A stretch of 64,000 nt of DNA from a bacterium (GCA_049472335.1 JBLIRO010000011.1:5084-69083), one strand, 5' to 3'. Positions 1 through 64,000 are shown, counted from the stretch's first letter. A program made the numbers and translations. The notes: generated from the sequence alone by a model not told the origin.

Positions 1-1203
1 AGACGAGGCGCTGCCAGCTCAATTGTGCCTTCATATGTAAACCGCCAGTTAATTGTCACGTTCAGGCCAGAAATCCCTCCCCAGGAAAGAATGGCTGTGC
101 TTGGCAAGCATAACTGCACGGAAATAAGAACAAGCGCCTATGGAGGTTTTACACTCGTTGCGCTCTCGACCTTCCAGAGTGTGCGTGACACCGCGGAGCA
201 ATTTTCAATGGAACCATCCGTGCTCTATGCAGAGCCCAATTATTACAGGCATGCTCATCTGTTTCCCAATGACCCTTATTTCCGCTATCAATGGCATTTA
301 CCCTGGCCCCACTTAGCGACCCTGCTTACATGGGACATAGTAACCGGTACAGGGGTTACTGTAGGGCTTCTCGATTCCGGCGTTTCCTATCGTAATGCCC
401 CACCATATGCGCAGGCCCCTGATCTTGCGGGAACTTTGATCATTCCGGGCTGGGACTTCGTGAACGCAGACGCATATCCGGATGACGACAGTGGTCATGG
501 GACACATATGTGCGGTTGTATTGCTCAAACCACAAACAATTTATTAGGTGTGGCAGGTGTGGCATTCTCTTCAACCATATTGGCAGTGAAAATCATGGAT
601 AGTTTGGGAGATGTTACCATTGCAGATGAGGCGGACGGCATATACTATGCTACCAATAACGGAGCCAGGATAATCAATATGAGCCTGGGAGGGGTTGGAA
701 CCTCCGCCACGGAACAAGCAGCATTAGTATTCGCGTATAACCAGGGAGTCACTCTTCTGGCCTCATCCGGAAACGCGGGGTCAACAGTACCGGAGTATCC
801 GGCAGCCTATCCGGAATGCATCTCCGTGGGTGGTGTCCAGTATGACCAAACAAGGGCCTCATATTCGAATTACGGGGCTGAGCTGGATCTTGTAGCGCCC
901 GGAGGAAACATTACCTTGGATCAGAATCTTGACGGATATGCAGATGGGATCTTGCAGCAAACGCATGACGGCACAACTTTTTCTACGTTCTTTTATTATT
1001 TCATGGAAGGCACATCACCTGCCTGCGCTCTGGCATCTGGAGTGGCTGCTCTCGTGGTTGATAAAAGCACATCCGTATTAACCCCTCTCCAGGTGAGAAA
1101 TATCCTTCAGAGCACTGCGAAAGACCTGGGTGCAACCGGCTGGGATCAGGAATATGGATGGGGAGAGGTCTACGCGTACGGAGCAGTGTTGAATACCCCA
1201 TAA
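1..1203 (+). CDS. S8 (subtilisin-like) serine peptidase with propeptide, probably 5'-truncated by the window edge
   Basis: Catalytic motifs LLDSG, HGTHM, GTSPA and oxyanion SSGNAG. The frame is open back to base 1 (track start 25 is an internal GTG). Confidence 0.85.
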   Translation, partial: RRGAASSIVPSYVNRQLIVTFRPEIPPQERMAVLGKHNCTEIRTSAYGGFTLVALSTFQSVRDTAEQFSMEPSVLYAEPNYYRHAHLFPNDPYFRYQWHLPWPHLATLLTWDIVTGTGVTVGLLDSGVSYRNAPPYAQAPDLAGTLIIPGWDFVNADAYPDDDSGHGTHMCGCIAQTTNNLLGVAGVAFSSTILAVKIMDSLGDVTIADEADGIYYATNNGARIINMSLGGVGTSATEQAALVFAYNQGVTLLASSGNAGSTVPEYPAAYPECISVGGVQYDQTRASYSNYGAELDLVAPGGNITLDQNLDGYADGILQQTHDGTTFSTFFYYFMEGTSPACALASGVAALVVDKSTSVLTPLQVRNILQSTAKDLGATGWDQEYGWGEVYAYGAVLNTP

Positions 1204-1280
1204 AAATTGAAGCTTTTAATTGATAAATCCATTTCTCCATCAAATATCTCTTTTTATTTCCATAGAGAGTATTCTATGTC

Positions 1281-1434
1281 AAACCCACTCAAAAACCGTG
1301 TGGGTTTGGAGCAGGAAATGCAAATTGCAAAATGAAAAATGAAAATTTAAGGAAAACATTATCTTGCATTTTAAAATTTACATTTTGCATTTTGCAATTT
1401 TTCTCGAGTTACCACTGGGATTTTGAGAAGTTAC
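1281..1434. mobile_element. MITE-like element, copy 1 (154 bp), with 8-bp target-site duplication TCTATGTC
   Basis: Aligns by eye to the reverse complement of 52049-52209. Right end is TTTTGAGAAGTTAC, left end is degenerate. Contains inverted heptamer arrays. TCTATGTC occurs at 1273-1280 and 1435-1442. Confidence 0.75.
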
Positions 1435-1437
1435 TCT

Positions 1438-2829
1438 ATGTCTTGTTCAAGTGTTGATATTCTCATGATAAATCCCTGGATCTATGACTTCGCAGCTTAT
1501 GATTTCTGGCTCAAGCCACTTGGGTTTCTTTCCATTGCCAGCATCCTGAGGGAAAACTGTTTTAATATTAATTTTATTGATTGCCTAGACAGGTATCATC
1601 CCAGGATGCTCTCGAGAATCAAAAGAAAAAAGCTTAGAAAAAATAAGCAACATGGCCATGGTCAATTCTTCAAAGAGAAGATCAAAAAACCCGACCGGCT
1701 GGCATCCGTGCCACGTTACTATAGCAGATATGGCATCCATCCGGACATCTTCCGTGATGAGCTGAAAAAGCTTGCCTCCCCTCCGGATGCCGTACTTATT
1801 ACTACCACAATGACCTATTGGTATCCCGGCACCTATGATACAATACGAATTGTACGGGAGATATTTCCTAAGACGTCTATCATCATAGGGGGCAATTATG
1901 TGACACTTTGCCCTGATCATGCTCTTCATTTGGGCGCGGATTACTATATTCAAGGGAACGGAGAAAAAAAGATATTGAACCTTCTGAGTCGGATAACAGG
2001 CAAAACCATATCCTACCCGCCCGATGAAGACAATCTCGATCAGTTGCCATATCCGGCCTTTGACCTTCTCAAAGAAAGGGATTATATATGTATGCAGACA
2101 ACCAGAGGATGCCCGTTTAAGTGCTCCTATTGTGCTGTTAATTTGCTAAGCAACGGGATTAAAAGGCTCTCCCCAGCAAGGGTGGTGAGTGAAATCGTTC
2201 ATTGGGTCAAATGTCATGGCGTGAAGAATATAGTCTTTTATGATGATGCCCTTTTATTTCAGCCGGAAGAACATATAATACCTATTTTAATGGGAACTCT
2301 TGAAAAAGGATTAAAAAATATCTGTTTTCATACACCTAACGGATTACATGCCCGATTTATATCCAAAAAACTGGCAGACCTTATGTTTAAGACTGGTTTC
2401 AGAACTATTCGGCTGGGTTATGAAACAGCGGACCCATTAAAACAAATCCAAACAGGAGGGAAGGTAAACACCGAAGAGCTCGAAGCTGCCCTTGCCTTTT
2501 TAAAAGAAGCAGGATTTTTACCTGCCGATCTTGGAGTTTATATCCTCATAGGATTACCTGGGCAGAAAATAAAAGAAGTGGAAGAGAGCATTAATAAGGT
2601 GGTTAAATTAGGAGGCATTCCTATTCTGACCGAATTTTCACCTATTCCTGATACAGCGATATGGGAAGAGTCTTTGCACTATTCAAATTATGACCTGGCA
2701 AATGATCCTATTTTTCATAATAATTCAATATTGCCATGTCAATGGTCAGGATTTACCTGGGAGGACTATCTAAATATAAAATCACAAACCAGTTTAATAC
2801 GCCGCGATATTAATAAAAAAAACGGGTAA
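1438..2829 (+). CDS. B12-binding-domain radical SAM protein
   Basis: CPFKCSYC cluster motif, N-terminal NPWIYDFAAYDFW/cobalamin-binding-like region. ATG 1438 preferred because the track start (1423) lies inside the MITE. Confidence 0.85.
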   Translation: MSCSSVDILMINPWIYDFAAYDFWLKPLGFLSIASILRENCFNINFIDCLDRYHPRMLSRIKRKKLRKNKQHGHGQFFKEKIKKPDRLASVPRYYSRYGIHPDIFRDELKKLASPPDAVLITTTMTYWYPGTYDTIRIVREIFPKTSIIIGGNYVTLCPDHALHLGADYYIQGNGEKKILNLLSRITGKTISYPPDEDNLDQLPYPAFDLLKERDYICMQTTRGCPFKCSYCAVNLLSNGIKRLSPARVVSEIVHWVKCHGVKNIVFYDDALLFQPEEHIIPILMGTLEKGLKNICFHTPNGLHARFISKKLADLMFKTGFRTIRLGYETADPLKQIQTGGKVNTEELEAALAFLKEAGFLPADLGVYILIGLPGQKIKEVEESINKVVKLGGIPILTEFSPIPDTAIWEESLHYSNYDLANDPIFHNNSILPCQWSGFTWEDYLNIKSQTSLIRRDINKKNG

Positions 2830-2851
2830 TAAATTTAATTGGGAGATTTAC

Positions 2852-3502
2852 ATGGTCGTATTACAGCTCATTGGTATTGCAGTAAGTGCTTTTGTTGTCG
2901 CACTTACGGGAGCGCTAATGCCAGGGCCTTTACTAACTGTAACAATAAGTGAATCGATAAAAAGGGGGAAATGGACAGGTCTATTTTTAATTATAGGACA
3001 TAGTATATTGGAATTGGGATTGATTTTACTAATCCTTGCCGGTTTCGGCTCTCTCTTTAAGATAAACAAAGTAGTAGGTACAATCAGTCTCATAGGGGGT
3101 ATAATACTTATATGGATGGGATGGGATACTGCTAAAAAGGCAAAGGGGCTTAGTCTGTCATATCAAATTGAAAAAACGGGCAATTCCTCATATGGGCCAA
3201 TTTTAACGGGAATTCTTGCAAGCGTTTCCAATCCTTATTGGTCTATATGGTGGGCCACAATAGGCATTGGCTATTTGGCTGCAAGTCTCATACATGGGTG
3301 GATGGGAATAGCTTCCTTTTTTATCGGACATATTTCGGCTGATTTTGCCTGGTATACTCTGATCTCCTTCAGCATAGCAAGCGGGAAAAAATTCATTTCC
3401 AACCGCATTTATCATGCTGTTCTAATATCCTGCGGGGGCATACTCTGTTTATTTGGCATCATCTTCCTTCTTTTTGGTTTTCAAAAAATAGGATTCCTAT
3501 AA
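2852..3502 (+). CDS. LysE/RhtB family transporter
   Basis: GALMPGP and NPYW motifs, about 6 TM helices. Confidence 0.85.
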   Translation: MVVLQLIGIAVSAFVVALTGALMPGPLLTVTISESIKRGKWTGLFLIIGHSILELGLILLILAGFGSLFKINKVVGTISLIGGIILIWMGWDTAKKAKGLSLSYQIEKTGNSSYGPILTGILASVSNPYWSIWWATIGIGYLAASLIHGWMGIASFFIGHISADFAWYTLISFSIASGKKFISNRIYHAVLISCGGILCLFGIIFLLFGFQKIGFL

Positions 3503-3631
3503 ATAGCCTAACCCAGTTATTACATATAAATCATTCCATTTATTATGATTTTCAGCCTTTACAGATTATTAAAAATTTCAAAATTACCTTTAAAATTAAC
3601 CAGTTAAACATATAAGACTTTATATAGTGGT

Positions 3632-5029
3632 GTGCCGAATGATATAATATATATTATGAAGACAGAAAAACCGGGAATTAATTACAAAATTATATACTTT
3701 ATATCTTTTACCCTTGTTTTATTGCTACTGGTATGTCTGCAATCTCCGGCATACTCATCTTCAATTCCGGTTCAAAGGCTGACACCTGAAGTCGAAATAG
3801 GTAGAAAGGTTTATGAACAGATCAAACCTCATCTTAAATTTACCCGAAATCCCCTTATAAAGTATTACTTGGAAAAAATCGGAAATAATATACTTGACAA
3901 TCTCCCCCGGAATGATTATGAATTTCGTTTTTTTCCTATAAAAGCAAACGATATAAATGCATTCGCGCTACCTAACGGATACATATTTGTCACAAACAGA
4001 CTTATACAAGCCTGTGACAGTGAAGATGAATTGGCTTTTGTACTATGTCATGAGATAGCACATGTTATGAGAGGTCATTTCATGAATTACCTCTCACAAA
4101 AAAGGAAGACGGATATGACCACATTGGCTCTTATTGTTTTAGGAGCCTTGGCAGCCCAGGATAGAGATTTGCAGGAAGCGCTTCCTGCCCTTGGCTTAGG
4201 CATAAATCAGAATATCACCCTTAGTTACAGCAGAGGGCAGGAATATGAAGCTGACACCTATGGCCTAAGATATCTACATCAGGCAGGATTCAGTGAAGAA
4301 GGTGCAGCGCAGTTCATGAATAAACTGCGGATTCTCTCCCAGATAACTATTTCGTTGCCGGTCTATCTCTCCACACACCCAATGCCGGTTGACCGGCTTG
4401 TAAATTTAAAAAGATTCACGGAATCATCATCTTGTGACCCCTCCCGACCTTGCATCAGCAATATCAACAGGCTCAAACTCTGGTGTCGCCTGGAGACAGA
4501 GCTGTCTGACCGGCTATTGTCAGATCTTACTCCTGTGTATTCGCATAATCCTGATGATATTGATACCGTCTATGGGCTTGCGCTTGTTTATGAAAAACTG
4601 GGTTCTTCTGATGAAGCAGAAAAATATTATATGAAGGGTCTTTCAATCAATCCCGAAGACGGAGATGTGCTAAGAGATTATGCCATCTTTCTCTATCGAA
4701 GGGCCCTGCTAAAAGATGCTGAAGACAAATTAAAACTCGCCATAAAATCAAATCCTGAGGATCCCCTGGCTCACCATTATCTCGGCAGGATTTTGATGGA
4801 CCAAAAACGTAATAAAGAAGCCATCGATGAATTCCTGAAGTCTGTGGAAGTCTGCTCGGGATTCCCGGACAATCACCATTTTCTTGGCATACTTTACAGC
4901 CAACAGGGAGATGAGGAAAAATCACATAAAAGCTTTGAACGTTATTTTGCCCTTATTGGAAATCAAAAGGCTGCAAGATTACATTCTCAAAAAAAAGAAA
5001 GAATTAGCAGGCGTAATGAAGAAGAGTAG
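3632..5029 (+). CDS. M48 family metalloprotease with TPR repeats (BepA/YfgC-like)
   Basis: INAFALP, HEIAH zinc motif, YSRGQEYEAD, STHP, C-terminal TPRs, signal peptide. True start may be ATG 3656. Confidence 0.85.
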   Translation: MPNDIIYIMKTEKPGINYKIIYFISFTLVLLLLVCLQSPAYSSSIPVQRLTPEVEIGRKVYEQIKPHLKFTRNPLIKYYLEKIGNNILDNLPRNDYEFRFFPIKANDINAFALPNGYIFVTNRLIQACDSEDELAFVLCHEIAHVMRGHFMNYLSQKRKTDMTTLALIVLGALAAQDRDLQEALPALGLGINQNITLSYSRGQEYEADTYGLRYLHQAGFSEEGAAQFMNKLRILSQITISLPVYLSTHPMPVDRLVNLKRFTESSSCDPSRPCISNINRLKLWCRLETELSDRLLSDLTPVYSHNPDDIDTVYGLALVYEKLGSSDEAEKYYMKGLSINPEDGDVLRDYAIFLYRRALLKDAEDKLKLAIKSNPEDPLAHHYLGRILMDQKRNKEAIDEFLKSVEVCSGFPDNHHFLGILYSQQGDEEKSHKSFERYFALIGNQKAARLHSQKKERISRRNEEE

Positions 5030-5365
5030 AGCTTCGTCGAAATAGTTAATTATGGAGTACTTTTTCCAGGAATCTCAACATCCATGCTTAGAAGAGATTT
5101 TATTATCTTTTCAATTTTAGCTATCTCAGACAAAGATAAAGAGGGGAGACAGAGTCTTTAGGATATATATTAGTTTTAATAGTGAATTTCACTTTATTGC
5201 CTTAATATTGCCTAAACCAACAACAGATTCTGCCTTCCCCTCTTAACCCTATTTAATTTCAATATGATTTTGTCTCATTAAACATTTCTTGAATATTAAT
5301 TTTATTCCTGGTATCTTAATTTCGGTTTTTTTCTACTGACTATAAGGATTGAGAAAAGAGACTAA

Positions 5366-5824
5366 ATGAAAGATATACGACTAAAGGGGAAATTTTTAAA
5401 GCCCTCAAGCAGGATCAATAGGGTTGAGACACGGGTTCTTTATGCGGATACCGACCATGGAGGCGTAGCCTATTATGCCTCATACCTCAGATGGTTTGAG
5501 ATTGGCAGGACAGAGCTTTTCCGCAAGGCAGGGCTAACGTATGCCGATGTGGAAAAATCCGGCATATTATCGCCCGTAATAGAGGTCTTTTGTAAATATT
5601 TACAGCCTGCAAAATATGACGAAATTCTTGTAATAGACACCTGGATAGAAATCCTTGGTCTAGGAAGTATTACCTTCGGCTACCAGATCCGAAAAAAATC
5701 GGATGATTCTCTTCTTGCAACAGGAAAAACCATAAATGCCTTCGTGAACCGTAGTCTTAAACCCACACGTCCTCCCAAGGCAATCTATAATGCCCTTTCA
5801 GCTTTCATTGATGGATCACTTTAG
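5366..5824 (+). CDS. YbgC/FadM-family acyl-CoA thioesterase
   Basis: RVLYADTDHGGVAYYASYLRWFEIGR hotdog-fold signature. Confidence 0.85.
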   Translation: MKDIRLKGKFLKPSSRINRVETRVLYADTDHGGVAYYASYLRWFEIGRTELFRKAGLTYADVEKSGILSPVIEVFCKYLQPAKYDEILVIDTWIEILGLGSITFGYQIRKKSDDSLLATGKTINAFVNRSLKPTRPPKAIYNALSAFIDGSL

Positions 5825-5837
5825 TAATCGTTGTTAA

Positions 5838-6839
5838 TTAATCTATTTCTACATTTCTAAGAAATTCAGCGCTTTCTTCGGGGATAGAGGTATTGATGAA
5901 CATTCCAGATCCTAATTCAAAACCCGCGGTTAAGGTGACCCGAGGGATAATGCTTAGATACCAGTGGAAAAAGGGCCTTTCTCTAGGCATACCAGGGATC
6001 GAACGGATCACATAATTAAAATCAGGATCGTTCAGCCCTATATATAGCTTCTTTAGAACAATCCTTAAATTTTTTGAGAAATCCTCCATATCGCGATCAG
6101 TCAACTGAGGAAAACTCGACATGTGTTTTTTGGGTAAAATCCAAATATGAAACGGAGAAAAAGCAGCATAAGGAATAAACGCGACAAAGCTCGATGTTTC
6201 TAAAACTATACGTTCCTTGGCTCTTATTTCTTCCTCTAACATATCGCAAAAGACACATCTTCGATGGTCGTCATAATAACGCATGGACTCTTCTATCCTG
6301 TTCCTGATGTCCTGCGGAACTACCGGAGTGGCAATAAGTTGAGAATGAGGATGTTCCAGGGATGTACCTGCTGACCGACCATGATTTTTAAATAATATTA
6401 TTAACTCTATCCGTTTATCCTTTACAATATCCAAATAGCGTTCCTTATATATTCGTATAATATTAATTACCTGCAAGTCATCCAATAAGGCAAGATTTAA
6501 ATTATGTTTCGGCGTTTCAATTATCACCTCGTGAAATCCCACTCCCGTCATCCGGCGTTTTATACCTTCAGCCTCGTGAACAAGATCTCCTTCGGAAGAA
6601 AGCGCTGGAAATTTATTTGGAATTGAACGTACTAACCAATTTCCATCACTATCCCTTATAGAAGAAATTTCAGGAGGCGCAAGGTGTTCATTACCCGGAC
6701 AAAAGGGGCAGTTATCCACATATTCTTTCAATATATTTTCATTCCCCTTTTTTTGAATATAATCATATGGTCTTTTGGCCCTTTCATCAGCTATTATTAC
6801 CCATTCCCGCAAAGCAATATTTTGTCTTAATTCTGACAT
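5838..6839 (-). CDS. galT: Galactose-1-phosphate uridylyltransferase
   Basis: CPFCPGNE, NKFPAL, HPHSQ active-site motif. Confidence 0.9.
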   Translation of the reverse strand: MSELRQNIALREWVIIADERAKRPYDYIQKKGNENILKEYVDNCPFCPGNEHLAPPEISSIRDSDGNWLVRSIPNKFPALSSEGDLVHEAEGIKRRMTGVGFHEVIIETPKHNLNLALLDDLQVINIIRIYKERYLDIVKDKRIELIILFKNHGRSAGTSLEHPHSQLIATPVVPQDIRNRIEESMRYYDDHRRCVFCDMLEEEIRAKERIVLETSSFVAFIPYAAFSPFHIWILPKKHMSSFPQLTDRDMEDFSKNLRIVLKKLYIGLNDPDFNYVIRSIPGMPRERPFFHWYLSIIPRVTLTAGFELGSGMFINTSIPEESAEFLRNVEID

Positions 6840-7002
6840 TTCACCCTCGCTCCGTTAATAGATTTTATCCTGACAAATGAGAAATATACTCGGTTAAAAT
6901 TAGAATTGCTGTTTTTTTGCAATTTGAATATTATCCATTAATAATATAATATAAATTTCTCTTATACAACCCGGGATTTATACACCGAAAGGGGAGAATA
7001 AA

Positions 7003-7896
7003 TTGTTAAATTTAAAAACAGCTTTCCTGGAGACAAGGCCACAATTTTTACTATTATCCGTTACACTTGTTATGGTTGGCAGCAGCGCGGCTTTCTATTC
7101 CGGATATCATCATATTCCACACATGTTTCTTGCCCTGTTGGGGCTTATAGCCTTTCACATCAGCGTTAACGTATTGAATGATTATTATGATTTTAAAACA
7201 GGGATAGATCTTAATACCAAAAGGACACCTTTTTCAGGGGGAAGCGGACTCTTGCCCAGCGGTAAAATTTCTCCTGAAGCGGTTCATGATATGGGATTAA
7301 TTACCCTCGGCATAGGATGCCTGATCGGAGTATATTTTCTTTTTAAAATCGGCTGGCAATTATTACCCATCCTGATCATTGGAGTTTTTTCGATCTATTT
7401 TTACAATCCGTTAATAAGCAAGCTTTTGATCGGAGAGATCTTCGCCGGTCTGGGCCTTGGCCTTCTACCAGTATTGGGAGTTTTCTGGGTAATTACCGGA
7501 AAGATTACATCTTTGGCATTTTTTGCCGGTATGCCTCCATTTTTCCTAACATTTAATCTTCTCTTCTTAAATGAATTTCCTGATTCAGATGCTGACATGA
7601 TCGGTGGACGCAGGCATCTCGTTATCTGGCTTGGAAAGAAAAAGGCCGGAATTCTCTATTTAGTTATTACCATCATTACTTATATTTGGATAATCTTAGG
7701 AATCGTTATAGGCATCCTACCGGTATGGACTTTATTGGCGCTTCTTACAATACCAGTAGCCATCAGGGCTATTAAAGGTGCTCTCAAGGATTATAATGAC
7801 TTTGAAAAATTCATTCCTGCTCAAGGTTCAAACGTGATTCTGGTATTGGCGACACAGGCGTTATTTGCGTTAGGATTCCTTATAGCAGCCCTATAA
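7003..7896 (+). CDS. UbiA-family prenyltransferase (MenA-like)
   Basis: NDYYD and NEFPDSDAD aspartate-rich motifs, multiple TM helices. Confidence 0.8.
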   Translation: MLNLKTAFLETRPQFLLLSVTLVMVGSSAAFYSGYHHIPHMFLALLGLIAFHISVNVLNDYYDFKTGIDLNTKRTPFSGGSGLLPSGKISPEAVHDMGLITLGIGCLIGVYFLFKIGWQLLPILIIGVFSIYFYNPLISKLLIGEIFAGLGLGLLPVLGVFWVITGKITSLAFFAGMPPFFLTFNLLFLNEFPDSDADMIGGRRHLVIWLGKKKAGILYLVITIITYIWIILGIVIGILPVWTLLALLTIPVAIRAIKGALKDYNDFEKFIPAQGSNVILVLATQALFALGFLIAAL

Positions 7897-7947
7897 TATG
7901 AAATTCAAATTTCAAAATACATTTCTGAGATCCTTTCTTTTTCCTCA

Positions 7948-7986
7948 ATTTGCATTTTGCATTTTGTAATTTGCATTTTGCATTTC
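7948..7986. repeat. Heptamer array (TTGCATT-like, about 5 units) related to the MITE core
   Basis: atttgcattttgcattttgtaatttgcattttgcatttc, same unit as in 1281-1434 and 52049-52209, but no terminal repeats. Confidence 0.6.
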
Positions 7987-8179
7987 TATATAATTCCTCT
8001 TTAAATCTCAAATCAAATTTTTCTTACAAAAAAACCGTAAATAAATGAAGAGGAGCATAACAATGAATTATTGTAAATAATAATATTTTTTGAATATTTA
8101 TAATTTTTTAATATTAACATTTTATTAAGCAACATTTCTTATGAAACTTCCAACAAAATAATACAGGGAGGGATTAAAA

Positions 8180-8617
8180 TTGATTGAGTGTCAAACCGAA
8201 ATTTCAAAAAAGGTACATAATATATTGGTAGTTGATGATGAACCAGCAGTCAGGATGACCATTGAAGAGATGTTAAAACCTCTGAACTGTACAATATTTC
8301 ATGCAAGTAACGGAAATGAGGCCTTAGATATTATAAGGACGGGCGAGATTCATCTTGTTATTCTGGACGTTCTTTTACCGGGCAGACATGGTTTTTATGT
8401 CTGTTCTTCCATTCGTGAGATGGAACAAGGACGAAATATACCTATTTTAATGATGACAGCGGTTTATACAAAGATGAAGTATTATTACCAGGCTCAAGAA
8501 TGTGGCGTAAATGCGTATATGGTAAAACCATTTAAAATGGATGACCTCATATCTAAAGTAAGCAAGTTGCTCAATATTAACTGTAAACAACAAATGGTTT
8601 CTGAAAAGGCAGTTTAA
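8180..8617 (+). CDS. Single-domain response regulator
   Basis: VVDDE, LVILDVLLPG (Asp intact), MTA, VKPF. Confidence 0.85.
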   Translation: MIECQTEISKKVHNILVVDDEPAVRMTIEEMLKPLNCTIFHASNGNEALDIIRTGEIHLVILDVLLPGRHGFYVCSSIREMEQGRNIPILMMTAVYTKMKYYYQAQECGVNAYMVKPFKMDDLISKVSKLLNINCKQQMVSEKAV

Positions 8618-8618
8618 G

Positions 8619-10253
8619 GTGAATTTCACATTGAATTGGTCTAAGAAAAGAATCGTTTTACTGACGAGATGGTTACTCATCATTGTCATTTCTTATCTGA
8701 TCATTTTCAGCTACGGTTATGGCTCTTTTTCTCCTCTCTCTATAGAATGTTTACTTATTGTTCTCTATATGATATCTAATATTTTTCTCGGATTTATGAA
8801 TGAACCTTTCTTCAATCGCAAGGGCTTTGATATAGCTCTGTTTTGTTTTGACACCACAATGATCTCGCTTGGCATATATATTGCCGGTGTAATAGAAGCT
8901 GATTTCTATATTGTATTATTTCTGGAAATCATCTTTCTCAGCATGGCCCATAACCTTAAAAATGTTATTTTCAGCGCCACAATTTTTTGCTGTATATATG
9001 GTTTCTTTATAATGAATTATTTCCAGAAAAATCTTCTATATAGAGAAAACTATCTGCTACGTCTTCCCCTTTTATTTATTTTTGCCATATATTTTGGAAG
9101 CGTAGCAATAATTTTTAAAAAAAAGATAAAGGAGGTCAAAAATCTCTCTGAAAGATGCCGTCTAATATTCAGCAATATCCGCGATATGGTATTCTGCCTG
9201 GATTGCCACGGAAAATTCACCTTTGTTAGTCCAAGCAGCAGGGAGGTCATAGGTCAACATGCCAGAACCCTTATTGAGAACTCTGATATATTTTATTTTC
9301 AAGTCCTCCCCGATGATAAAAACAGATTAATCTCTTTATTGTCCAACTTGACGAACCAGCCCAAACAGGGGAAGTTTGAATTCAGGATTAATCATCCTAT
9401 AAAAGGGACCCGTTGGCTACAGATGATATACTCCCCCAATAAAGACGAGGATGGCAACTGGCAAGGAATCCAGGGCTCCATAAGGGACATATCCGATCTT
9501 AAGGAAACGCAAAATACAATTATTCAATCGGAACGATTGCTGTCAATGGGAAAGCTGGCATCCAGTATGGCATTGGAAATAAATAACCCCCTTCAGGCCA
9601 TTAAGAATATGCTCCATCTTTTAGATAATAATATGAATTTTGACGATACACAAAAAAATGCCCTGGAAATAATAAAGGAAGGTGAAGCACACATCGAAAA
9701 CATCCTCCAGAAAATTCTCGAGATATCATATCATGAAACCTCTGAGAAGGTTCCTGTAGACATACATCTTCTTCTTCAAAAGGCGGTATCGATTACAAAA
9801 AGCAGGATGAAGCTGGACAAGATCCAGATAAAATTCGCCTTTGATCCAGAAAATGTTATGGTATTGGCTAATCCAAAACTTTTATACGATGTCTTTCTGA
9901 ATATCATATTAAACTCAATAGAAGCGATGAACGATGGAGGGAAAATCTCTCTGTCTACAATCAAGAAAAAGGAACATCTGACGGTTCAATTCACTGATAA
10001 CGGTCACGGCATTCCCGCTGAGCAATTGGCACATATATTTGAGCCCTTCTACACAACAAAGAAAAAAGTAAATTCTTCCGGTCTTGGTCTGACTATATGT
10101 TACTGGATACTCAGGGAGATAGGGGGCGATATCCGGATAAATAGCCTGAATGGGATAGGAACCACAACAACACTTACACTTCCGCTTTATGATTCAACCA
10201 AATATCCTGAGAAGAAAAAAATGGAAATAAAACCGGGAGTTTGTCATGCCTGA
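8619..10253 (+). CDS. Membrane PAS sensor histidine kinase lacking the phosphoacceptor His (pseudokinase-like)
   Basis: About 5 TM helices, PAS/PAC, N box LNIILNSIEAM, DNGHGI, FEPFYTTK, GLGL. The H box reads MALEINNPL instead of AHEINNPL. Confidence 0.8.
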   Translation: MNFTLNWSKKRIVLLTRWLLIIVISYLIIFSYGYGSFSPLSIECLLIVLYMISNIFLGFMNEPFFNRKGFDIALFCFDTTMISLGIYIAGVIEADFYIVLFLEIIFLSMAHNLKNVIFSATIFCCIYGFFIMNYFQKNLLYRENYLLRLPLLFIFAIYFGSVAIIFKKKIKEVKNLSERCRLIFSNIRDMVFCLDCHGKFTFVSPSSREVIGQHARTLIENSDIFYFQVLPDDKNRLISLLSNLTNQPKQGKFEFRINHPIKGTRWLQMIYSPNKDEDGNWQGIQGSIRDISDLKETQNTIIQSERLLSMGKLASSMALEINNPLQAIKNMLHLLDNNMNFDDTQKNALEIIKEGEAHIENILQKILEISYHETSEKVPVDIHLLLQKAVSITKSRMKLDKIQIKFAFDPENVMVLANPKLLYDVFLNIILNSIEAMNDGGKISLSTIKKKEHLTVQFTDNGHGIPAEQLAHIFEPFYTTKKKVNSSGLGLTICYWILREIGGDIRINSLNGIGTTTTLTLPLYDSTKYPEKKKMEIKPGVCHA

Positions 10254-11310
10254 AAACAAAGATGTAAAAATTTTAATCATTGATGACGATCCCTTGGTTA
10301 TGCAAAGCTTTTTATCGCTCTTAAATTCCGATGGATATTCAACGGTCGGAGTAACGTCCGTATTCGAGGCTTTAACACTTATGGAGCAGGAAGTTTTTGA
10401 TATTGTAATCACTGAGCTAATGATGGATGAAATGGGGGGCAATGAGTTATTGACTGCTCTCCGTCAAAAAGCCCCTGAGATTATTATCCTGATTCTCACT
10501 GGGTACGGATCTATAAATATGGCCATAGATGCAATACGCAACGGGGCCCACGATTACATTCTCAAACCCTGTGACTATAATGCTCTAAAAAACAGGATAG
10601 ACAAAGCGATCTCAACGATAAAGCCTTTATCGGAAGGAAAGAAGGAATCAAATCAAACAATCGGGGATTCAGAGGAACCTTATAAAATTGTTTTGGAAAA
10701 TATCAATGATCTCTTACTTCTTTTTGACAGGAATAGAAACTGTATATATGCAAGTCCAAGCTGGGGAAGCCAGCTTGGTTTATCCCAGAGCAGACTAATA
10801 GATAAAAATTGGATAAATCTGCTTTCCTTTGAAGACAAAAAAAAGATTGAGCGGGCTTTCCTGACCCTTAAAACAAGCAAAGAACCAAGGCAGGAATTTG
10901 TTATCAGCTTAAACGGAAAGAATAATGATATTAGAACATTCAAAGGTTATATGATTTTCATAAAAAAAGATATGAATCAAGAATCGCGAGTATTCCTTAT
11001 TCTCAACGATATCACTGAGCATATGAAGATCCAGGTCCAGGAAAAAGAGATAGAACGTATTAAAGCGGCAAAAGACTTGGCGATAGCTACTGCGCATCAT
11101 GTCAATCAACCTATGACATGCATAAGGGGTCTTACCGAGGTCATGCTCAAAGAACCTAAAAGCCGAAATACTGTTCTGGAATATTTAGAGCAAATAATGA
11201 TACAGTGTGACATTGTTCAGGATATTATTAATAGACTTCTGAATATCAATGATTACAAAACCATAGCTTATGTTGATGAGGAGATGCTCAATCTTTTTTC
11301 AGATGATTAA
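10246..11310 (+). CDS. REC(Asp->Glu)-PAS-HisKA protein without ATPase domain
   Basis: IIDDD...DIVITELMM...LTGYG...YILKP, then PAS, then AHHVNQP H box followed by only about 70 aa. Confidence 0.75.
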   Translation: MPENKDVKILIIDDDPLVMQSFLSLLNSDGYSTVGVTSVFEALTLMEQEVFDIVITELMMDEMGGNELLTALRQKAPEIIILILTGYGSINMAIDAIRNGAHDYILKPCDYNALKNRIDKAISTIKPLSEGKKESNQTIGDSEEPYKIVLENINDLLLLFDRNRNCIYASPSWGSQLGLSQSRLIDKNWINLLSFEDKKKIERAFLTLKTSKEPRQEFVISLNGKNNDIRTFKGYMIFIKKDMNQESRVFLILNDITEHMKIQVQEKEIERIKAAKDLAIATAHHVNQPMTCIRGLTEVMLKEPKSRNTVLEYLEQIMIQCDIVQDIINRLLNINDYKTIAYVDEEMLNLFSDD

Positions 11311-11368
11311 TCAGCTTAAATCCTTTACACCATGAATATATAATAGATATAGGGCAGAAAGACCGGTC

Positions 11369-11971
11369 ATGCATATAGAATCCATTACCAAAAAAAAACA
11401 TTTTCTGACTTTAATTATTTTCCATTTCCTGATTTTAATTATTTGTATTGCCGTCCAATTACCTCTCAACTGCCATGCGCAGAGGTATCCTGCCCGCAGA
11501 GCCGGAAACTATTATCCTTCTGGCCCTTATTACACCGACTCAACCTATGAAGGTCCTTTACTCAGACTAAGTCTAGGATATGGCATACCGTATGGATTCT
11601 TAGGTATGAATGGTGAATTCATGCTCTTTGACTATATATCCATATCAGGAGGGATGGGTTACAGCCCCGGGGGCTCTAGTTGGATAACAGGGGTAAGGGT
11701 ATATATGAACGAGCCTGAAAAACATTTCAGGCCTAGGATTTCAACATTTTATGGGACTGTAAGCGTCCTGTCGAAAAAATATTATAATGAAGAAACATAC
11801 GAAAATGATCAGGGTTATGCCTATGGATTGGGTTTTGAATGGAAGGTCTTAAATCCAAGCAGGTATAGCTTAGATTTCGATATCATTTTGACAGATTATA
11901 ATGTTCCGCCAGGTTATGAAAAAAAAGGGCCGGAGATTAAGTTTTCTCTGGGTTTTGGTCGTATCTTCTGA
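11369..11971 (+). CDS. Hypothetical exported protein, probable outer-membrane beta-barrel
   Basis: Signal peptide, Gly/aromatic alternating strands, C-terminal FSLGFGRIF. Confidence 0.55.
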   Translation: MHIESITKKKHFLTLIIFHFLILIICIAVQLPLNCHAQRYPARRAGNYYPSGPYYTDSTYEGPLLRLSLGYGIPYGFLGMNGEFMLFDYISISGGMGYSPGGSSWITGVRVYMNEPEKHFRPRISTFYGTVSVLSKKYYNEETYENDQGYAYGLGFEWKVLNPSRYSLDFDIILTDYNVPPGYEKKGPEIKFSLGFGRIF

Positions 11972-11984
11972 TCTCACTAATCCA

Positions 11985-12938
11985 TCAGAATTTTATGCCA
12001 AGGTTACAGACGACCTTATCCAGTTTTGTTCTGCTTTCAGGAATGGTATCTTTTTCCTTGATCTTTAACCTAAAAACAGAATAACCTATCTGATAATTAA
12101 TCCTGCCTCTGGTTCCCTTAATCCCTATTCTACCCAAAACAGATCTGCCATTGGTATTTTCAGGAGATGAAGAGGGACCGGCGGTCCCATAATTATCTTC
12201 TATACTTGCACCGTATACGCCGGTTCCGATATCGATATACCCTATCATCCTTCCATCATCCATGGTGAACTTAAAACCAAGATTGGGCTCTATTCCAAAG
12301 AGTGCAAAATCCGTTTCTTTAGGTGGTTTTTCGATGTCTGCCGGTTTCACATCCTTTCTCTGAAGACCGTGAAAACGATAAATAAAGCCTAAACCAATGT
12401 TTGTTTGTGCCAAAACAGGAAAAGGATAAAGGGCTGTTTCTTCAAAATGGTACCTGATTAGGGTTTCAACGCATAATCCTGTAACCATAAGCTTGTTGAT
12501 TCTAAATACCTTTTGCTCTGACCACCACCTCTCTAACCTGTATGTGGTTCTGAAGAGTTCTCCGCTCATTTCAACAGCCCACTTCCCTTTTTTTTCATCC
12601 ACCCTTATCATTGGCTTTATACTTACCATATCTCCTATATAAACTGATTGTAAAACAGGAGATCCATCTTTCTCGAATATGTCACAGGCGAAATTTCCCA
12701 ATCCGAATTCAAGGATCATATCATATTTTCGAATCTTATCTTTTTCGCTTATATTATTTGTCTCTTCCGATAAATGATTAACCTTTTTAGACAACACATC
12801 ACGTCTATTGATTGTGACAGATTGCACTTCTCTCCTGTCATTGTTCCAATCACGCTTTTGGGCAAGACATAAACGGCAAAGAAATAACGGAAACAAAAAC
12901 ATAAACAAAAAAATGATTTTTTTGTATTGATTGACCAC
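11985..12938 (-). CDS. Hypothetical exported protein, probable outer-membrane beta-barrel
   Basis: Signal peptide, amphipathic strands, C-terminal NLGIKF. Confidence 0.55.
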   Translation of the reverse strand: MVNQYKKIIFLFMFLFPLFLCRLCLAQKRDWNNDRREVQSVTINRRDVLSKKVNHLSEETNNISEKDKIRKYDMILEFGLGNFACDIFEKDGSPVLQSVYIGDMVSIKPMIRVDEKKGKWAVEMSGELFRTTYRLERWWSEQKVFRINKLMVTGLCVETLIRYHFEETALYPFPVLAQTNIGLGFIYRFHGLQRKDVKPADIEKPPKETDFALFGIEPNLGFKFTMDDGRMIGYIDIGTGVYGASIEDNYGTAGPSSSPENTNGRSVLGRIGIKGTRGRINYQIGYSVFRLKIKEKDTIPESRTKLDKVVCNLGIKF

Positions 12939-13067
12939 AATGACCTTCCTTTTATCAAAACGTTTTGATTATTAACACCTACTATATCTATCGTCACATA
13001 TATAGGTCTGATACATCTTATCCGGTTATTGAAATAAGGTCCTTATATTGATACTATAAAACCCATT

Positions 13068-16000
13068 ATGTCTTTTTTGCTCGATTTTCATATCCATTCT
13101 CATTTTTCAATAGCAACAAGCAAGGATTGCGATCCGGAGCACCTTTTCATATGGGCCTGTCTGAAAGGGTTATCTGTAATAGGAACTGGTGATTTCACGC
13201 ATCCGGGATGGTTTGAAGAACTGAACCAAAAGTTAATCCCCGCGGAAGAGGGGCTTTTTCGTCTTCGTCCGGAAATCGAAAAGAGCTTACTCGAGCAAAT
13301 CCCAAAAACCTGTTACAGGGATGTCCGTTTTATACTATCTTCAGAAATCAGCTCTATCTATAAAAAAAAAGGTAAAGTCAGAAAAATTCATAATTGTCTT
13401 CTGGTTCCAACTTTTGATAACGCAAAGGCCATTTCCAATCGACTGGAACAAATTGGTAATATAAGGGCGGACGGCAGGCCCATACTTGGACTGGACAGCT
13501 ATGAACTCCTGAAGATAATGCTGGACGAATCACCAAACGGCATATTTATCCCTGCGCATGTCTGGACCCCGCATTTTTCCCTCTTTGGCGCCTATTCAGG
13601 ATTCAATACCATTGAAGAGTGCTTTGAAGATTTGTCGCCCTGTATCTGGGCACTAGAAACCGGCCTCTCCTCTGATCCTTCAATGAACTGGCGGGTATCC
13701 GCTCTGGACAGATTCACTCTGGTCTCAAACTCAGACGCCCATTCACCAAAAAATCTTGCCAGAGAATCAAATATCTTAGATTGTGAATTATCCTTTCAGG
13801 CCATAAGATCCGCCATAAAGGATAAAGAAGCCGGCCAATTCAAGGGAACCATAGAGTTTTTCCCCCAGGAGGGAAAGTATCATTTCGACGGTCACCGTAA
13901 CTGCGGAATAAGATTAAATCCTGAGGAGACAATCGAGGCAGGAGGGATTTGTTCTAAATGCGGCAGAAAATTGACACTGGGTGTCATGCACAGGGTTGTG
14001 GAGCTTGCAGACAGGGAACCGGGATTTATTCCTCAAAAAACTCCTCCCTTCCATAGTCTCATTCCTCTCACTGAAATCCTGGCAGATTATTTCGGGTGCG
14101 GAGCGAACTCCAAGAAAGTAAATCAGGCCTATTTCAATCTCATTCAGAAGCTAGGGTCTGAATGGCAGATCCTTATGCTTACCCCGATAGAGGAAATCAA
14201 AAATTGCGCGGGGCCATCTCTCGCGGAAGGCATTGAGAGGGTTCGAACGGGAAAGGTAACCATAAAGCCCGGATTTGATGGTGAGTATGGAACCATATCG
14301 GTTTTTTCTCAGGAGGACAGGATGGGCAGAATGACACAGAAAGGTCTTTTTGCGATAGAAAAGAAAGAGGCTTGTTCACCATCAAAGCCTATTCCTGATT
14401 TTAAGAAAAAAAAGACCAAGCCATCAAAAATAGCCGCCTCTTGTTTGCTGGAGCCTGAATCCTCTTCAATCGTCAAAAAGAAGACCTCACCGGATATAAT
14501 ATCCTTTTCCAGCCAGCTAAATCCAACACAACAGAAATGTGTTAATGCATCCAAGGGGCCTGTTTTAGTTATTGCCGGACCCGGCACAGGAAAAACCAGA
14601 ACACTCGCCTTTCGAATAGCATTCCTTATCATGGAAAAAGATATCAAACCAGACAAAATCCTTGCAATCACCTTTACAAACAAGGCTGCCAAAGAGATGG
14701 CTCAACGACTTAACTCAATTATGAGTAATAATTCAGGCTCATCCGGTCCCTTTATAGGGACCTTTCACCATTTTTGCCTGGAGATTTTAAAAAGATACGG
14801 CCCATCGAATGACTTTATATTATTCCATACTTACGATAGCCTGGCATTGATTGATCTTATCCTTAAAGATATGGATAAGGGTAAATCCGTTAAAGCAAGG
14901 GACTGTCTCCAGAAGATCTCATTGCTAAAGGTCAAGAGGGGGAATGATTACAATGAAGGGGACATGGATCAGTTAACGCTTGACGTGTATAAGCAATATC
15001 AACAAAATCTTCTCAAATATAATGCGCTCGACTATGATGATCTGCTGGTTAAAACGGTTGAACTTATGGAAAAAGATGAAAATATTGCCGATAAAATACG
15101 GGCCCAATTCAATTTTATACTTGTAGATGAATTTCAGGACGTCAATTTTATCCAATATAAGCTTATACTTTTGTTGGGGGATAAAAAGGGAGAGAATCTC
15201 TTTCTGATAGGTGATCCGAATCAGGCCATATATGGTTTCCGAGGCGCCGACCGCAGGTTTTTCTTCCGAATAAAGGAGGAATTCCCTTTATGCTCCATAT
15301 TCTCACTGGAAGATAATTACCGTTCCACTTCCCCTATTATCAATTCCGCATCCTACTTAATATCGCACAACCCTCAAACGATCTCATTAAATATTAGATC
15401 ATTGCGGGGCGAAGGCCCTGTTATCAGAATTATTGAAGTCCCATCGGAAAAAGCGGAGGGGATTAGTATAGTCAAGGAAATTGGAATGCTTATGGGTGGG
15501 ATAGATATGATTCAGGCGCATGGCGAATCAGGCAAAAGCACTTATCTCTCCATTCAGAAAAGACAAAATGATTTTAGTTTTTCGGATTTCGCCATACTGT
15601 TCAGAACAAGTAATCAGGCGGATATAATAGAGGAATGTCTTTTAAAGGAAGGGATACCTTACAGGCTTACCGGACATCAGGGCATCATGGAAAATCCACT
15701 TATAAGACAAGTACTTGCCTTTTTAAGGTGGTGTCATATTCCTATGGATGAACACTCATTTTTACAGGCACTGGATCTGCCGATCTTTCAAATTAAAAAA
15801 GAGGAAAAGATTAAAATTTTCAAAATTTTCCAGGAAATAAATAATGAAATGAAACATCATATAGGGGACAGGCTCCAATCCGCCCGGCTTCATATAACCT
15901 CTAAATTAATCACAGATACAAATATGAAATCAATATCAAATATAATCGACACATATTCTGAAACGGCAAAGGAAAAGATGCCTTCTCAATTTATAGATCT

Positions 16001-16505
16001 AATAATTTCAGATTTGAAAGATTATCCGGAAACCAGAAACAACCGGAAGGACCTTGAAAGACTTAGATTGCTTGCAGAGGAATTTTTGGACATCTCTTCC
16101 TTCCTTGACAGTGCCGTCCTATATAGAGAAGGAGATATCTCCTGGAATGGGACCAAAGGAAAAAGGATTATGGAGATGGTCAGCCTGATGACCCTGCATG
16201 CGGCCAAAGGTCTCGAATTTCCCGTTGTATTCATTTGCGGATGCGAGGCCGGACTTCTTCCTTATAATTACAACAATAAAGAAGCAGATATAGAGGAGGA
16301 ACGAAGGTTATTCTATGTTGGGATGACAAGGGCAAAGGACCGTCTCTATTTATCGCGGTGCAAAAATCGTTTGTGGAGAGGGGAAAAACATATCTGTCAC
16401 ACATCCCCTTTTCTGGAAGAGATACCAGGTGCTTTTTCTGAAAGAGCCCATTTCTCGGCGTCTTCCCCTTTAAAACCAAAAGCCAGACAGCTCGGCCTCT
16501 GGTAA
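13068..16505 (+). CDS. Endonuclease Q-like PHP domain fused to a UvrD/PcrA helicase
   Basis: DFHIHSHFS, GTGDFTHP, SNSDAHS, EGKYH, HRNC..CSKC; helicase motifs AGPGTGKT, DEFQD, GDPNQAIYGFRGA, TLHAAKGLEF, EERRLFYVGMTRA. Confidence 0.9.
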   Translation: MSFLLDFHIHSHFSIATSKDCDPEHLFIWACLKGLSVIGTGDFTHPGWFEELNQKLIPAEEGLFRLRPEIEKSLLEQIPKTCYRDVRFILSSEISSIYKKKGKVRKIHNCLLVPTFDNAKAISNRLEQIGNIRADGRPILGLDSYELLKIMLDESPNGIFIPAHVWTPHFSLFGAYSGFNTIEECFEDLSPCIWALETGLSSDPSMNWRVSALDRFTLVSNSDAHSPKNLARESNILDCELSFQAIRSAIKDKEAGQFKGTIEFFPQEGKYHFDGHRNCGIRLNPEETIEAGGICSKCGRKLTLGVMHRVVELADREPGFIPQKTPPFHSLIPLTEILADYFGCGANSKKVNQAYFNLIQKLGSEWQILMLTPIEEIKNCAGPSLAEGIERVRTGKVTIKPGFDGEYGTISVFSQEDRMGRMTQKGLFAIEKKEACSPSKPIPDFKKKKTKPSKIAASCLLEPESSSIVKKKTSPDIISFSSQLNPTQQKCVNASKGPVLVIAGPGTGKTRTLAFRIAFLIMEKDIKPDKILAITFTNKAAKEMAQRLNSIMSNNSGSSGPFIGTFHHFCLEILKRYGPSNDFILFHTYDSLALIDLILKDMDKGKSVKARDCLQKISLLKVKRGNDYNEGDMDQLTLDVYKQYQQNLLKYNALDYDDLLVKTVELMEKDENIADKIRAQFNFILVDEFQDVNFIQYKLILLLGDKKGENLFLIGDPNQAIYGFRGADRRFFFRIKEEFPLCSIFSLEDNYRSTSPIINSASYLISHNPQTISLNIRSLRGEGPVIRIIEVPSEKAEGISIVKEIGMLMGGIDMIQAHGESGKSTYLSIQKRQNDFSFSDFAILFRTSNQADIIEECLLKEGIPYRLTGHQGIMENPLIRQVLAFLRWCHIPMDEHSFLQALDLPIFQIKKEEKIKIFKIFQEINNEMKHHIGDRLQSARLHITSKLITDTNMKSISNIIDTYSETAKEKMPSQFIDLIISDLKDYPETRNNRKDLERLRLLAEEFLDISSFLDSAVLYREGDISWNGTKGKRIMEMVSLMTLHAAKGLEFPVVFICGCEAGLLPYNYNNKEADIEEERRLFYVGMTRAKDRLYLSRCKNRLWRGEKHICHTSPFLEEIPGAFSERAHFSASSPLKPKARQLGLW

Positions 16506-16669
16506 TGTTTTTATAATAATTTCAGTAAAAAATTTATTGCCTTTTTTGGTTAATAATTAGAATCACCGATCTATATTTTCCATTTAAGATGTTGACTTCT
16601 ATTTCTTTTCCGTATATAATCCTATATAATTATCAAAAGCTTTTATACGTTATCGAAAAAGGATAGAAA

Positions 16670-16981
16670 ATGGATTTTGTGGTTGATGTTCAGAAAATAA
16701 ATGAAAATGCAGAGAACCTGGCCCGTTGTCTAAAAGCCATGGCTCATCCCCTACGATTGAAAATAATCCTCTTCTTATCGGACAAAGAAAAAAGTGTCGG
16801 AGAAATTGAGGAGTCCGTTGGAAGCTCTCAATCAAATATCTCTCAACATTTAGGGATAATGAGGGATAAAAATCTACTTACATCAAGAAAAGACAGGAAT
16901 CAAATCTTTTACTCTTTAAAGGATGCCCGGATTCTTCCTCTTGTAAAAGAAATATGTCATATAATAATGCAGAATCGTTGA
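16670..16981 (+). CDS. ArsR/SmtB family transcriptional regulator
   Basis: KAMAHPLRLKII, SQSNISQHL helix-turn-helix. Confidence 0.9.
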   Translation: MDFVVDVQKINENAENLARCLKAMAHPLRLKIILFLSDKEKSVGEIEESVGSSQSNISQHLGIMRDKNLLTSRKDRNQIFYSLKDARILPLVKEICHIIMQNR

Positions 16982-16995
16982 AGCAAAATCTTCTC

Positions 16996-17184
16996 TTATT
17001 CTTCAACGGTTATAGCCGAAACAGGACAAATCTCTTCTGCTTCATGGCAACAATCCTTAAGGTTTGACGGCACTTCGTCCAGAATAACTACAGCCTTATC
17101 ATCATCCAACTTGAAAACATCCGGACAAACCTCTTCACACTGCCCACAACCCAGGCAAGTATCTTCGTCGATTATTACGTTCAT
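16996..17184 (-). CDS. Single-cluster ferredoxin
   Basis: CLGCGQCEEVCP ... CPV; AGGAG RBS 8 nt upstream of ATG 17184. Confidence 0.85.
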   Translation of the reverse strand: MNVIIDEDTCLGCGQCEEVCPDVFKLDDDKAVVILDEVPSNLKDCCHEAEEICPVSAITVEE

Positions 17185-17195
17185 CAGCAAATCTC

Positions 17196-17588
17196 CTAAT
17201 TAATTATTCTGTTTATCTTAACGATTTCCCTTTCTTCCACCTGTTTAAGGATTTCCGGATCTCCAATAATATTACCCACAAGATTTACCGGGCTTGCAGG
17301 CACGATCTCCTGTCCCTTGCTAAGAGGGGTAGGTCCAAAAAAAATACACATGGCCTTTGCCATTGGCCAGTAACCTATATACCCCATTTGAATATCAGTA
17401 GTGGCATTATTATCAAGGCTTGAAGCCACCGGTATCTCAAAATAGATCTCGTTGCCCCAGAGATTGACCACCGATTCTATGGGAAGATTTTCCCATATGG
17501 TCTTTGCAGTTGGGCTGTCATTTAAAATTCCTTCTATTGTAATTGGACCAAACTGAAAAAATATTTTATTACTAACATTATCCATCAT
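17196..17588 (-). CDS. Cyclophilin-like fold protein (TM1367/DUF369 type)
   Basis: WGNEIYF, IGYWP, CIFFGPTP, PASPVN motifs. Confidence 0.75.
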   Translation of the reverse strand: MMDNVSNKIFFQFGPITIEGILNDSPTAKTIWENLPIESVVNLWGNEIYFEIPVASSLDNNATTDIQMGYIGYWPMAKAMCIFFGPTPLSKGQEIVPASPVNLVGNIIGDPEILKQVEEREIVKINRIIN

Positions 17589-18027
17589 TTTAACTCCATT
17601 TATCCAAAGCTGCAGATAAGTCTTTAAAAATAAGTATATACAACTAAAAGAATTTTTCCTTTATAGCATTTATCATTTTATTTGTCAATTAACAAAAAAT
17701 ATTTTGGTACAATATTATTGGCTGAAAATTGTAAAATGGTACTTGAAAATATGAGATGAATCATGTATATTATATGGCCTGTAACACCTGAAAATCAATA
17801 GTATTTTATTGACGAAAAGGTTTTATCCATTCCTCCCATCTCTCTTTAAACGGAGCTGGCTAATAACAGCCACCTCTTGTTATACAGGTTTGGTTTCATT
17901 ATTTTATGTTTTTTGGTATACGAGAACCTGATTTAAAAAATTTAAATAAATTAAATTTTTTATCGATTGTTTTTTTCAGAAGAATCCCCAAATCAATGTT
18001 GATTCATAAATATTATAGGAGGAAACA

Positions 18028-19008
18028 ATGCTTGAAGAGTTGACCCAAAAGGTTGAAGAGAAGGGTCTACTGATCCGTAAGCTGAGAGAAGAGATTGGAA
18101 AGATAATCGTTGGCCAGGATTATATGATAGAGAGGATGCTGGTGGGGCTGTTGGCTGACGGACACCTCCTTGTTGAAGGCGTGCCGGGACTGGCCAAGAC
18201 GACTGCAGTCAAAACCCTTGCCCAGGCTATACAGACCAATTTCCAGCGTATTCAGTTTACACCGGACCTGCTCCCCGCAGACCTGATCGGCACACAAATC
18301 TATCTGCCTAAAACAGGGGAATTTCTTATTAAAAAAGGCCCCATATTTCATAACATCATCCTGGCGGATGAAATAAACCGTGCCCCCGCTAAGGTTCAGA
18401 GCGCTTTGCTGGAAGCAATGCAGGAACGTCAGGTTACCATAGGGGAAGAGACCTTTGCGTTGGAAAAACCATTTCTGGTAATGGCCACTCAGAACCCCAT
18501 TGAGCAGGAAGGGACATATCCACTTCCCGAGGCACAGGTGGACAGATTTATGCTTAAGCTAAAGATCTCCTATCCCACCAAAGAGGAAGAAAAGTCCATA
18601 ATGAAAAGAGTAGCGGCCTCCCAGCCTCTGAATGTAAATACCGCAATAACGCCAAAGGAGATTCTGGCATGCAGAGAGATTGTAAACCAGATCTATATTG
18701 ACGAAAAGCTGCAGGACTATATTGTGGACCTGGTTTTTGCAACACGTGATCCTGATTCCTATCGCCTGTCGTCCATCAAACAAATGATACAGTACGGCAC
18801 TTCCCCGAGGGCGACCATTTACCTTAACCAGGCGGCCAGGGCTTATGCGTTTCTTCATGGCCGGGCATATGTAACCCCTCAGGATATAAAATCCATCGGA
18901 AAGGATATCATGAGGCACAGGATCATCCTGACCTATGAGGCAGAGGCAGAGAACCTGGATACTGATGACATAATAGACAGGATCTTTGAAAGTGTTGAGG
19001 TGCCTTGA
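18028..19008 (+). CDS. moxR: MoxR family AAA+ ATPase
   Basis: GVPGLAKT, RIQFTPDLLPAD, DEINRAPAKVQSALLEAM, NPIEQEGTYPLPEAQ; strong RBS. Confidence 0.95.
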   Translation: MLEELTQKVEEKGLLIRKLREEIGKIIVGQDYMIERMLVGLLADGHLLVEGVPGLAKTTAVKTLAQAIQTNFQRIQFTPDLLPADLIGTQIYLPKTGEFLIKKGPIFHNIILADEINRAPAKVQSALLEAMQERQVTIGEETFALEKPFLVMATQNPIEQEGTYPLPEAQVDRFMLKLKISYPTKEEEKSIMKRVAASQPLNVNTAITPKEILACREIVNQIYIDEKLQDYIVDLVFATRDPDSYRLSSIKQMIQYGTSPRATIYLNQAARAYAFLHGRAYVTPQDIKSIGKDIMRHRIILTYEAEAENLDTDDIIDRIFESVEVP

Positions 19009-19895
19009 TCATGCTGGATCCTGGTCTGATAAAAAAGATCTCCCGTATTCATATACATACTAACCATCTGGTTACTGAGGTTCTGGCCGGTGAATACGAA
19101 AGCGCCTTCCGCGGCAGGGGCATGGAGTTTGAAGAGGTAAGAGAGTATCAGGCAGGAGACGATATCAGGGATATCGACTGGAACGTAACGGCACGTATGG
19201 GCCACCCTTATGTAAAGCTTTATAAAGAGGAAAGGGAACTGACCATTATTCTTCTTGTGGATGTAAGCTCATCCGGGCAATTCGGTTCTGTTAAATCCCT
19301 TAAAACAGATGTATGTGCCGAGATTGCAGCCTTGCTTGCCTATACTGCCATAAAAAACAATGATAAGGTTGGCCTCATAATATTCAGTGATACCGTGGAG
19401 CGTTACATACCGCCTAAAAAAGGACGGGGGCATGTATGGATGGTGATAAGGGAGGTATTACAGCATCATCCGCAAAGGGGCCGGACAAATATTGCTCAGG
19501 CCCTTGAATTCATGACAAAGGTTATCCGCAGGCGCTCCATATGTTTCCTGATCTCGGATTTTATCGCCAAAGGGTATGAGCGCCCCCTCAGGCTTGCAGC
19601 AAAAAAACATGACCTGATAACCATATCTATCACTGATCCAAGAGAGAAGGAGCTTCCAAAGATAGGTTTTCTGGAATTGGAAGACGCAGAGACAGGGGAA
19701 ACTATACTTATTGACACCTATGACCCGGATATACGTGAGGGTTTTCTCAAGCTTGGACAGAAAGAAGCTGATGAGAGAAAGGATCTTTTCCGGTCCATGG
19801 GTATTGACCATGTAGATATAATGATTGATGAAACAGATTATTTTTATATAAATCCCATCCTAAAACTTTTCAGATTGCGGGAAAAGAGGCTATAA
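19005..19895 (+). CDS. DUF58 (vWA-like) protein
   Basis: GMEFEEVREYQAGDDIRDIDWNVTAR, EERE, DVSSS; follows moxR. Confidence 0.9.
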   Translation: MIMLDPGLIKKISRIHIHTNHLVTEVLAGEYESAFRGRGMEFEEVREYQAGDDIRDIDWNVTARMGHPYVKLYKEERELTIILLVDVSSSGQFGSVKSLKTDVCAEIAALLAYTAIKNNDKVGLIIFSDTVERYIPPKKGRGHVWMVIREVLQHHPQRGRTNIAQALEFMTKVIRRRSICFLISDFIAKGYERPLRLAAKKHDLITISITDPREKELPKIGFLELEDAETGETILIDTYDPDIREGFLKLGQKEADERKDLFRSMGIDHVDIMIDETDYFYINPILKLFRLREKRL

Positions 19896-19897
19896 AA

Positions 19898-20866
19898 ATG
19901 AATAAAAGACCTATTTTTGATCGAAGAACGGTTTTTTTCTCAATTATGGTGCTTTTGCTCTTTTTTGTATTGGCATTCCTCATAATCAGGAATCCGTGTG
20001 GTCAGTTTCTGGCTAAGCACCCGGAATGGTTTTTACAAAGAGAACGAATGCTTGCAAACAAGCTGAGAGGTGTTGGTCTGCAAAGGCAGGCGGCAAGGGC
20101 ATTCGAGTCGTATCTGAAAGAAAGCGATATCGCGCCCGGCGAGATGGGAAAAATCGCCTATACCATCGGACAGATGTATATGGAATCCAAGGATTATGAA
20201 GAAGCATTGCCCTGGCTCTATAGAGCTGAACTGTCGGGTCCCGACACCGAGCTCAAATCTAAACTTGGGCCCTTGATAATAACCTGCCTTGAAAGGCTTG
20301 GTCATTATCAGGCTGCGGAATATGCTTTAAAGTCCAGGACAGCTCTCGATCCAAACCAGTTCGGTTCGGAAACCGAAGGAAACAAGGTCGTTGCCAGGAT
20401 CGGCCAGGATATCATTACCCTTAGTCAGATCAACGAGGCCTTTGACGGACTCCCTCCATGGATAAAAAAGGAATTCGCGGAGCCTGGTAAAAAAAAAGAA
20501 TTTGCGAAACAATACATTGTAGAGGAGATCCTTTACAGAAAAGGCCTAAAATTGGGCTATACAAAAGATCCAGCCAACATTAAAAAAGTCGAACAGTTTA
20601 AAAGACAACTGATAATCGGCCAGATCCAAAAAGAAGAGATCGAGGAAAAACTGACCGTTGATGAGGCGGATGTAAAAAACTATTTCATTGCCCATCAAGA
20701 AGATTATAAGGATCCAAATCAGAAATTGCTACCCAATTTTGAAGAGATAAAGAATAGAATTACGGAAGATTACAAACATGTTAAAATCCAGAAGATGTAT
20801 CAGGACCTTATCCAGCAAACTCTCTCGGGTACTGATGTAAAGTTGTATCTGGAAAATGTGAATTGA
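19898..20866 (+). CDS. Membrane-anchored TPR plus SurA/PrsA-N-like chaperone-domain protein
   Basis: N-terminal TM, TPR-like helices, VVARIGQDIITLSQI and EADVKNYF motifs; no rotamase core seen. Confidence 0.5.
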   Translation: MNKRPIFDRRTVFFSIMVLLLFFVLAFLIIRNPCGQFLAKHPEWFLQRERMLANKLRGVGLQRQAARAFESYLKESDIAPGEMGKIAYTIGQMYMESKDYEEALPWLYRAELSGPDTELKSKLGPLIITCLERLGHYQAAEYALKSRTALDPNQFGSETEGNKVVARIGQDIITLSQINEAFDGLPPWIKKEFAEPGKKKEFAKQYIVEEILYRKGLKLGYTKDPANIKKVEQFKRQLIIGQIQKEEIEEKLTVDEADVKNYFIAHQEDYKDPNQKLLPNFEEIKNRITEDYKHVKIQKMYQDLIQQTLSGTDVKLYLENVN

Positions 20867-20872
20867 TCATTC

Positions 20873-21922
20873 ATGTATAGAGAAGATTACAAAAATAAAC
20901 TGAATAACGGAAAATTTTTATTTTTAAGGCAGGCTGTATTCAGAGACCTTTTTATACTCTTTTTTATTTTTGCCATTCTGTCTTTTGGGTGTAAAATCAA
21001 AAAGGATAATGGCAAAAAAAGGTCTGAAACCGAAGAACAGGGAAAAACCGAACAGTTTTCACCCATAAAGGTGGAATCAATGGTAGACAACTCCCAGGTA
21101 GCGGTTGGAGATACGATAACTTATACCCTGAGTGTTGATTCAATTTCTGAAATAAAACCTAAAATTCCGGAAATGGGATCTAAAATCCTTGGCTTAAGGA
21201 TTATCGATATGGGGGCGGAAGGACCTAAAGAGGAAGGCGGCAGAAAGAAATGGGAAAAATGGTACAAGCTTCAGGCGGATATCACAGGTTCCTATATTAT
21301 TCCACATGTACAGGTTCTCTATGAAGACCCCAACGGAAATCAGTCTGAGGCAACCGCGCCCCAGATCTTTATAGAAGTGAAATCCATCATAAAAGAGGGG
21401 GAAGAGGCGGGCGACATCCATGATATCAAGCCCCTGCATAAAATAAAAAACAACCTCAAATCCCTCTACATTCTGGTCTCGGTTAGTGTTCTCCTGATAC
21501 TATTGATAATTCTCGGTGTATGGCTGTATTTTCGAAAAAAGAACAAGAAAGGCATCGCAGAAGAGCCAGCCCCAGAAGAGGTGGCCATAAAAGATCTGGA
21601 AAGGCTAAAGTCATCCGAATATTTGGAACAGCAGGACTACCGAAGTTTCTATTTCAGACTTTCAGAGATATTCCGTGCATACATGGAAAAACGGTTCAGC
21701 TTTCCCGCACAAGAAAGCACTACCGAAGAGCTGATACCTCAGATTGAACGACTTGACTTGACCAGAGCGCAGAAGGATATTGTGAGGCTCCTTGCCAGGG
21801 GAGAAGACCTGGTCAAGTTTGCCCGGCATAATCCAAGCATTGAAAAGGCACAGGAAGACTGGGAAGAGACCTGCCGTTTTATCCATGCTACAGCGGAGAA
21901 ACAGGAAACAGAAGAGGGATGA
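20873..21922 (+). CDS. Bat-operon accessory membrane protein (BatD-like N domain plus TM and helical C domain)
   Basis: Possible lipobox SFGC, VGDTITYTL, DIHDIKP, TM helix, ESTTEEL, DLVKFA. Confidence 0.65.
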   Translation: MYREDYKNKLNNGKFLFLRQAVFRDLFILFFIFAILSFGCKIKKDNGKKRSETEEQGKTEQFSPIKVESMVDNSQVAVGDTITYTLSVDSISEIKPKIPEMGSKILGLRIIDMGAEGPKEEGGRKKWEKWYKLQADITGSYIIPHVQVLYEDPNGNQSEATAPQIFIEVKSIIKEGEEAGDIHDIKPLHKIKNNLKSLYILVSVSVLLILLIILGVWLYFRKKNKKGIAEEPAPEEVAIKDLERLKSSEYLEQQDYRSFYFRLSEIFRAYMEKRFSFPAQESTTEELIPQIERLDLTRAQKDIVRLLARGEDLVKFARHNPSIEKAQEDWEETCRFIHATAEKQETEEG

Positions 21923-21928
21923 GCTGAA

Positions 21929-22939
21929 ATGCAAAGAATTTTCAGATTCGAAGATCCGTGGTTACTCCTTTTTCTTGGTATCATTCCGGTACTTTTCTAT
22001 ACCTACATAAAAAAACTCGGACATGCAAGGGTTCGCTTTTCATCAATACACAACCTGAAAAAGCTCAAACGTTCCAGATCCGTCTATGCCCGCCATTCCT
22101 TAATAGTATTGCGTTGCCTTTGCCTGGCCTTCATAATCCTTGCCATTGCAAGGCCCCAAGCGGGAAATAAACAGACCGAATACCTAAGTGAAGGGATCGA
22201 CATCATTCTTTGTATTGACACCTCAGGGAGCATGCAGGCCCTGGATTTTTCTATGGGAGGTAAAAGGATAGAAAGGCTCACTGTTGTAAAGGAAGTTGTA
22301 AAAAAATTCATCAGGGAAAGGACGAGTGACAGGATAGGCATGATTGTTTTTGGTCAGGAGGCATTCACCCAGTGCCCCCTGACCCTTGATTACGGTGTCC
22401 TTCTGAGTTTCCTCGATCGTGTAAAGATCGGGATGGCTGGTGAGGCCACAGCCATCGGCGATGCTGTTGCGTTGGGAGTTAAAAGGCTTAAGGCCCTAGA
22501 AAAGGCAAAGTCCCGGGTTATGATCCTCCTGACCGACGGCAGGAACAATACCGGAAGGATCGATCCGGTAACAGCCGCGGCGATCGCAAAGGAATTCGAT
22601 GTAAAGATTTATACGATAGGCGCAGGCACAGAGGGGGAGGCCCCGTTTTTGATAGAACACCCAATCTTCGGCAAGCAATATGTTTACCAGAAAGTGGATT
22701 TGGATGAGGATTCCTTGAGGGAGGTCGCACGGATAACGGATGGATACTATTTCAGGGCAAAGGATACCAGTGCGCTTGAAAAGGTATATGAACAGATAAA
22801 CACACTTGAAAAGACAGAGGTTAAGGTGAAAGAATATATGGAATACGAAGAGCTTTTTTGGTGGTTTCTGATACCTGCGCTGGCGCTCCTTTTGATAGAG
22901 GTAATTTTGTCACAAACAAGGTTCAGAAAAATACCATAA
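21929..22939 (+). CDS. batA: BatA-type vWA domain membrane protein
   Basis: FEDPWLL, ARPQ, MIDAS DTSGSM, DRIG, TAIGDA, LLTDG. Confidence 0.85.
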   Translation: MQRIFRFEDPWLLLFLGIIPVLFYTYIKKLGHARVRFSSIHNLKKLKRSRSVYARHSLIVLRCLCLAFIILAIARPQAGNKQTEYLSEGIDIILCIDTSGSMQALDFSMGGKRIERLTVVKEVVKKFIRERTSDRIGMIVFGQEAFTQCPLTLDYGVLLSFLDRVKIGMAGEATAIGDAVALGVKRLKALEKAKSRVMILLTDGRNNTGRIDPVTAAAIAKEFDVKIYTIGAGTEGEAPFLIEHPIFGKQYVYQKVDLDEDSLREVARITDGYYFRAKDTSALEKVYEQINTLEKTEVKVKEYMEYEELFWWFLIPALALLLIEVILSQTRFRKIP

Positions 22940-22975
22940 AAGAAACCAGTTTGATTATATAAATAAGGAGAGTAT

Positions 22976-24838
22976 TTGACAATGAAGTTCGCCGAGATAT
23001 CCATATGGGTTATTTCGCTTTTCTGGCTGATTCCGATCATGGCACTCTTTTATCTTTATTCCTTTAAGAAAAAGAAAAGGCTTGTTGAGATGTTCTGCAA
23101 AGATCACCTGAAAAAACATATAATGCCCGAACAGAGCCAGGGAAGACAATGGCTTAAGGCATTTTTGATAATCTTGAGCGTTATATTTATGATTTTTGCA
23201 TTAATGCGGCCGAGATGGGGTTTTCACTGGGAAGAGATAAAGCGTGTCGGCATAGATCTCATTGTCGCCATAGATTGTTCCCAGAGTATGATGGCCACCG
23301 ATGTCCAGCCAAACAGACTGGAAAGGGCAAAGAGGGAGATTCAGGACCTTTTGAAGATGCTTGATGGAGACAGGATAGGGCTCGTAGCCTTTGCAGGAAC
23401 CAGTTTTGTTCAATGTCCGCTTACCCTGGACTATGGCGCCTTCAGGATATTTTTGGACTATCTGGATACGGATCTCATCCCGGTGCAGGGCACGGCCATT
23501 GGCCAGGCCATCCGGGAATGCATAGGTTCCTTTGACAGGACTCAAAAGGGATCTAAGGCTATAATACTTATTACTGATGGAGAAGACCATGAGGGAGATC
23601 CCCTTGCCGTTGCAACTGAAGCAAAGCAGAAAGGGATAAAGATATTTCCCATAGGGATTGGCAAGGAAGGGGGCGCGCCTATTCCTCTTAAGGATGGTTC
23701 CGGATTTAAAAAGGACAGGCAGGGAAATCTTATTCTCAGCAAACTGGACGAAAAAACCCTTCAAAAAATGGCCCTTGAGACAGGAGGAAGTTATGTGCGC
23801 TCTGTAACCGGAGACCTGGACCTGGAAAAGATTTACCTGGAAGGCATAAAAAGATTGGATCAAAAGGAGCTCGCGAGCACCAAAAAAAGGATCTGGGAGG
23901 AAAGATTCCAGTGGTTTCTTTTCTTGTCTTTCATCCTTCTTTTCATTGAACAGTTGCTTCCCGAATACAGACGTATGCGTTTTAAAAGAATCAGCCTTTC
24001 TGTTTTTTCCATTTTTATGTGCATCCTTATCATACTCATGACAGGGAGTGTTACCCCGGTCAATTCCGGACTCATTCCCTCTTCAAAGGCAAGGGATGCG
24101 CAAAAACTATATTCCGCGGAAGAATATGATAAGGCGCTCCCGGTATTTTTGGACGCCCAGATCGACTCCCCTGAGGACCCCGTTCTGCATTACAATATTG
24201 CCAATACCTATTACAAGATGAATAATTACGAAGAGGCGAGCAAGAGTTATCAATCCGCTGCCATAGCAGCAAAGGACATTGAACTGGAAGAAAAGGCCTA
24301 TTACAACCTTGGAAACTGTACTTACCGAATGGGCAAACTGGACGAGGCCATCACCTGGTATCAAAAGGCCCTGGAGCTCAATCCTGAAGACGGGGATGCT
24401 AAATACAACCTGGAGTTTGTGCGTGAAGAGATAAAAAGGCGAATCAACCAGGCAAAAGAACAACAGGAAAAAGAGGGAAAAGAAGAAAACCAGAAGCAAT
24501 CCGATGAAAAACAGCAGGCACAGAGCAATCAAGGAGAAGGTAAAGGACAGCAGCAGCAACAGGAGGAAAAGAAGGAGCAGGGAAAACAGGAACAATCAGC
24601 CCAGGCAGAAACCGACCCGAATCAGGGAGGGCAAATAAAGGCAGCAGAAGAAGAGGATAAAGAAGGATCCGAAAAAGACAGTGAAGAGCAACAGTCAGCA
24701 AAGGGGCAAGCGATGAGAGAAATAAACCGCGAAGAGGCTGAACGGCTGCTTGAAAGCCTGGATGAAGGAGAAAAAAAGCCTTCCCAGGAACAGGTCATCC
24801 CCGGGATTGGGCGATATACCCCTGAAAAGGACTGGTGA
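22976..24838 (+). CDS. BatB-BatC-type fusion (vWA + TPR + Gln/Glu-rich tail)
   Basis: RPRWG, DCSQSM, ITDGEDH, TPRs with YNLGN, low-complexity Q/E/K region, terminal KDW. Confidence 0.85.
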   Translation: MTMKFAEISIWVISLFWLIPIMALFYLYSFKKKKRLVEMFCKDHLKKHIMPEQSQGRQWLKAFLIILSVIFMIFALMRPRWGFHWEEIKRVGIDLIVAIDCSQSMMATDVQPNRLERAKREIQDLLKMLDGDRIGLVAFAGTSFVQCPLTLDYGAFRIFLDYLDTDLIPVQGTAIGQAIRECIGSFDRTQKGSKAIILITDGEDHEGDPLAVATEAKQKGIKIFPIGIGKEGGAPIPLKDGSGFKKDRQGNLILSKLDEKTLQKMALETGGSYVRSVTGDLDLEKIYLEGIKRLDQKELASTKKRIWEERFQWFLFLSFILLFIEQLLPEYRRMRFKRISLSVFSIFMCILIILMTGSVTPVNSGLIPSSKARDAQKLYSAEEYDKALPVFLDAQIDSPEDPVLHYNIANTYYKMNNYEEASKSYQSAAIAAKDIELEEKAYYNLGNCTYRMGKLDEAITWYQKALELNPEDGDAKYNLEFVREEIKRRINQAKEQQEKEGKEENQKQSDEKQQAQSNQGEGKGQQQQQEEKKEQGKQEQSAQAETDPNQGGQIKAAEEEDKEGSEKDSEEQQSAKGQAMREINREEAERLLESLDEGEKKPSQEQVIPGIGRYTPEKDW

Positions 24839-24839
24839 A

Positions 24840-26651
24840 ATGCAAAATATAAACAAATGGGATATTTGGCACAAGATATTCTTTTGTATAATAATTTTCA
24901 ATTTCATATATGCAAAGCCGGCATTGGGAGCTGACTTTCAGGTGGGGATAACGGCTGATAAAACCAGTGTTGTTCCTGGTGAACAGATCCGTATCATTAT
25001 ATCCGTTCAGGGGGTAAAAAATGCTCCTGAACCGGAATTCCCGGAATCTGATTCTTACGATGTCTACTTTCAGGGCAGATCCTCCAGGTTTGAGATAGTA
25101 AACGGGCAGTTCAACTCCAGTCTTGATTTTAATTATGCCCTTGTCCCATCCAAGAAAGGTGACATCACCATACCCCCTATCCCTGTAAAAATTGCCGGGG
25201 AAATCCGGCGCACCACGCCCCTTACTATACATGTTTCTTCCCGGCCATCAACAGATGAAACGCAGGAATCCGATAATGCGATCTTTACAACAGCCGATGT
25301 AAATGATCAGGAGCCTTTTGTTAATCAACAGATCATCTATACCTTCAGGCTCTTCCGCAGGGCGCAAATACAGGGCGCCAGCATGGAATCTCTTGAATTT
25401 GAAGGTTTTCGTGTAGAAAAACTTGGTAAGGAAAGAGAATATTCCCAGGTCATAAAGGGAAAACAATACACAGTTACAGAATTAAGATACGCCCTTTTCC
25501 CTCAAAGATCGGGCGTATTAACTATTCCAGCGGCCAGACTACAATGCAATGTACTTTACAGAAGAAGCAAAAACAGGTCTCCTTTTGACAGCTTTTTTGA
25601 TGATCCTTTCTTCGGAGGTTTTGGAAGGACCGAGAGAAAAACGGAATTTTTTTCCACAGAACCGATCCGGATCCATGTAAAACCGTTACCGAGGCCTGAA
25701 AACAAGGACCTCGCCACACCTCTTGTAGGCACATTCAGCCTTAAGGCGCAATTAAGCCAGAAAGAAATAAAGGTGGGAGATTCTGCGACAATCACCATTT
25801 CCATAACAGGGAAGGGAAATATCCATGACATACCTGAGCCGGTTATTCCTGATATCCCTGACTTCAAGTTCTATGAGGATAAACCCTCTCTAAATGTTGA
25901 AGCAACATTGGACGGGATTTCAGGAACAAAAACCTTTAAGAAGGCCCTTGTGCCTACAAAACCCGGAGAATACCGGATACCTCCCATAAAGATCCCATTC
26001 CTGGATCCTGATTCAGGCACCTATCGTATCGCCTCCACTCAACCCTTTTCTATAATAGTACTTCCTGGAGCGGAAGAAGAAAAGCTCAACCTGGTCGGGG
26101 GAGAGGGACGGATAGTTAAAAAAGAAGAGATAAAGCTCCTGGGTAAGGATATCCTTCCTCCAATGACTTCCATAGCTGCACTCCGGGACCAATCGGTAAG
26201 ATGGTTAAATCCACTCCTTCTTCTCATGATTTTTCTCCCTCCTTTTACCTTTTTTTCATTTTTTGTGTGCGAAAAGAAAAAAAGGCACATGGCTTCCGAT
26301 CAGGCTTTTTATTGTCGCAAAAAGGCCCTTGTAGGATGGAAAAAAAGAAGAAAAACAATCTTATCATTGATAGATAAAAAACCTGATGAATTTTACAGCC
26401 AAACCTCCAAAAGCTTAAGACAGTTTCTCGGAGACAGGCTTACTGTGACCGGTCAGGCACTTACAGCGCAGGAGATGGACAAGAAACTGGAAGACCGTCA
26501 TGTGCCTCCGGATTTAAGAACTCTCCTTAAAGGTCATCTGCAGGTTTTAGAGAAAGGGGCGTTTGGCGTTCTAAATCAGAATACAGAAGAAAGGAAGGCT
26601 TTATTCAAAGATCTGGAAAAGTCGATAAACCGGCTTTTGCGATATATATAA
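24840..26651 (+). CDS. batD: BatD family protein
   Basis: Repeated Ig-like BatD domains, FFDDPFFG insert, C-terminal TM. ATG 24840 follows the upstream stop; the track start (24750) overlaps that gene. Confidence 0.8.
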   Translation: MQNINKWDIWHKIFFCIIIFNFIYAKPALGADFQVGITADKTSVVPGEQIRIIISVQGVKNAPEPEFPESDSYDVYFQGRSSRFEIVNGQFNSSLDFNYALVPSKKGDITIPPIPVKIAGEIRRTTPLTIHVSSRPSTDETQESDNAIFTTADVNDQEPFVNQQIIYTFRLFRRAQIQGASMESLEFEGFRVEKLGKEREYSQVIKGKQYTVTELRYALFPQRSGVLTIPAARLQCNVLYRRSKNRSPFDSFFDDPFFGGFGRTERKTEFFSTEPIRIHVKPLPRPENKDLATPLVGTFSLKAQLSQKEIKVGDSATITISITGKGNIHDIPEPVIPDIPDFKFYEDKPSLNVEATLDGISGTKTFKKALVPTKPGEYRIPPIKIPFLDPDSGTYRIASTQPFSIIVLPGAEEEKLNLVGGEGRIVKKEEIKLLGKDILPPMTSIAALRDQSVRWLNPLLLLMIFLPPFTFFSFFVCEKKKRHMASDQAFYCRKKALVGWKKRRKTILSLIDKKPDEFYSQTSKSLRQFLGDRLTVTGQALTAQEMDKKLEDRHVPPDLRTLLKGHLQVLEKGAFGVLNQNTEERKALFKDLEKSINRLLRYI

Positions 26652-26747
26652 AAAAATGCAAAAAATATGCGACAATCAAGCATCTAGGATTAATAAGGGA
26701 GTTCAGAAATATGCCAATAGAACGGAGAGAACGGAGTCGATAAGAAG

Positions 26748-27554
26748 ATGGAAGGAATAAGAAGGAAAAAAAGGGGAGGTCCGGTCCTTTCAGGTCTTTT
26801 TCTTATCAATTTTATTTTACTTTTGTCCCCTTTACTTTACACACCTGGATCGCTTGCCGCAGATAAAGGCAGAATCCCTCAGCTTTTCCTTGAAGCCAAT
26901 CAAGCCTATGAAAAAGATGATTACAGGACTTCATCAGAGCTATACGAGGAGGTTTTGGATAGCGGCATACATTCAGGAATGATCTATTATAACCTCGGCA
27001 ATTGTTATGTGAAAATGGGGCAAACGGGCAAGGCGCTGCTCAATTATAGAAAGGCGGAACGTTTGATTCCGAGAAACGGTGACCTGAAATTCAACCTGCA
27101 ATATGTCCTGGAACAGAGAAGGGATAAAATCGAGACAAAAAACAAGATCCCGTTTGCCAGGGCCTTTTTTTTCTGGTATTACTGGCTTAGTCTCAAGGAA
27201 CTGCTCTTCATCTTTATAGCTGTCAATCTCCTTTTCTGGTTCCTGTCACTCTTCCTCTTGTATAAAAGGAATGATACAGTCAAATGGATAAGGGCAATAG
27301 CCTTTTGCCTTTTTCTCATTTTTGGAATAAGTCTGGGAATAAAGGTCTACGCCCAAAAACTTATTCATCAAGGGGTAGTCATAACATCCGAAGCAACAGT
27401 CAGGTCCGGCAACGGACATAACCACTCGGCCCTGTTTATACTTCACGAAGGATCTGAATTCAGAGTCGAAGAAAGAACAACAGGGTGGACAAAGATTGGT
27501 CTAGCGGACGGCAAGATCGGCTGGATCTCTTCCGACGCTATAGAGATTATTTAA
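26748..27554 (+). CDS. batE: BatE-type TPR + SH3 protein
   Basis: ANQAYE, YYNLGNCY TPR, two TMs, LHEG...GWI SH3-like end. Confidence 0.8.
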   Translation: MEGIRRKKRGGPVLSGLFLINFILLLSPLLYTPGSLAADKGRIPQLFLEANQAYEKDDYRTSSELYEEVLDSGIHSGMIYYNLGNCYVKMGQTGKALLNYRKAERLIPRNGDLKFNLQYVLEQRRDKIETKNKIPFARAFFFWYYWLSLKELLFIFIAVNLLFWFLSLFLLYKRNDTVKWIRAIAFCLFLIFGISLGIKVYAQKLIHQGVVITSEATVRSGNGHNHSALFILHEGSEFRVEERTTGWTKIGLADGKIGWISSDAIEII

Positions 27555-27555
27555 A

Positions 27556-28227
27556 TCAGAACTCGAACAAAAGCCCCATATAATAAAACCAGCCGCTCAT
27601 ATCAGTTTCATTGGGCTTTAGATCATCAAATTCTTTTAAATCCGCGTACCTGGCCTCGAAGGTTAAATAAGTAGCGTTGACACCGTATTTATTATCAAAA
27701 CGTTCCGAAGCATCAGGACTGAGACGATTAAGAAAAAACTGAAAACCGGCATTCACATGATAACCTTTTCGATTTACGTGAATGGATCCGGGCTCGGGAT
27801 TATTAGGATCCGGTCTAAACTCCCCTTTTTGCTTGAAATAACTATAGTCTGCCCCGCCACCTATATACGGAACTATAAACTGTTGGGGTGAAAATTTAAA
27901 CCTTATATTTACGGATGCCTCAAAGGGGATATTATAGTAATAATACTCCGGCTCATTCCCCCTCATATACCCGACACCCAATCCTACCTGAAGAAATTGT
28001 CTGAAGATCTCACGATTTATCTTCAATCCCCCAATAATCTCATAATTCCTTCTAAAAACACTATCCTTAATCTTGGGCGTATCTAAGACATAGTATCCCC
28101 ACCTGGTCTCCAGAGAGATATTTTTTCTTGGAGATGGCGCCTCCGCATATGAAATCAATGGACAAATTAAAATATAAATAAGAAACGACATAAAAAAAAT
28201 AAAAAACGGGTACCTTTTTTTCATCAA
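27556..28227 (-). CDS. Small outer-membrane beta-barrel (MXAN_2562-like)
   Basis: Signal peptide, VPYIGGG, FLNRLSPDASERFDNKYGVNATY, terminal GLLFEF; family assignment from recalled motif resemblance only. Confidence 0.6.
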   Translation of the reverse strand: MMKKRYPFFIFFMSFLIYILICPLISYAEAPSPRKNISLETRWGYYVLDTPKIKDSVFRRNYEIIGGLKINREIFRQFLQVGLGVGYMRGNEPEYYYYNIPFEASVNIRFKFSPQQFIVPYIGGGADYSYFKQKGEFRPDPNNPEPGSIHVNRKGYHVNAGFQFFLNRLSPDASERFDNKYGVNATYLTFEARYADLKEFDDLKPNETDMSGWFYYMGLLFEF

Positions 28228-28293
28228 TCAATCTCTCTCCTTTTAGCAAGAAATATATTTCGTTGAACCTCTTGATCTTATGTAAAATCAGAG

Positions 28294-31200
28294 CTATCTG
28301 ACATTTTTATCATCAGATATGTTCTTTATTTGGAAATTCTTCTTTCTGCAAAAAAATCCAATTAAAAACAGAAAAACACACATTATCATGGAAAAGAGGA
28401 TTATAATCCTACTATTTATTTTCCCGTTCTCTCCTGTCCGGCCTATGAAGCAGCCTGACTCCTCATTCGGATCAAACAATCCATTGTAAGGCAGCAGGAT
28501 CTTCATGACTCCTTCACTATTATACCGAAAAAGACCGTTTGATGACCCAAACCATACAATCCCCCTCTGATCAACCACAAGTGCCGTTATATTCATAAAA
28601 TCCTGATTCACATTTTCGTTATTGAAATATTCCCATTTTGAGCTTTCCAGAACGTGTTTTGTGGCTCCACCGGGACTGTCTCCATAACTATAATGTCCCA
28701 GCCATAAATCATTACCTTTTCGATCTATATCTGTGATATAAAGATTGAGGAATTGAACATCGCCCTGGCCATTAGTATAATGGCTCCATATCCTGTCTTC
28801 ATAGTTAAAATGAGACAGTCCCAATCTAAAAGAGTTGGGATCAAGGATAGATAAAGGATCAATGCTCAGCACCCAGATATCGCCATCATCATCCTTATCC
28901 AATCTAAAAACAGCTTTCCAGCCGGGATACCCCGGATAAACATCCTTTAGGAGCCTATCATCCCCTGTGTCGGGATTAAAAATGACTATCCCTTTATATT
29001 CCTCTTTGGGGAGGCCGTTAGGATCTTTGGAGATGTCAGAGATCCCGATCCAAACCTGGCCATTTGGATCCGTGGTCAAAGAATATATAAAGTTACCTTG
29101 AGTGGTAACACTGGAATCGGAAAAGGGATCCTGCCCGGATTCATATCTAATCAATTTACTGGAAAACTTTATAGAATTGGGATCAAATTTAATTGCATTG
29201 GCATCATCATAATATGGGCTGGTATCATCACTATAATATGCGCTTGAAGACAGATACTGTTGTGATTTTACCACCCATACCCGTCCACGATTATCCGCAG
29301 CCATACCAAGGAAATTGATATTCGGATCAGGATCTTCATATGGTGTCCAAGTAATACCGTCATATTCAAACAGGCCAGCCGAAGTCCATGCCCAAAGATG
29401 ATTATCTGTTGGTGTGATCTGCAATGACAATACATCCAAATTCTGTTTGAAATACGACCATTCACTACCATCCAGTCTTGCCATGCCACCGCTGCTTGAA
29501 TCTGTTACCTGACCGGTCTGAGAATCTCTTTTCAGCCTAAATCCGACCCAAAGTTTATTATCCTTATCCAGGGCCAGGGAAGAGACAAATTTACCGGCAT
29601 GAAAGGTTTGCCACATCAGCTCAATCGGAGTTTCGGGCTCAACAACGAATTCATGCTCTTCTGTCGGGGTTCCGGTCACAGATCTGCCCGATTTCTCAAA
29701 ATAAAACATGTAAGAAATACTTCCGCCATCACTCAGATTAATTGTCCTGGTATAAGAATAGACTACACCATCCATATAGTCGTTATCATTCGGATCCACC
29801 TTGCGCATATCAAATTTCTCATCATCCTCGTAGTTATCGTTTGCATCGAGATCTATCCACACCTGGGCCTTATCCGGTTCTATATTTTCATCATCCGAGT
29901 ATTGAACCCTGAACTCAAACTTTGTTCCGCTCTTTCCTGACTCCGGAGATACTCCATTTACAAAACCTGTATCATCCGTAAAGGTGAGGACGACAAGGGG
30001 CTCTATATTGAGATCGTGATCGTTTGCCGGGGTTCCGGGCACTGCAGAAGAATCCTTTTCAAAATAATATTTATAAGGCAGGGTCGCAGGCTCATAATCA
30101 AATCCCGTTATTGTTATGGTATAGAAATAGACAACACCATCCGTATAGTTTTGGTCGTTCGGATCCAAGGGGAGCATATCGAATTTCTCGTCATCCTCAT
30201 AGCTATTATTGGTATCGAGATCTAGCCATACCTGGGCTTTATCCGGCGGGGTGTTTCCTTTGTCCGAGTATTGAACCCTGAACTCAAACTCTTCCCCGCT
30301 CTTTCCCGGATTGGGAGATACCCCGTTAACAAAACCTGCATCATCCGTAAAGGTCAGGATTGTATCAGGCGGTATATATCTGACAACACCATCGACAGTG
30401 GCGAACCAGACAGTTCTCTCCGCGTCAATGGCAAGCTCGTTAATCTTGTTGAAGGACTGTCCTGATGGTGAATCATTGCTGTTTAAAACCTGCCATGTCC
30501 CTGTTGTCAGATTGTGATAAGTAGCTCCACCCATTAGAGTTTCGGACTCAGGTGTATGTCCGAGCCACAAATCATCTCCCCTGCGATCAATGGCCATCAC
30601 TAAATTACTTCCCAGGTTCACCCCGTTTTCACCATCTATATACTGTGTCCATGTCTTTTGCTCCGAGCTGTAATGAGAAAGGCCCATACCTTTAAAAATC
30701 CCATATCTGGATATTTCGTTGGGGTCCTCTCTGAGGGACTGACTTCCCACCCATACGTCTCCTGATGCGTCTATGTATATGGTATTGATATAATCGCCCC
30801 CCGGATAATCTCCCTCGGAGCTGTTGAAACGAGTTACTACCTGCTCCGCATTCGGATCAAAAAGGACAATCCCTTTATAATCCTCTTTTATTCTATCATT
30901 TGGATCAGTGACAACGTCTATTATACCAGCCCATAAAATGCCGTTTGTGTCTATGTCCATGGCAGTTATAAAATCGGCGCCCAGAATTTTCCTTTTATAA
31001 AAGGTCCACTCTCCGGAATCATATCTTGCAAGCCCGCCGCCATAAATCTCAAAATTGGGGTCTTTAAAGCTATTGGGGTCATTAAAGGCATTAGGGTCCT
31101 GCAATGTATTGGGATCCACGGTTAAGACATCCGCCCATATATTGCCGTCATCATCCGAGGCTATAATATTCACATGATCACTATTTGGATCTATTTGCGT

Positions 31201-34200
31201 ATCTATGCTCCACACATCTCCATCAAAATGACTAATACCTAAATAAGTTGCCACCCAAAGATAATCTTTTGATGAAATCTCTATGGATTGGACAAAATTG
31301 TTAGGCAGATATTCAGTGCCTTTGAATGTTTGCCATACTACACCGTCAAACCTGGTTAAACCTATTGCGTTTGGATCTACAGGGAATCCATAAATATAAC
31401 CTATCCCTGCCCATACAACATTATTCTGGTCTATCTCGATTGAAGTGACGGTGTTGCCGGGTAAGCCATTATCCTTTCTATAGATCTCCCATAACTCATC
31501 TTTCGAGGTCTTACTTACACTTAGTGAATGATCGGAAGCGGGCTTTCCACCCGCAGCAACCTCACCATTATGGAAAAAGAACCTGTAATTTATAATACCA
31601 TCTCCCTGATGGAAAAGTTTTGTGGAAAAGGTATAAATCTTTCCGTCAGAAGTATCCGTATCTGATGAATCATCCTCTTTCATTATAGATTTCTCGAAAG
31701 GACCATACTCGCCGTTATCATCCTGATCTATCCATATCTGTTTGCTTTCAGGCAACAGACCCGATTTATCCGTATATTTGACTGAAAAATTAAACTGAGT
31801 GCCACTTTCTGCCTCATTGGGGTCCACCCCGTCATCAGTAAATCCAGGTTCACCGGTCCAGTCAAGCTGGGGGGCGCCAATGAGCGTTACACCATCGAGA
31901 CGGCTTCCCGGTCCCTGGGCCTTCCCCTTAATGTTCTCAAAATAGAAACGGTAGGCGAGGTTTTCAAATTTTGTATTTGGGTCATATTCCGGTGAAAATT
32001 CGATTTTTTCGGCATAATAGGTATAGATAAGGCCCTGTGAGACAGAGGCATTAGGATCAACAGCCTCCATGTCAAACCTCTCATTCTCCTCAAAAGACCC
32101 GTTATTATTAAGGTCTATCCATACCTGAGAAACATCGGGCAGTATATTCGATCTGTCCCTGTACTCCACCCTGAAGGTGAAAGAGCCTCCGGCCGCGCCC
32201 ACAGGGGGTTGTACACCGGTACTTTGAAGATTGGGATCATACACCCAGTCAAGGGTCGATTGAAATGAGGCGGTGTAAAGATCGTATGAAGAATTGCTGC
32301 GCAGGTCTTCCCATACCAGTCTGCAGCCAAGATCGGGGTCACAAACCATGTCCGAGCGGTCCTGGGTCCCGGCTACTCCAACGAGGCTGGTGCCCTCATA
32401 TTTGTCTTCCACATCATCAGGGCTGTCTATCAGCCGGCCATTGGGGTCCATCCTGACTGCTTTTAAAGTGCCTGTCCGCGGGTATGTCATGATGCGAGGG
32501 AGCAGCATATTAACTGGGTATATGGGATAGGATATCTCGATCCATGTAATGATATATTGATGAGCCTGTGGGTCCCAATAAACCCTCGGCCTTATCTGAT
32601 TCCCTTCGGCCGTGCAGATAGGGATCTCAAGGTAAGGCTTATCAAGATACTGAACGGCCAATCCATTCACATTGACCCTCATCCCGTATATATCATATCC
32701 CCCTTCTGTTCCAAGGGCCCGGCTGTCCTGCCATACGATCAAAAAGTTCTCCCCGTCCGATGCAATGTCCGGAAAGAGCTGATTGACATTAGGATCGGAA
32801 AGGTTCTTCTGTAAAGGATTTTCAGTATCATTGAAAAACTTAAAACCATCCTCAGGAGGAGTGGGATACTTCACCCCGTTGGGATCTATCCTTATGCCAT
32901 AGACTCGGGACTCATGATACCCGGTCGCGATATCCACATCGGTTACGTCCTGCCATACTACCAGGTAGTATTGCCCGTTCCATGCAACCCTGGGCATTAA
33001 CTGGTGTCCTTCACCAGGCGACTCCCTTCCCGGCACGGTTATCTGTATCCAGATCCTGTCCCCTCTCCCGAAATCTTCTTCGGTGACTAATTTCGCCCAA
33101 ATCTCGGTCAGCTCATTAGCGTACTCGATCCTGGACTCACTTTCCCATACAACCAGGTATTGGCCGTTGCCGCCTACAGCCATATCCGCATTGAGCATGT
33201 TTTTATCGCTGGTTGAGCCCCCGATGATGAACTCCCCTCCGGAGTTGGGATCGTTTGGATCTATAATGGGCTCACCGTCAGCATTCATAAAAATCCCGTA
33301 AATATCAAGCCCCTCATAGATGCTCTCCGGTTTAAAGATATTATTTTCGTTTCCGGTCTGTTCGATTATAGAGCTGTTTCTGAGGTCTTCCCATATGAGC
33401 AATGTCTTTCCGGTTTCAGGATTAAATCTGGCCATGGGTTTGGTCGCGCCCTTAGGGCTTTTGTCTATCCTTTTTTGCCCGGGTTCGCCCGGGCCGTCCT
33501 TTACCTGCCCGGTTTGGGAGAGCAATTCCATCCATATGTGATCTATTACAGGGACATCGTTCGCGTCAAGCTCAAATTCTCTCGGGTCCTGCCAGAACAA
33601 CTGATAACCGCTGCCGGTGCCTGCAATGGATGGTAAAAACTGATTGTGGGTATTCAGACATGCCGATGTCTCACCCATGGGGTTAAGGGTAAGATAGCTC
33701 CCGGGCCACCTTGGATCTCCGACAGCCTTGTTTTTTCCGTCATCGGATTCAAATTTATAAAAAACTACAGATGTCGTATTCAGCCCGAGCATCAGTCTGA
33801 CGGTCTTTGTATAGATCTGCCCCTGCTGATAGGAAGCCCCGTCGGCCTCCATATCCAGTCTTTCATGGTTGGGGTCAAAGCGGCTATCCCCGTTCTTGTC
33901 TATCCATAATTGCATTTTCTGCGGCGGGTCACCATCTTCATCTTTGTAAATGACGCGGAATTGAAAGGGGGTATTTGTGTCCCATTGCGCTCCGTCGGGT
34001 CTTGCCCCGTCTTCTGTGAAACCAGGTTCATTAGGGTCATTTGTCCAGTCAAGAAGGGGCTTGTACCCTTCAAGTTCAACATTAAATGTGTTATATTTGG
34101 TCGGCTCACCCACTGCCACATTGTATTTATCCATGAAAAGGAATGTGTAGGCGAGTATGCCGTCTCCATCATAGAGGATTCCGGGGTTTTGATAGGAATA

Positions 34201-35778
34201 CACCCTTCCCGTTGTATAATCGGTATTGGGGTCTTCCTCTTCAAGCATGTCAAAAACCTCCCCTTCCCCGGGACTCCCGTTATCGTCCAGATCGATCCAT
34301 ATCTGTGCTTTTTCGGGGGGCTCGTTTATCACCCCGGGGGAGACATACTCAACCTTGAAGGTAAATGGGCTCCCCCCGATGGCTGTGTTCGGGTCCACTC
34401 CGTCTTCTTCATAGCCGGGAAGGCCGGTCCAATACAATACAGGCGAAGGAGGTGGATCATATATCCTTCCGGTAAGGGTCCAAACGGTTCCTTCCGAGGC
34501 TGACCAGAAACAAAAATATCTATCATCCCCTGATCCTGATGAGGCCACGGAAAAAGACCGCGGCATTTGATTTGAATTTGTACTTATCCTGGTCCCGTTC
34601 GCCGTATTGGGGTCATCGCTCAGGATAATGCCATCTGGTGATATCCTCGCCCCGTACAGATGTTCCACAACCTTACTGGTCTCCGAGTCTCTTCGGTCCA
34701 GCCATAGCACGAAGAATCCCTGTCCGTTAGTGGACACTTCCGGTAATGTCTGGTAATTGGGCGCAGAGCAGATGTATATAAGTCTGCTCACAATATTTCC
34801 ATCCGGATCTAACATAAAACCCAGGATATCCTTGTCAGTTCCTTTCGTATCTGCCCAATTCTCCCACGCGACCAGAAATCTATTATTCATACCCTCAACC
34901 GAAGGATAATATTGATCTGAAGGCATAGATATTAGATAGCGAAGCGGAGTGGAAACAAGGTCGCCGTTGGGGTCTTCATAAAATAATTTTACAAGGATAT
35001 CCAATCCACTAATAAGGGAAAGATCATAAAAACTTCCGCTCCACATGATGAGCCAGGAGGCCGTATTAGGGTCCTCCATGGATGCGAGATCGAAACAGGC
35101 CCTGTTCCCTACCTTATTGTATGCGTAATCAACAGTAATCTCTTCAGGCTCCTGATCCAATACTTGACCGTTAGGGTCCACCCTCTTTCCGTAAATGGAT
35201 ACCTTTGGGTTGGCAGTAGTATGGTCCTTCCAGTCTTCCCAGGCCACAAAATAATATTGCATTTGCCCATTCCATTTGATCCTTGGAAGTTTGAGGTTTC
35301 CCGCACCCGTTTCAATGGGTATTTCCTTTAAAATTTTGCCATCAGCGCTGATAAGCGCCCCATAAATGTCAAAATAGATGGAGTTCGGGTCCCTATCGTC
35401 CGACCAGACCGCCAGATAAGAATCTCCGTCGGAATCAATATCCGGTTCTTTTTGGTTTCCGGTGAATTTGCTGATAGTGATGATTTTCCCCTGTAAAGTT
35501 CCGCTCTTGTCTACTATCTTCCCGAAAATATCATTCCCTGTTTCTTTGGTCTGTTCCTCCCATATGCACAAATACCCCTGTCCATTTGATGAAACCCTTG
35601 CGGTGGGCTTTCTGTTGGTCTCACGGTTTGGATCCTGACTGAAAGTGATAGGGTCCTCGGGAAGTACAACGATGGCGAATACAGGATAAGAGCACAACAA
35701 AAATGGCCATATCACCAGAAGACATGTTACTATTATTAGGGCCCTTCTCATCAGGTCCTGTTTTTTAATGCGATCCAT
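28294..35778 (-). CDS. Giant surface protein (2494 aa): four beta-propeller regions, six repeated ~120-aa domains, GCFI-TM-basic C-terminal sorting signal
   Basis: Signal peptide; YLVVWxD..DIYG blades; Reg_prop-like DxxGxxW blades; six W[IL]DxxxN repeats; ESGCFIG...TM...CRKK. Confidence 0.85.
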   Translation of the reverse strand: MDRIKKQDLMRRALIIVTCLLVIWPFLLCSYPVFAIVVLPEDPITFSQDPNRETNRKPTARVSSNGQGYLCIWEEQTKETGNDIFGKIVDKSGTLQGKIITISKFTGNQKEPDIDSDGDSYLAVWSDDRDPNSIYFDIYGALISADGKILKEIPIETGAGNLKLPRIKWNGQMQYYFVAWEDWKDHTTANPKVSIYGKRVDPNGQVLDQEPEEITVDYAYNKVGNRACFDLASMEDPNTASWLIMWSGSFYDLSLISGLDILVKLFYEDPNGDLVSTPLRYLISMPSDQYYPSVEGMNNRFLVAWENWADTKGTDKDILGFMLDPDGNIVSRLIYICSAPNYQTLPEVSTNGQGFFVLWLDRRDSETSKVVEHLYGARISPDGIILSDDPNTANGTRISTNSNQMPRSFSVASSGSGDDRYFCFWSASEGTVWTLTGRIYDPPPSPVLYWTGLPGYEEDGVDPNTAIGGSPFTFKVEYVSPGVINEPPEKAQIWIDLDDNGSPGEGEVFDMLEEEDPNTDYTTGRVYSYQNPGILYDGDGILAYTFLFMDKYNVAVGEPTKYNTFNVELEGYKPLLDWTNDPNEPGFTEDGARPDGAQWDTNTPFQFRVIYKDEDGDPPQKMQLWIDKNGDSRFDPNHERLDMEADGASYQQGQIYTKTVRLMLGLNTTSVVFYKFESDDGKNKAVGDPRWPGSYLTLNPMGETSACLNTHNQFLPSIAGTGSGYQLFWQDPREFELDANDVPVIDHIWMELLSQTGQVKDGPGEPGQKRIDKSPKGATKPMARFNPETGKTLLIWEDLRNSSIIEQTGNENNIFKPESIYEGLDIYGIFMNADGEPIIDPNDPNSGGEFIIGGSTSDKNMLNADMAVGGNGQYLVVWESESRIEYANELTEIWAKLVTEEDFGRGDRIWIQITVPGRESPGEGHQLMPRVAWNGQYYLVVWQDVTDVDIATGYHESRVYGIRIDPNGVKYPTPPEDGFKFFNDTENPLQKNLSDPNVNQLFPDIASDGENFLIVWQDSRALGTEGGYDIYGMRVNVNGLAVQYLDKPYLEIPICTAEGNQIRPRVYWDPQAHQYIITWIEISYPIYPVNMLLPRIMTYPRTGTLKAVRMDPNGRLIDSPDDVEDKYEGTSLVGVAGTQDRSDMVCDPDLGCRLVWEDLRSNSSYDLYTASFQSTLDWVYDPNLQSTGVQPPVGAAGGSFTFRVEYRDRSNILPDVSQVWIDLNNNGSFEENERFDMEAVDPNASVSQGLIYTYYAEKIEFSPEYDPNTKFENLAYRFYFENIKGKAQGPGSRLDGVTLIGAPQLDWTGEPGFTDDGVDPNEAESGTQFNFSVKYTDKSGLLPESKQIWIDQDDNGEYGPFEKSIMKEDDSSDTDTSDGKIYTFSTKLFHQGDGIINYRFFFHNGEVAAGGKPASDHSLSVSKTSKDELWEIYRKDNGLPGNTVTSIEIDQNNVVWAGIGYIYGFPVDPNAIGLTRFDGVVWQTFKGTEYLPNNFVQSIEISSKDYLWVATYLGISHFDGDVWSIDTQIDPNSDHVNIIASDDDGNIWADVLTVDPNTLQDPNAFNDPNSFKDPNFEIYGGGLARYDSGEWTFYKRKILGADFITAMDIDTNGILWAGIIDVVTDPNDRIKEDYKGIVLFDPNAEQVVTRFNSSEGDYPGGDYINTIYIDASGDVWVGSQSLREDPNEISRYGIFKGMGLSHYSSEQKTWTQYIDGENGVNLGSNLVMAIDRRGDDLWLGHTPESETLMGGATYHNLTTGTWQVLNSNDSPSGQSFNKINELAIDAERTVWFATVDGVVRYIPPDTILTFTDDAGFVNGVSPNPGKSGEEFEFRVQYSDKGNTPPDKAQVWLDLDTNNSYEDDEKFDMLPLDPNDQNYTDGVVYFYTITITGFDYEPATLPYKYYFEKDSSAVPGTPANDHDLNIEPLVVLTFTDDTGFVNGVSPESGKSGTKFEFRVQYSDDENIEPDKAQVWIDLDANDNYEDDEKFDMRKVDPNDNDYMDGVVYSYTRTINLSDGGSISYMFYFEKSGRSVTGTPTEEHEFVVEPETPIELMWQTFHAGKFVSSLALDKDNKLWVGFRLKRDSQTGQVTDSSSGGMARLDGSEWSYFKQNLDVLSLQITPTDNHLWAWTSAGLFEYDGITWTPYEDPDPNINFLGMAADNRGRVWVVKSQQYLSSSAYYSDDTSPYYDDANAIKFDPNSIKFSSKLIRYESGQDPFSDSSVTTQGNFIYSLTTDPNGQVWIGISDISKDPNGLPKEEYKGIVIFNPDTGDDRLLKDVYPGYPGWKAVFRLDKDDDGDIWVLSIDPLSILDPNSFRLGLSHFNYEDRIWSHYTNGQGDVQFLNLYITDIDRKGNDLWLGHYSYGDSPGGATKHVLESSKWEYFNNENVNQDFMNITALVVDQRGIVWFGSSNGLFRYNSEGVMKILLPYNGLFDPNEESGCFIGRTGENGKINSRIIILFSMIMCVFLFLIGFFCRKKNFQIKNISDDKNVR
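29620..30360 (-). repeat. Intragenic tandem duplication with 369-bp period (domain copies 5 and 6); boundaries approximate
   Basis: ccgagtattgaaccctgaactcaaac at 29895 and 30264; LTFTDDxGFVNGVSP...DKAQVWxDLD...YEDDEKFDM occurs twice. Confidence 0.75.
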
Positions 35779-35921
35779 TTTTACCTCTGTGTTACAGGTT
35801 ACAATCCCCCTATATGGGTCAAATCATAATAAAATAGGCTTTTTCTCTGAGACTTAAAGTCTATACTAATATTACAGGTTAAATTCAGCCAATCCTTGAA
35901 CCTCATTAAAATGCCTCTCTC

Positions 35922-38900
35922 CTAATTCTCTAAACTTCGAATGAAACACCCCACCCCCTCAAACCCTAATGGATCAGAAGTAGAGGCAGTCCTGAATCCC
36001 AGGGTAAATTCCGGCATGGATGCCCCGGTTTGATCTTTCGCATTCGTATCTATAGTCAGGATATAACTTGTCCCCTGATCCAGGTTCCCTCCAGGAGTGA
36101 ATTCCAGCAGATAATCGTTTAACCAATTATAACTGCCAGTTACACATTGACTGCCGGGATCAAAATTTGGATCTACCCGTAAACATAAAGCGCTTTGTGT
36201 GGAATTAGTATTCATTGGCCGGGTAAAATTTATTTGAATCTTGAGGTCGATAGGTACAGATTGCTCTCCCTGTGTCGGATAAGTGGAAAGTATCCACGAT
36301 CCCGAGGTTGTGAAATCTGCCTGATATGTCTGTAAAAGCTGGTTCAATGAGAGATCAGAGGCATTAGTATCTACTCTCATCGAATACTGCATCCCGGACT
36401 CCAGGTTTCCATTGGGATCAAATATGAGTTTCGTTCCCTCCCATGAAAATGTACCGGCTACTTTAATGAAGTTGGCATCCATGAGGGCAAAAGCGGCTTC
36501 AGTTGCAGCATGATTCATAAACTCTGAAAAGTTCACCCAGAAAGGCCCGCCTACAGGGATATTAGTGACACCATCAGAGGGATATGAAGCAATAACGGTT
36601 GGCTTTATTGTATCTCCAATAGTCAATAATCCCTTATCAGTTCCGGCATATACCTCTCCATTTGAACCGGCCTGCATCGTTAATACCATAGCATCTGTTA
36701 ACGGGTATCTTGTCCAACTGTCAGGCGATTTTATCGGTTCATTTATTTTAAGAATACTGATGCCGGAATCCGTAGCAATCCATAATTCATTAGTATTGGC
36801 AGGATTTATGATCATATCATAGATGGAATTCGGGAGCAGCCCCCCTTTGGTTTCTATATAATCACAGGATTCAAAATTACATTCTCCCGCGAGCATATCG
36901 TCGATATTAATCTTATAAAGCCTGTCTTTTGTTCCAAGCCAAAGATTACCAAATCCATCCACTGTCATGGCTCTGAGATTGGAGTTGATTTTTTCCTCAG
37001 GGAACTTCATCCTGAGAAGCCCTCCATCCGGGCTCCAGACCCTGAGGTTCGGGTCCCATAAATCGGGTTGCCATTTGCTGAGTTTTTCAGCATCAAATCC
37101 CGCTATTGAGTTACAGGGTTCATTGGGATCACTCATAAAGAACAGTTCGCTTGCCACCCAGACAGTCCCAGTCCCACCCAAACTATCTACAGCAATGAGA
37201 GACGTAAAAGGAAACGCTGTCGTAGCGGACCAATCCCAGTCACTGGAATTGGAATTATATCTCCCGACAGCTATACCGCCTGTTGTGGCAACCCAGATAA
37301 AATCTTCCGTGCCGGCAAAATATACGTCTATGGCATTTACATATAAAAAGTTATCATCCTCTGACAGACCATAAAATGTATTTGGATCATACCAATGCCA
37401 TGTCTGGCCATCGAACATATTCAAGCCCCCGCCTGTTCCTTCCGGACTGGGTTGGGTAGCGATCCAGAGATTACCCTGGCTGTCAAAGTCTAAATCATTG
37501 ATTGAATCACTCGTCAATCCACAATTGGGATCAGTAGTTGAGTATTGTTTCCAGTCATTGCCGTCGTGATGGAAAAGTCCGATTCCCATCCAGTTACTGT
37601 TGGGATCGAGAGTAGCCATGCCTGCCCAGATCCTTCCATTCACAGGATCGAGCGCCATGGCGGTAACGGCAATCAGATTCGGATCCATTCCCATAATATT
37701 GTATACCGGCCAGCCACCTTCCGGCGGAGAAACGGTTTCAAGAGTTACAGTCGTGAATTGCCATGTCTTGCCCTGTGTCAGGGGAGATCCTGATTCTGAT
37801 TGGGCTGATGTGGTAATTGACGCCTTATAATTATGATTCGGATCTAAAGGATCACTCGGAATAAAACTGAAACCTGTTGAAGCCTGATTCCAGCTATAAC
37901 CTCCGGAAACAGGTGTATTCTGATCATCCAACAGGCTAAATGCGCCCTCCACAGAGCTTCTATTCATGGGACCGCTAAATATTATCTCTATATTTGCATA
38001 AATTGACACAGAGTCTTCATTGTCAGCAGGAAAGCTGGATAAAATGGTAGTAGTTTTATCGGTTTCAAAAGAAAATGTGTAGCCGGAGAATGGAATACCA
38101 TAAATATCTGTCGCATTTGCATCAATAGTGACCCAATATTTAGTCCCTGATGTCAGAGGATTATCCGGTTTGAAGACAAACTTGTTGGTATCTGAACCCG
38201 GCGGCCATAAAAATTCACCAGAAACAGTCGGGTCCAGTCTGAAGCTTCTTTCAACCGAATTTGTGTCCATTGAGCTATTAAATAAAACAATGATATTTGT
38301 ATCAACTGAAACATCATTAGCGTCAACTTCGGGATACGGGAAAGACCCTGGTATAAAAACAATTTGAGGTGGGGCTTTGGTAGTAAATTGTAATTCATAA
38401 TTTTCAGATAAAGTATTACCAAAAATATCTTTAACGTTTTTATCAACACTGAATATATATTTTGTGCCTGGAAGTATTGGCGGGTCACCCGAAATAGATA
38501 TAACCAAATGATTTGGATCGTCAGGAAACTCCATTTCCTCTTCATAAACGGGAGTAGGTAATATATCTCCTTCGGCCTGGAATGATATCATGTTAGGGAA
38601 AAAACTCCCCTGGTCCATCGGCTTGTTGAACCAGATTTGTATTGGCGCATATGGATTTACACCAAGAGCATCATCGACAGGTTCTGTATTCACAACCTCC
38701 GGCACAATAATAGTTTTAAACTCGACTCTTCTATCTACAACTCCTATGGTTTCGCCGGAAGCATATAATATATCTGTAGTAAAAGTGAATCTATACCATT
38801 TATCAGGATAAAGATTAGAATTTGGTTGTTTTGGTTCTATGATAAGGTGTATATTTGTATTTGAATCAAGAAAACGCCAGGCAAAATCATTGGGATCATT

Positions 38901-40148
38901 TATATTTGGATCACTTATATAACCTCTATCCGAATCAAACATCTCAAATGTCAGGCTGCTGTTGGGATCGGGGCCTCCTAGCTTTATACTACCAGAATCA
39001 ATGGGATTATTGAACACGATCTCTATGGCATTTGTATCTATGGAAACGTTCTCCTCGCCATCACCGGGATTTGACCAGATAATAGCCCCCTCTTTCCAGA
39101 GATAAAGCCCGTCTTCTTCTGTTCCAAACCAGACTCGATTATTGTCTGAGTCCACAAGGATATCCGTTATGATCTGTGTACTCAGGTCCATGTAAGCAGG
39201 CGTGCCAATGGGCTGCCACAAGTCCGTATCAAAATCATATCTTGCTATCCCGTCAGTCGTTGCCACAATAATTCTATTGGCGCCCCGGTATATACCAATA
39301 GCCTGAACTTCATTTGAAGGCAATCCGGAATTGACTTCTTCCCATTGGGTCCATGCATCATTAGGGTCAGGATTATTAGTTTCAAAACGCCAGAGACCGT
39401 ACCAGTAGCTTCCAAGCCATATATCATTGCTGTCTCCCATAATAAGGTCGTTGAAAATGACCTCGTTTTGTTCCATTGCTGAAAAATGCTCCCACTGACC
39501 GCTTGAAACAATATATCTATAAATACCCCCAAGAGGATTGGGGAAAAAACCGGGCACTACCCAAATCGTATCATCATCTCCGGATGCAACTTCCCAGGCT
39601 ACTGAGGAATCGAATCCGTTTGGATCATTACTATAAAGTTCCCAGTTGCCCGATGACTTCTCAAACCGGTTAAGTCCCGAATCAGTTGCAACCCATACAA
39701 AATCGTAATCAATCTCGATATCACTTATATTATCCGAGATTGTAAAAGAAAGCCCGCTATGAAGAAACGGATTGTTGGGATCGGAAATTTCATCAGGATC
39801 GTATGAAATCAAACCCTGTGGAGTACCAAGCCAGAGCACAATATTTTGATCTATATCCATTGAGGAAACAGGAGCATAAAGATTGGGATCGACTTTTAGG
39901 TCTATTATCCAACCGGTATTCGGATCATCTGATGAGAGTATTTTTTTAACCAGTCCCTCTCCGGTTCCAATCCATAACCTGTTGGGATCTATGGATAATG
40001 TGTTGATATGAGAGGAAGGCAAATTAGTTGTATTAGGGTCATAATGCTCCCATCCCGTCCAAGCCCTCTGGGCTGGTGGGACAAATATGAGAACAGCTAA
40101 TAAAGTGGTTATCAAATAAAGATGATATCCCTTGAAAACGGACTTCAT
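35922..40148 (-). CDS. Large surface protein (1408 aa): two Reg_prop-like beta-propellers plus about six Big_5/SbsA-like Ig domains, C-terminal GCFI
   Basis: Signal peptide; LWIGT/VWVAT blades; P.DG..V...I.I.F...M Ig repeats; ends EGVGCFIRSLEN. Confidence 0.85.
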   Translation of the reverse strand: MKSVFKGYHLYLITTLLAVLIFVPPAQRAWTGWEHYDPNTTNLPSSHINTLSIDPNRLWIGTGEGLVKKILSSDDPNTGWIIDLKVDPNLYAPVSSMDIDQNIVLWLGTPQGLISYDPDEISDPNNPFLHSGLSFTISDNISDIEIDYDFVWVATDSGLNRFEKSSGNWELYSNDPNGFDSSVAWEVASGDDDTIWVVPGFFPNPLGGIYRYIVSSGQWEHFSAMEQNEVIFNDLIMGDSNDIWLGSYWYGLWRFETNNPDPNDAWTQWEEVNSGLPSNEVQAIGIYRGANRIIVATTDGIARYDFDTDLWQPIGTPAYMDLSTQIITDILVDSDNNRVWFGTEEDGLYLWKEGAIIWSNPGDGEENVSIDTNAIEIVFNNPIDSGSIKLGGPDPNSSLTFEMFDSDRGYISDPNINDPNDFAWRFLDSNTNIHLIIEPKQPNSNLYPDKWYRFTFTTDILYASGETIGVVDRRVEFKTIIVPEVVNTEPVDDALGVNPYAPIQIWFNKPMDQGSFFPNMISFQAEGDILPTPVYEEEMEFPDDPNHLVISISGDPPILPGTKYIFSVDKNVKDIFGNTLSENYELQFTTKAPPQIVFIPGSFPYPEVDANDVSVDTNIIVLFNSSMDTNSVERSFRLDPTVSGEFLWPPGSDTNKFVFKPDNPLTSGTKYWVTIDANATDIYGIPFSGYTFSFETDKTTTILSSFPADNEDSVSIYANIEIIFSGPMNRSSVEGAFSLLDDQNTPVSGGYSWNQASTGFSFIPSDPLDPNHNYKASITTSAQSESGSPLTQGKTWQFTTVTLETVSPPEGGWPVYNIMGMDPNLIAVTAMALDPVNGRIWAGMATLDPNSNWMGIGLFHHDGNDWKQYSTTDPNCGLTSDSINDLDFDSQGNLWIATQPSPEGTGGGLNMFDGQTWHWYDPNTFYGLSEDDNFLYVNAIDVYFAGTEDFIWVATTGGIAVGRYNSNSSDWDWSATTAFPFTSLIAVDSLGGTGTVWVASELFFMSDPNEPCNSIAGFDAEKLSKWQPDLWDPNLRVWSPDGGLLRMKFPEEKINSNLRAMTVDGFGNLWLGTKDRLYKINIDDMLAGECNFESCDYIETKGGLLPNSIYDMIINPANTNELWIATDSGISILKINEPIKSPDSWTRYPLTDAMVLTMQAGSNGEVYAGTDKGLLTIGDTIKPTVIASYPSDGVTNIPVGGPFWVNFSEFMNHAATEAAFALMDANFIKVAGTFSWEGTKLIFDPNGNLESGMQYSMRVDTNASDLSLNQLLQTYQADFTTSGSWILSTYPTQGEQSVPIDLKIQINFTRPMNTNSTQSALCLRVDPNFDPGSQCVTGSYNWLNDYLLEFTPGGNLDQGTSYILTIDTNAKDQTGASMPEFTLGFRTASTSDPLGFEGVGCFIRSLEN

Positions 40149-40257
40149 TTTCTTCTCTCCTCTCTCCTTATTTTTTAGGTTAAAGCAGGAAAACTTATAA
40201 ACGACCCAAAAGCCCTGATGTGCTGATAATGCTTAGAAATTTTCCTGTAGAGATAAA

Positions 40258-40273
40258 TGCAAGAAATATTCCT
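40258..40273 (-). promoter_or_regulatory. Possible sigma-54 (-24/-12) promoter upstream of the surface-protein unit
   Basis: Minus strand AGGAATATTTCTTGCA has GG-N10-GC spacing, 110 nt upstream of the start; partial consensus match. Confidence 0.25.
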
Positions 40274-40504
40274 GACGTGCTATTTATCCTTAGATCTTTT
40301 TTCTTTTGGAAACCTTGCTAAGTAATATCTTAACAAACAGGTCATAATCGATAAAAAATATCATTATGAGCTTGATTTTTCAATACAAAAACTTATGCCT
40401 ATTTTATTGAATCTCATATATTTTGTCAAATTTAATTCATGCATTCTTTTTCCTAATTTTTGAAAGATATTGTAAACAAAAGATGCGATCAGAATATATT
40501 AAGT

Positions 40505-40879
40505 TTAAAGGAGGGGAAATGCGTCTTTTATCAACTCAACAGTCCACCCGGATCGAGGATTACACGATACAGAAACGACATCAAAACGGCATATCTCTTG
40601 ACCCTCTTTTTTACCCAAGGCCGTTAAATAATAGAGGGCGATCTTAATAAGCTTTTGCTGCTTGTGATAATCAACGGCTTCTTCAGGGGCTCCGAAACGT
40701 CCGCTTGCTCTGGTTTTCACCTCCACAAAGGCCAATACCCCTTTTTCTTTTGCAATTATATCAACCTCTCCAAAAGGACAACGATAATTCTTTGCTTCTA
40801 TTGAATATCCCAGTTTTATCAGGTGGGACAAAGCCACCTGTTCCCCTTTTTTACCTAAGAGCTGTTTTCTGCTAAGCAA
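40505..40879 (-). CDS. yraN: YraN family putative endonuclease
   Basis: GKKGE, NYRCPFGEVDII, FVEVKTR, RFDVV. Confidence 0.9.
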   Translation of the reverse strand: MLSRKQLLGKKGEQVALSHLIKLGYSIEAKNYRCPFGEVDIIAKEKGVLAFVEVKTRASGRFGAPEEAVDYHKQQKLIKIALYYLTALGKKEGQEICRFDVVSVSCNPRSGWTVELIKDAFPLL

Positions 40880-41502
40880 AATTCTTTCACCCTCTTAAAA
40901 CTCCTACGGTGAAGAGGACAAGGCCCAACACTGGCAAGTGCATCAAGATGTTCTTGTGTGCCATATCCCTTATTACTCTCAAAATTATATTCAGGATATT
41001 CTAGGTGAAATTTTTTCATTAGCCGGTCGCGTACTACCTTAGCCACAATGGATGCCGCTGCAATGGAATAACATTTCTGGTCACCTTTAATAATAGACTT
41101 CTGGGGAATATTACAGGTATCCGGAATAGAAAGGGCATCGATAAGAAGGAACTCTGGTTTTACAACCAATTTATTCAAGGCGTCGCGCATGGCCTGAATA
41201 GTGCTCTGCAGAATGTTGATACGGTCTATCAAATCCTGGCCTACTAATCCGATCCCAATATCAATGGCCCGGTTAATAATCTTAAAAAATACCTTTTCTC
41301 TTTTGGCCGGTGAAAGGCCCTTAGAATCAAACACACCTTCAATCGGAGCCCCAAGAGGTAGAACCACTGCCGCGGCTACAACAGGTCCGGCAAGAGGGCC
41401 CCGACCTGCTTCGTCCAGTCCGGCTACCAGTCCACACCCTTGAGGCAGGATATCTCTCTCAAATTCAAACAATTTTTTCGAGGTATTATCAAAATTTGTC
41501 AT
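40855..41502 (-). CDS. rnhB: Ribonuclease HII
   Basis: GLDEAGRGPLAGPVVAAAV, DSK, SIAAASIVAKV.RD, KGYGT. Confidence 0.95.
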   Translation of the reverse strand: MTNFDNTSKKLFEFERDILPQGCGLVAGLDEAGRGPLAGPVVAAAVVLPLGAPIEGVFDSKGLSPAKREKVFFKIINRAIDIGIGLVGQDLIDRINILQSTIQAMRDALNKLVVKPEFLLIDALSIPDTCNIPQKSIIKGDQKCYSIAAASIVAKVVRDRLMKKFHLEYPEYNFESNKGYGTQEHLDALASVGPCPLHRRSFKRVKEFCLAENSS

Positions 41503-41577
41503 CTGGATTATCTCTCATAAAAAATATCAGGGGAAAAAATACGTGTAAAATAAAAAAGTCATTTAAGGAGTGCATAT

Positions 41578-41928
41578 TTATGTAGTCTTGCGCAACTCCT
41601 TGACCCTGGCCTTTTTACCAACCCTGCTCCTTAAATAAAAAAGTTTTGCCCTTCTCACTCGTCCGCTTCGTACAACTTCAATTTTGTCAATAATCCTGGA
41701 ATGAAGGGGGAAAATCCTTTCTACACCGACACCGTAAGACACCTTACGCACTGTAAAGGTGCTCCTGGCTTTTCCCTTATGAATGCCGATAACAATCCCT
41801 TCGAACACCTGAATCCTTTGTCTGTTCCCTTCTATAAGCTTTACATGAACCCTGACGGTATCCCCGGGCCTGAATTCGATCAAATCTGTCTTTATTTGAT
41901 CCTGTTCAACAATGGTCAATAAATCCAT
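41578..41928 (-). CDS. rplS: 50S ribosomal protein L19
   Basis: [35 protein letters not shown]. Confidence 0.97.
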
Positions 41929-41980
41929 TTATAAATCCTCCGTTATAAGCTCTTAATTTGGTTACTGAACCAGTCTTACT

Positions 41981-42535
41981 TTATCCTAGGAGCCGGTCCA
42001 GGGTAATGGCCACTGCAGCCCTTACCGAAAGGTGATTATAATCGCCGGGACCATGGATTGGCTCCAATGCAATGTCTGCGATTTGCAAAATTTCCTCTGT
42101 CAATCCCCAGCCAGTACCAAACAATATAAGCCAGGGAATATTGCCGGGCGCCATTTCCTCCCTCAGACTTAAAAAACGTGTTTTTTCTTTATTTTGAGGC
42201 CTTGCGCAGGTTACAACGATGGAAGGCCTGAGTCCCTCCTCTTTTTCTATTCCATTGATACAATCCGCAAGAGAGGAACATATACGGATGGTGTCTAAAG
42301 CGAAACCCCGGGTAGGATTATAAGTAGCCCCATACCCTGACTTCCAGTGCTGAATAATAGTATTTATCAAAGACTGTTGTCTGGGGATAGGGGTTATAAA
42401 AAAAAAAGACTTCAGCCCATAGGTTTTCGCCGTTCTGGAAATATCATGAATACTTGAAGTAGTAATAGATGTTACAATAACCTCCTTATTTTTGTTATAG
42501 ACAGGATAATGCACAAGGGCGGAATAAACCTTCAA
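41981..42535 (-). CDS. SPOUT-class RNA methyltransferase (trmD-associated)
   Basis: LVHYPV, HDISR, LFGTGWGL, YNHLSVRAA. Confidence 0.85.
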   Translation of the reverse strand: MKVYSALVHYPVYNKNKEVIVTSITTSSIHDISRTAKTYGLKSFFFITPIPRQQSLINTIIQHWKSGYGATYNPTRGFALDTIRICSSLADCINGIEKEEGLRPSIVVTCARPQNKEKTRFLSLREEMAPGNIPWLILFGTGWGLTEEILQIADIALEPIHGPGDYNHLSVRAAVAITLDRLLG

Positions 42536-43305
42536 TCAGCGCCCCCCCTTTTTTTATCATCTGAAAAGACATCGGGAATTTCTACCCCGCTTTGTTTTAA
42601 CCATTCAATGTCATCAGGTGACAAATTATTCCACTCAATCAGATCCGGCCTGTTTTTAGCAGTTTTAAAAAGCGAACTCTTAATTCTCCACTGTTTTATA
42701 TTCTCATGGTTACCTGACAAAAGAACACTAGGGACCTCCCAACCAAGATAATTTGCCGGTCTCGTATATTGAGGATACTCCAAAAACTCCTGATTAAAGG
42801 ATTCTTCGGTTAATGAATCACCGCTTCCCAACACACCAGGAATAAATCTGACCATGGCTTCCATTAGCACCATGGACGGTATCTCTCCTCCTGTGAGCAC
42901 ATAATCTCCTATAGATATCTCTTCATCAACCAGGTGCTCTCTTACCCTTTCATCCACTCCTTCGTACCTTCCGCAAATCATTAAAATAGAAGTCTCTGAC
43001 GCCAATAGTCTAGCCAGCCTTGCATTCAGCACCCTGCCTTGAGGAGATAGAAGTATGCGTTTTTGTGCACCTTCTTTTGAAGTTATATCAGTAATGGCAG
43101 CATGGATAGGCTCAACCTTCATTACCATCCCGGCCCCTCCTCCGAAAGGGACATCATCCACTGAACGATGGCGGTCTATTGTGTAATACCTCAGATCATG
43201 GATCTTAACAGTCAACAGGCCCTTTTCCAGTGCTTTTTTCATCATACCGCAGGATAAAAAAGCAGGAAATAGTTCAGGGAAAATGGTCAGGATATTAATT
43301 CTCAT
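42532..43305 (-). CDS. trmD: tRNA (guanine-N1)-methyltransferase
   Basis: VDDVPFGGGAGMV, CGRYEGVDER, SIGDYVLTGGE, EYPQYTRP. Confidence 0.97.
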   Translation of the reverse strand: MRINILTIFPELFPAFLSCGMMKKALEKGLLTVKIHDLRYYTIDRHRSVDDVPFGGGAGMVMKVEPIHAAITDITSKEGAQKRILLSPQGRVLNARLARLLASETSILMICGRYEGVDERVREHLVDEEISIGDYVLTGGEIPSMVLMEAMVRFIPGVLGSGDSLTEESFNQEFLEYPQYTRPANYLGWEVPSVLLSGNHENIKQWRIKSSLFKTAKNRPDLIEWNNLSPDDIEWLKQSGVEIPDVFSDDKKRGGAD

Positions 43306-43308
43306 TTA

Positions 43309-43818
43309 TCAATCAATCAACCCCTCCAAAAGATGAACTATTAATACCTTCCTCTCTAAATCTATTACCTTTATGACTTCTTTGATTGCAGGCAGAAGAT
43401 ATTCCTTTTCCCCCTTTTTTACGACATACACATCATTGCTGCCTGTTGATAATATATCTGCTACCTTACCAAGGGATTCCCCTTCTTCAGTGATAACATC
43501 CAAGCCCTCTATCTGAAATCTGTAATATTCCCCCTCTTTCAAAGGCCAGAGGTCTTTTGAATCGATTTTCACTTCCGCGCCGATCCACTCTTCCGCTATT
43601 GAACGGTTTCTGCATTGCATAAACTTTATAAGAATATGTCCCTTGTGAAACCTGGTCTGTTCAACTATTGTTTTTGTGATCCGGTCCTTGACAAGAAAAA
43701 CCCCCTTCAAGGATTTAAAATGCTGGGGGAAATCTGTCAGAGGCAATACCTTCAGGGTCCCGTCAATACCATGAGGCCCGATCACCCGGCCAATTGTTAT
43801 AAGATCCACAGATATCAA
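43309..43818 (-). CDS. rimM: 16S rRNA processing protein RimM
   Basis: IGRVIGPHGIDG, GSNDVYVV, LLPAI; operon position. Confidence 0.93.
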   Translation of the reverse strand: MISVDLITIGRVIGPHGIDGTLKVLPLTDFPQHFKSLKGVFLVKDRITKTIVEQTRFHKGHILIKFMQCRNRSIAEEWIGAEVKIDSKDLWPLKEGEYYRFQIEGLDVITEEGESLGKVADILSTGSNDVYVVKKGEKEYLLPAIKEVIKVIDLERKVLIVHLLEGLID

Positions 43819-43907
43819 AGCTCATTTAAGTTCAAGCATTATAGGTTGTTGTCTAATCTCATCATAATCCCCAGGATTATCATTATGAAAAACCTTAAAA
43901 TCCTCTT

Positions 43908-44138
43908 TCACTCCAGAATCTCCAGGACGGCCCTCTTTCCTATCTTTGTTGCTGCTGCACTTAAAATCGTCCTCATAGCCCTTGCTGTTTGTCCCTGTTT
44001 GCCAATAACCTTCCCCAAATCGGATTTGGCAACGCGTAATTCCAGCACAGTGGTTCGCTCCCCATCAACCTCTGCTACACTTACTTCATCAGGAAAATCC
44101 ACAAGTGCTTTTGCAATAAGTTCAATTAGTTCTCTCAT
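43908..44138 (-). CDS. khpA: KH domain RNA-binding protein
   Basis: [17 protein letters not shown]; between rpsP and rimM. Confidence 0.92.
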
Positions 44139-44208
44139 TCCCCATTTTCCTCCATAACTGGTTAATGGATATGCCTAGAAAGAATTGGAATTTCTACCTC
44201 GATTAAAA

Positions 44209-44466
44209 TCACTGGGTTTTAGAGACCGCTAAGCTTGCTTTTTTTAAAAGAGTCTTCACTGTTTCAGATGGAATGACTCCCTTATTTATCCAAGAGTTAG
44301 CCTTTTCCAGATCGATATTGATTTCAGCCGGATACTTAATCGGATCATAATAGCCGACCTGTTCAATGTTTTTTCCATCCCGTTTCCAACTGGAATCGAC
44401 AACAACGATTCGATAAAACGGCCTCTTTTTAGAACCCAATCGGGTTAATCTCATTTTGACTGGCAA
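44209..44466 (-). CDS. rpsP: 30S ribosomal protein S16
   Basis: VKMRLTRLGSKKRPFYRIVV, RDG, GYYDP; TTG start at 44466 behind GGAGGTG. Confidence 0.95.
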   Translation of the reverse strand: MPVKMRLTRLGSKKRPFYRIVVVDSSWKRDGKNIEQVGYYDPIKYPAEINIDLEKANSWINKGVIPSETVKTLLKKASLAVSKTQ

Positions 44467-44473
44467 ACAATTT

Positions 44474-45820
44474 TCACCTCCTTTTAATAGATTTAAGTCT
44501 CTTACCAAATCCGCCTCCTAATCCAAATCCCATCCTCTTCATTTTCTTTATATTCTTGCGCATAAGATGGAACTGATTTAGGAGGCGGCTCACCTCCTGG
44601 ATGGAGGTGCCACTCCCCATTGCTATCCTCCTCTTCCTGCTGGCATTGATTATTTGATAATCACGTCTTTCTTTAAGGGTCATAGAATCAATTATCGCTT
44701 CTAGATGGACAAATTTGCTTTCATCCATGTCAATCCCTTTTAGCCCCAATTTATTGGCACCCGGAATCATATTGATTAATTGATCCAAAGGCCCCATAGT
44801 CTTTATCTGTCTTAATTGTTGACGGAAGTCCTCTAAAGTGTATGCATCCCTCTGAAGTTTCCGTTCCAGGGCTAGTGCCTCTTCTTGAGAATATATTTCC
44901 TGTGCTTTGTCAATAAGGGTAAGGACATCTCCCATGCCCAAAATCCGTGAGGCCATTCTGTCAGGGAAAAATGGCTCCAAAAGGTCCAATTTTTCTCCCG
45001 TGCCAATAAATTTAATCGGCTTGCCAGTTACCTCACGTATTGAAAGCGCCGCTCCACCCCTGGCATCTCCGTCCATTTTAGTTAGTATGATGCTGTCTAT
45101 TCCGACCTTCTGGTCAAAATCTTTTGCTATATTAACCGCATCCTGACCGGTCATGGCATCTGCCACCAAAATAACTTCATGAGGCAGGATAGTCTTTTTT
45201 ATCCGGACCAATTCATCCATAAGCTCTTCATCCACATGAAGCCTTCCGGCGGTATCTATAATAACAGGATTGAATCCGTTTGAAGAAGACCATTTATATG
45301 CATCCTTGCACACCTTTTCAGCGCTGGTCGCATCCTGGTCTAAAAAACAATCTATGCCCAGGCTGTCACTTAAAAACTTCAGTTGCTCCCTTGCGGCCGG
45401 TCTCTGAACATCAGCGGCAACCATAAGAGGACGGTACCCTTCCTTCTTGTACATCCTGGCAAGCTTTCCTGCCGTGGTTGTCTTACCCGAGCCGTTCAAT
45501 CCTACCATCATAATCAACATGGGCGGGTTTGCGGGCATCTGAAGCTTGCTTTGCTGCCCCCCCATTAATTCGGTAAGTTCCTGATTAACTATCTTTATAA
45601 TCTGCTGCCCTGGAGTCAGACTTTTAAGGACTTCCTCCCCGATTGCCTTTTCCCTGATTTTTTCTATAAATCCTTTGACGACCAGATAATTTACGTCCGC
45701 TTCCAACAGGGCGAGCCTAACCTCTCTTAAGGCATCTGCTATGTTCTTCTCTGTGAGCTTTCCCTGTCCTTTCAGCTTCTTTAAAATACTCTGCAACTTA
45801 TCCGTAAGGGAATCAAACAT
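44474..45820 (-). CDS. ffh: Signal recognition particle protein Ffh
   Basis: ALLEADV, GSGKTTT, DTAGR, TKMDGDARGG, Met-rich M domain. Confidence 0.97.
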   Translation of the reverse strand: MFDSLTDKLQSILKKLKGQGKLTEKNIADALREVRLALLEADVNYLVVKGFIEKIREKAIGEEVLKSLTPGQQIIKIVNQELTELMGGQQSKLQMPANPPMLIMMVGLNGSGKTTTAGKLARMYKKEGYRPLMVAADVQRPAAREQLKFLSDSLGIDCFLDQDATSAEKVCKDAYKWSSSNGFNPVIIDTAGRLHVDEELMDELVRIKKTILPHEVILVADAMTGQDAVNIAKDFDQKVGIDSIILTKMDGDARGGAALSIREVTGKPIKFIGTGEKLDLLEPFFPDRMASRILGMGDVLTLIDKAQEIYSQEEALALERKLQRDAYTLEDFRQQLRQIKTMGPLDQLINMIPGANKLGLKGIDMDESKFVHLEAIIDSMTLKERRDYQIINASRKRRIAMGSGTSIQEVSRLLNQFHLMRKNIKKMKRMGFGLGGGFGKRLKSIKRR

Positions 45821-45961
45821 ACTTTGCTTTCTTATCCTCTATTAATCAAAAAATTATCTCAATATAGTACAAATATTTTAACATTCGAACTTGAAATTTT
45901 ATTAAAATTTTTCATTTTTGTCAATATCATAACACTATCAAATTCTTATTATCCCGGACAC

Positions 45962-46672
45962 TTATTCAAACTCCCGGTCATCATTAAGAATTGATTTATT
46001 CAGATCGAGCATCTTGACACCCGAGATATATTCCATACTTATTACCCTTGTGGCGTTTGAGAGTTTGCTTATAACCTGCTTTATACGATCTACTTCCTTC
46101 AGGATTATATCGATCTTACGAAGAACCGAATCATCAGAGCTATTTATATGGGTCTTTAACATTTCAGCATTAGCAGAAATCGAGCATAGCGGATTATTGA
46201 TTTCATGATTAACACTGACAGCTATCTGAGCCAAGGTCTCCAGTTTTCTGGCTTCTATCAATTGCTTTTGAAGTTCCCGAAGCTTTAAAAGTGATTCTAC
46301 CCTGGTTAAAAGCTCCACATAATAAATTGGTTTTGTAATGTAATCGTCAGCCCCGAGCTTGAGTCCTTGGATTCTGTCCTTCATGGTATCCCTGCAGGTA
46401 ACCATAATGAGAGGGATCATGCTGGTTTCGTCGGATTCCTTCAATTTTTTACATACAGCGAATCCATCCATCTTGGGCAAAGCCAGATCCAGCAATATGA
46501 GATCGGGGGAATCTTCAAATGCCATTTTAAGGGCTTCCTGCCCATTTTCTGCAGATATTACATTATATCCGTATGTGTTCAAGATCTTTTTAAAAAGATG
46601 CAGGATATCCTTATTGTCGTCCACCACAAGGATTTTTTTATTCTTAATGATATCTTCAATCTTCATAGACAT
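45962..46672 (-). CDS. REC-HisKA protein without ATPase domain
   Basis: DLILLDLALPKMDG (Asp intact), GADDYITKP, NHEINNPL, short tail. Confidence 0.8.
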   Translation of the reverse strand: MSMKIEDIIKNKKILVVDDNKDILHLFKKILNTYGYNVISAENGQEALKMAFEDSPDLILLDLALPKMDGFAVCKKLKESDETSMIPLIMVTCRDTMKDRIQGLKLGADDYITKPIYYVELLTRVESLLKLRELQKQLIEARKLETLAQIAVSVNHEINNPLCSISANAEMLKTHINSSDDSVLRKIDIILKEVDRIKQVISKLSNATRVISMEYISGVKMLDLNKSILNDDREFE

Positions 46673-47816
46673 CTTTCAATTGCCCTCTGATCAATAAATC
46701 TCTCCTTTTATCCCCCGGATAAAGGATTGTTAAAGTTGGATAGAAAACGACAAAATCCTGATGAAAAGATGTCCTGATTTGTCCCCCAAAACTACTATTA
46801 TCTCCGAGGGCTATATGTATAGTGCCAAGGATCTTTTCCGATTCAAGGATGTTGTCAGGTCTTGTAGCCCTGTCATTTGTGCCGATACCCAGCTCCGCAA
46901 TATTTCTGTAGTTTTGGTCCCTTTCCAAAAACTTCTCCAACTCAGCGGCATAAGGATCATTACCCGAAACCCTTATGACTTCTCCCTTTTCAACAAAGAG
47001 CGTCACTGGCTTCTCCAGCCTCCATGTGGGAGCGAATTCGAGCACCAGTTTGCCGTTTGCCGCTTCTGGTTCAGGAGGCATAAAGACCTCACCGGCAGGA
47101 AGATTGCCGAAGGAGCCGGGTTCTGTCAGGAGGCCCGTATCTTCATGTATGGGAATATCTTTTATCCCTAGACTTAGATTAGTACCATTAGGTGTATCTA
47201 TCAAGACCTCTTCGGCATCCCTGAATAAAGACGCTATCTTTTTCGTCCTCTCAGCAATCTTTTTCCAATCCGCTGTAACTGTTACCGAGAGCATTTCGTG
47301 GTCAAAGAGAGGCATACTGGCATATCTTACCTGAAAAAGATTGGTTGAAAACTCCCTGAATCTTGTATGTGTACTGGAATAATAGGACATTCCAATTATG
47401 ACATCGGTTTTCACAGAGCAAAAATCAAGTAGTATCCGTTTTACCCTATCCACCTCAACCTTGCCCAACGATTTGCTCATAAGATTATTCCACAGGCCTT
47501 CTTTTTTAAGTTTTTCAACCGCCTCAAACCCGAATGCAGCTATCCAGAGCACTTCAGGCGGCTCCTTGCCATGTCCTCCGGTGGCATCAAATATAGCCTC
47601 ATTGACTTTTACGCCGGAAGGCGCCCTCTCGACTATCAATCTGAACAGCTCCAACAGTTCCCTTCTTTTCTCTGATTGATCATGAGATACATTTTCTTCC
47701 TGGCTTACCCGATCCGTAAAGACCAGGACGGTTTCACCTGGTTTTACACCTAAATTATGGTAATATAGTCTTTCAATACCCTTTCCGAGGTCTTCGTTAT
47801 TCATTTTCTTTATCAA
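46656..47816 (-). CDS. Aminopeptidase (M29/thermophilic metalloprotease-like)
   Basis: NLPAGEVF, IAELGIGTN, ESEKILGTIHIALG, HQD. Confidence 0.8.
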   Translation of the reverse strand: MIKKMNNEDLGKGIERLYYHNLGVKPGETVLVFTDRVSQEENVSHDQSEKRRELLELFRLIVERAPSGVKVNEAIFDATGGHGKEPPEVLWIAAFGFEAVEKLKKEGLWNNLMSKSLGKVEVDRVKRILLDFCSVKTDVIIGMSYYSSTHTRFREFSTNLFQVRYASMPLFDHEMLSVTVTADWKKIAERTKKIASLFRDAEEVLIDTPNGTNLSLGIKDIPIHEDTGLLTEPGSFGNLPAGEVFMPPEPEAANGKLVLEFAPTWRLEKPVTLFVEKGEVIRVSGNDPYAAELEKFLERDQNYRNIAELGIGTNDRATRPDNILESEKILGTIHIALGDNSSFGGQIRTSFHQDFVVFYPTLTILYPGDKRRDLLIRGQLKDVYED

Positions 47817-48152
47817 GATGAAACCGCTTAATGATTTCTGGATTATGAGTAATTATTATAGAATATAAAATTTTAAGGGCAATCATATAAAAAAATTATC
47901 CTATTGATTAAATTTACACTGATAGGGCTATTAAGTCAAACTTTATTTGGGTACTTATTTTTCCTAAAAAGGGTGGTTGATAAAAACATGAAAAAACTGA
48001 TACAATTGGATCTGTTATCCAGTTATGTAAAAGGTTTAGATTACACAACATCTTACTTAATGATGAAATATTTTTAGATTCCATCGATTATTTTGATACT
48101 TTATTTTTTCTATTGATTATGTCTGTCATTATTAAATTATTGGAGCCAAACT

Positions 48153-49502
48153 ATGGAAAAGGATAGCGTCCCGGGAAGTGTTGAAAAGGAAAATACAAAA
48201 TGCCCCGATTCTTCAGTGGTATATGTAGAGGATATTGCAAATTATGAAGGTAAGACCGTTACATTAAGAGGATGGCTGTATAATAAGCGAACAGGGGGAA
48301 AGCTTGTTTTTCTTCAGGTTCGTGATGGTACGGGAATAATCCAGTGCGTGGTTTTCAAACCTGATGTCCCGGCAGAATTATTCGATCTTGCTGAACAGGT
48401 TACGCAAGAATCCTCTCTTATTGTTACAGGAGTTGTCAGGAAGGACAAAAGATCGCCTCTTGGGTATGAATTAGGGGTGTCCGGTTTAGAGATAATTCAG
48501 ATTGCGGATGATTATCCCATCACGCCCAAGGAACATGGTGTAGGTTTTTTGATGGAACATCGGCATCTCTGGCTGAGATCCAGCCGGCAGCATGCTATTA
48601 TGCGTATACGGCATGAGATGATAAAGTCATGCAGGGCGTTTTTCGACCAACGGGGTTTTACACTCTTGGATGCCCCTATCTTCACTCCTTCTGCGTGTGA
48701 AGGGACAACCACACTTTTTGCCACCGATTATTTCGGGGACAAGGCGTATCTGACCCAAAGCGGACAACTGTATATGGAGGCCGGGGCCATGGCATTCGGC
48801 AAGGTCTATTGTTTTGGTCCTACTTTTAGAGCGGAAAAATCAAAAACAAGAAGACATCTCACTGAATTCTGGATGATCGAGCCTGAAGTGGCATATGCAT
48901 GCCTTGAAGAGATATGTAACCTGGCAGAGGATTTTATTTGCTATATATTGGAACAGGTACTGGAAAACCGGATAAAGGATCTGGAACATCTGGAGAGAGA
49001 CACGTCATTTTTACAAAACATCGCGCCCCCGTTCCCCCGGCTGAGCTACTCTGAAGCCGTTGACTTGCTGAAGGAATCCGGACACGATATGGAATGGGGA
49101 AGTGACCTGGGAGGGGACGAGGAGACCATAGTATCCCAAATGTACAACAAACCGCTTCTTATCCATCGCTACCCTGCTCAGTGCAAAGCCTTCTATATGA
49201 AAGAGGATCCGCAGCAGCCAGGAGTCGCCTTATGCGTGGATGTTCTTGCCCCGGAAGGATATGGTGAAATAATCGGCGGCGGACAGAGAGAGGACAATAT
49301 CAAGGGATTGGAAGCAAAGATCAGAAAACATAATCTGCCGGAAGAATCTTTTAAATGGTACCTGGATATAAGGCGTTATGGAAGCGTACCCCATGCGGGC
49401 TTTGGAATGGGTATAGAGAGGGCTCTTTCGTGGATCTGCGGCTTGAAGCATGTCCGGGAGACGATTCCCTTTCCCAGAATGTTATACAAGATTTACCCAT
49501 GA
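48153..49502 (+). CDS. asnS: Asparagine--tRNA ligase
   Basis: OB fold, [50 protein letters not shown]. Confidence 0.95.
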
Positions 49503-49996
49503 CAAGGTCTCCCACTGAAATTAAATCCATCCTGGAGGAGGTGATGGAGTCCTCCAAATTTAGGAACAGATGGGCAGAACATCTTATTCAGTCAAAGTGG
49601 GAAAGCTGGGTCGGCAACAAAATCGCACAACACATAAGGCCCAATGGCCTCAAAGATGAACAACTAACAGTAATCATTGACGACGAAAGATGGGCAAGCT
49701 CCTTTGACGGATTCAAAGACAAGATCCTTGAAAATATGAGAAAGGATCTGGATTCCATATCAATTAAGGAATTTAATGTAATGGTCGATAAAAAAAGGCC
49801 CGGCCCAAAAACCCCAAAAAAAAGGATAAAAGAAAAGGCTAAAAATGAAAAGGCCTCATCAAAGGTTCAAACATCAAGCCCTGCTCAGTCATTAGATAAA
49901 GAGACGGAGAAGGATTTGAATTCTATAAAAGATCCCGGAGTAAGAGAGGCTTTAAAAAGGTTAATCATAAAGGACATGACCTCTAAGAATAATTAA
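49499..49996 (+). CDS. DUF721/DciA-like protein
   Basis: ATGA overlap with the asnS stop; W..VG..IA.H.RP and L.V...WA motifs; Lys-rich tail. Confidence 0.65.
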
Positions 49997-51155
49997 GATC
50001 GCCAGTCACTATCCTTTGCTTCTTTCCTGAAACGATGATCGCTCCTAACCCCAGTAAAATGGTAGCCACAGTGACGAAAAATCCCAGGAATGGAATTAAC
50101 CTCAAAAGGTTTAGTATGAAAAGCCCCAGCGCCAGAGCGCAAAACATCATGAATTTTTTCTCCACTTTATAAAACCGGCCAATAATCAAACTCCCGATAA
50201 ATAAACCAACAGGGATTTGACTGAGATAAACGGCAATCCCATAAATAGCCAGAGCAATGAATACCAAAGGTATACCTATAATAGTGAAGAACACGGTCAA
50301 TGCGGCGGGAGGTATTGCAAACAGAATAACAGCCCCCCACCCAAGGCTTGTCCAGGGGCTAATGCCTATTGATTCTGAAATGGACCTCAACAGCTTCGGT
50401 GCTAGCAGTATAATAACCAATCCTGTTATTAGTGCCATTAAAAAAAACAATATCCTTGGTATTATCAGTAAGAAGACGGCCACCGGGGCACCTTTTCTTT
50501 TTGCTTTTACTATGGGGAGCTTATGAGTGACAGAGCCCTCGATAAGTGCGCCTTCCTGAATGTTGGCCTCTTTCTCACTTATATAAGTAAAATCCCCTTT
50601 AATATCCGACGAAGGCGACAATGTTATCTCCCCGGCCCTGAGTTTAACATTCCCTTTTATGACATCGCCGATATGAATCATACCGCTCCCCCCTAAAACG
50701 TCTGAGCCGATTAACCCGTCAATTCTTGTCCTTCCGGCGCCAAAAAGGAGGTCACCTTTAATAGAAGCTGTTCCGGCTATATTGACTTCAGCGGCACCGG
50801 CTATAACATCTCCATCAATATCACTGCTTATATGGAGAGATCTACAGGCTGCCCTTATAGTATGCACGGAATGAGCGCTAATATTTATTGATTCAGCGGC
50901 CGCCAGAATGCTGCCCTTTACTTCACCACTGATAATAATTGCTTTACCAAAAGCCCAAAGGTCGCCATTAATAACCCCGTCAATAAGAAGAACTTCACCG
51001 GCTATATAAAGATCGTCATCCACAACCTCTCCACTGGCGATAGTTACGTTGTCTCCCCTGCGGAACTCAAATGCCGGGGATGGCGTCCCAGAAAATATCA
51101 ACAACAAAAAAAATATCGAGAAAAGTACCAAACTCGCTATGAATTGTTTTGACAT
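49983..51155 (-). CDS. Membrane protein with beta-helical (bactofilin-like) repeats
   Basis: Signal peptide, repeated I.G.V.GD units, multi-TM C terminus with TIIGIP. Confidence 0.7.
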   Translation of the reverse strand: MSKQFIASLVLFSIFFLLLIFSGTPSPAFEFRRGDNVTIASGEVVDDDLYIAGEVLLIDGVINGDLWAFGKAIIISGEVKGSILAAAESINISAHSVHTIRAACRSLHISSDIDGDVIAGAAEVNIAGTASIKGDLLFGAGRTRIDGLIGSDVLGGSGMIHIGDVIKGNVKLRAGEITLSPSSDIKGDFTYISEKEANIQEGALIEGSVTHKLPIVKAKRKGAPVAVFLLIIPRILFFLMALITGLVIILLAPKLLRSISESIGISPWTSLGWGAVILFAIPPAALTVFFTIIGIPLVFIALAIYGIAVYLSQIPVGLFIGSLIIGRFYKVEKKFMMFCALALGLFILNLLRLIPFLGFFVTVATILLGLGAIIVSGKKQRIVTGDLNYS

Positions 51156-51240
51156 TTTTTCACCTCTTTTAATAGAGACAGACTCCTGTTTAGGAGTTTT
51201 TCATCCATGTCTGTGAAACTAAGATTCATTATTGTTTCAT

Positions 51241-52014
51241 TTAAAAAGAATTGTCTCCTCCTAAAATTCCACCCAATATTCCTCCGCCAATTCCGGCAAT
51301 ACCCTTTTGCTCCCCTCTTTGCTGAAAACGGGAGGCTGCAAAAATTCGATCAGCAAGCCGCGAGAAAGGAAGGCTTTGCAGATAAACAATTCCGGGGCCG
51401 GTCAGCCGGGCAAGGAATAGTCCTTCTCCGCCGAAAAGTGAATTTTTAAATCCACCGACAAATTGAATATCATAGTCAACGGATGGAGAAAAAGCCACCA
51501 GACAGCCTGTATCTACTCTTATGTTTTCACCGGCTTGAAGTTCTTTTTTTATTATCGTTCCTCCAGCATGGACAAAAGCCATACCCTCTCCTTCAAGCCG
51601 CTGCAAAATAAAACCTTCTCCTCCGAAAAGCCCCGCACCGATCCTTTTTGTAAAAGCCACTTCAATTTCGATACCTCTTGCCGCACATAAAAAGGCATCC
51701 TTCTGACACAAAAACCTGCCGCCAAGCCTATCCAGGTCAAGGTGGATTATTTTACCCGGATATGGGGCGCCAAAGGCGACATGGCCTTTCCCTCTACCAT
51801 TGTAAAGAAAGGTGGTTATAAAGAAGCTCTCCCCCGTAATCATTCGTTTAAATCCCTTAAAAAGCCCGCCGTCTGTCGAGGTTTGCATTTCAATCCCATT
51901 TTCCATATACATCATCGCACCGGCTTCCGCCCTTACTCCCTCACCGGGATCTAATCCTATCTCAACAATTTGCATGTCATCCCCAAAGATCTTATACTCA
52001 ATAATGTCACTCAT
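51241..52014 (-). CDS. TIGR00266/AIM24 family protein
   Basis: GDDMQ, AEAGAM, GESFF, FGGEGF, QSLPFSRLA. Confidence 0.9.
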   Translation of the reverse strand: MSDIIEYKIFGDDMQIVEIGLDPGEGVRAEAGAMMYMENGIEMQTSTDGGLFKGFKRMITGESFFITTFLYNGRGKGHVAFGAPYPGKIIHLDLDRLGGRFLCQKDAFLCAARGIEIEVAFTKRIGAGLFGGEGFILQRLEGEGMAFVHAGGTIIKKELQAGENIRVDTGCLVAFSPSVDYDIQFVGGFKNSLFGGEGLFLARLTGPGIVYLQSLPFSRLADRIFAASRFQQRGEQKGIAGIGGGILGGILGGDNSF

Positions 52015-52048
52015 TTTTTAAACTCTCCTGTTCTTCATAGTAAATTCC

Positions 52049-52209
52049 GTAACTTCTCAAAATCCCGGTGAGATCTTGAGAAGAATTGCAAAATGCAAAT
52101 TGCAAATTTTAAAATGCAAGATAAAGTCTTCATTAAATTTTCATTTTGCATTTTGCATTTTGCAATTTTCATTAACTGCCATAAAACCACACGGTTTTTA
52201 AGCAGTTAC
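52049..52209. mobile_element. MITE-like element, copy 2 (161 bp), inverted relative to copy 1
   Basis: Terminal inverted repeats GTAACTTCTCAAAA / TTTTAAGCAGTTAC; flanks TAAATTCC / AAAGTTCC (6/8, degenerate TSD); 7 bp longer than copy 1. Confidence 0.8.
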
Positions 52210-52271
52210 AAAGTTCCTTGATATGGTGCCGGATTATTCGGATAGTATTTTCTAACATCAAGTCTTAAATA

Positions 52272-54620
52272 TCAATAGGACCACCAGGGCACTACCTGGA
52301 TGGAGGCAGATCTGGAGGTATATCCCCCTCTCATATCAAAAAAAACGATCTCCACAGTATAAAAGCCCGGGAAATTCGTCTGGAAGGTCCAGATGGAATC
52401 GCCGTTCGCCACCATGCCGATCGATCCGATATTGCAGGATGCATAGACATAATCCCCATCCGGATCAATAGCCCGGGCATTCAGGATGATCTCTTCTCCA
52501 GCCCTGATTTTTTTAGGACTTGGGAAAGAGGTCACAATGGGGGAATGGTTGTACCAGGTGCCGGGGTGGATGCAATAGATATCCCGGGTGTTGATGGATG
52601 TGGCCCCGAATGGATCTGTGCACGAGTATATTAAATGCAATACTCCTTCAAATTTTGGAGTCAATGTGCAGACACCGCTGAAATGGTCCATGTCGCTGTC
52701 AATCCAGGGACCGTATTTGTAGTAAGGCAGGTCTTCGATATGAATATGAAAGATAAGGTTGTCCTGGTCAGTCCGGATTTGGTTGCCGGGCAGCATGGGC
52801 AGATGTGTGGTTGCGGGAAACTGCCCGTAAAATTGGGCCATGGAAAAGATGAGACAGTCCGGATCGATATAGACAATTGCGCACTGGGATTCCTGACCCA
52901 CTGTAAAAAACTTGGGAAATCTTCTGACCTCGGGTTGAGGCGGGTAGTTTTCCACCGGATAATTGACAACAGTGATCGGGAAGGTCAATTTCTCGATCTT
53001 GTTTTGATTTGCGATCTGGAGTGCTGCCACCAGATCGCCACAATAGTAGGGAGTATAGTCAAAATAGGCAATGTGGGGCCAGAGATCAACCCCTGCATTC
53101 CACATAGCGGATTCCAAAGTAAAGGTCTGTGTGGGATCGAAATGGGCCTTTCCAAAAAGATTGATGGCATCAAGGGCCGAGTTCTTGTTCACCATGTAGG
53201 TGGGCATTCCGTCATAGGGGTCCACCGGAAGGGGCTGGACCAAAAATGCCTGTATACCATTGGCTCCGAAATCATTCAGGGTAACATTCCATCCCAGATG
53301 ACCGTGCCTGCGAAGATCAACAGCCCGGCTCCCTAACATCCTGAGATTCGGATCGGCAAACATGGGGAGGGTTATGTCTATGTAAAATCCCTTCCTCAAG
53401 TAATTTTCAGCCACTGGATCAGGCGTACCGAAACTGGGGTCCCCTGGAAGCCAACGATCGGTATAGTCGGGATCATAAAAAGGGCTGTCAGAGTTGATCT
53501 GATGATAATTTGGATCCAGGGCCAGAAGATCGGATATCCACACAGAACGGATACGGTTGGGATCGTAAATGAAATTGTTTGGATCCATTAAAAATCTATT
53601 CACATTAGAGATAGGATCATCCGCCTCGTAATCCGCCATTAGCAGATAACGATAAGGCTCGAACAACTGGGCAAACAAATGACCGGATTCGAACACATCC
53701 ACGCTGATCCTGCGGGAATACCTGGAATAATCCTTCTTCCTGAAGACAAGGTCGTCGAAACGGAACATGCTGCCGCTGATTATGACCCTGCCAGCCCTCA
53801 CCACCTGCCAATTTGTTTTTTCGCCTGCACTCAATCCCGCATATCGCTCCAGGGCACATTGGACGATTTCAGGGAGGTCGAGCCATATGACATGCCAGGT
53901 GCCATCCAGGAAATTCCTGCCGATATCCACATGAAGGGTCATAGAAGGATTAGAGATATTATCTTGGAATTCAGTTATGGTTGAACAATAGTCACAGTCG
54001 GGACAGGGTGATGATACCGGTTGAAGGGGCCGAATACAGATGTTCACCGTATGTCCCTTTTCGGTTAAACAAACAACATCGAAGTTGAAGATATCCCATA
54101 GGTCAATGGCCAGAGGTGCCCTGAATTTAAAGCTCAATATAGGAGTGTCTCTCAGATCGATCCCCGGAAGGCCTGATTCGGTAAAATATTCCTTCAGATC
54201 ATAATAAACCTTAGGCCTTTCATAATCGTGCCCCAGCAGGAATATGCTTGCGGGCCGGTATACCTCCAGAACCCGGTTTCTCTGGACGACATCCCATACT
54301 ATACCCCAAATGGTATTGAATCCGACTCCCCATCCGTAGCGGGGATAAAAAGGGGTTATCTCCCTCCAGCCATGATTGGCGGGATGGTCCCAGTATTCAA
54401 AACGGTCGATCAGAATGTCTCCCTGGGTAACACCGGGAAAGGACTGATCAGGGATGACATACGTTCCGGGTGAAGAGCACGCTGGACATGAGAAGGCCCC
54501 GGTGGCCGGAAATTGTGCCCATGACAAATGGGCTGCCATCAGAATAAAAACCTGACACCATAATATCGTGTATAAATGTTTAGAAATTTTTTTGGCCTTT
54601 TTGGATTTATTTCTCTTCAT
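52272..54620 (-). CDS. Hypothetical secreted protein (782 aa) with C-terminal Ig/cadherin-like modules
   Basis: Signal peptide; CPAC and CPDCDYC motifs; NYPP/NHSP...DPDGD modules; ends VPWWSY; visibly higher GC than neighbours. Confidence 0.7.
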   Translation of the reverse strand: MKRNKSKKAKKISKHLYTILWCQVFILMAAHLSWAQFPATGAFSCPACSSPGTYVIPDQSFPGVTQGDILIDRFEYWDHPANHGWREITPFYPRYGWGVGFNTIWGIVWDVVQRNRVLEVYRPASIFLLGHDYERPKVYYDLKEYFTESGLPGIDLRDTPILSFKFRAPLAIDLWDIFNFDVVCLTEKGHTVNICIRPLQPVSSPCPDCDYCSTITEFQDNISNPSMTLHVDIGRNFLDGTWHVIWLDLPEIVQCALERYAGLSAGEKTNWQVVRAGRVIISGSMFRFDDLVFRKKDYSRYSRRISVDVFESGHLFAQLFEPYRYLLMADYEADDPISNVNRFLMDPNNFIYDPNRIRSVWISDLLALDPNYHQINSDSPFYDPDYTDRWLPGDPSFGTPDPVAENYLRKGFYIDITLPMFADPNLRMLGSRAVDLRRHGHLGWNVTLNDFGANGIQAFLVQPLPVDPYDGMPTYMVNKNSALDAINLFGKAHFDPTQTFTLESAMWNAGVDLWPHIAYFDYTPYYCGDLVAALQIANQNKIEKLTFPITVVNYPVENYPPQPEVRRFPKFFTVGQESQCAIVYIDPDCLIFSMAQFYGQFPATTHLPMLPGNQIRTDQDNLIFHIHIEDLPYYKYGPWIDSDMDHFSGVCTLTPKFEGVLHLIYSCTDPFGATSINTRDIYCIHPGTWYNHSPIVTSFPSPKKIRAGEEIILNARAIDPDGDYVYASCNIGSIGMVANGDSIWTFQTNFPGFYTVEIVFFDMRGGYTSRSASIQVVPWWSY

Positions 54621-54935
54621 TCACAACAATCTCTTAATCCGGATCCTGTATTTGAAATCGTCATGAGACGCATAAGAAGCTCCACAGGCAAGCCTTTTTT
54701 TAAGGATTGGCCGAATATCTCTTGTGGAAGTTTGCTGCTGTCGAAAATACCATTATCAATAATGACCTTATGACAATGGCTCATCCTGATTTAAACAGGT
54801 GACCATAATACCGACCGGGATTTACATAGTTTGCGGAGAAAAACTGAAATTGACGACCTTCTCATCCATTATTATTAATTATAATATATATCAATAATAA
54901 TATCCATTGATCTGCGGATAAGGGGATTCAGCACC

Positions 54936-55676
54936 CTATTTCTTGCCGCCATACATTGAAAATATCCCATATTTATAGAAACAATCAACATCTCTGAAAC
55001 CAGCGGTTTTTAAAGCGTTTAGTTGAGATTCCAGAGTGTCCGGCTTGTTATCCCTGTTGTCTTTATATCTTCGAATAATATCATCAAAATAATTGCCTTC
55101 AATCCCCAGGGATTTTTTTCTCTCTGCAATCCAATTTTCCCAAAGAAATAGATACCATTCTTCAAGTGGCTCGGTTGGCGCAAGCACAACATCAATATTC
55201 AGAAAGAAGCCATCAACCTTGAGATATGAAAAGATCCTTTTGAAAAGGGCCTTCTTTTCATTCATGTCCAGGTGATGAATGGCCAGTGAGGAAACTATGA
55301 AATCAAAATTTTTGCTAAGAAGGTCTTTGCTTAAAATGTCATCATTAATAATCTCTTGAAAGCTTGCTTTAATAAATTGGATCTTTTTAAAAGCTTTTAG
55401 ATTTTCTTTGGCTTTGTTCAACATATCCTCAGAAGCATCCATGAGGATCGCTTCAATAGAGCCATCAATCCTAAAAAGCTCATTGGCGATAATCCCGTCT
55501 CCGCATCCAAGATCAAGGAGATTAACACCGGTTTTATTACCCAAGAAATGTTTGTAGAAAGATCTCAAAATATTAAGAAGTCTATCCCGGTCCATTATAT
55601 AAATATCCGCATTCTCCCTGTATTCTCTGGCGAAATCGGCTTTTACCCATTGCGATTTGCTGAATTCAGTCATCAA
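54936..55676 (-). CDS. Class I SAM-dependent methyltransferase
   Basis: LLDLGCGDG, DASEDML, VSSLAIHH. Confidence 0.85.
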   Translation of the reverse strand: MMTEFSKSQWVKADFAREYRENADIYIMDRDRLLNILRSFYKHFLGNKTGVNLLDLGCGDGIIANELFRIDGSIEAILMDASEDMLNKAKENLKAFKKIQFIKASFQEIINDDILSKDLLSKNFDFIVSSLAIHHLDMNEKKALFKRIFSYLKVDGFFLNIDVVLAPTEPLEEWYLFLWENWIAERKKSLGIEGNYFDDIIRRYKDNRDNKPDTLESQLNALKTAGFRDVDCFYKYGIFSMYGGKK

Positions 55677-55715
55677 AAAATAGAACCATCCCCTTTTTCT
55701 CTTTTTCTATCTTCA

Positions 55716-56432
55716 CTAATCAGTGATAAGATTTTTCATTTCACTGACAGCCCTTTCCAAACCCACAAATACCGCTCTGGCAACGATGTTATGTCCTATG
55801 TTCAGCTCCCGGATCTCTTTTATCTCCACAATCTTTTTTACATTCCAATAGGTAAGGTCATGGCCTGCATTGACATCCATTTTGAGTTTGGATGCGAGTT
55901 TTGCAGCGTCCTTTATTCTTGCCAATTCCTGGTCAATCTTTTGCGGGTCCTTGGCTGCTGCATAGATCCCTGTATGGATCTCGATACAATCAGCCCCTGC
56001 CTTATGTGAAGCCTTCACCTGATCCGTGTCAGGATCTATAAAGAGGCTAACCTTGATCCCTCCCTTTTGAAGGGCCTTTATGGATTTTGCGATCTCTTCT
56101 GCCTGGGAAGCCACGTCCAATCCCCCTTCAGTGGTAACTTCATCGGGCTTTTCAGGAACAAGTGTAACCATATCCGGCTTCACTTCAATAGCTATCTTTA
56201 TCATCTCTTCACTGACAGCCATCTCCAGATTAAGGCTAGTATGGACTATCTGCCTGAGAAGGTGTAAATCACGGTCCTGAATATGACGCCTGTCCTGCCT
56301 CAGATGGATGGTTATCCCATCAGCCCCGGCCATTTCTGCTATAACGGCAGCGGCAATAGGATCCGGCTCCATTGCCTTTCTTGCCTCCCTGATATTTGCT
56401 ATGTGATCGATATTTACACCAAGTCTGGGCAT
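55716..56432 (-). CDS. pdxJ: Pyridoxine 5'-phosphate synthase
   Basis: [41 protein letters not shown]; start moved to MPRLG behind GGAGG. Confidence 0.95.
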
Positions 56433-56493
56433 TTTCCCTCCAACTTTTGAAAGATATCTTAGATATTTTATATAGAACTCTTTTCCTTTTTTG

Positions 56494-57369
56494 TCAGGCA
56501 CACATGATGGCATCGGCTATTTGTACCGCCCGTTTTATGGGCCAGCAGTCATGCACCCTCACAATATGCACCCCCCTGGAAATGGCCATGGTAACCGCTG
56601 CTATAGTTCCTTCCAGCCTTTCCGAAACAGGGAGATTCAGGATACTGCCTATAAAGGATTTGCGTGACGGTCCTATGAGCATCGGACATCCTATGGAATG
56701 AAACTCATCCAGTCTGTTTATTAACTCCAGATTGTGGCTGACGGTTTTTCCAAAGCCTATTCCCACATCCACAATCACCTGGTCCCTTTTTAACCCTGCT
56801 ACTTGAGCCAGTCTTACTCCTTCCTCCAGATAGTATTTGACCTCACTTATCAGATCTTCATAAACGGGGTTTTGCTGCATATCTTTGGGGGTCCCCTTTA
56901 TATGCATAATTACGACAGGCGCTTTATAACGGGCTGCCAATCCCGCCATAGCATTATCAAACCTCAGACCGCTAATGTCGTTAATGATATGCGCCCCTGC
57001 GTTCAGTGCCTGTTCTGCGACCTCCGATTTATAGGAATCTATGGAGAGAGGAATCGGGACCTCTTTTACAAGCTCCTTTACCAATGGAACAATCCTTCTA
57101 AGCTCTTCCTCTAATGTCACTGATTCCGCTCCGGGCCTGGTGGATTCTCCGCCTACATCTATGATATCCGCCCCTTCTTCCGCCATCCTGACAGCCTGTT
57201 TTATGGCTTTAGATGGATCGAAGAAGCGGCCTCCATCAGAAAAAGAATCGGGAGTGATATTAAGTATCCCCATAATCAGGGTCCTTTGCCCTAATGCTAG
57301 GTCCCGGTCGTGAAGATGCAAAAAAAACGGAGGATGGTGTTGTCTTTTTAGAAAAGTGCCGGCCTTCAT
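56494..57369 (-). CDS. folP: Dihydropteroate synthase
   Basis: [46 protein letters not shown]. Confidence 0.95.
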
Positions 57370-57376
57370 CCCCTTT

Positions 57377-59215
57377 TTAAGCAGCCTTTGGGCTGGTTCT
57401 GGGGGAACCGATTATCTTGTCGATCTCTAAACCATCAAGGACTTCTGTTTCCAGGAGCTTTTCCGCCAGTTTCTTAAGTTTGGCTTTATTCTTTATCAGG
57501 ATGTTTTTTGCCCTTGAATGATTTTCCGTCACGATCTTCTTGACTTCCTCATCTATGAGGATGGCAGTGGCTTCACTATAATCTTTATGCTGGGCAAACT
57601 CTTTACCAAGAAAGATTTGTTCCTCCTTCTTCCCAAAGGTCAAAGGCCCCATGTTCTCGCTCATGCCCCATTCACACACCATCTTTCTTGCCAGGTCCGT
57701 AGCCCGCTCGATATCGTTCCCCGCCCCGGTGCTCAAGGTATTAAGAACAAGCTCTTCTGCCGCCCTTCCACCCAGGAGAATGGCAATCCTATCCATCAGG
57801 TATTCTTTAGACCAACTGTGGCGTTCATCGATCGGCAGTTGCTGGGTAAGGCCCATGGCCCTCCCTCTGGGGATAATGGTCACCTTATGTATAGGATCGG
57901 TCCCGGGTATCATCTTGGCTACAAGGGCATGCCCTGCTTCATGGTAAGCCGTGCTCTTTTTTTCTTCATCGCTTATGATAAGGCTTTTTCGCTCCCTTCC
58001 CATTAAAACCTTGTCCTTGGCCTCCTCAAAATCAGGCATTGCCACCGCTGTTTTTCCTTTTCTGGCAGCAAGCAAGGCTGCCTCATTAACAAGATTGGCA
58101 AGGTCCGCCCCAGAAAACCCCGGAGTCCCTCTGGCAAGAATCTGAAAATTGACATCCTTTGCCAAAGCAACATTTTTTGAATGAACCTTCAGAATGCCCT
58201 CTCTTCCTCTTACATCCGGCGTAGAGACAATAACCTGCCTGTCAAAACGCCCGGGTCTGAGAAGAGCAGGATCAAGAACATCAGGCCTGTTTGTGGCGGC
58301 AATGATAATAACACCCTCATTTGATTCGAACCCATCCAGCTCTACTAGAAGCTGATTGAGCGTCTGTTCCCTTTCGTCATGTCCGCCACCGAGACCCGCA
58401 CCTCTATGGCGGCCCACCGCGTCGATTTCATCGACAAAGATGATACACGGGGCATTTTTCTTTCCCTGTTCAAAGAGATCTCTTACCCTTGAAGCACCAA
58501 CTCCGACAAACATCTCCACAAAATCAGAACCGCTGATACTGAAGAAAGGGACATCCGCTTCGCCCGCAATAGCCCTGGCGAGGAGCGTCTTTCCTGTCCC
58601 CGGAGGTCCCATCAAAAGAACACCTTTAGGTATTTTTCCGCCAAGTTTCTGAAACTTTCTAGGATCTCTGAGAAATTCTATAATCTCCTGTAATTCATCT
58701 TTAGCCTCGTCCACACCGGCCACATCGGAAAAGGTAACCTTCTGGGAGGAGGCATTGAGCATCTTAGCCTTACTCTTGCCGAAAGAAAGGGCTTTTGCGC
58801 CACCGCCGTGCATCTGACGCATAAGATAGATCCAAATGACAAGCAAGAGTATCAGGGGCCCCCAATAGATGAGAAAGTTCTGTAACCAGAAATTTTCATC
58901 CTCCGGTTTTGCTTCAATCATCACATCGTTCTCACGCAGGAGTTTTATTAAATCATCATCGTCAGGTGCATAGGTCTCGAACCTGCCTTGTCCTTTATAT
59001 TTTCCTTTGATGTTATTTCCTCTGATAACAACCTCAGCAACCTTACCGGATTGTACATCGCTTATAAACTGGCTGAAAACGATTTTGGAAATCTCCTTTT
59101 TATTACTGCTGCTAAAAACATTAAAAACCAGAATAAGAATGAGCCCCAAGATCAACCATAAAGCCAGGTTTTTTAGAAAATTTGTATTGTTCAAACTATT
59201 CACCTCTTTTTTCAT
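57377..59215 (-). CDS. ftsH: ATP-dependent zinc metalloprotease FtsH
   Basis: Two TMs, [21 protein letters not shown]; start may be TTG 59194. Confidence 0.97.
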
Positions 59216-59555
59216 GCCTTTTTAAGTTCTTAAATAATAAGGCAATTTATAATCATAGAGTTGATTTCACCATAATGTATTCAGATAATTTCAATTTGAT
59301 AATTAATCCGATTATATCTGTACCGATAATTATACGTATTGGTTTAAATAATTAATTCAGATACTTATTTATCGTCGTTTTTACAAACATTATCCGCTAT
59401 CCATATATATATTTTATAACATAAATTAAGCAATCTTTACAACAAGCGCTAAAGATAAAAAATCCTGCCAATTTCATTATAAAAAGCGTTATCAATTAAT
59501 TAATTTTACAATCAATTTTTTTATTTAATTAACATATTTTATATTTTATTTATAA

Positions 59556-61073
59556 TTAACTGTCAAAACCTGGCACTTTTGTTATCCTAAAATCCATTTT
59601 TAAAATCTTTGAGGTACTTGATGTTACTCTATAAGGATGGCCTATTCGAAGTCCCAAAACCCAAAAAATCTTTGAACCTCCTGCCAGAAGAGGCCATACA
59701 TCCCTTATTCTTCTTGGCACTTTCATATCTATGAAAAATTCCTTTAGCTTCTTTTCCGAAGGCATACCCAGCGGATGAAAACGATCACCCGGGAAACGTC
59801 TTCTTACTTGAAGAGGGCCTGTAATCGTATCATAATCAAGAAAGGCTGCCTTTGGATCCGCTGGTATTTCCGTTATTTCATTTATATCTAGAAGTGATGC
59901 TTTCAAAGTGAGATTAAAGAAGGGGATAAAGGTACTGCCGGGTATGTTCAGGGGATAATGGTTGATATTCCTCTTTTCTTCTTCTGATCGACGTTTTAAA
60001 TATTTTTCTCTTCCGGTTCCATACCTGGTCAAAAACAAATTTCCACCAGATCTATAAGCGTTTATACCCCCCGGCAAATCCAGCTCCCCTCCCCCTTCCG
60101 ATCTATTAATAAGCCTGATAATCGCCTGTATATGCTCAAAATGGATACTGCCGGGCTTTTGATTAAAATGGGAAAGCGATTTCCATAATATCCTTCTTTG
60201 TATACCCAAAGGCTGAGTCTTTAAGTCCTCTATATGCAGAGATTGCGTTTCCTTTCCTGAAATCTCAATAAAAGGTAGAGTGTTTAACGCGTCTTTAGCC
60301 GTGTCGATTTTCTTTGAACCTTTTTCAATCCGTTTTTCAATCCCGGAAACGGTCTCTTTCAGAGCTAAATGGTCTTCCCTGAGCAGTTCCGTAGTTTTAG
60401 ACAGGGTATTCACCAACGAAGGATTAAATTCTTTTTTCAGGTAAGGAATCAATTCCAATCTTATCCTGTTTCTGGTGCAACAGGCTTTTAGATTTGTCTT
60501 ATCCGTTTTGAAAGGTATATTTCTGGAAGAAAGATATTTCAGGATCTCCGGTCTTTGGCATCTAATGAGAGGCCTGATATAACATACCCCATCTCTATGA
60601 CGGATAGGGGAAATGCCTGCCATACCCTTTAAACCTGATCCGCGAAGAAGCCTCATAAGGAGCGTCTCGGCCTGGTCATCCGCAGTATGACCTAAGGCTA
60701 TTTTTGAAACTCCCAGGTTCCGTGCCTGAGCTCTGAAAAACTCATACCTTGCCTTTCTTGCGGCTCCTTCAAGGGATATCTTCCATCTTTTGCTAAGAGC
60801 CAGGCAATCCACCCTGCCTGTAACTATCTCGAGGCCTGAATCCCCGGCAATCTGACGCACGAATGCTTCATCCTCATCGGCTTCCTTGCGAATTCCATGA
60901 TTAAGATGGATTAAATAAAGTGTAAGCGCGTATTCCGAAGAGATTTCCTTAAGTACATGAAAAAGTGCCATTGAGTCCGGTCCGCCGGAACATGCTACCA
61001 GGACATGGTCATTTTCTTCAAGGAGACTGTAATCGAGAACAGCATTCCTGACAAGATGCGAAAGTTCATGCAT
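59556..61073 (-). CDS. tilS: tRNA(Ile)-lysidine synthetase
   Basis: SGGPDS PP-loop, AARKARY, GHTADDQAET, RNRIR, C-terminal KKLKEFFID. Confidence 0.95.
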   Translation of the reverse strand: MHELSHLVRNAVLDYSLLEENDHVLVACSGGPDSMALFHVLKEISSEYALTLYLIHLNHGIRKEADEDEAFVRQIAGDSGLEIVTGRVDCLALSKRWKISLEGAARKARYEFFRAQARNLGVSKIALGHTADDQAETLLMRLLRGSGLKGMAGISPIRHRDGVCYIRPLIRCQRPEILKYLSSRNIPFKTDKTNLKACCTRNRIRLELIPYLKKEFNPSLVNTLSKTTELLREDHLALKETVSGIEKRIEKGSKKIDTAKDALNTLPFIEISGKETQSLHIEDLKTQPLGIQRRILWKSLSHFNQKPGSIHFEHIQAIIRLINRSEGGGELDLPGGINAYRSGGNLFLTRYGTGREKYLKRRSEEEKRNINHYPLNIPGSTFIPFFNLTLKASLLDINEITEIPADPKAAFLDYDTITGPLQVRRRFPGDRFHPLGMPSEKKLKEFFIDMKVPRRIRDVWPLLAGGSKIFWVLGLRIGHPYRVTSSTSKILKMDFRITKVPGFDS

Positions 61074-61076
61074 AAC

Positions 61077-61487
61077 CTAGTACCTGTTACAGAAAAAGTC
61101 ATCTAAGATCTCCCGATGGTCAAAGGCTATCTCATCGGGTAATGAATCCATGTCTTTAAATACCCCGGCCTCTTTGGCATCATCCGATGCAACGGGAACC
61201 CCCTTTGCCTTGGCAATAAATACGATAGAGATGGTATGATGACGAGGGTCCCTTCCGGGTTCGGAATATGTATGGAACTGACGAACGAGGGTTACGTCGA
61301 GGCCTGTTTCCTCCTTTGCCTCTCTGATAGCGGCCTCTTCCAGGGTTTCCCCATAATCCACAAATCCTCCCGGAATTGCCCATCCAAAGGGCGGATTTTT
61401 TCTCTTAATCAGTACTATACCGCCATCAACCTCAATAATCGTATCCACTGTTGTAAATGGGACCTTCCTGGCTGATTTTTCCGACAT
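61077..61487 (-). CDS. NUDIX hydrolase
   Basis: [25 protein letters not shown] Nudix box, RDPR, AFDH. Confidence 0.9.
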
Positions 61488-61490
61488 GTC

Positions 61491-63641
61491 TTATAGATCC
61501 TTTCTCTGTTGATTCTTACAGCTTCTGACATTAAACATTTCCAATAATTCATCTACATCCGTTGTAGGTTTATTGCACGCATTATTTTGACAGACATAAG
61601 CAGTTGCTTTACCCCCGATACTTTTACAATATCTCAAAAATGGTGAAATTTCATCTATATACGACACCTTTTGTTCGGCCGGGCGAAAAACGACCATTAT
61701 ATTGGGTATAAAATTCGTCTGAAGACTCCTTAACATCTCCTTTGTATCATCAGAAAAAGAACGACCGGTAACAAAAACCTCAAAGGAAGGGCCAAACGCA
61801 AAGTCCATGGCAACCATAAATTGAGTATACCCCATTGGGTTCTCTTTTGCTTTTTTGGAAAATATACGCCCGATTGCCGCCGCCTCCTCTAAAAAATGAG
61901 GATCCGACGTTATGTGCGCAAGCCTTAACAGATTTAAAACAGAGACAGAATTCCCCGCAGGCACAGCGCCGTCATATAAATCCTTTTGACGAACCAAAAG
62001 GTCTTCTGATATATCTGGAGTAAAAAAGAATCCGCCCCCGGATCTGTCCCAAAAATGTTTTTCAAGATCGTTTTGAAGCTTAAGCGCGTATTTCAGATAG
62101 TTAGCTTCAAATGTTGATTCGAACAGCTCTAATAGCCCCCATATGAAGAACGCATAATCATCCAGATAACCTGTTATTTCAGCCTCACCATCTCGATATC
62201 TGTGCAAAAGAAGGCCATCAGGGGTCCTCATATTTTCCATTATGAAATCTACTGCGCATATTGCTGCCTCCTTGTATGCGGATTCGCCGAAAACCCGCCC
62301 TGCCCTGGCTAAAGCGGCTATCATAAGGCCATTCCAATCGGTCAGAATTTTATCATCCTTATACGGATGCACCCTGTTTTCCCGGAAGGCAAAGAGTTTT
62401 TTACGGGCTTCCTCCACGCTGCCTCCGAGTTCCTGTATACTCATTCCCATATCAGATGCTGTTTCCTGTAATGTTTTCTCCATATGAAAGATATTATTAT
62501 AAGTAATATTATGCTTAGCGCCCCCTTCCCGAAAATTTCCCTTTGGCGACAGATTAAAAATCCTGATTATTAAATCAGCCTCTTCTTTTTGAAGGACCCG
62601 AAAAACTTCATCATATGTCCATAGGTAAAATTTCCCTTCTTCCCCTTCACTATCAGCGTCTTCTGCAGAGTAAAATCCCCCTTCGGGCGCGGTCATATCC
62701 CGCAAGACATAGGTTAAAATCTCATGTGCTGTTTGCAGGTGCTCTTTGTTTTTTGTTGCCTGATAAGCCTCTGTATAAGCCATGGTTAAAAGCGCCTGGT
62801 CATAGAGCATCTTTTCAAAATGAGGGAAGAGCCATCCTGAATCGGTCGAATAGCGGTGAAAACCAAATCCTATATGGTCATAAATGCCTCCCTGCCGCAT
62901 GGAACCAAGGGTCTTTTCCGCCATTTGTAAAGGGGCATCGATTCCGGTTCGTCTCCAGTAACGAAGCAAAAAAAGAATATTATGGGGAGTCGGAAATTTC
63001 GGGGCCCCGCCGAATCCACCAAATTGCTTATCATAAAACTGAGCTAACGATTCATATGTTTCCTTTAAAACAGTTTCATCCAATCCTTCAGAAGACGGCT
63101 TTTCGTTAAAGTCCCGAAGCGCATCTACGATTTGATCCGCATATGTAAACAGCTTTAAATCCTGTATCTCCCAAAGCTTTTTAATCTGAGGAATAAGCTC
63201 AAGCAAACCTGTTATACCGAATCGACTGTTTCTGGGTAAATATGTGCCGGCAAAAAAGGGTTTTTTCTCCGGTGTCATAATTATGGTAAGGGGCCAGCCT
63301 CCGCTTCCTGTCATCAACTGACAAACAGACATATATAACATGTCTATATCCGGACGTTCCTCCCTGTCCACCTTTATACATATAAAGGTATTATTCATTA
63401 GTCTGGCAATTTCAGGATCTTCAAAGGATTCATGAGCCATTACATGACACCAATGACATGTGGAATACCCGATGGAGAGGAAAATGGGTTTGTTTACCCT
63501 TTTGGCTTCTTCAAAGGCTTCTTCATTCCATGGATACCAATCTACCGGATTGTAAGCGTGCTGCAGTAAATATGGGCTCTTTTCATTTATAAGTCTGTTG
63601 TGTTGAATATTGCCCTCGCCTCGAAAAGGCTGTTCATTCAT
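61491..63641 (-). CDS. YyaL/SSP411-like thioredoxin-domain protein (DUF255)
   Basis: [43 protein letters not shown]. Confidence 0.92.
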
Positions 63642-63760
63642 TTTTCTTGCTCTCTCTCAGAAAAAATTTTTTAAAAATTTTATTGAATATAAATAAAAAT
63701 GCGAAGAGAAAAAAACTTAATCCTGGTGTGTTGTTCAGCTCGAGATTTACTTGAATTTTA

Positions 63761-64000
63761 CTAGTGAAAATATAACTTATGCATGTCCGGGATCGGTGGC
63801 ATCATCCTTTTGTGTTTTGAATATCTGACCAAATTTGCAATTTTTTCTATACTATCCTCATTAAAACCGCGGTTTTTTATATCGTCAATGCTCTCCCCAA
63901 GATCTTCCATACAATAAAGTATGTTATCCGCTTCTTCATATCCGATCCCTAAATCATCCTCATCCCTCTGTCCCGGCCAAAGATCGGCAGTGGGATGTTT
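63761..64000 (-). CDS. nadE: NAD+ synthetase, C-terminal fragment (not in the ORF track; runs off the window)
   Basis: Manual translation: KHPTADLWPGQRDEDDLGIGYEEADNIL...SKHKRMMPPIP...YFH-stop. Confidence 0.8.
   Translation of the reverse strand, partial: KHPTADLWPGQRDEDDLGIGYEEADNILYCMEDLGESIDDIKNRGFNEDSIEKIANLVRYSKHKRMMPPIPDMHKLYFH

Follow-up and report, generated by a model that had tools for sequence, protein, structure and literature searches.

Histidine kinases are taught as self-phosphorylating homodimers, and in the classical heterodimers of a His-minus with an ATP-site-minus subunit, phosphorylation occurs in trans between the kinase subunits. Spo0B and ChpT are phosphotransferases of the DHp type, in which a histidine moves phosphate between receivers without ATP. 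The split kinases that have been worked out are, to our knowledge, of the CheA type only. In Rhodobacter sphaeroides, CheA3 and CheA4 place the kinase domain and the phosphorylatable histidine on separate proteins; neither autophosphorylates alone, CheA4 phosphorylates CheA3, and the histidine carrier serves a single-domain regulator and is its phosphatase too (PMC3591291). CheA is a class II kinase, with the histidine on an HPt-like P1 domain and not on the dimerisation hairpin. The same source cites work on EnvZ, whose separate DHp and CA domains function in vitro, which supports the feasibility of a split kinase, and whose DHp/CA trans-complementation follows the same logic, a working ATP site phosphorylating the histidine of a partner without one. 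In a 2013 survey, 3.66% of HisKA proteins had no ATPase domain, and of these the survey said no more than that they 'could be' split (PMC3591291). Hik36 and Hik43 of Synechocystis are likewise of the CheA type (PMC7656254).

Two further systems resemble single parts of the locus described below. DivL of Caulobacter has a PAS-DHp-CA architecture and works with a single-domain receiver; a conserved Tyr replaces its phospho-His, but the surroundings of the H box are retained, as are the N, G1, F and G2 boxes. It is reported to have neither kinase nor phosphatase activity, although only the His departs from the boxes, and it has no adjoining ATPase-less His carrier (PMC4211667). PhyK and LovK work as phosphotransferases in spite of their conserved CA domains, and their dimeric DHp histidine shuttles phosphate between receivers without ATP, with the single-domain receiver MrrA as partner (PMC5964349).

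Here we compare these systems with three adjoining genes, A, B and C, on a 64-kb stretch of DNA (the window) from an uncultured sediment bacterium. B and C are like CheA3/CheA4 in that the kinase domain and the phosphorylatable histidine lie on different proteins, each lacking the other. They differ in that His284 of C lies in a HisKA DHp hairpin rather than in the HPt-type P1 domain of a class II kinase, in that both proteins keep a DHp domain, making a mixed four-helix bundle possible, and in being PAS/membrane sensors rather than components of a chemotaxis array. The trans-complementation pairs are engineered mutants of one protein, whereas B and C are diverged natural genes. B is like DivL, except that L, V or Q stands in place of the conserved Tyr and that an ATPase-less His carrier adjoins it. 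C together with A is like PhyK or LovK with MrrA; however, Spo0B, ChpT, PhyK and LovK keep a CA or CA-like domain where C has only a short tail, and C, unlike them, adds a Glu-locked receiver and a PAS domain and lies beside a His-less kinase.

Anatomy and coupling of the three genes

All features lie on the + strand. Gene A (8180-8617) encodes a 145-aa single-domain response regulator (Pfam Response_reg, 87.8 bits) with its REC domain at 8222-8560 (Pfam) and an intact phospho-acceptor, Asp63 (GAC, 8366-8368), identified by alignment of the acceptor column and by codon reading. The Asp is kept in 4/4 orthologous loci whose contig includes the gene.

Gene B (8619-10253), separated from the stop of A by a 1-nt spacer, encodes a 544-aa membrane protein of PAS-HisKA-HATPase_c layout (Pfam) with no phospho-acceptor histidine. 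Roughly six hydrophobic segments, judged by eye, span 8619-9128 and are followed by a PAS domain (9153-9503, Pfam), a DHp domain (9519-9743; HisKA, PF00512, 34.8 bits over a cut-off of 26.9) and a CA (ATP-binding) domain (9870-10190; HATPase_c, PF02518, 83.5 bits). B therefore has the DHp and the N/G1/F/G2 ATPase of a class I sensor histidine kinase and lacks its H-box phospho-acceptor: the H box reads MALEINNPL, with Leu319 (TTG, 9573-9575, by codon reading and alignment) at the histidine position, and TTG differs from CAT and CAC at all three bases. Glu320 (9576-9578) and Asn323 (9585-9587), the E and N of an E-x-x-N motif, are invariant in orthologues. So are all listed residues of the N (N428, N432), G1 (D460, G462, G464), F (F474, F477) and G2 (G488, G490) boxes across a 12-sequence alignment that includes three canonical kinases. 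The orthologue alignment of the DHp domain contains no other conserved His; H333, considered as a substitute phospho-acceptor, was rejected as present in some orthologues only. Among the 61 HisKA matches in the genome, B is the sole exception to a His at the H box (60/61). B thus shares with DivL-type proteins the replaced His and the retained N/G1/F/G2 boxes, but not the conserved Tyr or DivL orthology, its top NCBIfam match being AtoS-like (210 bits, under the cut-off of that model).

Gene C (10246-11310) encodes a 354-aa REC-PAS-DHp-tail protein in which Pfam finds no HATPase_c domain. Its N-terminal receiver (10270-10599; Response_reg, PF00072, 92.3 bits) shows the alpha/beta pattern of the fold at residues 8-130 of an AF2 model, and it has Glu57 (GAG, 10414-10416, by codon reading, within DIVITELMMDEMGG) at the phospho-Asp position in 10/10 database proteins, with D13, D14, T85 and K107 kept around it. 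A PAS domain (10690-11013, Pfam) and a DHp domain (11014-11241; HisKA, 31.0 bits; modelled helices 257-301 and 307-332) follow, and a tail (11242-11307) lies 3' of the DHp. His284 (CAT, 11095-11097), in the H box AHHVNQP, is the sole candidate phospho-acceptor His in A-B-C and is invariant in 10/10 C proteins. The residue after it is His here (11098-11100, codon reading) and Tyr or Asn in orthologues, never acidic. An alignment with a canonical REC-PAS-HisKA-HATPase relative places E57 of C at the Asp of that relative and H284 at the His in its H box, AHEINNPL. With its helical hairpin, invariant H284 and missing HATPase_c, C has the anatomy of a DHp phosphotransferase. NCBIfam returned no specific family for C, nor for a 236-aa protein or the proteins P0173, P0242 and P0231. 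An earlier, sequence-only reading had described A as a single receiver with an intact Asp, B as retaining every box except the histidine of its H box, and C as a His carrier with Glu57 and no ATPase domain, and Pfam, the codons and both alignments bear these descriptions out.

The stop of B and the start of C overlap by 8 nt (10246-10253, ATGCCTGA), with GGGAG upstream, and judging from this arrangement the translation of the two genes is probably coupled. Both the overlap and the C-terminal EVCHA of B are kept in orthologues, which counts in favour of a kinase divided between B and C, as does the inventory of the locus: a single ATP site, a single His and a single Asp, no two of them on the same protein. 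A profile search of the window, which returned no further HisKA kinase or HATPase_c match beyond A-B-C, counts on the same side. A scan of 7600-12200 for promoters and terminators was uninformative, with 14 promoter-like and two terminator-like sites where 17.7 and 3.0 would be expected. A search of sequencing runs listed no RNA data set that contains the locus. Downstream, at 11369-11971, lies a gene for a 200-aa signal-peptide protein that ends in GFGRIF and looks by eye like an outer-membrane beta-barrel. It is found directly 3' of C in 5/5 related loci by tblastn, including one in another genus (G005), and its membership of the A-B-C module is uncertain.

Conservation and selection

C has an orthologue in 6/6 family genomes, in one copy each, and in the fetched loci B and C are adjacent in 5/5 and A is adjacent in 4/4 where the contig reaches, which counts for a divided kinase. 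Position 319 of B is L, L, L, L, V and Q across the six family genomes and is also non-His in 9/9 database proteins. The complementary states, non-His in B with E57 and H284 in C, are kept together (6/6 genomes; B 9/9 and C 10/10 database proteins), again in favour of division, and they persist down to 51-54% identity among the six genomes. Between B-319 and C-285, L goes with H, V with Y and Q with N; these pairs come from three lineages only and are not used as evidence.

Every domain compared is under purifying selection (dN/dS 0.06-0.21). Measured against genome G004, dN/dS is 0.070 for the CA domain of B, 0.097 for its DHp domain, 0.060 for the DHp domain of C and 0.18 for the receiver of C, values that count for the division of a kinase over the two proteins. 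In the helix that carries His284, 25/35 positions are invariant, compared to 12/35 in the corresponding helix of B, and the first helix of A is, by eye, nearly constant across orthologues; taken together, this fits C, and not B, as the docking partner of A.

An explanation by sequencing error, or by recent loss-of-function mutation in a system that is dying out, draws on the codon of Glu57, GAG being one base from Asp (GAT/GAC). Against it stand the three-base distance of TTG from a His codon, the persistence of both states in all six genomes, the low dN/dS values and the contigs of other studies, in which the TTG of B is covered by two records and the GAG and CAT of C by at least one each, with no other letters; this check concerns agreement at the three codons among the differences listed, and is less certain for records with other letters. 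Such decay or artefact is already refuted, and we give it almost no weight. The sequence-only reading had argued that a single sequencing error at Leu319 is unlikely and had proposed looking for co-conservation of the His and Asp replacements; the first point is upheld by the codon, by the other HisKA proteins of the genome and by the independent contigs, and the co-conservation is seen throughout the orthologues. The strain-specific decay that it had raised against itself is excluded by this co-conservation together with purifying selection. A-B-C is a working design, not decay, because the arrangement is kept in every known relative. All of this conservation comes from one small clade and represents one evolutionary event, which counts against the division of a kinase over B and C.

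The ATPase-less PAS-DHp-tail family

A large, unnamed family of PAS-DHp-tail proteins that lack an ATPase, with at least 531 metagenomic relatives, includes C as a divergent member. An hhalign comparison of C with the family gives a probability of 99.8% and an E of 7e-29, and the alignment runs through the tail motif (...In.YeT..YvDE). In the family, the protein stops approximately 20-45 residues past helix 2, this tail carrying the motif Y-x-T-x-x-Y...[ML]L[DN][LI], and 75/78 relatives end within 45 residues of the DHp. C and the family are alike in their PAS-DHp-tail layout and in having a single-domain receiver as a common neighbour. They differ in the H box, which is C-H-E-[LM]-N-Q-P in the family (with invariant H356 and E357) and A-H-[HYN]-[VI]-N-Q-P in C, and in the N-terminal receiver, which keeps its Asp in 5/5 family cases where C has Glu57.

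Among the family loci examined (L064-L142), 67/78 have no nearby HATPase gene, so that histidines of this kind evidently do not depend on an ATPase partner of their own, and this counts against a divided kinase at A-B-C. A single-domain receiver lies directly downstream in 32 of the 62 loci with room for one, and 31 of 34 such receivers keep the Asp, the remaining three being alignment gaps. A hybrid kinase occurs in five loci, immediately upstream in L065, L088 and L129. No His-less kinase was found beside family members among 92 DHp domains in 79 loci, and the His is kept in 92/92. The closed Asp route and the adjoining His-less kinase are thus confined to the clade of C, which counts for division.

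A was considered as an orthologue of the single receivers beside this family but shows no particular closeness to them, scoring about 45-53 bits, as it does against generic receivers of its own genome. The genome also holds two other ATPase-less proteins besides C, for which a CA-only partner was sought; of approximately 20 HATPase matches without HisKA, seven were examined, and none was CA-only, these seven being HisKA_3, HisKA_2 or cNMP-linked kinases or a fragment.

Possible routes of the phosphoryl group

We hypothesize, as a leading but tentative account that falls somewhat short of probable, that the ATPase of B phosphorylates His284 of C, which hands the phosphate to Asp63 of A, one kinase being divided over two polypeptides. 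B, as a membrane/PAS sensor, would bind ATP in its intact CA domain with no His of its own to phosphorylate, while C would bring the only phosphorylatable His, set in a DHp hairpin that has no CA domain. Made together by coupled translation, B and C would then join, in a mixed DHp bundle or by C docking onto a B dimer, and the Glu57 receiver of C, locked in an 'on-like' state, could dock on the receiver-binding face of B. The phosphoryl group would pass from the CA domain of B to His284 and on to Asp63 of the single-domain regulator, and the retained E-x-x-N of B may additionally dephosphorylate A~P. We infer the binding of B to C, both transfers (ATP to His284 and His284 to Asp63) and any phosphatase role from the arrangement described above. 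A composite site, in which Glu320 of B completes the His284 site of C in a mixed bundle, was rejected, because the two would lie on opposite faces in the geometry of solved DHp bundles.

The interpretation given by the sequence-only reading, a complementary heterodimer of this kind, is therefore partly supported, and it is weakened by three considerations. The large ATPase-less family of C is normally without an ATPase-bearing neighbour. The residue at +1 of His284 is H, Y or N, whereas an acid there is needed for kinase activity in CrdS, HK1190, HK4262 and HK853, CrdS E372A, E372D, E372G and E372Q all being kinase-dead in the mutagenesis study (PMC3510030). DivL, PhyK and LovK show that even a well-conserved ATPase domain does not guarantee that a protein is an active kinase (PMC4211667, PMC5964349). 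The kept E-x-x-N of B also counts against a divided kinase when set beside the largely retained phosphatase activity of a His->Ala kinase, for which PMC3510030 gives a CrdA~P half-life of 2.6 min, compared with 0.7 for the wild type and 53.5 with no enzyme.

Several of these observations are at home in a near-equal alternative, which we regard as possible but doubtful: A and C would form a relay like Spo0F/Spo0B or MrrA/PhyK, fed by a kinase encoded elsewhere, and B, dead as a kinase, would act on A~P through its E-x-x-N as a phosphatase (or sink controller) gated by a signal, its ATP domain being regulatory or serving a nucleotide cofactor. The family context agrees with this, from the short C-termini and the frequent downstream receivers with their Asp to the five hybrid kinases, as do the 1-nt A/B junction, which is the usual pairing of regulator and kinase, the invariance of E320 and N323, the absence from C of the +1 acid reported to be kinase-specific, and the phosphatase activity of the His->Ala kinase; PhyK and LovK take phosphate from MrrA (PMC5964349), and with 61 HisKA matches in the genome outside donors are plentiful. 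However, no donor kinase is conserved near A-B-C, an extra downstream kinase being present in G005 and not in the genus of the window. The relay also leaves unexplained why the Glu-lock of C occurs in this clade only, why translation of B and C would be coupled and why the ATP-binding residues of B are invariant, and the receiver-docking helix of B is variable (8/17 positions after the H position invariant) against the near-constant helix of A, which is unexpected for a tight B-A pair.

B might instead be a non-catalytic pseudokinase switch of the DivL kind, whose DHp-CA core senses A~P, or the Glu57 receiver of C as a permanent mimic, exchanges that information with the PAS/membrane domains and holds C at the membrane, regulating by binding alone. 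DivL has the same replaced His with all boxes kept (PMC4211667); the 'dead' residues B-319 and C-57 would come face to face where a receiver docks on a kinase, and D13, D14, T85 and K107 around Glu57 are as expected of an on-like conformation rather than a decayed pocket. We consider this unlikely, since the His284 helix is the most conserved part of C, a sign of phosphoryl chemistry rather than of binding only, and B-319 varies (L/V/Q) where DivL has a conserved Tyr.

If division of the kinase is correct, A-B-C might be the first natural class I (HisKA) kinase spread over two genes, kinase-active only as a B:C complex, with a Glu-locked pseudo-receiver as tether and with membrane and two PAS signals having to coincide; by extension, hundreds of ATPase-less PAS-DHp-tail proteins in metagenomes may be His carriers that either borrow the ATPase domain of a partner or relay phosphate. 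We put this broader proposal forward with some doubt. A literature search, with most subscription journals outside its coverage, found no paper that pairs a His-less HisKA kinase with an ATPase-less His carrier. Modelling predicts switch-like responses from a split bifunctional kinase, so that a split design could serve synthetic circuits.

A-B-C, whose three small proteins each contribute a different one of the ATP site, the His and the Asp, offers a clean, conserved test case for natural heteromeric class I kinases. Should the novel reading be true, it would reveal a layer of two-component wiring hidden by annotation as 'PAS domain S-box protein'. More generally, whether the locus is a split kinase or a pseudokinase-plus-phosphotransferase relay, either would give the large ATPase-less PAS-DHp family a role.

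Anatomy of the operon and its surroundings

We identified three plus-strand open reading frames, A, B and C, that together occupy positions 8180-11310. A (8180-8617, 145 aa) comprises a receiver domain alone (Pfam Response_reg, 87.8 bits), its acceptor Asp63 is encoded by GAC at 8366-8368, and a single nucleotide separates its stop from the start of B (8619-10253, 544 aa). The N-terminus of B comprises ~170 hydrophobic residues in about six segments, as judged by eye, and is followed by PAS, HisKA (34.8 bits) and HATPase_c (83.5 bits) domains. Within its H box, MALEINNPL, the histidine position is taken by Leu319 (TTG, 9573-9575), a codon that differs from the His codons at all three bases. 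The last 8 nt of B, ATGCCTGA, double as the start of C (10246-11310, 354 aa), in which Pfam matched a receiver (92.3 bits), PAS and HisKA (31.0 bits) but no HATPase_c domain. Glu57 (GAG, 10414-10416) occupies the phospho-Asp position of C, and His284 (CAT, 11095-11097) lies within AHHVNQP; when C is aligned to a 503-aa relative of canonical REC-PAS-HisKA-HATPase architecture, Glu57 stands opposite its Asp and His284 opposite the His of its AHEINNPL. An AlphaFold2 monomer model of C (mean pLDDT 68.8, from a 10-sequence alignment) comprises the receiver, the PAS domain and a helical hairpin (257-301 and 307-332), then a short ill-defined tail. Like Spo0B and ChpT, C is without ATP chemistry, but it also lacks any domain resembling the ATP-binding (CA) domain.

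Across the operon, the single ATP site lies on B, the single phosphorylatable His on C and the single phosphorylatable Asp on A, and the 64-kb window contains no further HisKA kinase or HATPase_c match besides the operon's own. The sequence-only reading, which had described a His-less B, an ATPase-less C with Glu57 and His284, and an intact Asp in A, proved correct in each of these observations when set against the reading frames, Pfam matches, codons and alignment. The B/C junction is itself conserved (a C-terminal EVCHA in B, the embedded start of C, and GGGAG upstream), which suggests translational coupling.

Directly 3' of C lies a 200-aa signal-peptide protein (11369-11971, plus strand; C-terminal ...GFGRIF), by eye a small outer-membrane barrel, which may be an operon member because it keeps this position in all five related loci, the other genus included. 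A 1145-aa frame (13068-16505, plus strand), conserved within the genus, looks by eye like a UvrD-type helicase fused to a PHP-like N-terminus (HIHSHFS). The genome also encodes two close paralogues of A (~137 bits; C91:31736-32161, minus strand; C80:25462-25872, plus strand); both have A's unusual VYTK.KY.YQ.KE.GANA motif, and a hybrid kinase (C91:33478-36207) lies upstream of one of them.

Conservation of the paired substitutions

Among the 61 HisKA matches of the genome, 60 retain the H-box His, B being the sole exception, and three, namely C and two more proteins, are not followed by a HATPase_c match within 700 nt on the same strand. Across 61 genomes (the source genome and 60 relatives), full-length C orthologues (54-91% identity) are confined to the five other members of the family, and a family-wide search gave one copy in each of the six family genomes. 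B and C are adjacent in all five fetched family loci, and A is present in all four where the contig reaches, the contig of family member G004 ending inside B. The sequence-only reading had asked whether the two substitutions are co-conserved in syntenic orthologues, as opposed to strain-specific decay with His and Asp retained elsewhere, and co-conservation is what we find: the H-box position of B reads L, L, L, L, V and Q across the six genomes, and the Glu of C, together with His284, is present in 6/6. A collection of 5.8 billion proteins contains 10 C family members, all with E57 and H284, and nine members of the B family beyond the window's own (L in six, V in two, Q in one); the next matches beyond that family (31-40% identity) carry AHEINNPL. 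Across the 120 proteins listed in the B search, scored by the first motif match in each, the letter at the putative His position is H in 104, L/V/Q in nine and another in seven, one of which (P0041) matched outside the H box. The database protein P0033 (652 aa) is a canonical kinase with AHEINNPL and 34% identity to the N-terminal membrane domain of B, and illustrates the kind of His-bearing kinase from which B is likely to descend; the genome itself contains no other copy of this membrane domain.

Selection has acted on both proteins. Relative to G004 (91-96% identical), dN/dS is 0.10, 0.097 and 0.070 for the PAS, dimerisation (DHp) and CA domains of B, and 0.18, 0.21 and 0.060 for the receiver, PAS and DHp of C. 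Run contigs from other studies span the three key codons, with no mismatch there among the differences listed (15 more are unlisted), and the records with zero other letters, the fully certain ones, together cover all three. On this sequence record, error or decay appears so improbable a cause of the substitutions that we regard it as excluded. In B, residues 77-170 (8847-9128) form a stretch of 94 codons that is nucleotide-identical to G004 (dN = dS = 0), compared with a dS of 0.16-0.36 in the remainder; the stretch adjoins the end of the G004 contig and may reflect recombination or an artefact of assembly or binning.

At the residue level, nine B family members aligned with three canonical kinases share invariant CA residues (N428, N432, D460, G462, G464, F474, P476, F477, G488 and G490) and H-box residues (E320, N323 and P324), while the His position drifts and the preceding helix is relaxed (4/18 positions invariant). 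The helix around His284 of C is nearly frozen, with 14/18 positions invariant before the His and 11/17 after. The C receiver retains D13, D14 (Asp or Glu), T85 and K107 around Glu57, and an Asp-to-Glu change is able to mimic phosphorylation in some regulators; the pocket fits better with being held 'on-like' than with having decayed. Matching metagenomes come from marine-sediment, mangrove, estuary and other sediment habitats, and since conservation is confined to a single small clade of uncultured bacteria from sediment, the arrangement counts as one evolutionary event.

An ATPase-less PAS-DHp-tail family

A PAS-DHp query from C against 1.84 billion representatives returned one close cluster (416 bits), followed by a drop to 107 bits. 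Among the 149 further matches listed, 10 end shortly past the H box, and eight of these (P0173, P0191, P0198, P0216, P0231, P0242, P0269 and P0271) have the H box C-H-E-[LM]-N-Q-P and the C-terminal tail I.DY.T.DYAG...I[IL]D[IL]. Profile-profile comparison aligned the C family with these eight through DHp and tail at 99.8% probability, which places C, as a divergent member, in a large ATPase-less family for which no curated family name was found. A metagenome pattern scan yielded at least 597 stretches, of which at least 531 were confirmed relatives.

Neighbourhoods were scored for the best 79 of these at least 531 relatives, using HisKA, HATPase and receiver profiles made from the genome's own matches. 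The C-terminus falls inside the locus in 78 of the 79, and in 75 of those 78 proteins no more than 45 residues follow the DHp. A single-domain receiver gene lies directly downstream in 32 of the 62 loci with room, an HATPase frame is present in only 11/78, and five loci carry a hybrid kinase, which in L065, L088 and L129 is the gene immediately upstream. Each of the 92 DHp domains in the 79 loci has the His, all five members with an N-terminal receiver keep the Asp, and the Asp is kept in 31 of 34 downstream receivers, the remaining three being alignment gaps.

The genome encodes two further ATPase-less DHp proteins, neither with an adjacent kinase. A 236-aa receiver-DHp protein (45962-46672, minus strand) has an intact Asp, the H box SVNHEINNPL and the same tail as C; it adjoins apparent SRP and ribosomal-protein genes, by eye, and its architecture is nearly matched in metagenome loci L131, L132 and L134. 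A 379-aa paralogue of C (C91:11742-12881, minus strand, outside the window) has the order receiver (Asp intact)-PAS-DHp-tail and the H box AAHNINQPL, with Asn at +1 of the His. Matches with 25-26% identity to C, in open frames of 367-411 aa, occur in all five other family members.

Split kinase, relay or switch

We hypothesize, refining the sequence-only reading, that B and C assemble, that the CA domain of B would phosphorylate C-His284, and that the phosphate would then pass to A-Asp63. We hold this model tentatively, at somewhat below an even chance. It is favoured by the conserved complementarity of B and C, by their gene coupling, by the strong selection on the ATP-binding residues of B, by a docking helix far more conserved in C than in B alongside a nearly constant first helix in A, and by a His-less kinase neighbour occurring only in the clade whose receiver route is closed by Glu57. 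Such chemistry also works between separate polypeptides, as excerpts of PMC3591291 describe for CheA4, which phosphorylates CheA3, and for EnvZ, whose two domains work when split. The proposed logic of A-B-C would be like that of CheA3/CheA4, though A-B-C is not a member of that family, because its His sits on a DHp hairpin and not on an HPt-type domain.

The main rival, which we consider only slightly less probable, is that A and C form a Spo0F/Spo0B-like relay and receive phosphate from an outside kinase, with B a phosphatase-only sensor acting on A~P. Several observations disfavour the split kinase. The wider ATPase-less family mostly copes without an ATPase neighbour. Excerpts of Willett and Kirby, on four HisKA kinases (PMC3510030), report that the acid adjacent to the His is needed for kinase and not phosphatase activity, and the +4 Asn/Thr for phosphatase activity only; His284 of C has no such acid (H, H, H, H, Y and N at +1 across the six genomes), and B, without a His but keeping Glu and Asn, looks phosphatase-competent. 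Available passages on DivL describe a protein that keeps all boxes but the His and has no activity (PMC4211667), and those on PhyK and LovK describe proteins with conserved CA domains whose role is nevertheless limited to shuttling phosphate from the single-domain regulator MrrA (PMC5964349); both also weigh against kinase activity in B. A purely binding, DivL-like switch, on which the Glu-locked receiver of C or A~P would dock, appears improbable. B is similar to DivL in principle but is not an orthologue, since the conserved Tyr is missing and the best match in NCBIfam is AtoS-like.

The heterodimer idea has been speculated, without a test, for a His-less hybrid kinase in Caulobacter (PMC11481889). 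Recent reviews, in the sections available, discuss RetS/GacS heteromers and DivL without naming a HisKA split kinase (PMC12189002; PMC12471899), and a literature search, with most subscription journals outside it, turned up no account in which a HisKA kinase without the His is partnered by a His carrier without the ATPase. A-B-C belongs to the known phenomenon of atypical two-component wiring, and there is a realistic chance that it is the first natural class I split kinase. More generally, the ATPase-less PAS-DHp family appears to be a widespread cassette for DHp-type phosphotransfer that merits separate study.
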